Shown here piece after piece: positions 1 to 64,000 of a DNA stretch of 64,000 bases. This DNA comes from Octopus bimaculoides. Taxonomy: Eukaryota. Position numbers and translations under genes: made by a program. Under the pieces are notes generated by a model. The model saw only the letters and a list, made by a program, of their open reading frames with translations. It did no database searches and had not been told where the DNA came from. Numbering within the stretch: position 1 is the stretch's first letter; each line of letters begins with the position of its first letter. The stretch covers positions 19,204,881-19,268,880 of the forward strand of contig NC_068984.1 in assembly GCF_001194135.2 (NCBI RefSeq), written 5' to 3'.

Positions 1-215
1 GAGCGTGGCCGTTTTCGTGCGGGTGACACGTAAAAGCACCCACTACACTCTCTGAGTGGTTGGCGTTAGGAAGGGCATCCAGCTGTAGAAACTCTGCCAA
101 ATCAGACTGGAGCCTGGTGTTGCCATCCGGTTTCACCAGTCCTCAGTCAAATCGTCCAACCCATGCTAGCATGGAAAGCGGACGTTAAACGATGATGATG
201 ATGATGATGATGATG
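1..215 (+). mobile_element. RTE-type LINE/SINE 3' end with (GAT)n tail
   Basis: Ends in catgctagcatggaaagcggacgttaaac(gat)n. The last ~90 nt are identical to 42737-42820, and related tails occur throughout the window. Confidence 0.8.
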
Positions 216-1003
216 ATATATATATATATATATATATATACTTTTAATCTTTTATTTGTTTCAGTCATTTGACTATGGCCATGCTGGAACACTGCCTTTG
301 GCCGAACAAATCGACCCCAGAACTTATTCCTTGTAAGCCTAGTACTTATTCTATCAGTCTCTTTTGCCAAACCGCTAAGTTATGGGGACGTAAATACCCC
401 AGCATTGGTTGTCAAGCGATGGTAGGGGGATAAGATGCAGGGTAGATTTCCAATAACAAACATACATACACACACACATTTATTGTTGGCTGTCAGAAAA
501 AGGAGCACTCAATAACATATATTTTTTTAATCTTTTACTTGTTTCGGTTATTTGACTGTCGCAATGCTATGTCACTGCCTTGAAGGGTGTCAGTTGAACA
601 AATCAACCACAGGACTTATTTTTTTAAAGTCTAGTACTTATTCTATCAGGCCCTTTTGCTGAATCACTAAGTTATGAGGACGTAAACACACCAACAGACA
701 CACACACACATAAATTGGAGTCAACTAGAAGGAGTACGGTTGGACATTCACTTTTAATCATTACAATGCATGGAAACAATTGTAGTGATTTAAAGATGAA
801 TGCCCACCCACACTCCTTTTGATTCCAATTTTTTCAAATACACACACACATACATACACATAGACTCTGAAAAGCTGAAAGGCAAAGTTGACCATGGTAG
901 GATTTGAACTCAGAAAGCAGAGGTATTTTATCCAATGCCAAATGACTCTGCCAATTTCCAGTGTCTGTGGATAAAATGTAGAACTTAAATAAATGTAATT
1001 CAC

Positions 1004-1040
1004 AATGAATATTTGCAGCACAGCAGCAAAGTAGTAGAAG
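1004..1040 (-). CDS. SYNE1: Tentative 37-nt nesprin micro-exon
   Basis: Acceptor aatttttcag|CTT, donor T|GTGAAT, phase 0-1. Encodes LLLLCCCAANIH, which keeps the LLxxCxxxI spacing of nesprin MKLLGECSSSID expected next (recall). Confidence 0.4.
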
Positions 1041-1897
1041 CTGAAAAATTGAAGTCTTTTTTTTTTTTTATTATTTATATGAAGGTAATCAATCCTGCTA
1101 CTTGTCCTGCAATATCAAATCTGTTATTAAAAGTTTTCAGACATATCATGTCACATATTAGGTGATGTCAGACATAGGTGTCCTTTGTATTGCAGCATAG
1201 ACATCGGAAGTAGTTTTAGATGTATAGAAATGTTCAAATACTAATGGTTTCTATGAATTCTTTTAATCTTATTTGTTGTTTGAACATGGAAATGGAGAAG
1301 AAAAAATATAATAATTATACTTACTGGAGACCTCCTGATCGACTGCATTAATCGATGTGAGGCCAGGCCTAGCCTTAATCTGGCTATAAACTTCTGACAC
1401 ATTATCCACACTATCTTGACAGTCAGACATTATCTTAATCTGAAGAAAAACACATCAAGAAAAATATATTAATACATACATATAAACATCTATCATTCTT
1501 ACTGTCTTAAGATAAATAGCAATAAATATAGGAATTACAAACCTATGAATTGTCATGTGATTTTTATTGATATGAATTGACCAAAAGAATATTACTATAT
1601 AAGCAATACTTGCTTATAATGACCATACATTAAAGATTTCTTAAGAGGCAAGCAAAAAAATGTAGTTTCACCATTTAATACCATTTCTTTAATCAAAATT
1701 ACTAAAGAGGATATCACAGGAAAAATTCTCAAATTTTTGTACCCCTATTCTCTTTGGTTGTAATCCTTTTGAAACTGATTTTGATTGTCATCCCATTATG
1801 CCAACTGAATTTAAGATTTTAGCCATGCCTTTAAAAAAATTGGTATATTTTTTAAAAAAGGGAAAAAGAAAACTTTGTGTAAAATTGATTTACTTAC

Positions 1898-2082
1898 GTA
1901 GTCTCTTGTCTCATGATCCAGTTCTGGGCCAACTGGAGTTTGACATCTCAATTGCTCTTCTCCAATAACCATCTTTTGTGCACAGTTTTCCAGAGCAGAA
2001 AGCATTTTTTCAAGAGAAGCTTCCATTTCAGCATTTTGATTTACCTCAAGCAGTTCAATACGTATTTTGTTTCGGTGATCAT
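1898..2082 (-). CDS. SYNE1: Nesprin-1-like exon following the adaptive domain
   Basis: Acceptor atttttcaacag|AT, donor TAC|GTAAGT, phase 1-0. Encodes DDHRNKIRIELLEV..EEQLRCQTPVGPELDHETRDY, matching nesprin-1 RSKTPTGPELDTSYKGY (recall). Confidence 0.88.
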
Positions 2083-2149
2083 CTGTTGAAAAATATAATT
2101 CTAGAAAACAGAGAAGATTGATAATGATGATTGAATGAAGGAATGTGTG

Positions 2150-2725
2150 TAAGTTATTATTAAGTTTTATTTCAAGATTTCTTGGCAATAGAGAAAGAGC
2201 CAGTTTCTAACCAAGATCCAAGGCTCCTTCAATGGAATTTCAACATCAACAGCAGGGTATTTGTGCATGCATGTATGTGCAGTATTTGGAATCAGTGCAT
2301 GTGCAGATTTGTATGTTTTGTTTAATGTATGTATTCTCATGTATAAAGTTGCATGTCTAGACATGCACATATATACCTAAATGCTAAACTTCTGGAAAGT
2401 TCTACAAATTTTTACAGTTCCATTGATGGTTTGAATCTGTAATCTTCGAATTAGATTTCTCTTTTCTGGTTTTGAGAAACCTAATTTCTCAAAATTGGTG
2501 CTTAGGCAGCTTGTTACATATCCCAATGCCCCAACAAATACAGGTATAAACCTGAACTTGTAATCTGGGTAGAGTGACTGTAAATCTCTCAATAGTTCAG
2601 TTGATGTGTTTCCTTTTTCACTGATCTTTAGCTTTATGCTGACATTTGCTGGGCAGCTCATTTCCACTGCTGTACATAGTTTCTCTTCTCTGTTCCAAAT
2701 TACTATGTCTGGTCTATGATGTTTA
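2150..2725 (-). mobile_element. 5'-truncated non-LTR retrotransposon, restriction-enzyme-like endonuclease clade (R4/NeSL-like)
   Basis: ORF 2377-2667 (EMSCPANVSIK..SEK..YPDYKFRFIPVFVGALG..) resembles the C-terminal REL endonuclease region with its IPxxxGALG motif. It is followed by a 3' UTR-like segment and an AAT-rich tail. Confidence 0.7.
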
Positions 2726-2831
2726 CATTTTATTTAGGTTTTCATTAGGACATTCCACCAGTAATCTTTCAGCCATGTACTTGTGTGCATGTGCATGTGT
2801 GTGTGTGCATGCACCTGTGTGAGAGTGCATG

Positions 2832-2872
<41 letters not shown>

Positions 2873-3687
2873 GTGTGTGTATGTGTGTAATAAGAGAAAT
2901 TTATTTTCAGCAAAGACAAGTCATACCATCTGATATGGCTTGGTCACATATGGTTATATTGGATGTTATGTTTTGGAGTTCCTACTTCCTAATAGAAAAT
3001 GAAGACCATGCAACTACATTGATGTTATTGGCCAAGACTCACTGCATGGAACTGAGGACCTACCAAAGCTAATGGGGGACAGAGGTCTCTAGTGCAGTGT
3101 GGTGAAATGCATCTTGGTCACAGGTACTTGAGATGTATCACAAAGAATTACAAGTATCTCAACTGATATATCACAGGTTCCAATTCAGACATTTGTACTG
3201 AATTGCACTATGACCTTAAGCAAGTTATTTTATAATCTTTCCTTCAATATATTGGTAAAATCTTTCCCAGTTCTATCTAACATGTAAAATAATAGGTCCT
3301 CTGGCATATTTTTGTAACCATGAACACCTGAATGAAGCTTATGCATGAATCTCAAATTTCTTACTCACTTCATTATGGGAAGATTGTGAACTTTAAAGAA
3401 GTAAAAAGAAGTGTGTAAAAATAATGTATGACGAAAATATAGATTTTTCATGAAAGTCATGCAAATTATTTGTAATTTAATTTAATCCTAAGAACATCTA
3501 ATTGAGGAAACATAGACACCAACAAAACTTATTAAAAAGATAATGCAGACGATATTAGGTTATAAAATAAGAGAATGAAAGATAAAACTGAGTACCTGAT
3601 GGTGTTTTAAATGAATTTTTGTATTATTATATTATATTGATGTATAATTTTATCACAACACATCGACAGCATCGTTTTATTGGGTGT

Positions 3688-3937
3688 ATAATGATGATGA
3701 TGATGATGATGATGATAGCAGTGGTGATGGTGGTGGTAGTGATAATAATGATAATGATGCCTCTATTGCTTACAACAAGGATGATAATGATGATGATGAT
3801 GTGAATGATGACATTGAGGTTGGTGATGGTGCCACCAATGACAAAAATATTAACGACACTGCTGCTGACAATGACAATGTTGATGATGATGATGATGTAC
3901 ATGATGTACATGATGATGATGATGATGATGATGATAG

Positions 3938-3966
<29 letters not shown>
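3688..3966. repeat. Degenerate (GAT)n trinucleotide array
   Basis: About 280 nt of GAT/GGT/AAT triplets, directly visible. Confidence 0.9.
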
Positions 3967-3968
<2 letters not shown>

Positions 3969-4789
3969 ATAAGTTCATGTATGAAGGAACAAAAAAAAAA
4001 CAACACAAGGAAACAATCAATATCTATAAAGAAATTAAAAATGAAAGATTTGATTTATGATATGTTCACTAAACACTTTAATTCTTAGTTTTGTTGGTTG
4101 ATTGTTCTTTTGATATTTCTTCTTTTTTTTTTTTTCCGGAACATTTCAAATGGAAACTAATCTAAACATTGTTGTAAACACAGAAGTTGAACAAAAATGA
4201 CGGAAACTGACTGCTGTCAAGCTACCATCTCATTAATATATCTTCTGCCAGTTGACTGAGAAACATATAAAAGGATCGTGAATTATTATTACGTTGCTAT
4301 GATATCGATGATAATGATGATGATAATGATAATCATAATCATCATCATCATCATCGTCATCGTCATCGTCATCAGCATGAACATCATGGCAACAAAACGC
4401 CAAAACTCTAGACTGAAAAGATTATTGGGTAAAAATAAGTTCATTTTGTTTTCAAATTTTAAAACAAAAATAGAAAAAAATTTTTTTAAGCTGTGCTCGA
4501 CTTGTTAAAGCAATTTTACATTTTTGTTATTTTCATCAGAATTGTTATCTTTAGGGCATTAACAGATTTTTGTGAATGGAATTTTTTAATGAAAACTGTA
4601 AAGAAGCCTGTCACACTCATACACATATATAAACATATTAATATACACTACGTCAGCTGTATGGTATATATTTCTTCAATATGTAATATCAAGTACAATA
4701 TTTTTATTCCATTTTAACATTTATTTAGATTTCAATTGCTGAAGAAAATGTAATAAGAAGTCCAATATTAAAGCACATATGATGGTTAT

Positions 4790-6512
4790 TTGAATAAAAC
4801 CCTTAGCATTGGACCTCACAGAGGCAAAGTGGCTGAGTTCCTTTCGAGTCTAGGGCCTCACAGAGGCAATGACCAAGACCTTTGGCATTATGTTGTGCTT
4901 GAGAAGAAGACCCGTCAAGCTGAGCAAAATCATAGCCATGGCAGATACCAGTGTCACGCAAATGGCACCCATGTCAGTGGCACATAGAAACACCCATTAC
5001 ACTCTCGGATTGGTTGGCATCCCTTTCGTTACCAAACCGCCCAAAGCCGCCCGAAAAAAATTTTGGTTCATGTGACCAAGCCGCCCAAAACCGCCCGTAA
5101 TCACCTATTCATATTTAAATGAGAATATCTGAGCAAATCTCGTTAGTACATTCGTGAAAACACGTGATTATTTGTGTAAACAGTTCAGCTATAGTTTTGT
5201 ACAACAATCGACGTGTTTTTTTAATTTTGTGAATTTTGGGAGATTTTTTTCCAAATTTGTTCCTGTTGTGTTTTCAAAATTTGTAATCCTGACAAAAAAA
5301 TGGATACGAATTTTATTCTGTCAAGCAGCGAGTCAGAATTCGAAGGATTTNNNNNNNNNNNNNNNNNNNNNNNNNNNNNNNNNNNNNNNNNNNNNNNNNN
5401 NNNNNNNNNNNNNNNNNNNNNNNNNNNNNNNNNNNNNNNNNNNNNNNNNNNNNNNNNNNNNNNNNNNNNNNNNNNNNNNNNNNNNNNNNNNNNNNNNNNN
5501 NNNNNNNNNNNNNNNNNNNNNNNNNNNNNNNNNNNNNNNNNNNNNNNNNNNNNNNNNNNNNNNNNNNNNNNNNNNNNNNNNNNNNNNNNNNNNNNNNNNN
5601 NNNNNNNNNNNNNNNNNNNNNNNNNNNNNNNNNNNNNNNNNNNNNNNNNNNNNNNNNNNNNNNNNNNNNNNNNNNNNNNNNNNNNNNNNNNNNNNNNNNN
5701 NNNNNNNNNNNNNNNNNNNNNNNNNNNNNNNNNNNNNNNNNNNNNNNNNNNNNNNNNNNNNNNNNNNNNNNNNNNNNNNNNNNNNNNNNNNNNNNNNNNN
5801 NNNNNNNNNNNNNNNNNNNNNNNNNNNNNNNNNNNNNNNNNNNNNNNNNNNNNNNNNNNNNNNNNNNNNNNNNNNNNNNNNNNNNNNNNNNNNNNNNNNN
5901 NNNNNNNNNNNNNNNNNNNNNNNNNNNNNNNNNNNNNNNNNNNNNNNNNNNNNNNNNNNNNNNNNNNNNNNNNNNNNNNNNNNNNNNNNNNNNNNNNNNN
6001 NNNNNNNNNNNNNNNNNNNNNNNNNNNNNNNNNNNNNNNTAAATCCAGTAATGTGCACAACTCTTCTATAATAATATTTTGTTGTATACCCAATTGAATA
6101 TTAGCTAATAACCCATTTTCTGTAGCGATGTTTGAACAAAAATTTTAATAATTTTATATTTTGTTGAATTTACCTGTATTTACCTGTAATTAAAGTCACT
6201 TTGTGACAAAAATTTTGGTATAGAATTGGTTGAGAACCTTTCGTTAATTTATCTTCCAAAAATCACATTAATATGTTGATAAATAAAAAAGTTAGAGTTG
6301 TTTAATGAAACCAGCCTAAATTTATGATTATGTTAGAAATTAATTGAAACACATAAGGGGTGTAATTTGGTTAGAAATATGGTAACGAAAGGGCTGGCAT
6401 CCAGCCATAGAAAACCATGCCAAATCAGACTGGAGCCTTCCAGCTTACCAGCCCTGGTCAAACCGCCCAACCCGTGCCAGCATAGACAACAGATGTTAAA
6501 TGATGATGATGA
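4790..6512 (+). mobile_element. RTE-tail short element interrupted by a TIR transposon
   Basis: 4790-5020 and 6394-6512 are collinear with the intact family member at 28030-28440 (opposite strand), which ends in a (GAT)n tail. Confidence 0.7.
5021..6393 (+). mobile_element. piggyBac-like DNA transposon derivative; interior mostly an N gap
   Basis: Perfect 13-bp TIRs ccctttcgttacc / ggtaacgaaaggg, subterminal aaccgccc repeats, and an ATG at 5300 giving acidic MDTNFILSSSESEFEGF before the gap. Confidence 0.7.
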
Positions 6513-7739
6513 TGATATATATATGTATGTATGTGTGTGTGTGTGCATGCATATGAATGCTGAGATTCCATAGCTTGTCTTATTGTCAAAGTGAAATGGT
6601 GATTTGATGTTTGCACTCTTTGTTGACATAATGATTGATTAGTCTACTGCTTCAAATAAGTTCCTATCCAACCCATGCAAGTATGTAAAAATGAATGATA
6701 AATGAATGAACAAATGAACTGATATAAAGTTTGATGACAATATTTCTTTTAAGCTGAAGAACTTGTAAACTAATTTTAATGGTCATTTTAGAACTCTCTT
6801 AGATTATTTTGATTTTGTATTTGGTTAACAATATTCTTTATCTGAACTTATGTATTGAAGCATATTTTGTTGTATCTTGAGAAGGTCATTATGTGAATAA
6901 CAAACATATGTACTGGTTCTATTTTACTTTTTATTTGTCAATTGGTTAATTACCTAATCAATTAACTAAACAACTAATTAATCATTCAGTCAATCAATCA
7001 CTCAGTTAAGTCTGTCAAAGTCCTTTCATCGCTATTCATGACCTCTTCAATGACATGCCTTCTCTACTCCAGGACTGTCGGTCTGTTTCCCCTTAAATTC
7101 TTTTTCATAAGATTTACATTCTATTCACCACAATTTCAATAGCATCATAATTCAACTGCTAAAAGAAGAGATACTACAAGATGAATTACAATGACAATAA
7201 AATTCTGTGTTAGATTGTTAAAGTTTTTGAGACATCCTATTGAAAATGATTCTATTTAAAACACCTTTGCATTATTCATCAACACCTTCATATAATGTGA
7301 GGTTGCCAAGAATCTCCTCTTTCATAAAACACCTGTGCTTGTTGCTCTATTTTACTTTAGTCTCTCAACACCTGGTTTAAAATCACTTCCCTCAAATCAA
7401 ATACTACTCCACCAACTTAGGCAGGGGGTGGTGCATTTTCCTTTTCTTTACTTATCTTGCAAGTTACCTGTAGCCCTCACTAGTGCTGGCAGTATGAAAA
7501 CAATTACACAGAGCATTAGGAAAGGCATCCAACATGTAGTTACACTAGTCAATCCATTTCTTATTGTCCCTATTTAACTTCATTCCCATATCTTAAGCAA
7601 AACAAAAATTGTTGCTTCATTGAAATTTCAAAACAGCTTAAATTTCTCACATTCTTTATGAAAGAAGGAAAAGTTCATCATAGTGAATTTAAAAATGGTT
7701 AATGGTGATAGAGAAGAAGAAACTTTTATGAATAATTAC

Positions 7740-7805
7740 CAGAAGAAAATTGATCAGGTGGGCTTTGAACAAACCTACTTTCTTGCACTGGACTGTCTCG
7801 GATAT
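7740..7805 (-). CDS. SYNE1: Putative 66-nt symmetric cassette exon, copy A
   Basis: Acceptor tttttctttttttgattcttaccaag|AT, donor G|GTAATT, phase 1-1, open. Encodes DIRDSPVQESRFVQSPPDQFSS. Confidence 0.6.
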
Positions 7806-9254
7806 CTTGGTAAGAATCAAAAAAAGAAAAATTTGCTAATGTTGTGTCTACTGAAGCAATTCTTCATCAGAATATATTATCATTAAAACTTTTTACAAAT
7901 TTAAATAAGAGACAAACAGATAAGGATTGGCAACAGGGAGTGCATCTGATCTTAAAATGCTGCCTCAAATTGAATCCATGCCAGTATAGAAAAATGGACA
8001 TCACTTGCATATTAAAAAAAGATCAGAACAATATTTCTTTAAGACTGAAAAACTGATAATAGTTTTTTTTTTGTTTTTTTTTAGATATTCTTATGCAGGT
8101 TATTTTCATAAATGTTATATTTCTTTTCACTGTCTTATTTGTGAGGTTTCATGATGTAAAATTTCCACGAAGAAAAAGTAATACAAGGAAAGGGAAAAAT
8201 AAAACCCAGAAAACCAGATAGGAACAATACTGCAATGACCAATTTCAATAACATTTAAATTTAGGTATTAATAAAAAAAAAAAAAGAAAGAAAAAGAAAG
8301 AAAAAGAGATACTATAAGGTGAACTATAATAAAAATTGTTAAAGTCTGAGACATCCCATGCTTATTCCACTGTTATACTTTAGCCTTTTAATACCTGGTA
8401 TAAAATCAACTCCCCCCCCCACCATCATATACTGTGCCCACCACTTAGTTAAGGGATCTTTTTCCATTTTCCTGATCTCTTCTCTTCTTGCAAGCCACTT
8501 GGTAACCTCATTAGGGCTGGTGGTATGAAAGCAAATACTCAGCACAAATTGTAAAGTGACTGGCATTAGGAAGGGCATCCAGCTGTTGAAATCAAGCCAA
8601 AGCTGACATTGGAGCTAGATTCTGTCACGCCATCCAACACATACCAGCATAGAAAACAGACATTAAATGATGATGATGATGATGATTGTCTTCACAACTG
8701 ACATTGTAATCTAGAATTTCACTCACTGGCTAGCAGGATATATAGTTTGGTAAAAAAATGAAATGAAGAACTCAAATTTTAGATTTGCAGGTTATTCTAA
8801 GAATAGAAGTGTTAAGATTCTGTTTCATATTGCTGACTGAAGAGCTCCAACAATCACATTAGCAGCATCAATGATCAACTAGATGCTTATTCAATCTGCT
8901 AGAAATAGTAACCAAACCTCCCTCATACCACATTTATACTATTTTAAAAACATAAGGATTATTTTGCATAAAGTATATCTAGACACACTATGTCAGAAAT
9001 AAAAGATGAGATTGTCTTAAATTATTACGAGAAGGCAAGTTGCATGTTTCTTGCATGTATAGTTACATCCATCAATCTATTTTACCTCAGACCCACATCC
9101 TAGGCAAGACAAAAATTGCTACAAAAGCTTTTTTCTTCATTGTAATTTCAAAACAAATTTCTCACATTCTCCATGAGAGAAAGAAAAGTTCATCTTAGTG
9201 AATTTATAAATTGTTAATTGTGATGGAGAAGAAGAAACTTTTATGAATAATTAC

Positions 9255-9320
9255 CAGAAGAAAATTGATCAGGTGGCCTTTGAATAAACCTGCTTTCTAA
9301 CACTGGACTGTCTCGGGTAT
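9255..9320 (-). CDS. SYNE1: Putative 66-nt symmetric cassette exon, copy B
   Basis: Acceptor ttttcttttattgaattttatcaag|AT, donor G|GTAATT, phase 1-1, open. Encodes DTRDSPVLESRFIQRPPDQFSS. Confidence 0.6.
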
Positions 9321-10614
9321 CTTGATAAAATTCAATAAAAGAAAATTTATTAATGTTGTGTCTACTGAAGCAATTCTTCATCAGAATATATTATCATTAT
9401 ATTATCAAAATTTTTTTACAAATTAAAAAAAAAAAAGAAGAAATAAACAGATAAGGGTTGACAACAGGAAGTACATCTAATCTTAAAATGCTGCCTCAAG
9501 TTGGATCCATGTCAATATAGAAAAATGGACATTAATTGTGCATAAAAAAGGATCATACTGAAAAATTGATTAGTTTTTTTTATTTTCTTATTTAGATCAT
9601 TTTCATAAACAGTATATTCCCTTTCACTGTCTTATTTTGAGGTTTACATGATGTAAAATTTCCACCAAGGAGGAATAAATAAAGTGAAAACAAAAAAAAT
9701 AATAAACCTCACAAAACTAAATAGGAACAATATCGCTACATCCAAATTCAATAACGTCATAGTTTAGCCACAAACAAAAAGAGTTACTACAAGATGTACT
9801 ACAGTAAAATTCTGTGTCCGAATATTAAAACTGTTGAGACATCCTGTCAAAATGATTCTATTTTAAATAACTTTGCATCATTCATCACCCTACCCTCACA
9901 ATCCACATTGTATTCTAGAATTACAATGACAAGACATAATGTGTAATAAAAAATTATATGAAAGAGCTATATTCGTATTTATGGATTGTTCTAAATATAG
10001 ATGTATAAATGTTCTATTCGATATTGCTGAGTGAAAAGGTCTAACCATAATAATTAGCAGGGTGCAATGAATAACTAAATGGCAAATAAACCTGTTAGAA
10101 ATAGCAACCAAATCTCCCTCATATCCCATGTGCAGTCTTGAAAAGGTTACAGTACACTAAATAATGTAGTTCTTGATATATTATGTCTGAAATTTGAGAG
10201 AGGATGGTCATGTTTGGAATATCTTTGATCATGCCTCTGAATCAGGATTACTCTGAGCTAAACAACAGCAGCAGCAGCACTGTCAACAGCAGCAACAACA
10301 ACCAAGTACAAGTGAGATCCACACTGGAGTACTACTCATATCATAATAGTATCAACAATTTCTAGCTAACTTTTCTTTTCCATGATAATCCTGTTAATAT
10401 TTCAAGAAGAACATTTCCCAAGGTCTTATTTTGGAATAAAACATACTTATTTTGATTAATAACTAGGTTTAATTTCCTTCATTTCACTCATAACTTTGGC
10501 AAAACAAAAATATTTACAATGTTCCTTTTTATCCCTTTCTAATTTCAAGGCAATTTCAAATTTTTTTTCTTCAAATTTCTGAACCCTCTAAGTCACACAT
10601 TTCATATCTACTGT

Positions 10615-10935
10615 CTTAGTGAAATTGTGTGGCTTAATGCTCAGAGTATTTGACTCAGGGTCATATGATCATGGGTTTAATTCCTGGCAGTGCACTGTAT
10701 CCTTGAGCAAGATACTTTATTTCACATTACTCCAGTCCATTCAGCTGGAGAAATGAGTTTGTACCTGTAATTCAAAGGGGCCAGCCTTGTCACATTCTGT
10801 GCTGTTATGAATCTCCCTGAGAGTATACATGTCTGTGGAGTGCTCAGCCACTTGCATGTTAATTTTACGAGCAGGCTGTTTCATTGCTTGGATCAACTGG
10901 AACCCTCATTGTCATAACTGACGGAGTGTCAGTCA
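10615..10935 (+). mobile_element. tRNA-derived SINE
   Basis: Degenerate A/B boxes (tggcttaatgc.., gggtttaattcc) and a body shared with 18080-18255, 57310-57630 (minus strand) and 62085-62400. Confidence 0.75.
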
Positions 10936-11314
10936 TCAACCGTATTAAGAATGTAAGGATGCATTGAACAATCTAGTCTTGGGATGTCCTTGAACTATTA
11001 GGAACTGGCAAGTTGCATATATCCCTTCCATCCAGATACACCCATCACACACTTATCTTATTACCCCTATTCTACCTTACACCCATATCCTAGGTAAACA
11101 AAATAAAAGTTTACAAAATTATTTGCCTTCTTTCTAATTCCAAAGTGTTTTCTAATTTTCCTTCATAATTTTCTGACAACTTTTTCTTTCTAATTTCAAA
11201 ACAATTTTTTTTCTAAATTTATACAACTTTTGATAACGAAAAGTAAAAGGGATTGATGGGAAATACAGAGCTGTTGAAGATAATGGAGAAGATGGTAAGT
11301 TTGTAAATAATTAC

Positions 11315-11411
11315 CAATTCGTTGTAGGGTAACCTTATTTTCTGGTTGTGGTCTTTCAAGCACCAAATGTCGATAATCTTGGTCATATGGAGAAGTGTGA
11401 GGTTGATCAAA
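11315..11411 (-). CDS. SYNE1: Nesprin-1-like exon, short adaptive-domain-equivalent segment
   Basis: Not in the ORF track. Acceptor ctcttttactag|TTT, donor G|GTAATT, 97 nt, phase 0-1. Encodes FDQPHTSPYDQDYRHLVLERPQPENKVTLQRI. It bridges the phase-0 end at 15119 to the phase-1 start at 2082. Confidence 0.72.
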
Positions 11412-12806
11412 CTAGTAAAAGAGAAAAATAGTAAGATCTAAAATCCAAAGAAAGTGGCAGTGATCTATACTGGCAAAAGCTAATCAATTAAAGTGCATTG
11501 ATTGAAAAAAAAATTACAATGATTGATTAGCAGTGATGAACAAAAAATTCCCTTTTTTAGAAACTTGTTCTTCTAGAAAAGAAGAATTATATACAAACCA
11601 ATATAGAGACCAATGAAGCACTTGTTAAGAAGCAGCAGCTCTCTTAGCTTCCCTCTCTATTTTCATTCAAAAGAAGGACAAGTGTCTGAAAAGTTGAATT
11701 TTTCACACCTCATGGCAAATCATTCATTGGATATTTTCTTTTATTTTTTAATCAATGAATATTTATGGCAACAGAGGAAATTTAGTCAAGTTTTAAAGAA
11801 AGAATCAATTTCTAGGAACTAAATGCCTTGTGATATCTAGTTACATTCTTTTAGGTTTCGATTTCAAATCAGGCCAGGGTTGTTTTCATTTTTATCATTC
11901 CAGGACACGTAAATACTTAGTTGACTCAATCAACTTTGTGCCCCAACCTACTTCATCATCATCATCATCATCATTATCATCAGGACATTACTATGACAAG
12001 TCCTAGGACTCCTAGGGCTACTTACTCAGTTTTTATGATGTATAAATGACTGAGATCACAACATCGCCCCTGGACAGGATGCCAGTCTGTTTCAGAGTTA
12101 CTCATCTACTATTGAATGGACTAGTGCAATGTGAAATGAAGTTGTTTTGCTCAAGTATACAATGCACTGCCTGGTCCAGGAATCGAAACAATGATCGTAC
12201 AGTCACGAGTGAAACACCCTAACCACTAGGCTAGGGTGCCTTCACTACCCTGAATTTCCAACTGTTACAATGTATTTGAGTTTATGTGGAAATATTTAGG
12301 TAGATTGAGAACAGGATTAGGCATAAAAGTGCACAGGCATAGCTACATGATGAGATGGTCAGCAACACTTTGCAATATCTTTTATCTTTTACTTGTTTAA
12401 GTGATTTGACAGTGGCCATGCTGGGGCACTGCCTTGAAGCCTTTTTAGTTGAATTTTAAGCCTAGTGCTTATTATATTGAACTCTTTTGCTGAACCACTA
12501 AGAAGTATGTAAAGTATGTCAAGCAGTGAGGGAGGGGACAAACACATGCATATGTATATATATATATCATCATCATCGTTTAATGTCTGTTTTCCATGCT
12601 GGCGAGGCTTTGGTCAGCCTGAGGCTATGGTAAAAGACACTTGCCTAGGGTGCCACACAGTGGGACTGAACCCAGAACGATGTGGTCAGGACACAAACTT
12701 CTTACCACACAGCCAAACCATTTAAGAGTGGTTTACACTCTAGTGGTGATTCAAAACTGAACTGCTAAGTAGTTGGTCAGACATTATCATCAAACCACAG
12801 TAGTTT

Positions 12807-12895
12807 CACATGATTGATATATCAGGCAACCAATCAGCATCAAGCCATCACATGATTCAATTGTCTAGAATCTTCTCCTTGTGCCCTATAAAAAG
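12807..12895 (+). promoter_or_regulatory. Candidate Pol II promoter, antisense to nesprin
   Basis: AACCAATCAG (12828-12837) lies between two TCACATGA E-boxes, TATAAAAAG is at 12887, and a strong donor AG|GTAAGC is at 13055/13056. Motif evidence only. Confidence 0.35.
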
Positions 12896-13208
12896 GTAGC
12901 TTTTGGCAGTAATTGCAAAATTTTGAAGCATCTGCACATTGAGTCTCCATTCTTGCCACATCCAGCCAGTTAAGATAGATGGTCAATAGGAGACAAGAAT
13001 TTTCATAACCAAGAAAATATAGTGCAATTACTTTCCAGTTATGATTGCTGTATAGGTAAGCATGTTGTAAACTCCAAGTAGTATGTCTCTCCCAGTATGT
13101 AATTATTGCGAAAGACCAACACAGTTAAAACTCTATGTGCAATAATAAAATCTTCAGTTAATTCTAATGACTTGTAGGTACATGGTATTTTGTTATGTGA
13201 CCATAATC

Positions 13209-13241
<33 letters not shown>

Positions 13242-15118
13242 TAAAGTCAGGTTGTGTGTGTGTGTGTGTGTGCATAAACCCACATAACTTCTGAAGTTCA
13301 CAACTGATTTTCTCCAAACTGGAAACGTACATTACCTATGTTCCAGAGATGGTTTCAGACTCTTAAAACTTTTCACATAAAGAGTAACAGGCCCTCTGGG
13401 AGCAGAAAATACCCTTTCCTGGGTTATGTGGAGAAGGGAGATAACTCTTTGTGAAGTAACTTTCAGAAGTTGATTGTCTCCTTTACATCCAGCACCATTA
13501 ATCTGCTAAACGTTTTTCATCTTTTTAAAATATTGATATTAATTAATGTTTTTATTGACATTTAATTATTAACATAACAGTGTCATCTCAGTTCATTATA
13601 TGTATTTCTTAAAATTCGCTAAGCTATTGATATTATTTGCTTTTTCTTTACTGACATTTCATAATTAACGTACAATTGTCATCTTCCAATGAACGCATGA
13701 CATGTCACTTAGTTGAATTAGCCCATCATTTATTCCACAAATGTTTTGTTGTCAACGCTGCACTTCTCTGTATCACATGTTTCAACATAACTGTAATATA
13801 TATACAGGCTATGCTATTTCAATCCTGAGCAATGCTGAGCATCTCTGCTAGTATACTATAAAGTATATCAAATGTTTAATATACTTTATAGTATCAGTTT
13901 CCATCTACCAAATCCACATATGTATATAAATATATATTATTGTGATAGCAAGAGTCCATCCATAAGCTCTGTTGCCATCATTGAAATGTACACTCAGCAT
14001 AATTGTGTACTGACTTCTTATTTGTATTATGGTCTTCTTATATCTATACTGGTCATATTTCATATATACATGTGTATGTACATATGTGTGTGTGAATATA
14101 TATATATATATANNNNNNNNNNNNNNNNNNNNNNNNNNNNNNNNNNNNNNNNNNNNNNNNNNNNNNNNNNNNNNNNNNNNNNNNNNNNNNNNNNNNNNNN
14201 NNNNNNNNNNNNNNNNNNNNNNNNNNNNNNNNNNNNNNNNNNNNNNNNNNNNNNNNNNNNNNNNNNNNNNNNNNNNNNNNNNNNNNNNNNNNNNNNNNNN
14301 NNNNNNNNNNTATGGCAGAAAAGTCATGACAGCCATTATTTAAAACATTTTATTGATAGTATTTGTTGCTTCAAATGGCTCTCATAATTTTTTTGCAACA
14401 TAATTATGTACACACGCACACACACTCACATGCCATCAATAACTTTGGAAGAAGCAAAATATTAAAAAAAGGAATTACTAAAAAGTGTATATAGCTGCAT
14501 CTATATAGAATTTATTTTTAGACAATTAAAATGAATATTAATAACATTTTAAGTAACCTTTGCATAAAAATATTATCAATATTACATACTTAATATATGT
14601 GTGCTGTTTAAATGCCAGAAGCTGTTTTTTTTTTTTTTTTTTTTTTTTTTTTGTCTGGTAAAAATTCCTCTAAAGATGCATTGTGTTAAGAAACAATGTC
14701 CTTCAGAGTTAGGCAAAACGAAATTGCCTGACAAGTGATCACAAGAGTGACAAATACGTATCTCATAATTGTTACAACTTCTCGGTGTCCTTTATTTGTG
14801 TCACTTCTGAAACAAAATCAAATCTGTTCATTTGAAAAATGACAGAGAATATATAAATGATCTGTTGCTTTTTGGATCACTTCTGGGTCAATTTTGTTTC
14901 ACCTAGCTCTGAAGTATATTGTGTTTTTCTTTAACATTATATATCTTTAAAGGGATTTTCCCAGGATGGAAAAAAACAGCTTCTGGAGTTTAAACATATA
15001 TATGTTAAGTATATTGTGTTGTTATTGTTTTATTATAGAGTGGCTTCTATTGCATAATTTGAGTTTAACCTATGTATGTCCGAACAGAATCAAAATGTAA
15101 CAGAAAAGTTATAATTAC

Positions 15119-15319
15119 TATATCCTTTTCAACGTTCATTTTCTCACACATTGCATGCAGTCGTTCCATAACAAAGTCATGATAGGTCTGGAACTCGTCA
15201 ACTTCTTTCTGCAAATGAGTTTTACCGCTGACCTCCTCAACCATTTCTAGCAGTTGATCAGTTATATCTCCAAACCGCTGGAATTTGTTGTTCTTCATGT
15301 TCTCTTCATGTTTAATTTC
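15119..15319 (-). CDS. SYNE1: Nesprin-1-like exon, last spectrin helix before the adaptive domain
   Basis: Acceptor ttacttctag|GAA, phase 0. Encodes EIKHEENMKNNKFQRFGDITDQLLEM..FVMERLHAMCEKMNVEKDI. Donor ATA|GTAATT was chosen because it fits the phase of the next exon; an upstream T|GTGAGA donor is an alternative. Confidence 0.8.
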
Positions 15320-17885
15320 CTAGAAGTAATGATATTATTTGATAAGTATTTAGTAATTGAGGTAACAAGCAAAAAAAAAAAAAGAAAACAGTAATCAAAA
15401 CTAAAGAACTAATATGAGATAGTCACCATATTAACAACACTAGTGTTGTAGTTACACTAATTTCTCCCACTTCCATTAATATCTTACACTATCTTGCAGT
15501 ATTCACCGACTCAGATTCATTCACCTGAGGCAATTGCAGATAACTGAGACGAAAATCAGTTTAATATCATATTAGCAGGAATCCATTAGCTTCTAAATTA
15601 CTCAATTGATTAAAAAGTTATTTTCAGCTAAGAAGCACAAGTGCAGCTAGCTGGAAGATGCATACAAGCATATGCAGACTGACTTTGCATGTCACTTTTG
15701 ATAAATGCTACATGAGTAATAAATTAAATGTGACAATCAATTTGTACTAAAGATAGCAGCTCCCATCAGTCAGGCAATGGAGCATCAGTTCTGTACAGGA
15801 AATCTAATTCACAGATATTACATATACATACACATACACATGCCCCACTCACATATGCATGCAAACATAATGCATGTACTACTCACTCATACATACATGT
15901 ATGCAATCACAAACACACATAACCAACTGTACACTCTTAAATGCCAGTTCTTTGTCAGTAAATACCAGTTCTTTTGCGGATTAAACACTTGAACTTTCAC
16001 AAACCTGTTATATGTTTAATCACCTAAAACCTTGTCAAGTTGAAAACTGATGTTTGAATGACATAAAATGTGGGAAGTGTGTGTGAGGGTGGTATTTAAT
16101 TATGCCTGTATTTAAATGCTAGGATGGAAGATGTTCTAATAATAAAAGAATTTTGACCCTATAACACCATTTTATTTTATTTTTTGTATTGTAGGTTGAG
16201 ATTTAAAATGAATTGAAAAAATATAAATAACATTAAATAATAATTCTTTGAACTGAAATTGAAAATGATTATGTTAACAATGATTTATTCAGAAAAAAAA
16301 AATGTTAGAGATGTATATATATATATATATATATATATGAAAGCTTTGGGCAGGTCAATGCTTGAAAACTTTGAATGCTAATCGAAGTACAAAAGATGTT
16401 GGCAACAAATAAAACATAAATAAATAAAATATGTGAAATAGAAAGAATAATTTTTCTCAAGATTAAAAGTAACACACATATGATGACCAGATTAGTGAAA
16501 GTGATGTCCAGATTAATCACTTAGAATTGTAATTTTTTGATATTTTGAAGAAGTATAAATAATTGGAGAGTTAATGTATTAACTCCTAGCTGAAATGTAT
16601 TTTCAAGTAAAATAAAGCATTTTACTCTTTGAGTCTCAGTTCATTTAGTTGTGGGAACTTCAAACAAGATCTGGGAACATCCATAGGCTTCATGTTTAAT
16701 GCAAAATGCCTAAGGGTAAAAAAGTTTCTAGTGAAAATCCAGTTTTCCAAAATCTCTTGTATTTATACAACTACTAAAAGATATTTTTCACACAGACATT
16801 TTCTAGCACACATTGTGATAACAGAGATTTGAACTTTGTGTAAAATGTGTAAAATAAAATTCTTTCTTGAAAACAGGTAATAGTTAGCAACATGAAGAGT
16901 ATCCAGCTGCAAAACAGTGTCTCAATAATATTCTCATCTAACCTATGCTAACATGAATAAAACAGACATAAAAGTGAACAAATATATACATATGCATGTT
17001 ACATATACACTATATCTAAATATTTAAAAGAATTAAAAATTTCATTAACATTTTATTTCAAACTATGCTTATGGAGCCACGCTTCACTCCTGTTAACAAT
17101 GACACAATAATATTTTTCATTTTCTGTCAATATATTTCTGAATTGTTTTGTCTGTGAATAGCATCAAAATGAAATTATAACAAATTAAAAACTGGAAAAC
17201 CTTTTAAAAAGAAAAAACATTTAGAAAATATGGGAAAATTCTACTCAAAAAATATTGGATTTGCAAGAGCAAGTCAATACAAACTGCCGAGAAAAGATGA
17301 TTGCTAACGGAAGTATTTTTTTAAAGCAAAATTATATTGATCTTAAAACTGACTCAAAGTGCTCTTCATCCTAATAATTTTGTGATATGTTATTCATTTC
17401 AAAGAAACCTCTCTGAAATTTACTGTCATTATACATACATACATATGCGCACATGCACACAACACACACACACAGATTTCTAAAACATGAATGTGAATAT
17501 GTGAATCATGGATAATATTATGTTGTAGTAGTTTGTCTTTCTTCCATTGTTAGCAGTAGTTTCCATTCAGTCTTTCTACCTCCTGTTATCATTTTCATTT
17601 CTTAACTGTGATTATATTCTTTTATTTTTTTTTTACTTATTGCAGTCATTGGACTGAAAAGTGCTTTGCATTAATGCCAGTGCCTGGACCATAACAGTGA
17701 TCAGTTTGAAAACAGGCATTCATAAAAAGAAATTAAATTTTATCAGTAGATTCGATTACATTTTGAAAACGAACTGTATTTTAATAAATACTGATTTTAT
17801 AATTGTTCAATGCATATATACATTTTTGCGGGGACATATTGCATGTGTATTTAGACTTTTATTCATTGTATAATGTCACATATGT

Positions 17886-18278
17886 GGAGGTGCAATGGCC
17901 CAGTGGTTAGGGCAGTGGACTCGCAGTCATAGGATTGCAGTTTCGATTCCTAGACTGGGCGTTGTGAGTGTTTATTGAGCGAAAATACCTAAAGCTCCAC
18001 AAGGCTCCGGCAGGGGATGGTGGCGAACCCTGCTGTACTCTTTCACCACAACTTTCTCTCACTCTTACTTCCTGCTTCTGTTGTGCCTGTAATTCAAAGG
18101 GTCAGCCTTGTCACACTGTGTCACGCTGAATATCCCCGAGAACTACGTTAAGGGTACACGTGTCTGTGGAGTGCTCAGCCACTTGCACATTAAATTCACG
18201 AGCAGGTTCCGTTGATCGGATCAACTGGAACCCTCGATGTCGTAAGTGACGGAGTGCCAACAACAACAACAACAACAA
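17886..18278 (+). mobile_element. tRNA-derived SINE with (CAA)n tail
   Basis: A box tggcccagtgg, B box gtttcgattcc, family body and simple-repeat tail. Confidence 0.85.
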
Positions 18279-19154
18279 AATGTCACATGTATAAGACATT
18301 TTCGCAGCTCACTTGAACATAGTCTGTTTATTACATTCACGTTGTATATGCAGAGCATCTTATTCTGTAAATACTTGACCTTCAGACCTGACATATGTGT
18401 ATACCATATTATCACATTTTTATAGACCGAGACAGAAAAAAGAAGCCTGCATACAAAGGGAAAATAAACCCACTTGCTTGCAAGTGAATCTTCACTTCCA
18501 TTTAAATTTGAAACCATCTGCCAACAAAGTCTGTAATGGTCCTCATTACAATGATAAAATCTAGTTTAAACATAAAGATCAAAACAGTAATAATTTGATA
18601 TATAAACATGTATGTATAGAATTAAACATTCATTATTGCTCTTAATACAGATGTAAACTCTCCACCCAGGTTCATGTGCACTTGTAATTCACCTCTGGTA
18701 CTAAAATGTTTCTGCACAACCAAATTTTCCACAAACCACACCCTACTGACTAAAACAAAGGAATATTGACTAGAGTAGTCTTGAAACACTGAAAGAGAAG
18801 AAAAAAAATGACTGCCAGTCGTGAATGGAACACCTTTGATCTTATTTCTGCTCATTCATGGCTAACTTGTGTCTAAGCAGCAGCAACAACAACAGCAGCA
18901 GTAGCAACAACAACAACAATATTGAAAGAGAAGTCCTTTTGTCTAAGAATGCTAATCATCACAATTTTAAAATATCACCTAGGTAACAGAGCTTATCTGC
19001 TGCTTTAAGAAATCATCACAGCAATCCATATTAAATGACTTTACAATTGAACTATAGCAGCAAACACCTGGTTTTTATAAAATATGGCTATTGAGATGAG
19101 ATTAGAATGTCTGTGATTGATAACAAAATAGAAAATTTATAGAAAATAACTTAC

Positions 19155-19469
19155 AGAAAGGCACTTAATATTGTTAGCGACATCTTCAGATTTTTCAACT
19201 TGGATTAATTTTGCATCAACATCTTTCAGCCACTTCATTAGTTCATCATATAAGAAATGGTATTCATCCCATTTCCCTGCAGATGTTTTCATATTACCCA
19301 TATCGCACAGCACTCGTTTAGATAGGTTGTCCCATCTCTCATTACATTCCCATGTTTTGTTTTTGATGTCATTGTTGCTGTCCACATAACCTTCCTTCAC
19401 AAGAAATTTGTATTGCTTATTAATAGCTTCAAGGTCGACATGGTGTTTATTAATATCTTGTTGAATACT
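19155..19469 (-). CDS. SYNE1: Nesprin-1-like exon, 105 codons
   Basis: Acceptor tattcttcag|AGT, donor TCT|GTAAGT, phase 0-0. Encodes SIQQDINKHHVDLEAINKQYKFLVKE..NERWDNLSKRV..NNIKCLS. Confidence 0.94.
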
Positions 19470-20580
19470 CTGAAGAATATACAAAAAAAAAAAAAAAAAT
19501 GGATTGAATTGAAACAATTCTTCTTTTATTCTTTCACTTGTTTCAGTCATTTGACTGCGACCATGCTGGAGTACAGAAAAATCTTTTTTATTAGAATTAA
19601 GTACAGTAGTCTGAAAATAAAGTAGTGTGAAGCATATTAAGTTGGTTGCTGTTTATCTTAAACTTTCATTCAACTATTAGGTAGCAATGCTGATTCTGTC
19701 TAAGAATTACATCAAAGGTGTACATGCCTGCGGAATACTCAATCACTTATATGTTAATTTACTGAGCAGGAAATTTAGTTGATTGAACAACTCAATCCTC
19801 ATGACTGGCACTGATAGAGATTCGACCATTGTATATCCATTATATAGCCAACTTGATAAATTAAACAATGCTTGGTTACTGAGACATTTAATGGAAGAAT
19901 ATAGGGGTGTTTTCCAATGGCTGTCTTCTGTACTTTAAAGGTTTAAAAGTTTAAACAAGGATCAAACTTTAATGTGTGAACCACTGAATTCCTCACCAAT
20001 AATCTACTTCCTTTTAATAAGTGAAAACATTTTCTAGGTATGGTAAGTAATTCTGAAGAAATAGATCAGTGTAAAGCATGGATTGAAGACAAAAACTTAT
20101 CACAACTTTGTATGAACATAGCTAAATTAAATGTATCTAACATGCAGTGATTCAAAGTTAATTTGCTTTATTTTTATACTGAAAAATAAAAACTGACAAT
20201 TTAAAGATGAAATCACATAGTGGAGATAATGGTCTGATAAAGAAACAACATAAATCATATTTAATGTATGTTTTATATTTGTCTGTGGTGGTGGTCTGGT
20301 GGTATCATAAATGTTTAGACTGTATCAATACTAATAAGTAATTCACAATCATAAAACATCTAAATTGCCATAGGAGTTGTTGAACAAAAAAATGATAAGA
20401 AAACGATGAACCAAACTAAGTTGAAAAATAATTTTAAAAGATTTTGGTTTGATATAGAACATATATAAAAGACAGAAAAGAAAAGCTTAATATAAACAGC
20501 CTTACATATAATCCTGATCAACATATAATTCTTACAAGGTGTGGGTGTCAGGAAGAAATCAAAAAGTAGTCTTTACATAC

Positions 20581-20725
20581 CTCAATTTCTTCATATATAC
20601 TTTCTTTCTCTGATATCTGGGAGTCGCTATATTCTGCAAGATCATTTTCAATACTTCCAAGCCAGTTTGAGAAACTATTGTAATCTCGGAGAAATATCTT
20701 CCAAAGTCTCCATGTTTCTTCAATG
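20581..20725 (-). CDS. SYNE1: Nesprin-1-like exon
   Basis: Acceptor ttattttag|C, donor GAG|GTATGT, phase 2-0. Encodes IEETWRLWKIFLRDYNSFSNWL..IYEEIE, matching nesprin IEETWRLWQKFLDDY (recall). Confidence 0.95.
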
Positions 20726-21694
20726 CTAAAATAAAATAACAAACAAGAACATGTGAACGAAAGCAAGAGCTGACTAGAAGAGATAAAAGTTATACGAGAA
20801 AAAAAAAAAAAAAAGGTAATATAATGCATTTTTATCAAATAACAAAATTTAGATATTTTTCAACTATTTTCTTCATTTCCTTTATACAAAAATAAAAACG
20901 TTGACTTATACTTTATGCTAAAAGAGTTCTTGAACAAATGAATTATCTGGAGGTTTTTCTTTTATTAATTCTTTCTATTAACATATTCACTCAATTTCTC
21001 ATCAACTATACCTATAGCTTACATATTAACTGTAGCTGTGACAATCACCAAACACTCTACACTAATACGCATAAAATGTTAGGATGATTCTTCTTATTTA
21101 CATTTCATACTATCTGTATAGAAGATATTCTGTTTAATCTTTACAAAATTAAAGCAAGATAATCCAATACATTAATTCAGATAGTGAAAATAAAAGAAGG
21201 CCATTTGTCTGACAAGTAAACACACCCTCACTAAGTAACATGCTTTAACCACTACCTCATAGACAGACAATCTCCTCTTTGTACTTCTATCATTACTGCA
21301 ACAACCTCTATTTGTCTGAACTATCCTAGCTACCTTCTCATCTCATTTAGGCCAGCCATATAACTCATTTCTCTTTCTCCTCTTGTCATTCTTATGGTTT
21401 CCACCCCATCTCACAGATTTTGCACTAAACATTTTCCCTAGCACTTCCTTCCCAGAATTCCAACCTTCTGGTATCTTCTTCTTGTTCACATTTTTGTTTT
21501 TCTTGCAAATATTGGTCAGGTGATGTTCAAATTGAATATCAATGGCATTTGGTCTCATGGCAGTGTGAGTGTGACCTGTAGTTGTCACAGACAATACTTC
21601 CATCTCACTGGAGTGTCAGTCTGATCTAAAGACATCAAAAACACTACTGTTCTTCCTCTAATGAATTTAGAAAACAAATGAAAGGTGAACTCAC

Positions 21695-21882
21695 CATGCA
21701 TGTCTTTCAGGTAATAGAAGACAGATAGTTTTCCATCGCTTGTCAAGAGTATTCTTGGCTTCGTTGAGAGCATTATATTCGGCTTCAGTTCGGCAGGCAT
21801 CCGTATCATGTAAAAGAACTTCACAAAGATTATGTACCGAAGCAATACCATTGCTGTAACGTTCTGTCTGTCTCTGCAAGCA
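21695..21882 (-). CDS. SYNE1: Nesprin-1-like exon, highly diagnostic segment
   Basis: Acceptor acacag|TGC, donor TG|GTGAGT, phase 0-2. Encodes CLQRQTERYSNGIASVHNLCEVLLHDTDACRTEAE..LDKRWKTIC, close to the nesprin-1 signature GVASVLNLCEVLLHDCDAC..LDRRWRNIC (recall). Confidence 0.95.
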
Positions 21883-21960
21883 CTGTGTTCAAAGGAAAAA
21901 ATAAAATGATACAGAAATTAACAAACTACATTTCTGATCTTTCGCTCTGTAATATTAGAC

Positions 21961-22286
21961 CAGTGGTTCTCGACCAAGGTCCATATGGCCCTTGTTGGCC
22001 TGCATTAGATTCCATTGCCAAAATTTATGTGCAACAAATTGGTTGCATGTCTGCAATACACAAAATATTTTCACAATTCTTTTTTATACAATTAATAATA
22101 TGGTAATTCTAAAAATATAATTGGATTTCTTAAACATCGAATGGTTATGAGGGTCCACCTGAGTAAAATAGGAATCAAAAGGGGGTTTAGGGTTAAGGGT
22201 TAGGGTTACACCAAAAACAGGTGGTGTACATATTCTTTACCTCCACTCAAAAGGGTCCATTGGTAAAAAATGGTTGAGAACCATTG
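21961..22286. mobile_element. hAT-type MITE
   Basis: 15-bp TIRs cagtggttctcgacc / ggttgagaaccattg and an imperfect 8-bp TSD tattagac / tattataa. Confidence 0.7.
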
Positions 22287-22717
22287 TATTATAAGAATGT
22301 AGCAGTCTGAGAGTTGGACATGTTTGCTTGCTTCAGAGTATAGAACCAGGATATTTTCAGTATAGCTCAGAAGACAATGTTTATACTGAGAACCATTGAT
22401 TGACTCATTGGCCCACTCTTACAGTTCAAATGTTCATGAAGGTTATTCCTTATATGTGTATTCTTTACATTGTCATCATTGTCGTCATCGTCATCATCAT
22501 CATCATCACCACCACCACCACCATCACTAAACACATTTTCATGTTTGTATGGGTTAGATTGACTTTGTTGAGGTATATTTTCTATGGTTGGATGTTCTTC
22601 CTGATGCCAACCCTTATCTATTTCTTAGCAAGCTAATATTTTCCCATGGCATGTTTTTTCCATTGAAGACTGGAATCAAACAACAATGTGATGGTGATGC
22701 TCACTCAGAGCCGGCAT

Positions 22718-22754
<37 letters not shown>

Positions 22755-24706
22755 AACACACACATCCAACAGGCTTTTTTCAGTTTCTATCTATCAAACC
22801 CACCCACAAGACTTTTGTTGGCTTGGGACTGTAGTAAGAAACTTTTGCCCAAGTTACTACATAGTGGAATTGGTAAAAAAAAAAACCCTGTAATATTCAA
22901 AGTTCAACAAAACTAAATCCCTTCTCCAGTATTTCCAAAGCTTTTCTATTAGTTTATTTAATAAACAAAGGAGCACAACCACCTTAATAAATCCTAAATA
23001 CTATTGCTACAACAGATTCTGTTCCTTGGGGCTGCTGGTCCTGTAACCTCCTCCTGTCAGGCATTCCTGACCCACTTGGCTTTTTAACTGCTTATCCCCC
23101 TTGTTCTGTCCAATCTTCCTGTCCTCCCAGGAATTTCACTAACCACTTTGCATAGTCCTTCCTCAGAATCTTCTCTCTGGTCATGTCTTTTTTGCAGGTG
23201 TTGATTTGCGACAGCTTAAACCCTTAGCATTTAAACTGGTCCTATGTAGCCTAAATATTCTGTTTGATATTGAAACTGGTTACATCCAACCTGTCATACC
23301 TGCCCTATAATGTCTTCTAAAAGAAATCAATTACATCACCAAATTATCAAAGCTACAAGATAATGCAGAAATGATTCAACACAATGTAAGTAAATAACCA
23401 TTACATTTGACAGAGTAATCTGAATAGTATATATTAAAAGAGTCAAGAAAAAGAAAAAAGATAAAAAGAAAAGAATATTTAGTATGGTGTAGTCATGATG
23501 GATATGCAGTTAATAAGTTTGCTTCACAAATACGTGGCTTCAGGGGTTAATGGATCAATCTTTGCGAAAGTATCTTTCTTCTATGATAACCTTGGGAGTG
23601 AAATTTAATTGACAGAGACTGTATGAAAAATCATTGGAAGAACTAATCTTGGGTGGATTTAACCTGGTTCCTGTCTAAACACTCATATTCTATTGACTAA
23701 ATTTCCTTCGAGCCCAAATGTCTCATAAATTCTCTTTCATATTTCTGAGTTACAACCGCAGGATGAAAAAAAGTCCAAAAAAACATCACCTCAAAAGCAA
23801 GCCTAAATTATATGCAGCAAATACAACATAGATTTATTCTTTCATTTTATGCAGATGTCAAATAAAGAATAATTTGGGGCTCTTATTATTCCAGTCAAAT
23901 ATTTTACAAATAGAACTCTGATCAAAATATCTGGAATTTCGTTATTCACAATGACAGATATTTTCACACACAAAGCGGTACATATTTTCCAGTGAAATTA
24001 TCGGAGGCAAATAGAATCAAGTTTATTGTTCATAATGCAATGAGTGGAATGGAATACAAGCAGTACAAACTCATAAACCAATGTATATTGCAATGGAATA
24101 TTTAATCCAAACCAATATATCAAGCTTTTGTCTTTGAAAATCACAGGCTGACAGTTGCTTCACGTGGGAAATTGTAACTTGTGTATAGATAATAAATATA
24201 TGAAAAAGGTGATAATATAAATATATAGGAATGTATGCATGTATGAAAGTGTACACACACAATCACATCTTTTGTCATATGCATGGCTTTGCAGTTAATA
24301 ATTTCATTTTACAACTACACGCTTGTGAGGTTTGATCCTACAGCATGGCACCTCAGACATATATATCTGAAATAGAATAGCCTTAAGTTAGTCAATGGAT
24401 TGTGAATAGAAATGGCAGACAGTAGATAACTTGTGTATGTGTGTGTGCATAAAAAAGGATGATGATGATGGTGTATGTGTGTGTATCTGTGCTCTATGTG
24501 CATGTCTATGTTTTTGCGAGTTCGTATTTTCCCTAATCTTCATGTGTATTTGTTGACTGTAAACAAAAGGTTCATTCAGATGGTGTCATTCGTTTCCAGT
24601 TCACCATTGTATCCATATTTGTTGTATGATAGACAGGACAGGGGTATATTACCTTGCTTGGGAACAGGAGAGGGTTGGTGATGACAGAAAGGTAATCCAC
24701 CCACAG

Positions 24707-24995
24707 AATGGCCCAGTGGTTAGGGCAGCGGACTCGCGGTCAGAGGATCGCGCTTTCGATTCCCAGACTGGGCGTTGTGTGTGTTTATTGAGTGAAAACA
24801 CCTAAAGTTCCATGAGGCTCCGGCAGGGGGTGGTGGCGATCCCTGTTGTACTCTTTCACCCCAACTTTCTCTCACTCTTTCTTCTTGTTTCTTGAGTAAT
24901 GCTGCGATGGACTGGCATCCCACCCAGCTGGGGGAACACATACGTCATAGAAACTGGGAAACCGGGCCCATGAGCCTGGATACGCTTTGAAAGGG
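24707..24995 (+). mobile_element. tRNA-derived SINE with the same head as 17886 but a different 3' module
   Basis: Near-identical to 17894-18066 over about 170 nt, then diverges into gatggactggcatccc..aaaccgggcccatgagcc. Confidence 0.8.
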
Positions 24996-25264
24996 CGCAT
25001 AAAATAAAAAAAATACACTCACAATAAGCAGAAGCTTACTGTGTGTGTGTGTGTGGGGGGGGGGAATATACATCTGCAAGACATTGAAGCTACAACAAAA
25101 AATGTTTGTCTAAGGTGCTTTACAGTGAAATTGAAACTGGAACCATGTAGTTACAAAGTGAATTTTTTAAACTATCCAGCTACTCCTTGACATTTAAAAA
25201 ATTAGACATTTCTCATTTGTAACTTTGGTACAAAATCAAAAATTTATTGTAGACAGGAAATGAG

Positions 25265-25480
25265 GTGAGCTGGCAGAAATGTTAGCATGCCGGGTGAAAT
25301 GCTTAGTGGTATTTCGTTGGTCTTTATGTCCTGAGTTCAAATTCCACTGAGGTCGATTTTGCCTTTCATCCTTTAGGGGTTGATAAATTAAGTACCAGTT
25401 GCATATTGGGGTTGGTCTAATCAACTGGCCCCCTCCCCAAAAATTTCGGGCCTTGTGCCTAGAGTACAAAAGGATATTCT
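25265..25480 (+). mobile_element. SINE with conserved central domain
   Basis: B-box-like gagttcaaattcc followed by gaggtcgattttgcctttcatcctttaggggttgataaattaagtaccag. Related pieces lie at 845-945 and 60945-61035. Confidence 0.6.
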
Positions 25481-27366
25481 TTAAGACAATAGTAGCATAA
25501 GTGAAGTGAATTAACTTCGTCTGGAACTTGTGTACTGCCACAGTTGGCTGAAGCTTACTAATTTCATTGAAATGTTGTCTACATTGAATAAACATATAAA
25601 TGATACATAATGCTAATCACTGCTTTCTTAAGTAAAGGCGCAAAACCTAGTGGTTAAGGTATTTAGCTCATAGTCATCAGATTTGGGGATCAATTCATGG
25701 ACAGAGCTAGATGTTCCACTGGCTCCAGAAGGGTATCTACATCTGTTTGTGACTACACAAGCATCTAAAACAAATAGCTAAAAATCATGTCACACACATT
25801 TCCAAGCCATATTCGCTCATGAGTGATGGCTGGCTGTGTTCTATTTTGCACTTTCTTGAGAAGATGATTGCTTTTATAACCTCTGTCTGTCATTCTCTCT
25901 CCTCCTCCTCCTCTTCCCTCTCACAGTATCTTTCTCATATATACAAATATTAACCTTTTTAATGCACCAGGCTATTCTAACATTTGCAACCAACTGGTGC
26001 ATTGTATTCACTTCCTATTTCATTAATAATAAATGATCTAAAAGGTTAATTACCATCTTCCTCTTCTTTGTAATTGTAACCAAATCACTCATATATTAAC
26101 CTCTCTATTTCCATATTTGCAGCAGTTGAACCGATTTGTGAAAGTTTTCTCTCTCCAGCTGTTTCTATTCTGATTTTCTTTGTTATGGCCAACTGTCTGA
26201 AACCAGCACCAGCTATCTTACTATCTTCCTCTTTACACAACTGCTGTTTAGTTCATCATCCACTTCTTGCTTTATATCACATATTTAATTAATTCTTATT
26301 GTTAATTCTGGTCAAATATTTATAGATTGATTCTTTTTTTTTTTTGTCTTCGTTATGAATTAATATCTAATCTAAGAGAAGACATTATTCACTTATAATA
26401 TTTATGGAAATCATTTAAAATCTCTTAAACATATATACATATTAATATTCTATAAATCATATCTGGGAATAGAGATAATCTTTATAGCAAAGAATTTATC
26501 ATAAGATGTGCTAATATATAAAAATAACAAACTGATTCATAATTTATAAGTAATAGACAAGAGGACAGTCAGGAATAAACATATAAAACTGACAAAAAAA
26601 AAACAATCAAAAAGCAACAAAAAAAAACCCCATTACCGACGAAATAAATTTTCTTAGGAAAATGTTTCTTTTCTTTGTGCATTCAAGAATTATTGTATTT
26701 TGAAGAACATCTAACAAAAATAAATTGTTTTATCTAATTTCATTGGAAGAAAAACATATTATTTATTTAGGCAACATGTGGATTTATCTTTTTAACAATG
26801 TCTTTTATCTTATACTTGTTTCAGCTACCGCAAACATGCTGGAGTATGACCTCGAAGGGTTTAGTCAAATAAATCAAGTCCAGCACTTATTTCTTCAAAG
26901 TTTAGTACTTATTCTATTGGTCTCTTTTGCCAAACTGCTAAGTTATTGAGGTGTAAACAAGCCAATGCTAGTTATCATGCTGTCATAGGGGACGAAAAAA
27001 CAAAGATACTTACAAACACACACATGAACAGACACACATACACACACGCACATGTGCATACCTACACACACACACACCCACATGACAGGCTTCCTCAGTT
27101 TCCATCTACCAAACTCACATGGCACTGGTTGGCCTGGGGCTATAATAGAAGACACTTGACCAAAGTGTTACAAAGTGGAAATGTATCTGAAACCATGTGG
27201 ATGCAAAGTGAACTTCTTAACTACACAGCCAGGCCTGCGCACCTCAGAACTGCTACCAACATACAAAAACTGATTTTCAACTGTCATATCAAATGTCCAC
27301 ACTAAATGTGGAGAGAAAGTAAACAAAATCTCTGAGTAACATACTAAAAGGTGGCAAAGCCCTTAC

Positions 27367-27529
27367 CTGATGGTGCTCTAGTTTTGCTTCTATCTCCTGA
27401 TGATCACACTTAGTAAATGTCAATGGAGGGAACAATTCATCTTCCATGTGCTTCAACCAGTTCTGTAGTTCCTTCATATTGATGTCTAACTGTTGCATAG
27501 CTAGCATAGTTTCTCGTAGCTTGTGCTTC
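27367..27529 (-). CDS. SYNE1: Nesprin-1-like exon
   Basis: Acceptor ttttatcag|G, donor CAG|GTAAGG, phase 2-0. Encodes KHKLRETMLAMQQLDINMKELQNWLKHMEDEL..EIEAKLEHHQ, which resembles vertebrate nesprin VKKLKETLVAVQQLDKNM (recall). Confidence 0.93.
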
Positions 27530-28029
27530 CTGATAAAAGAATAAAAATTAATAACCAATTTTAAAATCTTTTTTTCTTTCTAAATTTTCCACAAACTGAC
27601 AGTTTTGAAAATTCTTTAAAAGTAAATATTGTTTCCACTCATTCTCACCACATTCTGGCAAACTGAAACACGATTGTGCTGACCACTGTCGTATTTCATC
27701 ATCAGAGAACATCTTCTTTTAGACACTATTGTGAATACACATTGCCTAAAGGGAGGAAATAATCTCTGACAATGAAATACAACAATGATCAGCATATTCA
27801 TGTTTGAATCTGCCAGACTGTATGACAATAAATAGAAATGTTATTGCTTGGATTCCCACTGTTATCCATGCACCTCATAACTTAAAATAAATTTCTGTGA
27901 AATTTATATAGTCTTTACTACATGCTGCTTCAGTTGGAAAAAAAATTGTCTGACATTAACAGAAACTGAAATTTTTAAATGGCTTGCAAAGGACTCAGGG
28001 AAGTGAATTTGGGCAACAATACAATATAT

Positions 28030-28440
28030 CATCATTTAATGTTTATTGTCCATGCTGGCATGGGTTGGATGTTTGACTGGGCTGCCACGCTGGAAGGCTG
28101 TGTCAGGCTCCAGTCTGATTTGGCATGGTTTTCTATGGCTGGATGCCCTTCCTAACACCAACCATTCTGAGAGTGTAATGGATGCTTTTATGTGCCACTG
28201 GCACAGGTTCCATTTGTGTGACACCAGTATCTGCCATGACTGTGATTTTGCTCAGCTTGATGGGTCTTCTTCTCAAGTACGACATAATGACAAAGGTCTT
28301 GGTCATTGCTTCCGTGAGGCCCAACACTCGAAAGAAACTCGGCCACCTTGCCTCCATGAAGCCCATTACTCGAAGGGAACTCAACCACCTCGCCTCCATG
28401 AGGTCCAATACTTGAAAGGAAATCAGCCACTTTATGAGAT
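28030..28440 (-). mobile_element. RTE-derived non-autonomous element with three 42-bp repeats at its 5' end
   Basis: 3' portion matches the RTE tail family. Repeat units start at 28309, 28351 and 28393. Confidence 0.75.
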
Positions 28441-29073
28441 ACAATTAAAAATAATAGTTATCTCTAGCACAGGTACAAGACCAGCAATTTTGAAAGGACA
28501 GGGTTAGTCAATTATATCAATCCTGGTATTGTAGATCAGCTCAAATATATCTGGGATATGTTTGAACATCTTAAAGGCTTTTCACTGCTGTTTGCTGTGG
28601 AGAAGAAAATTCTTGTTTTAGACAAAAGTGTTAGAACACTGTAGCCAGCTCAGAATGCTCTGAGACATATTTGAACCTATAAAAGCTTTTTACTGCAGCA
28701 TGCTGTGGAGAAAAAATTCTCGTTTTAGGCAAAAAGGTTGAATTTTATTTTATTGAGCCCTGAAAGGATGGAAGGAAAATTTGTCCTCAACAGGATTTGA
28801 ATTTAAAGCATAAAGAGCTGGAAGAATTACTATTGTGCAGTGAAAGTATGCAATAAAAATAAGACAAGTGAATTACAATAATAACAACAACAATAATAAT
28901 AATCAATACAAAACACAATTCTGAACTCTTCCCCCTCCCCACACACACGATGCAAGTCACGCCAAAAATTTAAATGTGCAACTGGTGCTGCAATAGAAGC
29001 TCATATGAAGCTTGAAAAACATGATGATGATAATAATGATAATAATAATAATTAGCAACAACAACATACTCAC

Positions 29074-29240
29074 CTGTTGTTGATTACAGATTGCAAATGT
29101 TGCCATTTTTGATCAGCTTGCTGAATCCTGCAGTCAATGTCTGCTCTATGTCTCTCGCCACTCCTTTCTTTTAGAACCTGGCTCTCTGAGACTAATTCCT
29201 CTTTCTCAGCTTGTCTTTTTTGGAGTTCACTGTCATATTC
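29074..29240 (-). CDS. SYNE1: Nesprin-1-like exon
   Basis: Acceptor ttctatcttcag|GAA, donor AG|GTGAGT, phase 0-2. Encodes EYDSELQKRQAEK..ADQKWQHLQSVINN(R). Confidence 0.92.
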
Positions 29241-29859
29241 CTGAAGATAGAAAGTGCTTTTATATTTCTCAACAATCAACATTATTATTATTATTATTAT
29301 TATTGTATCTTTATTATTATTTTTTGTCTAGGCAGAGATAATGGTTTTGGGAGTTAGGTGACAATGTTTATGGTAGAGATGCTTGTAATAGTAAGAACAA
29401 TATCAACAACAGTGATAACAGTTTTGTATTACACAGGTATGAGTCTACAGAGATTTCTCCTCCTCACTGCCTGTCTCTTTTAGAACCAGCATAATGGGAT
29501 GTAGAAGCTAGCATTCGTGCTTTTCTAAAGTGAAATATGAACACGAGTAAATATATCCAGAAGTATAGAAAAGACTGAAGAAGTTCATACAGATGTTGTT
29601 CCTGTTGTTGTAACTGTTAATTAACAAGTGGTTGAGGTAGGAGCTGTAGTTCCTGTCTTCTGTATAGTTGTTGTTGTTGTTGTTTAACCCCAGGTCAACT
29701 CTGACTGAACAGACCTATAATGAAAGGCTTTCCAACTAGGGTTATCCATCCCATCTTATTTCCTAGGGCTCGATATTTCTAGGACTATAATATCTAAAAT
29801 GTCCTTCTTTTATCTTTGAAGACAGTAAAGTGTGATTTGAGACAGAATTTGGTTGTTAT

Positions 29860-30215
29860 GTCTAGTGCATCGAATAAATGTAGAGGCTTTGAGTGTTTTA
29901 GGGCTTAATGATTCTCAGACTGTAATATCCAGTGTTCTTTCTTTGTCTTTTAAAATGGAAGGGAGCGATTTGATACAGAATTTTGGCTGCTATGTCTTGT
30001 GTATCGAATAAATGTAGAGACTTTGAGTGTTTTAGGGCTTAATGTTTCTAGGACTGTAACATCCAGTGTCNNNNNNNNNNTTGTGTATCGAATAAATGTA
30101 GAGACTTTGAGTGTTTTAGGGCTTAATGTTTCTAGGACTGTAACATCCAGTGTCCTTTCTTTGTCTTTTAAAATGGAAGGGAGCGATTTGATACAGAATT
30201 TTGGCTGCTATGTCT
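29860..30215. repeat. About 133-bp tandem repeat spanning a 10-N gap
   Basis: Three copies of atcgaataaatgtagag..cagtgt; the two copies flanking the gap are identical. Confidence 0.85.
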
Positions 30216-31196
30216 ACTACTTTGAATAGCCATGTAGAGGCTCTGATTGTTTGACACAGAGTGAAAAGTTCTCAATATTTATGTAAGACAATCTTAAACA
30301 TTTGTTTAAGTGATTGCAAATTTACTTATTTAAAAAAAGAGTAAAGGAAATGCAAGACTGTTTAGTGTGGGTTTTAAAAAATTACTACTAGAAGTAGTAA
30401 AGTGATGGTAGATTCATCAGGACATAAACAACAGCTTTACTGATAAACTTAACTTATCCTTCAGTTGACCCATAAGTGAAAGTAACACACATACATAAAT
30501 AGGAAACTGACAGTGTGTGTGGGTGTACACTACTGTGTATATGTGTGTAATTATAGTTGTAACTCTGAATATATGTATATGTGTTCAGATATGTACTTCA
30601 GTAACAATTAAGAGAAACTGGAATTCAGGTGTGACTACACATACGTACATGCTACATGCGTGCATACATACACACATATATACATACATATACACATATA
30701 TCCATACACACATACATATATACATACATACACACATGCACACGCAAACACATACAAGCTAAAGTTTACTATAAAGCGGGTTAGCCCCACCCAATCTTTT
30801 GTATATGCATGTGTTTTTCAGTTAACACATCAGTAGCACACACAAATACATTCACACATTCACACACAGAGACAGAGTGAGAAAGTGAGGATAGTGAGCC
30901 ATGAAAGATACAAGGTTGTTTGGTTAGCTAAATAAAAAAAAGCAGCCAAATCTGCCTCAAATCACACTTAACCATCTTTAAAAGAAGGATACATATTGCA
31001 TCGTGACCAACATTATCCTATGCGTCCTATATTCTCCATCATTATTCTGAAATCAATATGAATGGTCATGGCCAGAATGCTTTGGATCATAGATCTACTC
31101 AATCAACAGTTAATCTTGGGTGGGTGGGTCTAACCAGCTGCACCAACTAACATACTGACATCCACAATATTTTATATTATACACAGATGCGCACGC

Positions 31197-31228
<32 letters not shown>

Positions 31229-33067
31229 GTGTGCACACATACACACACAAACAAACACATCCACTATAATGATTCCTTAAAAACACATAAATATAGCTTT
31301 ATACTTTGGCTCATAGCCAAACATTTGTTGATTGGTGGAATGCACTCGGTTACCAATACATTTTGTTTTTATTCTGGCCCCGGAGAGAAAAAATATAAAG
31401 GGGTGATTCTGATTGAATTTGAACTCAGATTGTAAAGGGATATAGCCAAATACTATAAGATGCTCCATCACTCTCCTCCTCCTGCCACTCATCTATCTTC
31501 TAAACATATAAGCATTATGCTTTTCAAGCAGGTGAATGGTACACACACACACACACACACATATATGTATGTATATTCACATACTCACACATATACATTC
31601 ACTCACATGCACATATTGTACTCAGACTCTTACCTCTATTTATAAAACATTATCTCTCCTATTCTGATACTCTCTCTAAGTCTCTCTCTCTCTGTTTCAA
31701 CACACACCTCTGCACTAAGCATTATATTACATAAGCCAGAGGTAGAGCCTCTAAGTGGTTGCTCAAATTGCTAGAAATACCAATGAAATTATCTTCAATC
31801 ACCCCTTACCATCTTAGAAAAGGAAAGACATTTTATATAATATAGTCCTAAATATACTAAAAAGGTATGATGGTCATGGCTAGAACTTATTTTTGATCAT
31901 AGGTTGGCTCATACGAGACTAACTTAGGGTTAAACAACTTTTCATTTCAGGCAAAATCATACTACGATACCTAACAGTACACATACACACACACACACGC
32001 ACATGCATATACACGCATACACACACACAAATACATAAGAATTGTGTATATGTGTATTGTTTTTATATACGATGCACAGTGAATATGAGTGAAATTATGT
32101 GTGTGTGTGTGTGTGTGTGTGTGGTAGAGAGTGAATGAGATAGAAAGAGAAATACACACACACACACACATACGCATACACATACACACACACACAGAGT
32201 AAGAGAGAGAGAGGGGGAGGAAGAAAGTGAGAGATAAGATTTTTTTTCCAGAAATTCATGTTTTTGGGATGGTGTTGAGTTAAATTAGAAAGAAACTTCA
32301 TTTATTTTTATAATAAAAATAACCTGACACAGATACACACACACACACATGCATCCATGCATGCAAACACACACATAAACACGCATTCACACAGGTAGAA
32401 ACATCCATGCATATAAACACATACATACATACCTACATACACACACAGAGACATATAATCACACAGCTGTGTGATCTAATTTCTTTTAATGAACCAAAAG
32501 TATGACATTCGAGAAATAATATAATATAAAATAATAAAAGAAATAACATAATAATATAAAAGATCTCAAAACTAACAAGAGTAACAACACACACACGCAC
32601 GCACGCACGCACGCGCGCACACACGCGCACGCGCGCGCACACACACACACACACACAGACACACACACACGCGCGAAGGCAGTGAACTGCAGAGAAAGAG
32701 AGAAGAGAAAATGAACAAGATAATTAGGTAGACACAGAGAAAGTGTGAGAACACTATACATGTATCACTTCCTCTCTCTCTCTCTCTCTCTCNNNNNNNN
32801 NNNNNNNNNNNNNNNNNNNNNNNNNNNNNNNNNNNNNNNNNNNNNNNNNNNNNNNNNNNNNNNNNNNNNNNNNNNNNNNNNNNNNNNNNNNNNNNNNNNN
32901 NNNNNNNNNNNNNNNNNNNNNNNNNNNNNNNNNNNNNNNNNNNNNNNNNNNNNNNNNNNNNNNNNNNNNNNNNNNNNNNNNNNNNNNNNNNNNNNNNNNN
33001 NNNNNNNNNNNNNNNNNNNNNNNNNNNNNNNNNNNNNNNNNNNNNNNNNNNNNNNNNNNNNNNNNNN

Positions 33068-33127
<60 letters not shown>

Positions 33128-33904
33128 TACATACATATATATATATATACACACATACATATAAGCATGCTATCAAATGCAGTACATACATACAGACATA
33201 TATATATATATATATATATATCAAGCTATCTGTCTTTCTACATATATACACATGTATATATCTGACTTGCTCCCTGTGTGTGTATGTATGTATATAATTG
33301 CATACACACACATGTATATGCATACACATTCATGCACACACTAATAAAGAAAGAGACAACAGGTAGATAGATATATAGATAGGCATGTATGTATGTCTGA
33401 ATGTATATATGTACTGTATTTGATGGCATATAAAGTGCACAAGCTTCCAAGACACACCTCAACAATTTTGGTAGACCATTCCTTAAAAAGTGAAAAACAA
33501 AAACACAACCTGTTTTGTGTGACATTCAATGCCTACCCTTCCATCTTGTCATTTTAAAGTTTGGTGTATTGAGATAATTATGAAATATTTTTATTTCCCA
33601 TTTAAAAATACCTTAGCTCTTTCATTATTATATTTCTAACTAAAATACACCCACTGTGTGTTTCAATTAAATTCCAAAATAATTGTCAATTTAGACTGCT
33701 GTCATAAAACAGCTGTAGTTTTTCTTTATATATTGATGTATTATCTAGTATTTCATATACTACACCACAAAAGGTTCTTATACACATCTATTGCAGAACT
33801 TATGTATCATAACTACATCTAATTGAAGGTAAGTACAGGTAATATCTGACATATGGTGTTATATAAATTTTGTTTGAATATAACCTTGTAAAATGAGTTC
33901 TTAA

Positions 33905-34126
33905 CCCTTTCAATACCAACCCAGCTAAAACTGCTTCTGGCTCTGTAGTACAAATGTCGTGTTTTCAAAAGTTCTGAATTAAAATCTTCCACCAAACCTT
34001 AGTCACAATTTATGTTCCTAACACTAGCTTAATGATAACTAAATTATTTTACTAAATTCTTAGTTATATCTAAAACTAATTGAAAGAAACACAGAGCATC
34101 TCAAAATAAATACGGTAAGGAAAGGG
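33905..34126. mobile_element. piggyBac-type MITE, 222 bp
   Basis: TTAA|ccctttcaatacc ... ggtaaggaaaggg|TTAA. Confidence 0.85.
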
Positions 34127-34589
34127 TTAACCAATATTATATTATAGTTATCATAATATATAGCTTAGTAAAATGATACTGGTAAACTGGTCTGTCACAA
34201 GATTACAGGCCCATTAAGCTGGAGTTCATCCCAGTTAGTTACTCATGCCGCAGCTGTTACTGGAACTCACTTTCAGCTGAATGGGCTGGAGCAATGTAAA
34301 ATGAAGTGTTCCAGTCAAGAACACAACATGCCACTCAGGCTCAGATTTGAAATCACAGACCTATGATCGTGAGTTCAACACTCTAACCACTTGGCCATAT
34401 ACTTTCACTTTAGTCTACTAAATGCCTATTATTTATGGCAAAAATGACCTAATTTCATTCAGCTTGTTCCTTTTTATTCTCTTTGATTACATTTTGTAAA
34501 TCAATTCATCTCCACTCTTATTATTTGGAACACTTGAATTGAAATCAATAGAAGTTTTGACCCTAAAAAGACGCACACACATCTACATA

Positions 34590-35180
34590 GTTCAGCTTTT
34601 GCAGAGATGATGGTCTGGCATTCTCAAGCAATATAAACATCTCCACCATTGATAAATTCAGGAAATAAACCTTATTGATATCTTCAAAGATTTGGACCTA
34701 AATATAGTTGTTACCATCAACTCAATGAAAGTCAACTTCTAGGATATGATCCAAGACCTCAAGTCAGGCAAATGTTACCCTATAGGAAACTTTAACTAAG
34801 AAACTGCTACATACTTAAGAAGTTCAAACACCACCCCAACTCTAATTAAACATTTAGTCATCAGTATCAACAGAAGAATCACTAATTTACTGGTAGACAG
34901 AAAAAAAAAACCTTCAACAGAACCACACCTCATTATAATGAAACACTAACTAGGAGTGGCTTCAGTGAGAAGTTAGTGTATCTGTAGGACCCTTCACCTA
35001 CACCCCAAACCTTCCATACAATGTAGATGTCTCTATAAACTCTATAAATATAGCTAAAAACTTTCTGTCCCAGATAAGACAGTACTATCCAAACACACAT
35101 AAGTTCCACATGTTTTTCTTAATAGGCCATACTGTTAAAGTTAGTTACTAATGCCTAGATAATAATGAGTCTAACATAGC
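34590..35180 (+). pseudogene. Decayed Penelope-like retroelement reverse transcriptase fragment
   Basis: Broken frames give RDDGLA (34603), FKDLDL..KVNF*DM..DLKSGKCYP and TVKVSY*CLDN, which follow the order of PLE RT/thumb/linker motifs (recall). Stops and frameshifts are present. Confidence 0.65.
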
Positions 35181-35880
35181 ATGTTACAACAGAGAAAAAA
35201 ATATGTACCCCCCTGATCAAACCTCACAAACTGTCTACCTGAACTGGGGATCCTGCATCTCAAAAGCCATGATTTACCTTCATATGTAATGGTAGGATTT
35301 ACCCTCATATCTAAAGGTATTAACAGATAATGATTTGAACATATGCCCTCCTTCAGGTGCATGAACTGAGAAAACTTTATTGACATGTTCTGGAGACCCA
35401 GGATCAAAGAAACAATTTCCTCAATATCAGAAAAATAACAAAGCTTTTAGTCACCTTGAGCTTGAAATTACCAGTTTTGCCTCTGTGAAAAACTGCATAT
35501 AATGCAACTGCCTGCTGCATCTCTTGATAAGGAAGACCAACCTATTTTATTGAAGACCAACCTCATTAATAAACTTCAAGCAACTGGCTGCTAATACTCT
35601 TTAATCATTTTAACTCTAGCTGGACCACATGATATTGCAGGGTAAACAACTCCAGCCTAACCATAGTAATATATATATATATATATATATATATANNNNN
35701 NNNNNNNNNNNNNNNNNNNNNNNNNNNNNNNNNNNNNNNNNNNNNNNNNNNNNNNNNNNNNNNCCTGTGAAAATATGTGACACTTATTCGGTAGCCATGA
35801 TAAAACTCGGAGTTTCGGATGCCAGGGTGGGAGCCCATGCCAACATCTCTTCAGTTATCCGGCCATTGAATATTTCTGTA

Positions 35881-35976
35881 TGTCAGCAGTAGTAGACTGC
35901 AGTGGTGGTCATCAGAAGAAGATATATATATATATCTTCTTCTGATGACCACCACTGCAGTCTACTACTGCTGACA
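35881..35976. repeat. Perfect 96-bp palindrome centred on (AT)7
   Basis: The 41-bp arms are exact reverse complements and the central (AT)7 is self-complementary. Confidence 0.95.
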
Positions 35977-36583
35977 CACAGGATGTTGTTTACACATTGA
36001 TAAATAATGTAATTCCAATGCATAGGTTACCTCATCACATGGAACAGCAAGCGCATGTTCCTTCTCAACCCCAAATTGATAAGCTGTCACTTTGTAGACC
36101 AACTGGAACAGCTAAACTGTCCCAGCCACCACATGGAACAACAAACAAAATTTTCTGTTGTTATTATATTGTCAATTTAGTCATGTGACTGGTAGTGACC
36201 TATAGAGGCTCCCAAGTATTCTCAATTAGAATCCAATTTAATTTCACTTCACACTGGCCCTTGATATCTAAAAGAGTTAGGCAGCGATCTATGTTTATGA
36301 AACATTATGCAATGTAGGGTTGAGTTAACCTTCTAATAAATAATTTTAACATGTGTTAAGTGCCATTTACTTTCCTTTGAACACTTACCCCTGTGTGTGT
36401 GTGTGTGTGTATCTGGGATTTCAAATTCTGTTCCATATTGCAACATACAGACACATTTTACAACCCTGAATTTTTTAACTAGTTAAATATTTATTGAACA
36501 TTTTACAGATAAATGGAAAATGTCAATTAAGTTGTGTTATATTTAAATACATATTTATATGTTTATGTGCGTGTGTGTGTGTG

Positions 36584-36635
<52 letters not shown>

Positions 36636-37746
36636 AATTTACATATATAAATATAAATATAAAAATATCAACATATTTAAGTATATATACTTATATTTAC
36701 ATATATATGTATATAAACATACAAATCTGAAATCATTTAACTATATAACTATATATATAAACATGCAAATATAAATATATTTAAATATATAAATTTAAAT
36801 ATGTTTAAATATATATATGAATATATATATATTCGCATGTATGTATGTGTGTGCATATAGATACACATGTGCAGAGAGAGAGAGAGAGAGAATGAAAGAA
36901 ATAATATTTACAGAAATTCATATTTTGGGGATGGTATCAAGTTAAAATTAGAAGCTTTTATTTTTGTAACAAAAATAACCACAAATACAGACATAAACAT
37001 ACATACACATGCATGTATGCACATAAAGATGCATGCAGACACATATGATATGAACGCACATGTATATACACACAGAGGCTGTATCATCTAATTTCTTTTA
37101 ATGAACCAAAAGTATGACAATCAACAAACAATAACATAAAAGATCTCAGAAGCAACAAGATTAACAACACACTACAAACTAAGGTGGAGAAGGAAAGAGA
37201 GAAGAGAGAATGAACAAGATAATTAAGCAGAAACAGAGAAAGTGTAAGAATGTTACACACACATACATATATGTATGAAACATATATATATATATATATA
37301 CATATATAACTAAGTATATACACACATGCAAATGCACACATACATATACACAACCATATATATTAACTGCTGAATGATAAGGGAACAGAAATGAAGTAAT
37401 CAACTTCATTAAATTACAGCAGTTTCTGCTGTAAGAAGCAGTGTATTAAGAGCTTAGTGCTTGTGCAACAGCCAAAAGCCTCTCTGGAGCCATTAAAATG
37501 AAGAGTATGTTTATTATTGTTTTTATTGTTTTATTTGTTTCAGTCATTTAACTGTGGCCATGCTGGAGCACTGGCTTTAGTTGAACAAATCAACCCAAGG
37601 ACTTATTCTTTGTAAGCATAGTACTTACTCTATTGGTTCTTTTTGCCGAACCACTAAGTTATGTGGACGTAAACACACCAACATCAGTTGTCAAGCGATG
37701 TTGGGGAGACAAACACAGACACACAAACATACACACACCATGGGAT

Positions 37747-37892
37747 TCTTTCAGTTTCCATCTACCAAATCCACTCACAAGGCTTTGGTCGGCCTGAGGC
37801 TATAGGCGAAGACACTTGCCCAAGGTGCCATACAGTGGGACTGAACTCAGAACTATGTGGTTGGGAAGCAAGCGTCTTACCACACAGCCACT
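37747..37892 (-). mobile_element. tRNA-derived SINE head, abundant family
   Basis: Minus strand reads ggctgtgtggtaagacgcttgcttcccaaccacatagttctgagttcagtcccactg. Similar copies are at 27085-27232, 39265-39420, 42060-42230 (+) and 52935-53081. Confidence 0.75.
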
Positions 37893-38269
37893 CCTGAACC
37901 CATTTCAGAAAGCATATATGTATGAACCTTTCAGATGAGATGACAAAGTACCACAACAGCTGGTGCCTTACTGTACTTAAGAAGATCCGTACTAAAGCCC
38001 ACTGGTAAAGAGGATGGGCCTGGAAGAGCCCTGTGCCAGTGCCTTGTAAAAAGCACTTGTGCTGGTGCCATGTAAAAGCACAAGTACGGTGCCACATCAA
38101 AAGTACCCAGCACACGGTAAAGTGGTTGGCATTAGGAAGGGCATCCAGCCATAGAAACCAAGCCAAATCAGACTAGAACTTGGTGCAACTCTTGGGCTTG
38201 CCAGGTCCGGTCAAACTGTCCAACCCATTCCAGCATGGAAAACGGACGCTACATGATGATGATGACATA

Positions 38270-38326
<57 letters not shown>

Positions 38327-40985
38327 TGATTGACTTGCCTGTACCCTTGAAATTGTTAGCCTTGTGCCAAAATTTGAAACCATTATTATATCTGTGTTTG
38401 CTCTGATATTAAGATGGAAAAAATTCAACCTTATTCTTTGGTCCTGGGTTTGCACACCCTAAGGAAATTTCATTCCTGCACTTATGGAGCAGCATGATGG
38501 AAGGAAGGAAACACAGACCAGCTCAGTAAGCTGACTGCCAGATTTGTTGCCACAGATGTATGTGGTCATGCATTGCCGTAGTGATAGTGGACTGTTTTTA
38601 GACTCTTGCTTGATTTCTTTCTCCCATTGGCTTCTCTAAGCTTTCAGAGCGTCTCAACGTAGCGCTGATATTATAGTAATAAATATGCCTGGTTCACTGA
38701 GCCAATGATTAGCGATTAGAAGAATATCAAGCTATTAAATCATGTCAGTTTAATCTATAAAACATTGCTATGAGATGATGCAGTGAATAAATTAAAAGCA
38801 CATTGATCTCCTTAAGTTTTGACAATGAGGATTCAATCATTCAATCAGCTTGTTTATCTACTCATTGAATTAGTATGTAAATTCTCCCAGACACACACAC
38901 ACACACCACCACCACTTCCACCATCACCATCACCACCAGGACCAGCACTAGCACAACCACTGTCATTATCATCATCATTTTAATGTTTTCTCTTCCATGC
39001 TTGCAAGGATCAGATGAAGTCTACTGAGGCATATTTTCTACAGCTGGATGCCCTTCCTGTCATCAACTCTCATCTGTATAATTATCACACCACTCTGCTG
39101 TGATGATTCTAAAATAAGGGACTATGTTTGATTATTGCAGATAATAAAGGTGCATAGATTATGAATTTTGATTGAAGAGATGGGGTCTCGAAACAAAAAG
39201 GTGCAGGGGCCTCTAAAAATCATGCGACGACCCTGACATACAAATATCTATATCGATATATATGAAAGGCTTCTTTCAATTTCTGTTCACCAAACCCAAT
39301 CACAAAGCTTCGACTGACTCAAGGTTGTAGTTGAGGAAACTTGCCCAAGATGCCACATGGTAAGACTGAACCCAATACCACATGTTTGTGAAGTAAACTT
39401 CTTAAATACACAGCCACATCTGTGCTTACATAGACCACAAATATAATCCTCAGGTAGATTCATCATAGTAGTTTTGTGATAAAGACTATACCTTTGAATT
39501 ACAGGTATAATTCATTCACATGGTATCAACACTGTTTCCAACTACCTAATTTCACTCACAAACCTTGGGTCAATTCGAGGCAATGGGGAAAAACATTCAC
39601 CCAAGATGTCATGCAGTAAGATTGAACCCAGGACCTTGTGACTGCAATGCAAAACTTTTTAACCATTTAACCATGCTATGTCCAGAATAAAATGATACAT
39701 GATTATGAAGAAAGTTGCTACGTTGTACTGAAGTCTTCTTGTCAATCACACACAGTTCTCCTAGTTTGCTAAAAAAATATCAATATATAAAGCTAGATGG
39801 TTGATATACCAAATTATCAACAGCCTAGCTCTGTATTACTTGATTACTTTATTCCAATAATCTTGTAGAAACTGCATCAATCTTTACCTGGTAAGTCTCA
39901 TTAACAATGGTTTATGAGAAAAACAATAACAACTACAATAATAATAATATACAGAAAAGTATGGTCTCGAAGTATAGAATGGAGCACTGGTAGCCATATA
40001 GGAAATCTCAGATGCCAAAACATAGAATAGTACAAGACTAGTAGCTATAGAGGAAATATCAAACTCTAAAAGGAAATTAAAAAACAAAAAAGAGAAAAAA
40101 AAAACTTTTGTTTCCATTTTGGCATATTTGTATTTCTTTTTTTTTGTTTCTTCTTTATTTATTTCTAACCTGAGATAATTTGTTTTTGCTACAGAGAACT
40201 GCACTTAGATAAGCAAAACAAAGCAGGAGCTAAATATTTGTTTCCTCCTCCTACTCACCGTTAACAGCAGCAGCAGCATCACCACACCGCCGCCACCTAC
40301 ATCATGACCACCAGTGCCACCACCATCATCAACACAAATACTACCACGAGACCACCATCATAACAAACGGCACCACAATCATTCCAATAATATTCTTTGT
40401 CATCCTCCTCATTATCCCACCAGCTTTTTGTTTTGTTTTGTTTTGTTGCTGCCTGATATATTTTTATTACTATAATATCTGTAATTTATTCTGGAGACAG
40501 GTTTCCGTTATTTCTTCTATTCCAGATTCCAAACAGAAATACCAAGTCCATCCAACTTGAGAAAAATATTCTGAGAATATACTTATAAGAAATAAAAATG
40601 ATATTAAGTGACACAAACATACTTGGAAATTTGCCAATTATGGAATGACTATAAATTAAATATACTGCATTACTCAAAATATGGTCTATCTGTAAAATCT
40701 ACAATTTAAGTCGTTCATTCTTTTTTTTTTTTATTATTATCTCCTAAAGGTGGACAGAGGCTGCCACCAACTAACACAGTCTTTCTATCTATCTATCTAT
40801 NNNNNNNNNNNNNNNNNNNNNNNNNNNNNNNNNNNNNNNNNNNNNNNNNNNNNNNNNNNNNNNNNNNNNNNNNNNNNNNNNNNNNNNNNNNNNNNNNNNN
40901 NNNNNNNNNNNNNNNNNNNNNNNNNNNNNNNNNNNNNNNNNNNNNNNNNNNNNNNNNNNNNNNNNNNNNNNNNNNNNNNNNNNNN

Positions 40986-41019
<34 letters not shown>

Positions 41020-41747
41020 TTATAACGATTTCTTATAACCAACATAAGGCTACAAATTATAGCCTCAAAAATAGATTGTACACCATGTTCTGCAGTTGAT
41101 TCACTCAACTAAAGAATGTGTCTGGTACATTATTTTATCAAATATGAGAAAGAGAGAGAGAGAGAGAGAGAGGGAGAGAGGGAGAGAGAGAGAGAGAGAG
41201 AGAGATGATAGTCAAAGACTACGCAACTGGGATTTGATCTTATTATATGGATGGATGAAGCTAAATACTAAAATACATATACATCTAGTTAGAATTTTGA
41301 CAATTTTGCCAACTCACTGTCTTCAAAAAATAATAAAGATTTTCACTCTCTTGTAGTCAGTTCAGTACGTTCATATGTATTATTCATATGAAGTGGAAGG
41401 ATGACTACCTGTCTGTGATTGGTGGCAAAACCATTTATTCATGGTATGGAACATCAGTAGCTTTGTGCCTTACATTTGAAGCATGTGTGTACGTTTGTGT
41501 GCTTTCAAATATATATATATATACACATATATACACATTTACATGTTACCATTGTTGTTTAGCCCCTGGACAGTTGTGACTGAGCAGACCTATGATCAAA
41601 AGCATCTGTGCTATGACCATCATGTTCTCATTCAGATATAATGTATCTATAGCTACATAGCAGAATGTGTCTTCTGCTTGATTTAGCTGCTTATGAATAG
41701 CAGCCAAATCTCCCTCAAATCACACTCTTACATTTACATGTATAAAC

Positions 41748-41793
<46 letters not shown>

Positions 41794-42837
41794 CACACAT
41801 ACATATCTACACATACAAGATTATAAATGTCTATATATATCCGACTCATTAATGCAATGAATAAAGCCAGCTGCTTGACCTTTGATATCACGGATATCTA
41901 TCAATTAATGACCCATAATATTGATTTGTTATTGATTTCAAGCAGCTATGGGAACTCAGTCATACAGAATTAAATATTCTTCTTGGAAATGTTCGAAAAA
42001 TTCCTGCCGGCAAATTTGAACCCATCACCCATGAATGAGTTGGTAGTTCACTAATTTCCTCATTAACGTAGGTTTGGTAGTGTGGTAAGCAGCTTGCTTT
42101 CCAACAACACAACCACATAACCACACCAGGTTCAATCCCACTGTATGGCACCATGGGCAAGTGTCTTCTACTATAACCTCGGGCTGACCAAAGCCTTGTG
42201 AGTGGATTTGGCAGACGGAAACTGAAAGAAGCCCATTATGTATGTGTGTGTGTTTGTCTCCTTCTACTGTTTATGTCTCTATAACTTAGCAGTTTAGCAA
42301 TAGAGACTGATAGAATAAGTACCAGACTTAAAAATAAAATAAGTACTGCGGTTGATTCATTTGACCAAAATTTCTTCAAAGTGGAGCCCCAGCATGGCCA
42401 CAGTCTAATGACTGAAACAAGTAAAAGATAAATGATAGAAGATGAAACCATTTCAGTGGATTCTTTGTGAATATTCAAGTTGTCTGACCAATGGAACTAC
42501 CAAGTCATGGAATCATAATGCAACTTTATATTTCACATATAAAGTAATTACTCTTACTGTAATTCTCAGACAATACCACATGACACATTGTGTGACAAAA
42601 CTGGCCATCACTACTGCAGACATGGTTCATCTGGTAGATTTCCATACACTTTCATTCCACCCAGTTTCATATGGCTTTCTCTGTGGCACCTTGGTTTTAG
42701 GCTCTCAATTCTGCTGTGGAGGGCGTTTTTTTTGGGAGCCTGGTGTTGCCATCCGGTTTCACCAGTCCTCAGTCAAATCGTCCAACCCATGCTAGCATGG
42801 AAAGCGGACGTTAAACGATGATGATGATGATGATGAT

Positions 42838-43710
42838 GATCATCATCATCATCGTTTANNNNNNNNNNNNNNNNNNNNNNNNNNNNNNNNNNNNNNNNNN
42901 NNNNNNNNNNNNNNNNNNNNNNNNNNNNNNNNNNNNNNNNNNNNNNNNNNNNNNNNNNNNNNNNNNNNNNNNNNNNNNNNNNNNNNNNNNNNNNNNNNNN
43001 NNNNNNNNNNNNNNNNNNNNNNNNNNNNNNNNNNNNNNNNNNNNNNNNNNNNNNNNNNNNNNNNNNNNNNNNNNNNNNNNNNNNNNNNNNNNNNNNNNNN
43101 NNNNNNNNNNNNNNNNNNNNNNNNNNNNNNNNNNNNNNNNNNNNNNNNNNNNNNNNNNNCTCATGTGCCACCCGCACAAGAACCAGTCCAGGGGCACTGG
43201 CAACGATCTTACTTGGCTTGCTGGGTCTTCTCACGCACAGCACATTTCCAAAGGTCTCGGTTAGTAGTCATCGCCTCGGTGAGGCCCAATGTACGAAGGT
43301 CTTGCCTCACCACCTCAGCCCAGGTCTTCCTGGGCCTACCTCTGACACGGGTTCCCTCAACTGTTAGGGTGTGACACTTTTTCACGCAACTATCCTCATC
43401 CATTCTCACCACATGTCCATACCAGCGCAATCGTCTCTCTTGCACACCACAACTGATGCTTCTAATGTTCAGCTTTTCTCTCAAGATACTTACACTCTGA
43501 CGGGTATTCACATTGACATTACACATCCAACGGAGCATACTGGCTTCATTCCTTGCAAGCTTACGTATGTCCTCAGCAGTTACAGCCCATGTTTCACTGC
43601 CATGTAGCATGGCTGTTCGTACGCATGCGTCATACAGTCTGCCTTTTACTCTGAGTGAGAGTCCCTTTGTCGCCAGCAGGGGTAAGAGCTCTCTAAACTT
43701 TGCCCAGGCT
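42838..43710 (-). mobile_element. 5'-truncated RTE-clade LINE (ORF2 C-terminus and 3' UTR, partly in a gap)
   Basis: Open frame AWAKFRELLPLL..KGRLYDACVRTAMLHGSETW..RRLRWYGHVVRM..GRPRKTW, typical of the RTE ORF2 end. The (GAT)n tail is at 42838-42858. Confidence 0.92.
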
Positions 43711-45524
43711 ATTCTTATATATATATATAAATATATATATATATACTGTGATTATATATGTTTATGTATGTATATGCACACATATACAAAACCACACACA
43801 CACACACATACTCATGTGTGTGTGTGTGTCTGCACATGTGTGTGTGTGTGTATGTATGCATGTTTATGTGCATGTGCATGTGTGTGTTGCAAATAATACC
43901 AAAGCATTTGATTGATATACAGAAGCTATACAATATCTATGAAGAAAAACTAGTACAGAACACTACGACCTGGTTGTTGTTCAGGTTGTTGCTTAGCTCT
44001 AGGTCAGCTTTAATTGAGCAGATCCATAATGAAAGATAGTTTAACTGTGAAGATTTCATTGTACACCCACCACAAACTGCTTATACAGAACTGAACTATC
44101 AGATAATATACAACACCTGTTTTTACGACATGGCTGAGCAGTTATGAAGTTCGTTTCCCAGCCACTTGGTTTTGAGTTTAGCCATGGATTAACCAAAGTC
44201 TTGTGAGTGGATTTGGTAGCTGGAAACTGAAAGGTGCTCATTAAATGTGTACGGAATATATCCGCCCCCACCCCTGCTTACTCACTCAGCTCAATCCTCT
44301 GTGTCACTTCACTGATAATCGCCCCCAAGGTATGTCCTCTCACACACACATGCTACTGCCACTGCCACTGCCACCACCACCACCACCACCACCAAACCAT
44401 GGCAAAGTAGAAAATAGAATTTGGTACAGTCCTCTTGTTTGCCAGCTCTTGTCAAGCTGTCTGACCCATACCAGCATGAAAAGTGATAAAGGGTAATTTC
44501 TTGTTGAACTTGTCCCCTTATGTCATTCTCCTTTCCCATATGCAATTTTAGCAATAGCAAACAAGGATCAATTCCATGCAAAGGGTACCGAATCACCAAA
44601 GATACACTACTGTATAATTACAATGTCAGTAGTACTCAAGTAATTTTATGAGAGTTATAACATACTAGCTTACCCATGGAAATTCCATGGTTATTTCAAA
44701 AATTGCATGATGAAATTGTATATTTTTCTGAAACATTTGATTCTTGAGAAGATATGAAAATCCACATAGACAGTATTGAAGGGGCAATCAATCAATAAAT
44801 CAATCTGTTTATCTATCTGTCTGTCTATCTATCCACCCATCTATTCATCTATCTATCTAATTTCTTACCTGCTCACAGCTAGCCTTATAAGAGTTATAAC
44901 ATGTTTCCCTTTATTATTTCATACCTGTCTGGTTGCCTGCCTGACCATGTGTCTGCCTGACCATGTGTCTGCCTGACCCTGTGTCTGCCTGTCAATCTAT
45001 CCATCTTACTAGCTATACAGCTCTTTCATTCCCACTTCACCAGATTCATTTTTTCTCACAGACTCTACCTCTCCTCCATATTTCCTCCCTCCACCATCCT
45101 CTCTGCTCTCGTGTGACCTGTGGTCAGCTTTCTTTTCACTCCAGCCGCTGTGAAGGCAAGACGAACTACTAGCGTTCTACCTCAGATTTGCGTTTGGCCG
45201 TACGGCTTTTGAATGTTGTTTTCACTGTCCATTTTTTCCTGTCTTGGTTTGTGTTTGCCACCTTGGAATCCTCTGTGTAGTTGGTTGATCCACTACTCAG
45301 GAAGAGACTATTCTAGAGTACGTCCTGTCTGGTCTTCGAAACGTCTAGATAGAATAGAGACAGCTGATGAAGGGATATTCCAAGGGGCTTTCCGTTTTCC
45401 TATGTGTTCGTTCCGTTGTCTGTAGTTTATTGTTCTAACGTCCTGTACCCTGATATGCATGTATATACACATGTAGATGTAAGTATGTACATATATGTGT
45501 GTATACATGTATATATATTCTTCG

Positions 45525-45563
<39 letters not shown>

Positions 45564-46189
45564 CTGTCCTTCTCTCTCTGTATATAAGTATATGTGTACG
45601 CATTTACATATATTGTATAGGTGTGTGTGTGTGAGATTTATGCATACCTTTACATTTATGATATAGATGTGTATGTCTGTGTACATCACATACATACACT
45701 TGCATGTGCACACACACACCAAACACAAAAAACGAAAACACACACAACATTCATGAAATGCAACAATGTAAAAGCAAGGCTTTCAACAAACACCTCTCAT
45801 GTGTTTTTCCTGAAGTTTCCTTTAGAAACATATATTTGTGCTTGGTCACAGTTGTAAGCAGCTGTAGCTCTAATAATGCTTCATTAGCTCAATGACAATA
45901 TTACGCACAGAGGAAACAAATGACAACAACAACAATGAAATCTAAAAAATCAACTACAGTTCTTAAGTTAATATTGTCATGAGAAACCATCACATATATA
46001 TGTGTGTGTACGTGTGTGTGTGTGTGAGTGTGCGCATGTGAATATGCATAAATCTATAGACGAATATGTTTTGCATATAAACACATATGTACATACAAGA
46101 GTACATGATTAAATACATTCATATAACATACACACACATACAAATAGATATGTATGTGTGTGTATATATATATATGTACATACATAAGA

Positions 46190-46221
<32 letters not shown>

Positions 46222-46501
46222 TTGTATATGTATGTACGTATATACATGCACACACACATATATAAATGTATAAATATATGTATGTGTGCATATATATATA
46301 TATATATATGAGCAAAAAAATATTAATATAAATAAATATTTATATATATATATTTTAAAATGAAATGTATAAATATAAATAATTATTTATATTATACATA
46401 AAATATATAAATATAAATATTTATTTATGAGTGTTTGATGAGTTGCCTATATATATGTGTGTGTGTATATATATATACATATGTATATATATATAAATGT
46501 A

Positions 46502-46563
<62 letters not shown>

Positions 46564-48236
46564 CGTATTTTGATAGGCAGACAGACAGATAAGGAGAAAA
46601 AATGAGAGAAAAGAAAGAATGTAAAAGATGTAATAAATAGACAGTAATATAGATATGTGTGTGGGTGTATGTAGGTTTGCATAACAACCATTATAATTGA
46701 GATTTAATACCGTTCTTACTCAAAGTTTCATGCTAACCATTTTTCTATACAACTAATTTTTACTCCGTGAATATGTATACATCCTAATGTTTGTGGATAT
46801 AATGATACAATGTGGATATAATGTATGCATTCTGTTCTGTTTTTTAATTATTGGAAGTTTTGTATGAGGAAGAAGCTGGTATCTAACAAAGATACAACAA
46901 AGATACAAAGATTCATCATTGAAATGTAGATAACGAAAATACTGTCCCATTTTGAACCTGGGAAAAATCTTGCATATTTTTATTGTTCTACTTACAGATT
47001 GCATTTGTGATGTGTGTGTTATCTAGTTTTCTCTTTTTCTGAAAACTCTACCTTTTCCACATAAGTAGGTATATGTGTATGTATGTATAAACAACTTGTG
47101 TTGTTTTCTTATTCAATTTCCTGACCAACAATCAGTATGCAGCCATCATCGTCTCTCTTTCATTACTCATTTCCCTGCTCTCATTCCTACCATGCTATTT
47201 TCTCAATCACACTCATACTTAATGCTCAAGCTTCCTTTTCCCATTGAAAATCACTATCTCAATCATGTTTACTTTGAGTAAACAGAAACAACATAGAGTA
47301 ATGAAGACTGTTTAGTCTTGCAGAGATAAGGAAACCTTTTTGTTGCTGGTGCCATGATGAACTGCACGTGACACATTCTGTAAAGTGCCTGTCATAGCAG
47401 TAACTCTGAATAATAAATGACTTAGATTGCAGTGAACTGTCCAGCATGAAAGAGAGATATAAGAATGATGATGATGAATGTGCAAGTGTAGGATACATAC
47501 ACATACAAATACACATAAGCATGCACACACATATACACAATCAAAGCACTCAAATTCATGAGCTTCATTTCATGCTTTTGTGTGCAGCCATGCTATATTT
47601 TCTTCTAGTGTTTCAGTAAGTCTTCTTTCAGTTAACCCTATTATCTTACTACCACTTACTTTCCTATATTATTCTCACTGAATCATTCATAAGCTTCATT
47701 ATTTCTCCTCTATCTGTTTGTTTTATTCTGTCCATCTGTCTGTGTTGCTCTCTGTATAAATGTATGTGTGTGTGTGAATGCATAAATGTGCATGTATATA
47801 TGTGCATATATTTTCTCCTTTTCTCTCACTTAAAAGTTTGCCTTTAAATTTCTTTATTCTTCCTACTTCACCGCATATTCTAATTCTGTACCCAAAATTC
47901 TCTGTCTTTCTATGTCTATAATTCTGTTACTCTTTATTTTATCACATTAGCTCTCTATTTTTTCTTCTACCTTGTAGAGCTTCTCTTCCATTTCTCTTTT
48001 CTCACTCATATTCTGTCTTCCTTTCATTCTTGTTTTTCTCACCTTTCCTTGTATATTACTGTCACATAATCTGCTGACTGTCAGCTATGTTTCTCACACT
48101 TTCTCTAAATTTATCTGTTTCCCACATATCAATGTATCTATATCTAATCCACCTCTCTTTACAATACTTTCTTTCTTTTCCAGTTCTCTCAGCATAGCAA
48201 GTGTTTCTCCTTCAAGCATGACAGAAAGAGGGAAAC

Positions 48237-48271
<35 letters not shown>

Positions 48272-48414
48272 TAACACAAGACTTTACACACACACACACA
48301 TGCATAGAGAGAGAGAAAAAGAGAAATGCATAGAAAAAGTTTCAGGGAAACAGAAAAAAAATAGAGACAGAAAAAATATGAAAGAAATAAAAAAAAAAGT
48401 AGAGAGATAAGGGG

Positions 48415-48459
<45 letters not shown>

Positions 48460-49579
48460 AAAAAAGAGGAGAGAAAGAAAGAAAAATATAAAGAAAGGAA
48501 ATTTCAGAGATACAAAAACAGTGTAAAAGAGGGAGAGAGAAAGAGAACGGGGAGAGAGAGAGAGAGAGACTGGTGGGTGTGTACAACTTAAAATGTAGGC
48601 TTAACCAGGTGTAATAAACCAACAATTACTCAAAAAAGAAAAACAAAGGTGAAAATAAGGTATAAGTAGTCAGTAGTTTGTGTCACATTTTAAGTTTCAA
48701 ATTAACACATAAAACATTTTGGTTTATAATCAAAACATGGGTTTATGTCAAGATTTCTTATTTGTATTCTCTTGTACTTCTCACTATTCCCTTTTCTTCT
48801 TTTCTTTCTCACATTCTCAGTGATTTACTTCATTGGAGATAGAGACCAGTGGAACAGAATTATTTCTATTTAGCAGAACATCTCTTCTCCATCCACCTTT
48901 TTTAACTCCTGATTCTCTTATTAACACATTCATTAAAAAAAAAAAAAGTGGGGAATGGTTAAAGTTGTAAAGAATTCAAACCTGAGATTCTGAATCACTG
49001 TTGTTACAAACACTTTCACAAATTAACCATCTTCTGCTCTATGATGAAGGTGACTCTACAATTTCTTATTTTGGGGCCATTCAAGTACATGTTTCAGTGA
49101 CCGTTAAGTCTAAAATCTCAGTAATAAAGAAATCTGAACTACATAGCTTAAGGTTGGAAACTTATGAATGGAAAAGTAACAAATTCCAGGCATTACATCT
49201 ATAGAAAATCTTGTTGGCATCATGAAATCAATTCCAGTTAAGAAAGTATTCATCAGGTTAAAATCATCCTGCTTATGCAGCCAATGTCAGGTAGATGCAT
49301 AAGCAAAGAGGATAAATTTAACCTGGAAAAGACTGTTGTATACCAGTCGACTCAGAACCAAGACCTGGATGTGAGTTTTATGGTCAGATAGCATACAGAA
49401 GATGCTTTCAATAGCTTTCATTAAGCCTATTGGAAAATTTGAAACTAGCACTGAAAGCTAACAAATGATTTTTTGTATCTTGGTAAAGTTATTATGCCAA
49501 TCATAAACGTACACACACTGGTTATATTTCACTTCTTTATTGTTTGTTAATTGGTTATCTATTTAACAACTAATTGATT

Positions 49580-49987
49580 GTTCAATATTTTAGAGATGAG
49601 GAATTCTGTACATTATTTACATTATTTACAGAGGATGGATATGTGTCCTTATCTTGTTTGTTGTTACCACAACATTTCAACTGATTTACTCTCCAGCCTT
49701 CATCAGGTGTCCTGGTAGAATTTTGAATTCAACCCTGGGTTCTCATTCTTAAGGTATTCTTTTTTTGCTGATGTTATTATTATTTTATGTTTGACTTTTG
49801 TTTTGCATTTGTACAAGTTGGATCCAAGTCTCACCCAGAGACCTCAAGAAACAACAAGTTATTATTATCATTACTATTATTATTATTACTATTATTATTA
49901 TTATTATTTATTCAGGTCACTGCCTAGAAGTGAACTTGCAATCTTGGGGTTAGTAGCCCGCACTCTTAACCATTACACTATATGCCC
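49580..49987 (-). mobile_element. tRNA-headed SINE-like element containing a hammerhead ribozyme motif
   Basis: tRNA-like head at 49987-49915, (AAT)n, body, HHR core at 49711-49666 and a gtaaataat tandem tail. Confidence 0.7.
49666..49711 (-). ncRNA. Minimal type I hammerhead ribozyme motif, decayed copy
   Basis: GACAC-CUGAUGA-A-GGCUG(gagaguaaau)CAGUU-GAAA-U-GUU-GUGGU. Both catalytic boxes are present, stem II has two G-U pairs, and stem I pairs CAC with GUG. Confidence 0.65.
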
Positions 49988-51318
49988 ATGGGCATAACTG
50001 ATTGATTATTTGATTTATTATTCAGTTAATCAATCAATCAGTTGTGTTTGCCAAATTCCTTTTGTTACCATTCATAACCTCTTCAAAGACATGCTCTCTC
50101 TACTCCAGGTCAGCTTCAGGTCAGTGAATCAGTGAAATAGAACCAGTGCATGCATTTATCATTGGAATAACGACCCTCTCCAAATACAACAATATCTGTT
50201 TCAATGCATGAGTTCACATCGAAAATCTTCCAAATCAAATGCAAAATTGATTTATTAATTATTTTGTACCTCTTCTCTTCAGAATAATTTTAACCATATC
50301 AAAAAACTTATTTACAACCAGATGAATTGAGCCAATGAGAGATAATAATTTATAAGTTCAAATACTGTGACAATCAGTGTATTATCTTTTAGAGCTGTCT
50401 AGCTCCAGCATGGAAAACTTTGGATAAAGAGACATCTAACTGAAGAAATAATAACTTAACAATTGATATAAAATTTGAAATTTACGAAAACATTCAAGCA
50501 ACGTTGATATCTAAATTGATAAAAATAAAAAAAAAGAAGAGTGTAAAATGATTTCTAAAATACAATTTAACTGTGGAACAATGAATGCTTGTTTATGTCA
50601 AAATATTTTGTAACCTACATTAATATGAATATATATCATTTCGCAAATTTAATCTTTGCTAGTAAGAGGAAATTGTGGAGGGATAGTAGAATATTTTCAA
50701 AATGCTTCACTAAATCCTAATAGTTGAGCATATACAGATTTAACCATTTAAATCTGTTTTGGGACACCATTAACTATTTGACACAAGTCTATGCAGCCAC
50801 TAGTTTGGTAACAAACTGAATTAGTTTCTCGCTTCACTTAATCACTATATCAGAGGACTATGATAAAAATCTCACATTATCAAAAGAAGTCAAAAAAAAA
50901 AACAAAAAAAAACAGACAAACAATGCATGAAATTTCTGTCTGTTCCAGATATGTAGTGAACTGGAGAAATAACAGATAATATCTAAAATAAAAGGAAAGA
51001 ATCAGAGAAATCAATAAAAACATTGCAGCAAGGAAAACTGAATTAATTATTGTGAGAAATTGTTTATTCTTAGACATCAAATATTTCTGGTAAATCTTAC
51101 ATTGCACTGTCGTCATAAATGATAAATGTATCCAGTATTATTGAATGTTTCTATAACTGGCAACAATAACTGAAACTCTAACCACCACCACCACCACCAC
51201 CACCACAAATAATAACAACAACAACACATCAGCTATGACTACCAAGGCCACTATGAACTTCATTTAACTGTTGTTATTACTGTTACCAACTACTACAAGT
51301 ATTATCCCAAAGTTCCAT

Positions 51319-51360
<42 letters not shown>

Positions 51361-54113
51361 ATATATATATATATATATATGTATAAAATATATATATTTA
51401 TATATTTGTGTGTGTGTGTNNNNNNNNNNNNNNNNNNNNNNNNNNNNNNNNNNNNNNNNNNNNNNNNNNNNNNNNNTATATATATATATATATATATCAT
51501 CTGATTATATACACAGATCTGTCAACTCACTCTTGACTAGTTTGCTAATAAGGTATTATATTATATATTATTGTGTTGCAATGAGCTGGAGTTTATCTTA
51601 GCTTTTACAGTATTAAGCAGTTGAAAAAATATCCCTTCTCCATCCATCTCTCTCTCTCTCTCTCACTTAGAGTACAAAGTTAGTCTAGAGCAACTTTACG
51701 CTCAGGTGGATTCTAACTGAACACAGCATGCCAACAGGATACCCATCAAATTACAACGTCTCTGCTACAAACAATGATTAATTCTACCTTAGCATCGTAC
51801 CTACTTATAATCAGGTGAACAGAGATACTGAAAGCTAAGAATTTTTACCAGTGACACAGAATGACGCGGTATGGAACTGAAGGATGAGATACAAACCTTT
51901 AGAAGTCAGCTCACTTCATTGGCTATCAATCTACACTAATTAGTATTTTTGTAGACACTATACCACTCATGAGAAAATTGGTTCAGAGTTTGGAATATTT
52001 GAATAACAACACATATAAAGCTAATCTATTTTACAACCTAAGGTTTTCCTTTCATTTTTTTACTTACTATATCTGGAACTAAAGACAGTACTCATAGCTT
52101 CCATGGACTCTCTGACACTGGTAAATGAAAGATGCTTACAACACCTACATTTTCTCTAAGTTGTCAACCATATAAGTGCTAAGTAGGCTCTATGTTGCTT
52201 AATTTTAGTGATAAGATGAGAATCAGTGCTTTCAATATGATATTGCCATAAACAGTTAAGAGCTTATCTTCATGTTCCCTTTGGTACCATAATTCTGTTG
52301 AAATATATTGTCTATGTTTCAATTAATTTTGAAAATAATGCAGAATTTAATAAAATAACCTTTTAGTAGCAATCTGTTGATTGGCATATAAATTAACAAG
52401 GAATTTTGATGGAAGATTTTAAATTATGCCATTTTGAAATAAGAAATATTGAAGGTAGCTTTTAATTTAGACTACTTTAAGAAAAAAGAATAGATCTAGG
52501 GACAGTCTTCAATAAGTTGTTATCAAATGAGATAAGCATATGAGGAATAATCTCTCCTGTAAGATGCTGGCCTATAATAGATAACATTCCTTGTGGGAAT
52601 TAGAGTTAGTATTACAAGCCAATAAATACCATTTGCAATATTATACAACTAATGGTACCTACTTAAAATGAACCAACAAAAGAGCTCTTTCTCATGAAGG
52701 GGGACAAACACAGACACACAAATATATACATACATACATACATATTCGAGAAAAATTATATTAATGTATCTTACTTGTTAAAATTCCACTTATTTATTTG
52801 TGCAGCTGAAGATGGGACTACATTTAAATTGATGTAATAATTGCATTATTCAATTAAATGGAGCCACTTGAAACAATTGATATCCTGTTGCTTATTTTGA
52901 TATACATATATATATATATATATATATTCGACAGGCTTCTTTCAGTTTCTGTCTATTGAATACACTCACAAGGCTTTGGTCAGCCCGAGGCTATTGAAGA
53001 AGACACTTGCCCAAAGTGCCACACATTAGAACTGAACCCAGAACCATGTGGTTGGGAAGCAAGCTTCTTACCACACAGCCTGCATCAAAGATTTTTTAAA
53101 ATATAGTTTAAGGCTGTAGTAAATCTATATTAATGCATGCATGTTTTGAAAAATGCGTTATTTATTATTCTATTCCATATGTATGATGAATAAAACAAAT
53201 CAAGTTATAGTTTTCTATATATATTTAAAAAAAATATATATAAAGCATTAAAATAAACTTTCTCAGCGAAGTGTGCCAATAACTTTGCTATTTACTCCCC
53301 GTGTGGCTGCTTGATTTGCCTAAGAAGGAACAACCAAGACAGAGACGAATACCAACGTTTCTCATAAGGCAGGCTTGATAATTGACGAGAGATTTATTTC
53401 AGCATGAAACCAATGGTAGCCTTGTTAACCTTCATATAAAGTACACACACACACACACACTCACACTCACATATAATAAAATGAGCTAAGAGCAATAACT
53501 CAAAGTAGTTTGTAGCGTAAATTTAGACTTACACACACAAAAGATGTTTTGTGTCAGATATACTAAATGACATGACTATAAGAAAAGAATGCTCTTATTT
53601 CATTATATTTTTTATTTTTATCATACAGTCAGTCTCAAACCTTTTAGAGCCTCCTTCTATTTATGTATGTACCTGTGTGTATTTATAGTGAGCAAAATCA
53701 GAAGAGCAGAAACTGCTACAAAAAACAGAATTATTTTTTCAGCCCTAGGCTATGTGGATCAAAAACATTCTATCAGTAACATTCTAGTTTATTTTTTTTG
53801 ACATAATATCTTAAATAAGAGAACCTCTATATGGTCATTCATCCTGGTAGAAATAACAGATAAATTTCTCTCCCATCATACCCTACCATGTTGAAAATAA
53901 TATAAATGGGAAAAACATAGTCTAAATGTAACATAAGTTAATAAATAGAAATGCTCAATACACTTTAACTAATGTTCTTTAGCCTATGTTATATACACTT
54001 ATTAGGAAGCTTATTTTCTCTGACAAATAACTTGTGTGCAAGCTGAAAAGGATTAATTTTGACCTAGCACTTATTCCTAAAATGTGAACTAAACCACACT
54101 CTGATGTAGTAAA

Positions 54114-54149
<36 letters not shown>

Positions 54150-54167
<18 letters not shown>

Positions 54168-54910
54168 CATTTAGCATCTGTAGTTGCTGCTGGCATGAGC
54201 TGGATGGTTTGATTAGGGCTGGCAAGCTTGAAGGCTGTACCAGACTAAACGATTGTGATTTTACTTGGCTTGATGAGTCTTCTTCTCAAGCATGACACAG
54301 GTCTCAGTCATTGCTCCCAAGAAGCCCAACACTCAAAAGGAGCTTTTCATGTGCCACTGGCATCAGCCACTTTGCATCCGTGAGGTCTAATGCTTGAGAG
54401 GTGCTTTTTATGTGCCACCAGCGTGGGTGCCAGTTACATGACCCCAGTATCAGCAAGAACTACAATTTCACTTGGCTTGACGGGTTTTCTCAAGTACAGC
54501 ATATCACCAAAGGTCTCGTCACTAGTCATTGCCTCTGTGAGACCCAAAGTTCAAAGATCAATTTTCACCACCTCGTCCCATGTCTTTCTGAATCTACCTC
54601 TATCACAGGTTCCCTCCACAGTTAGAGATCGGCACATCTTTAAACAGCTGTTCTCATCCATACACATCACATGACCATACCAGTGCAGTTGTCTCTCTTG
54701 CACGCCACATCTGATGCCTCTTATGCCTAACATATGCTTACACTCTGTTGAACACGCACACTGACATTGCACATCCAGTGAAGCATACTGGCTTCATCTC
54801 CTTCAAGCCTACACATGTCCTCGGCTGTCACGGCCCATGTTTCACTGCCATGTAGCATAGCTGTTTGGCAGTGAAACATGGGCTGTGACAGGACATGCAT
54901 AGGCTTGAGA
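54150..54910 (-). mobile_element. Older, decayed RTE LINE 3' fragment with a 5' fold-back
   Basis: Translates to GIRCGVQERQLHWYGHVMCMDENSCLK..GRFRKTWDEVV. (CAT)n tail at 54113-54165. Confidence 0.85.
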
Positions 54911-55695
54911 GAACAAATCCAGTATCAGTGGCTATCTTTTTTTAAAGTTATATATACAACATCTTTCTAAGTATTTATTCTAATCTGCTCAATTTTCTAT
55001 GCTGGAACAGTTTGGGTTCTAATCTGAGGCAGAATTTTTTTGGCTGGATGCCCATCTTGTTGCCAGTCCTTTCCTGATTTACAAGTAAGGTAGTTTTTAT
55101 TCCAGCACTTTATGAGTGCAGAGCTATGGAGCATAATGTTCACTGAAAATGTAAACATAACATCAACATCATATCTATATGTGTGTGTGTTTGACTGTAC
55201 ATTTGGACTGATACCAAACATCATTGTCATGTAAGTGATGTCATTTGTTTCCCGTTTTCCAAACAAACAAACAAAAGACAAAAGAAACACACATGACTGG
55301 CCATGGGAGAAATTACCTTGCTTAGAAGCAAGTGAGAGTTAATGACAGGAAGCTCATTCCATCCTCAACAAGTTCTGTCTGACTCATGGAAGCATGGAAA
55401 AGTGAACATTAAATGATGATGATGATGATGATTACTTCTTCCTAACTGCTTCCTCCTTCCAGAAATACTTTATTCTCAGAGTCTTCCTTCCACTACCAAT
55501 GTGTTATAACTCACACTGAACAAGAATTACTAAATTCACTCCATTTTCTCTGTCGTCCACTGAAGAAGAGCGATTTACAATATAGGTGCTTACACTTCAT
55601 ACTTTCAAATAATAATGAAAAAAAATGATAAAAGTAAAAATATTAAATAAAAAATATATAAATGTTTAACAACCAAACAAAGATAAATTTCCTAC

Positions 55696-56010
55696 CTTTT
55701 CAAGTTTTTCCAGCATAGTTTCAATAGTAACACTATTCATTGACAAAATCCTGTGTTCTGTCTTTTCACAAGATTGACAGAAGTTGTCGATGTCTACCTT
55801 TAGTTGTTTCCATCTGCCCAAACTGTCTGTGATCTGCAGAATCCGAACATCAATTTCCATACAGACATCCATCCATTGTTTATCAAGAAGCTTCATTCTC
55901 TGCTGGAGAAGACTGACATCTTCTGGTTGTAAAACATTGTTTAATCGGTTCACATTTGTAAACAATATTTGGTACCTGTCATCATATGAGGCCACCGCAA
56001 GCAGAGTGTC
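55696..56010 (-). CDS. SYNE1: Nesprin-1-like exon, spectrin repeat, 105 codons
   Basis: Acceptor tttcttgcag|GAC, donor AAG|GTAGGA, phase 0-0. Encodes DTLLAVASYDDRYQ..LDKQWMDVC..IETMLEKLEK. Confidence 0.92.
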
Positions 56011-56617
56011 CTGCAAGAAAGGTTAGATAAAGAAATGGTTAAATAAATAAAGAAAACACACTAATTACAAAACAAGATTAATTATCTAAGATACGAAGTG
56101 GTATCAAGAAGTATCTGGACTTATAACTTATCTACTGAGGCGTTGTTCTACAAAACTATATTTCTCTTCCTTTTAATCTCACTATTCTAGAATTCTTTTC
56201 ACCTGATATTATAAAATTTTATACCCATATCCTTTTACCTTGTCCACGTAAGGGATATCTTATAGCATATATTTTTAGATGTGCAAAGTCAGTGAGTCAC
56301 AACCTATAGATAATTTTTAGAGAAGCACAAATATAAACAAACACACACATATCCACTTTTCCATGCTTGTATGAGTGAGAATTTCTACAGTTGGATGCCC
56401 TTCCTGCCACCAACTCTCACTTGTTTCCAAGCAAGTTAATATTTTTCTGTACTGGGACATATTTCCACAAAAAGACTAGAAATGAATGACATGGCTAGCA
56501 TGATGCTTACACTCATTATAATTTTTAAACAATATCAAGACAAGACACCAATGCCCCTCTTCCCCATATGTGTGTGTATGTATGTATTATATGTAAACAC
56601 ACACACACATATATGTA

Positions 56618-56736
<119 letters not shown>

Positions 56737-57873
56737 GATAGACTTCTTTTCAGTTTCCATTTACCAGATCCATTTTCAAGGTTTTTGTTGGCTCAGGATT
56801 ATAATACAAGAGAGTTGCCCAAGCTATTATGCTATAGGACTAAGCCCAATACCATGTGCTTCATAAGCAAACCTTAATACCACAAAAGTGCCTTCAACAA
56901 TACATGTGTGTGTGCTTGTGCGTGTGTGTATAGGTGCATCCAAACATAACACACACACACGCATTTATTGAATCAATATTTTCAAAGGTTACCAGACAAG
57001 TTAAAATTAGACATTTTTATGAAACACTTGTGTTAGTATTCCTTTAGTAGCTGGTGTAATTTAATTTTTTTTTTTAACCCCAGATCAACGCTGACAGAGC
57101 AGACCTATGATCAAAGACCTTGCAGCCATGACTATCCCATCCTTTTTCCCTAGATACCTAACACAACATTAACCAAAGAAAGTGCCCTTTCGTTTTCAAG
57201 ATGGTGAGAATGTAATTTGAGTGAGATTTGTCTGCTCCTTCTCGCAGTCTCAGGAAGTACCTGGAGAATCCCTCATTGACTCTCAGAGGTGACAATATAT
57301 AAAAAAGATAACAGGCACTCTGTTAGTTATGATCACAAGTATTTCAGTTCCGATCAACGGAATAGCCTGCTTGAGAAATTAAAGTGCAAGTGGCTGAGCA
57401 CCCCACAGACATGCTCACCCTGAATGTAGTTCTCAGGGAGATTCAGCATGGCACAGAATGTGACAAGGTTGGCCCTTTGAAATACAGGTATTATTCATTT
57501 TTGCCAGCTGTGTGGAGTGGAGCAACATGAAATAAAGTATCTTGCTTAAGGATACAATACGTAGCTGGGAACTGAACACACAACCTTACAATTGTGAGCC
57601 GAATGCCTGAACCATTAAACCATGCACCTTCATGAGATGACAATAACTTAACCGATGACTATACAGACTGTAAGTAAAAGATGAGTATCTCACTAATGTA
57701 GTCATCATAAGTTCTGTTACCTTTTAAGCATGACTACAGGAATGCCCAAAAACATATGTTAGCAGAGTATATAAATATTTCCTTCCAGTTATCAACAGAG
57801 ATATGATATCAGAATCTATAAACATTCCATTCTAGTTACCAATTGTAATATCTGAAATTAAATAATTAAGTAC

Positions 57874-58194
57874 CTTGCACTGCTGGTCTTCAGCTTCTAA
57901 GTCAGCATATGATGTTGGTAAAGGTTTGGTTGTAATCTTTCTGATGTCTTTAAGCCATGCAAACAAATCTTCTAATTCTTTCTCACAGAAATCATGCTTC
58001 TTAGCGGCATCCTGAGATTTCGCCATTTGTTCTGAAAGTATTTTAAGAATATTTTGGCGTTTTTGTTCAAGTTGTCTCAAATTTGCTTTTAATTCCTCTG
58101 CAGAATTTCCATCCATATATTGCAGCAACTTCTGGCCATCTTTATGCAGTAACTCATAACGATCTTCTTGTAACTTGAACTCGTTTTGAATATT
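57874..58194 (-). CDS. SYNE1: Nesprin-1-like exon, spectrin repeat, 107 codons
   Basis: Acceptor tttcttag|AAT after a (CTTT)n tract, donor AAG|GTACTT, phase 0-0. Encodes NIQNEFKLQEDRYELLHKDGQKLL..ELEDLFAWLKD..EDQQCK. Confidence 0.92.
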
Positions 58195-60092
58195 CTAAGA
58201 AAGAAAGAAAGAAAGAAAGAAGGTGTAAGGGGGAAAAAAATAAATTTAATGAAACATATTAAATAAATTAAACAAATAATAAACATCTAATTTTTTTGTT
58301 TTTAGCTTTTCAAAAGCAAAGTTTGTGTGTATGTGTGTATGCAAACATGGCTCAGTATATGACTGTAAAAACTATAGAGAGATAAATAGAATTGGGTACG
58401 TCAAAACATACAAAGAAAGTAAGAAAAACAGAGACAAATAAATACAGAGTGGGTGGGAACTAATTTTTCTTTGAAATTTCACAGAAGAAAATATTTTTAA
58501 GAGATTGAAAATTGTTAGTAAATACTAAGATTTTCTTATAGATTTTAAATTACTAAGTTTTGAGAGTCAACACCCAGAAGCTGAAGATTACAGAATCTAC
58601 TTACCTCTGTTTTAAGTGTTCAAATAATAGAGAAAGTAACCAGTTCTTAATTTTTCAGTGGTTGGGAGTGGATAGCAAATGATATTGTGAAAATTTGACC
58701 TACTATCAAATAACGTGTATACTAAATGCATGAATACATCTAAGAAAGTATTTAGGTAACTTTGCCAAATACTTTTCTTATGTTTTAATCTAAGAAGTTA
58801 ACACATGGTTAACACACTAATAAATAAATTTGGTCACTTATTTTGAAGCACATAAAACCAATGTCCTATTTTGAAAATCAGGAACTATTTGAGGTTTTTT
58901 TTCTGCAGAGTTTTAACTTTATCTATGAGCTTCATACATAACTTATTTAATATGTATGGGCGAACACAAAAATATTCCAGTTGACCCATTTCATTGATTG
59001 GTTAACTTAACTTGTAGTAAAAACTGAGGTAATATAATAATGTCATACCACATCGTATGAAATTTTTCCTTTTTATATAGTATAGCTCAAGATTTAAGAA
59101 AATGTCATCTTGGAACATGTTAGGAAATAATAACACAGTACAAGATTAAAAAAAGAAAGAAAAAAATCAACATAACTTCTATGTTTTGTTAAACTTCAGT
59201 GGAATATGAACTTCTTTCCTGTCTTTTATAAGTAGCTATCAGCTATGATATATGGATGGGGCATGGCCAAATGGGTACAGAGTTTGCTTTGTAATCACAA
59301 GACCTTGGGCTCAATACAAACCCACATGGTATTTGAACAATCATTTTTGTCATTGCCTCAGGTCAATTCAAGTTTGTGAGTTAAAGTGGGTAGATAGAAA
59401 TTGTGCAGAAGCCCATTGGATGCATTATACCTGTGGTTCAAATGTACAGCTTTGCTATGCTGATTCTGCCCTAGCATTAAGTTAATGGTACACATGTCTA
59501 TTGAATTATCAGCAACTTATACACTAAGTCATTGAGAATGTATCTCAGTTAATCAGACAACTGAATCCTCATTGCTGAGACTGATGGATGTTCCTTTACT
59601 GTCATTTATTCACCGATACTGTATTGAAATAAAAACAAACAAATTTCTGAAGAATGAGAAAACCATTATGGGTAAAAATTATTAATAGTCAACATATGGA
59701 GGCTATGATCGCTTCAGTTGTAACATTATAGATTTATATTGAGCATTGTTAAATCTACCATTTGAGGAAACTGGTGATTGTCTATTTTGGCAAAAATGAA
59801 TCAATAGTAAAGTTTTCTCAGCCTCAGATAAAGAGCAATTGCTCAAAATGTTATACTGAAGAACTTCTCACAGTAAATAAACTTAGTGGTTTAGCAAAAG
59901 ATACTGATAGAATAAGTAATCAGCTTATAAACAAAGTACTGCGGTCGATTCATTTGACTAAAAATTTTCCAAGGTGGTGCCTCAGGATAGCTGCAGCCTA
60001 AAACAAGTCACAAATAAAATATATATAAGTATGTATTTATGTGTGTGTGTGTGTGTGTGTATGCATTTATATATATATATATATATATATGA

Positions 60093-60123
<31 letters not shown>

Positions 60124-60296
60124 GTATGTGGGTGTGTTTATGTTTATTCTTCCTCCACTACTTAACAATTGGTGTTCATTTATTTATGTTCCCTTGACTT
60201 AGTGGTTCAGTAAAAGAGACTGATAGAACAAGTACCAAGTACCATGACTGAAATAAATATAAGGTAAAAGGTATAAAAATGATTAGCTTTAATTAC

Positions 60297-60620
60297 TTTC
60301 AGTTTCTGGATATCATTACGAATACGTCTCATTGATGTTACATCACTACCAAGAACCTCCATGCTGGTTTGCTGATCACTTAACCAGTTGTGGAACTTGT
60401 TGCTTTGTTCATTGAAATTTTTCCATAGACTGATCAAACTATCCACCGTGTTCACTTTTTGGTTGATTCGTTTCACCACATTGTGCCACTGCTCAGATAA
60501 TAAACTTAAATTTTGTTCAAAATCTGTGTTGCCAGATTCTCCAAGTTTCTGCATTTTCTGTCCATCAGCAATAATAGCATGAAGTATTTGCTGTTTGTTG
60601 ACCAGTTCTGACTTTAATGT
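60297..60620 (-). CDS. SYNE1: Nesprin-1-like exon, spectrin repeat, 108 codons
   Basis: Acceptor gttatgcag|ACA, donor AAA|GTAATT, phase 0-0. Encodes TLKSELVNKQQILHAIIADGQ..SEQWHNVVKR..RIRNDIQKLK. Confidence 0.92.
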
Positions 60621-60750
60621 CTGCATAACACAAATATACATACAAGGTTTGTTAGAAATACAAAAGGTTAAAGTTTCTCTTTATTAAATTAAATCATTAA
60701 AATCAATGATTCACCTCAACTTTTAAGCCATTTCTTTTTTCTATCTTTAA

Positions 60751-60920
60751 CCCCTATGTTGCCATATTTCTGTTGAAATACATTGCTTTAATTAAGTTTG
60801 AATATTATGAAAATAATTTTGCCATTACTAAACAGATGTTTGGGACATAAATTAATATGAAATTTTCTTGGAAGGTTGTAATTTAGATCACTTTAACACA
60901 GGAATTTTGTGCCAAAAGGG
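60751..60920. mobile_element. piggyBac-type MITE, 170 bp
   Basis: TTAA|ccc ... aaaaggg|TTAA. A degenerate relative lies near 52270-52470. Confidence 0.6.
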
Positions 60921-61614
60921 TTAAAGGTAGTGAATTGGTAGAGTTGGCAGAACATCAGCTCATGTTATTTGTTCTAGATCTCTATACTCCGAGTTCAAAT
61001 CCTGCCAGATTAACTTTGCCCTTCATCTTTTCAGAGTCATCATCATTGTCATCATTATCATCATCATTTAACATCCATTTTCCATGCTGGCATGGGTTGG
61101 ACATTTTGACAGGAGCTGGCATGCTGGAGAGCTACAGCAGGTTTTAATTGTCTGTTTTGGCATGGTTTTTATGGATGGATACTCTTCCCAACACCAACCA
61201 CTTTACAGAGCATACTGGCTGCTTTATGTATAAAGTACCAGTCAAGTACTAGTGTTGATTTTCCCGTCTTCTCTCTCTCTCTCTTTTGTTCTCTTTCAAA
61301 AGTTATTGAAGCTAAGAAGATGATGTCCTATAAAACACCTGAAAGAAGGCAATAGGAAACCAGATTTGTATTTTTCTCTGAAATTCTCACAGCAACCATT
61401 TAGTGCTTATCAAGAGAATCACCAGAGGTCATTCATTGACCTGAGGCACATCTTATCTTTCTTTTCAATGAGAAATAAATTAGAGAAATTTTTCTAACCT
61501 AGAAAGTTACATTATTTAACAGAGAAGCTATTTTGTAGTTACATGCTCTTTCTAATACCAAATTTCCATTTCTTTACATTCATATACATTTTAAGATTAC
61601 TGATTTCTATAAAA

Positions 61615-61945
61615 GAGTAAAGACCCCTTTCGGTCATGAATGACCATAGGACTGCGCCTAGAAAAAAATTCCCCTCCAAGGCACAAGGTTGTTTATGGAA
61701 GACCAGCAGTCACCCATGCATACCAGCCCCCTGTCTCCATACCACCAATGTTATCCAAGGGAACGGCAAAGACTTATACAGCTTGGCACCAGTGATGTCA
61801 CAACTAATTTCTACAGCTGAGTGAACTGGAGTAATATGAAATAAAGTGTCTTGCTCAAGAACACAACACACAACCCGGTCTGGAAATCAAACTCACTACC
61901 TCATGATTGTGAGCCCAACGTTCTAACCACCGAGCCAAGCAACAC
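61615..61945 (-). mobile_element. tRNA-derived SINE with a distinct 3' tail
   Basis: Minus-strand head gcttggctcggtggttagaacgttgggctcacaatcatgaggtagtgagtttgatttcc. Confidence 0.7.
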
Positions 61946-63645
61946 TGTCATATCATGCTAAGAATTTACAGGTGTTTTGTTGCTTTCTCTGGGTAGTTTA
62001 GTATAGTAGCTGGTACCAGTAATTGAACCTGGACTGCAAATTTGCAACACCAACAAATTACTTTCTACATCTTACCTGTGAAGGCATGTACCTTAGTGGT
62101 TACGGTACTTGGCTCATGATTGTAAGATCATGAGTTTGTTTCCCAGTGGCACATTGTGTTATTGAGCAAGGGATTTCATTTCATGTTACTCCAGTCCACT
62201 CAGCTGGTTAAAATGAGATGTACTTATAAATCAAAGGGCCAGCCTTGTCATTTTCTGTGTCATGTTAAATCTCCTTGAGAACTACATAAAGGGTATGTGT
62301 GTCTGTGAAGTGCTCAGTCACTTACATGTTAACTTTATGAGGAAACTATTACATTGATTAGATCAACTGGAACACTTGTCATCATAACTGGCAGAGCGCC
62401 AGTACATCCTCCCCTGTGATGCTTAAGTAATACTGCTTAAATAAAACTATATTTTAAGAGCGAGTTCTGAGAATATTAAGCCATACCAAGGGAGGATTAT
62501 TTCATCTTGGTCTAGTGGTTAGGGTTGTTGAGTTATGAGTATGAGATCATGGGTTCAATTCTTTGATTGACTAGTACGTTGTGACCTTTGGCAATGCATT
62601 TCGTTTCATTCTGATTGAATCTACTTCGCTGGTGCAATTCTTTCTCCCTTCAGCTGTCATATCCAGGATGTTCCACTAGGTCAAGGGTTGGAAAGGGAAG
62701 AGAGAGTGTTTATGTCTGCTTGTGACTACCACCGACACCTAAACCAATTAGCGGAAGCAAGGTACATGCTATTGGGTAATTCTTAGTTCAGAAAAATGGC
62801 TATCGATTTGGTTTATTGCATCAACAAGAGAACTTTATTTACGCATGATAATGATGTTCAGAAAAACAAAGACAGTAATATAAAACAACTGTTCACTACA
62901 AACAGGAAAACCTTTAGTTGTGTTTCGGTGATCCAATAGATAGCTGGATGTACTTTAATATCAGAGGTCAAAATTAACTGCTAAGAAAAAATGATAATCA
63001 CTTCATCTAAACTCATTTTGCCTGGCTGTCTATAGATATTATATTACTGTTTTCCATAATATCTGACTCTTAGATTTTGTAATATATATTTATAGCCATT
63101 GTTTTAAACAAATACAAGTTGGAGGGATACCAAAAATATGGATCATCATATGAATTGCTTGAACCAATGTTTTGACAGTAAATTTCATTCCTGATATAAC
63201 AATATAAACTCAAAATAGAAACTGTAGCTATTTTCTGAGATATATTTAGAGTAACATATATTATTTCAAGACACATCTTAATGCCTGGAGCGTCAAATGG
63301 ATTCATAACTAATCATTACATCCCTTATCCATTTAGCATTTTAAACTGACCATATCTGGCCCAAATATTGTACCTACTATGTTCAAACTGGCTAGATCTG
63401 GCCTCTCAGACCTACTCTACACTGTCATTTAAAAAAATAAGCATCACATTTGACAGAATAATCTTAATACTAAAGGGTTAAAAAGATTTCCTTTGAAATA
63501 CTGATAAGTTAACAACATGTAAAATTGTAAAACAAACTCAGCATTTAATGGATAGATGTATAAATTTTGCTGCCTTAAAATAATGAAATAACAGCTTCAA
63601 TAAATTCCAACTGCTGTAGAGAAATTAGATGGTAAAGTTCATTAC

Positions 63646-64000
63646 CTGATATTTTTTCTGTTGATCAACGAGTTGTTCTAAATTTCCTTGGATTTCAACT
63701 GCAAGTTCATTTTCAATTTGAGCAAGGTATGCCATCCACAAAGAACATTTTTCAGTAAAATCTTGCTGGAGTAGAACATTATCTTGCAAACTATGACAAA
63801 GTTCTACCGTCTGTGATTTTAGTTGATACCACTTGTGATTTAATTCTTGTAGTTCTTGAATAGAATTATCACTCAAAACCATTCTGTAGCCGAGCTCATT
63901 GAGGCTATCCAACAATGGAGCATTTATATTAAACTCAATGAGAAGTTCTTTAAACTGTATGAAACTGTCTTTTGTAACAATATCTTCGCTTGCTGACTGA
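63646..64000 (-). CDS. SYNE1: Nesprin-1-like exon, spectrin repeat; 5' end at or beyond the window edge
   Basis: Open frame to the window edge (..QSASEDIVTKDSFIQFKELLIEFNINAPLLDSLNELGY..LEQLVDQQKKYQ). Donor CAG|GTAATG, phase 0. Spectrin-type W and amphipathic helix pattern. Confidence 0.9.

Follow-up and report, generated by a model that had tools for sequence, protein, structure and literature searches.

Two tandemly duplicated 66-nt exons, very probably both constitutive, lengthen a linker in a nesprin-1/2-like gene of Octopus bimaculoides

In a nesprin-1/2-like gene of Octopus bimaculoides, two small exons, designated A and B, are present in series in the RNA of all 11 runs that cover them, which derive from six studies and bear no tissue, stage or sex labels. 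Very probably they represent the tandem duplication of a symmetric exon of which both copies are constitutive and serial. Overall, and with the sampled tissues being unlabelled, the case is one of ordinary tandem exon duplication, by which a flexible linker becomes longer, and not of a splicing switch. The window that was analysed is a stretch of 64,000 nt (contig NC_068984.1, positions 19,204,881 to 19,268,880), and the coding elements around the duplication, in window positions, are as follows.

11315 to 11411, minus strand: upstream exon, 97 nt (FDQPHTSPYDQDYRHLVLERPQPENKVTLQRI), donor G/GTAATT; first part of the disordered linker, joined to exon A in RNA
9320 to 9255, minus strand: exon A, 66 nt, phase 1-1, encoding (D)TRDSPVLESRFIQRPPDQFSS; from sequence and RNA junctions
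7805 to 7740, minus strand: exon B, 66 nt, phase 1-1, encoding (D)IRDSPVQESRFVQSPPDQFSS; from sequence and RNA junctions
1898 to 2100 (major form) or 1898 to 2082 (minor form), minus strand: downstream exon with the TPVGPELD helix; from RNA reads

Translated in phase 1 with the G of the preceding exon, A and B read DTRDSPVLESRFIQRPPDQFSS and DIRDSPVQESRFVQSPPDQFSS. They are identical at 60 of 66 nucleotides and differ at the other six without any indel, one of these differences being synonymous and the other five making up four amino acid changes, and the two copies match in translated search (tblastn E = 1.7e-9); a 22-residue repeat with the consensus D[TI]RDSPV[LQ]ESRF[IV]Q[RS]PPDQFSS occurs twice in the protein. 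The splice context is the same for both, with a T-rich tract and CAAG before the exon and CTG/GTAATT across its end. Within the window, a 22-nt string spanning the donor is present at exactly two places, against a chance expectation of 0.01, and sensitive blastn and tblastn searches detected no third copy of the exon in the window. The description of two open, phase 1-1 copies of 66 nt, given in an earlier sequence-only reading of this DNA, is therefore borne out.

The open segments of the minus strand match the Pfam families Spectrin (E = 3e-23 and 3e-12) and Spectrin_SYNE1 (44.6 bits, with a cut-off of 35), and exons at approximately 20.8, 19.6 and 15.3 kb align with residues 6123-6421 (SR52-53) of mouse nesprin-2 (BLASTP E = 4e-25; mouse sequence from the supplement of PMC13001094). 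Scanning 1.84 billion representative proteins with HMMER gave 150 matches, most of the long ones having a KASH tail at their end. Judged by these domains and alignments the gene is nesprin-like (nesprin-1/2-like), as the sequence-only reading had proposed. In the assembled transcripts exon B lies approximately 2.0-2.1 kb from the 3'-side end, so the last exons would be located beyond the start of the window.

The place of the duplicated exons within the protein was deduced by comparison with P0003, a nesprin-1-like protein in which ...SIPLEWDHDYDL is followed by 31 residues, DVVIPESPEAYVKLTESAIRNSS (DV23) and GDPSALESQIRQLGKALDDSRFHMQPTETIIRSKTPTGPELDSSYRGYMKLLGECSGSIDSVK. P0003 thus reads ...LEWD.../DVVIPESPEAYVKLTESAIRNSS/GDPSALESQ...TPTGPELD, where the window presents SR52/53-like exons, the upstream exon, A, B and ...RCQTPVGPELD. 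The downstream exon of the window and the one after it (...MEASLEKMLSALENCAQKMVIGEEQLRCQTPVGPELDHETRDY/IKIMSDCQDSVDNV...) align to the TPTGPELD region of P0003 (E = 2e-13), B ending approximately 25 residues before the aligned helix and the DV23 of P0003 approximately five before it. This alignment assigns A and B to the disordered linker that leads into the conserved TPxGPELD helix from its N-terminal side, where vertebrate-type DV23 sits, and the proposed correspondence to the vertebrate DV23 site is right at the level of the inter-repeat linker, with SR52/53-like repeats before it and the TPxGPELD helix after it. A low-confidence, single-sequence AlphaFold model (mean pLDDT only 41), in which the upstream exon, A and B form an 88-residue coil between helices, offers weak support for a linker coil. 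Searching the PDB by sequence yielded matches only to dystrophin spectrin repeats, and the 144-aa peptide that spans both copies and the exons on either side of them had no homologues at E <= 1e-3 in a library where cephalopod transcripts are apparently all but missing. Nothing relevant on nesprin in octopus came up in the literature.

Splicing was followed in raw RNA-seq reads of the same organism from three runs (X21-X23, each sampled at approximately 6%), while the other RNA runs were represented by Logan contigs, which drop rare variants. The reads were placed separately on positions 7000-11500 and 1800-2776, and junctions between B and the downstream exon were consequently taken from loose ends, not from joints. 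The junctions and the mean depths were as follows, with values in the order X21, X22, X23.

11315 to 9320, minus strand, GT..AG: junction of the upstream exon with A; 75, 88 and 67 reads
9255 to 7805, minus strand, GT..AG: junction of A with B; 111, 85 and 71 reads
Exon B to the downstream exon, minus strand, GT..AG: 106, 93 and 92 reads (six ambiguous X22 reads excluded)
Mean depth, upstream exon: 110, 125 and 86
Mean depth, exon A: 125, 112 and 89
Mean depth, exon B: 126, 116 and 100
Mean depth, downstream exon: 123, 110 and 92

Mean depth is thus about equal across the four exons in each run. Reads that enter the downstream exon bear the B-type end GTTCAAAGCCCACC... (...GTTCAAAGCCCACCTGATCAATTTTCTTCT) with an agreement of 0.98-1.0 in X21-X23, while the 5' partner of the upstream exon is an exon ending in ...CEKMNVEKDI at approximately 15068 (loose end at 11411, agreement 0.97-0.99). 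Additionally, in X1, X2, X6, X7, X8, X9, X11 and X13 the upstream exon, A and B follow one another without a break within individual assembled transcripts (1.6-28.5 kb); a further run, X24, in which the gene is uncovered, lies outside the count of 11. A and B are genuine, expressed, frame-preserving exons, with junction reads or assembled transcripts for both copies in every covered run. Transcripts with only one copy or with neither were not seen in these 11 tissue-unlabelled runs, and the complete joint list of X21-X23 (98% likeness, 1% threshold) holds no joint of the upstream exon with B at three reads or more. Rare joints of A with A and of B with B also occur and may be RT artefacts. Skipping of A is bounded at less than approximately 4%, and skipping of both exons at less than approximately 2% because the loose ends at the downstream acceptor agree with exon B as stated above; the bound on skipping of B (A joined to the downstream exon), roughly less than 10-15%, is indirect and derives from the equal depth and the junction counts.

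Alternative splicing was observed one exon further on. The downstream exon had been given as 1898-2082, and the acceptor at 2082 is indeed used as a minor site (5/106 reads in X21, 0/93 in X22 and 19/92 in X23), but RNA reads place the major start at 2100, with 101, 93 and 73 reads in X21, X22 and X23, respectively, and with the contigs of X1 and X8 also using this site. The start at 2100 lies 18 nt further upstream and adds ELYFST to the protein. The intervening segment contains a polymorphism.

2085, minus strand: SNP, C to G in the mRNA sense; replaces Thr by Arg in the long form and turns the minor acceptor from CAG into GAG

The SNP is fixed in X22 (105/107 reads) and in the X1 contig, is visible in the loose end of the X8 contig, and the numbers of minor-acceptor reads differ between X22 and X23 (Fisher p = 6e-7). 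The alternative splicing observed here is hence a choice between two 3' splice sites 18 nt apart (2100 and 2082), which tracks the SNP at 2085 and may reflect a splice QTL.

Both exons are held by a tandem duplication of approximately 1.5 kb, apparent as repeat families at 1.5-kb spacing, whose parts are given below.

9077 to 9887, minus strand: duplication unit 1, with exon A; from repeat families, BLAST self-comparison and alignment
7570 to 8336, minus strand: duplication unit 2, with exon B; from repeat families, BLAST self-comparison and alignment
7131 to 7281, minus strand: partial third copy, comprising the upstream (5') end of the unit only and no exon; from BLAST self-comparison and repeat families
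9351 to 9399, minus strand: 49-nt intron block 5' of A, identical to 7837-7885 5' of B (alignment, 100%)
9226 to 9276, minus strand: block of 51 nt spanning the donor of A, matched in full by 7711-7761 at B (alignment, 100%)

Positions 9755-9121 and 8252-7602 share 79.5% identity over 677 columns, 68 of which are gap columns, and the partial third copy (7281-7131) is 78% identical to 9887-9743. Between the two units the exons are 90.9% identical and the flanks within 100 nt on either side 91.1% (Fisher p = 1.0), whereas the distal intron, at 77%, is less alike than the exon and proximal intron (p = 2e-6). Ten gap openings in 694 intron columns correspond to 0.95 indels expected per 66 nt and a probability of 0.39 of finding none, so an exon without an indel is unremarkable and does not by itself constitute evidence of selection. 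The suggestion that the exons are better conserved than the intron around them consequently holds for the distal intron and fails for the adjoining one.

The donor block comprises, at A, the last 22 nt of the exon and 29 nt of intron, and it appears in X16 as a collapsed contig of double depth (9226-9268, depth 90 as opposed to approximately 40-46 in the flanks). The 49-nt block may contain a branch point or a splicing enhancer, or may have arisen by gene conversion, and across positions 9351-9400 neither the A-type nor the B-type contigs of three related organisms (B, C and D, see below) differ. An origin of A and B from a dispersed repeat was considered and rejected, as the genomic DNA depth at both exons is at single-copy level.

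DNA contigs with separate A-type and B-type copies were obtained from organisms B, C and D, which are closely related to the animal under study, with an intron divergence of approximately 3-4%. Neither exon carries an indel in any of them and the AG/GT sites are unchanged; frameshifts and lost splice sites, looked for in the orthologous copies of these three close relatives, are thus absent. The substitutions are listed below.

9300 and 9316, exon A: synonymous; organisms B, C and D
9286, exon A: synonymous; organism B
9261, exon A: Ser to Pro; organism C
Exon B: Arg to Pro and Asp to Gly; organisms B and C
Exon B: Ser to Gly; organism B

The coding changes across these species therefore amount to four non-synonymous and three synonymous ones (3:0 in exon B), at approximately the intron rate, which argues for little purifying selection on the peptide, as would be expected of a disordered spacer. 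Since the introns of the two copies diverge by approximately 23%, several-fold more than those of the species, the duplication is much older than these species. Organism D also has a low-depth mosaic contig, with A-like sequence in the exon and B-like sequence on its downstream side, which represents either an assembly chimera formed through the 51-nt identical block or a product of gene conversion. At greater distance, the locus L002 (ENA ERZ21867824) shows 55% identity in the downstream exon and 68% in the next exon; tblastn, a scan for phase 1-1 exons and motif scans of the 10 kb upstream of these revealed nothing similar to A, B or the upstream exon, in a locus where the intron may be longer and for exons that change at approximately the intron rate. 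The representative search had given genomic ORF fragments, another of which, L001, measures only 1.6 kb.

The vertebrate DV23 exon, with which A and B had been compared, would be in phase 1-1 with a split Asp codon at its start, and its peptide is 57% identical between human nesprin-1 and nesprin-2. It comprises 69 nt (23 residues beginning Asp-Val), is highly conserved and differs in its inclusion among tissues (PMC3981789), from approximately 10% to 100% (Duong et al. 2014, PMC3981789; Holt et al. 2019, PMC6775114), and it follows the LEWD-containing STAR domain at a distance of 114 nt (approximately 38 residues; PMC6775114). A and B share with the DV23 of SYNE1 and SYNE2 the small symmetric exon of approximately 22-23 residues, the Asp at its start and a place in the disordered linker that separates the SR52/53 (SR70/71) pair from the repeat after it. 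Conversely, DV23 is a single-copy exon with LEWD upstream and A and B are duplicated, 3 nt shorter and have no LEWD; it begins with DV, while exon A begins with DT and exon B with DI; and it is tissue-variable, whereas A and B are included in all 11 tissue-unlabelled runs. The consensus DV.I[PT]E.PE[AS][YF].K was seen in 10 library proteins, and a DV23 profile HMM built from 11 sequences gave A a score of -2.3 bits and B one of -0.6 bits, values matched by 3154 and 488 of 5000 shuffles, respectively.

The adaptive domain/STAR of nesprin-1 and nesprin-2 corresponds to the same inter-repeat linker, which here comes after repeats whose match in nesprin-2 is the BicD2-binding pair SR52/SR53. The W-acidic motif LEWD is conserved in 44 nesprin hits, namely those of the hits with a W-acidic motif that also have an upstream [ST]P.S context, while the pattern [LIMVF][ED]W[ED] is absent from every minus-strand frame of the window. 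A STAR profile of 44 nesprins scored the upstream exon at -2.4 bits, a value reached by 3281 of 5000 shuffles, and no LEWD exon is hidden between the SR53-like and upstream exons because RNA reads join the two directly. SPYDQDY in the upstream exon, considered as a match to LEWDHDY with a Y-acidic replacement, and ELYFSTDD, considered as a LEWD counterpart, were both discarded, as the STAR profile test gave no support to either.

Several other explanations for the two exons were weighed. The copies could be an artefact, that is, assembly haplotypes that had been collapsed or expanded, or chance open frames in a repeated, unspliced intron element, and such an origin would agree with the assembly gaps (N runs) in the window, with copies that are 90% alike and with the low-depth mosaic contig of organism D. 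We attach negligible probability to it, since single 150-nt RNA reads span the junctions of the upstream exon with A and of A with B, canonical splice sites are in use, and independent genomic contigs of four species hold two distinct copies with their own flanks; the junction-spanning reads and these contigs rule out an assembly artefact. The sequence-only reading had taken A and B for regulated cassette exons, with four tissue-dependent isoforms (none, A, B or both) in the manner of DV23, which lies in the same linker region of vertebrates and is tissue-regulated (PMC3981789). Symmetric exons of this length do keep the reading frame in any combination, and the runs sampled carry no tissue labels. 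The intron is 91% identical within 100 nt of the exons, as against 77% further out, and includes the identical blocks of 49 and 51 nt; strongly conserved flanking intron is often found around regulated cassette exons, which counts against constitutive inclusion. However, no combinatorial use was seen: A and B are in series in each of the 11 runs from six studies, a junction of the upstream exon with B never reaches three reads in the three raw-read runs compared with 67-88 reads for its junction with A, the B-type loose ends leave less than approximately 2% of transcripts to skip both exons, and depth is equal on the four exons. A regulated cassette pair is therefore improbable. Mutually exclusive choice, the better-known outcome of tandem exon duplication (review PMC9013439), places one copy in each mRNA, whereas here both occur in each run examined.

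A different alternative concerns descent, namely that A and B are orthologues of an ancestral DV23 exon that was duplicated in this lineage and has diverged beyond recognition. The two types of exon occupy corresponding places in the protein, after SR52/53-type repeats and before the TPxGPELD helix; they are symmetric and of nearly equal size (22 and 23 aa), Asp is the first residue of each, and the SS at the end of A and B is also the ending of many DV23 sequences. Furthermore, a DV23-like exon also exists in P0025, where DV23 and its surroundings are the most divergent of the ten hits. Against this stand the profile scores, no better than those of shuffles, the length of 66 nt and not 69, the absence of the upstream LEWD/STAR landmark and evolution at approximately the intron rate. 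At that rate an ancestral DV23 signal would be lost; the DV23 homology claimed earlier is unsupported, and we regard such descent as possible but rather doubtful. Very improbable is the fuller proposal that the 22-residue unit is the diverged DV23 counterpart of a LEWD-less nesprin, that it forms a doubled docking motif for motors or adaptors or a doubled phosphorylation motif, and that its inclusion is regulated in an unsampled tissue or stage; a docking or phosphorylation role of the unit, with its Ser-Pro site and its acidic/aromatic PPDQFSS tail, is in itself speculation.

The explanation favoured here is tandem duplication with constitutive inclusion of both copies, and the case is fully like the known tandem duplications of this kind, having equal length and phase, 91% identity, homologous introns and a single mRNA. 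An intron stretch of approximately 1.5 kb with its symmetric, phase 1-1 exon was duplicated in the nesprin-1/2-like gene and both copies retained working splice sites. They are very probably spliced constitutively, A before B and both between their two neighbours, to give a protein with a direct repeat of 2 x 22 residues. The effect may be a longer flexible linker, or a doubled short linear motif, with the exact sequence being little constrained, and the identical intron blocks may represent signals by which exons this short are recognised in splicing, or else the outcome of gene conversion between A and B.

For annotation, the outcome is a pair of genuine coding exons, a corrected boundary for the exon that follows (2100 and not 2082) and a fixed reading frame in the C-terminal part of this giant nesprin gene. 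In terms of exon evolution, the gene provides a clean case of tandem duplicates that are both constitutive and not mutually exclusive. These findings open no long-standing question. The adaptive domain/STAR (LEWD) linker of nesprin-1/2 is the region that binds kinesin-1 light chain. This linker, which holds LEWD and DV23 in vertebrates, appears to be evolutionarily plastic: in the present gene LEWD is undetectable there, and a 2 x 22-residue repeat has been acquired beside repeats that match the BicD2-binding site, which raises the question of how kinesin-1 may be recruited in this animal.

Within the linker, the exon that resembles SR53 (15068-15319) is joined by a direct splice to the 97-nt exon upstream of the duplicated pair (11315-11411). 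While the kinesin-binding LEWD/STAR motif of nesprin-1/2 is kept in 44 nesprin matches, a search for [LIMVF][ED]W[ED] identified no occurrence in any minus-strand frame of the whole window. SPYDQDY in the upstream exon was considered as a form of LEWDHDY in which Trp is replaced by Tyr; this is a likeness by eye, unsupported by the STAR profile built from 44 nesprins.

The start of the intron that follows the upstream exon (TG/GTAATTATTTACAAAC...TCTTCTCCAT..., with the slash marking the splice site) is similar to the intron starts that follow the tandemly duplicated 66-nt exons A and B. These regions were compared by local alignment on the minus strand:
11215-11316, minus strand, intron start after the upstream exon
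9155-9256, minus strand, intron start after exon A
7640-7741, minus strand, intron start after exon B
Alignment scores of 21-24 were obtained, as against 12 ± 1.8 in dinucleotide shuffles (0/300 as high), which suggests that the three donor regions may have an older common origin, or may carry a common intronic splicing element.

Rare RNA-seq reads were observed at 7740-7805 and 9255-9320 in which the end of an exon is joined to its own start, thus going back by 66 nt (B to B, 1/5/1 reads; A to A, 0/2/3 reads). These reads most likely arose as the reverse transcriptase switched template from one repeat to the other, or were placed ambiguously; a rare three-copy allele is possible. Additionally, a single genomic contig of a close relative (run X19; n=1, low depth of 4.9x) displays an A-like exon followed by a B-like downstream intron (9183-9389 / 7512-7875), and this mosaic represents either an assembly chimera formed via the 51-nt stretch that is identical in both copies, or a product of gene conversion involving the A and B copies of that species.

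Read placement across the intron sequence of this region is swamped by high-copy sequence. Very deep intron segments were found in both DNA and RNA runs:
8057-8358, very deep intron segment
8510-8811, very deep intron segment
10020-10321, very deep intron segment
10624-10925, very deep intron segment
Word depth in these four reaches 10^5-10^6, chimeric and opposite-strand joints are numerous, and a CAA/CAG-type microsatellite is located at ~10261-10302. High-copy transposable-element fragments, together with simple repeats, make up these segments, which bear no relation to the exons.

The downstream exon has an orthologue in the genomic locus of a distant relative (ENA ERZ21867824, ctg80018l):
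10155-10348 of that locus, orthologue of the downstream exon
This orthologue, the start of which reads ...VNKEEWWLRFKEELS, retains RCQTPVGPEVD and the exon end ...NY/GT; the exon that follows it (IKIMSDCQASVENV...) is found 1.8 kb further downstream, and the upstream intron contains an element bearing a reverse transcriptase (990-3106).

In the octopus, low-level mRNA-sense A>G mismatches were observed in the downstream exon in RNA-seq run X22 only, at 2008 (7/114 reads; Lys to Glu) and 2021 (6/110 reads; synonymous) on the minus strand, and these are possible A-to-I editing sites. In the same exon, 18 nt separate a major from a minor 3' splice site (2082-2100, minus strand): the major acceptor starts the exon at 2100, with a gain of ELYFST, and the minor one at 2082. 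A SNP at 2085 (mRNA C>G) exchanges Thr for Arg and converts the minor acceptor from CAG/ to GAG/. Reads using this acceptor amounted to 0/93 in X22, where the G allele is fixed, versus 19/92 in RNA-seq run X23 (p = 6e-7); SNP 2085 and the use of acceptor 2082 look like a natural splice-QTL.
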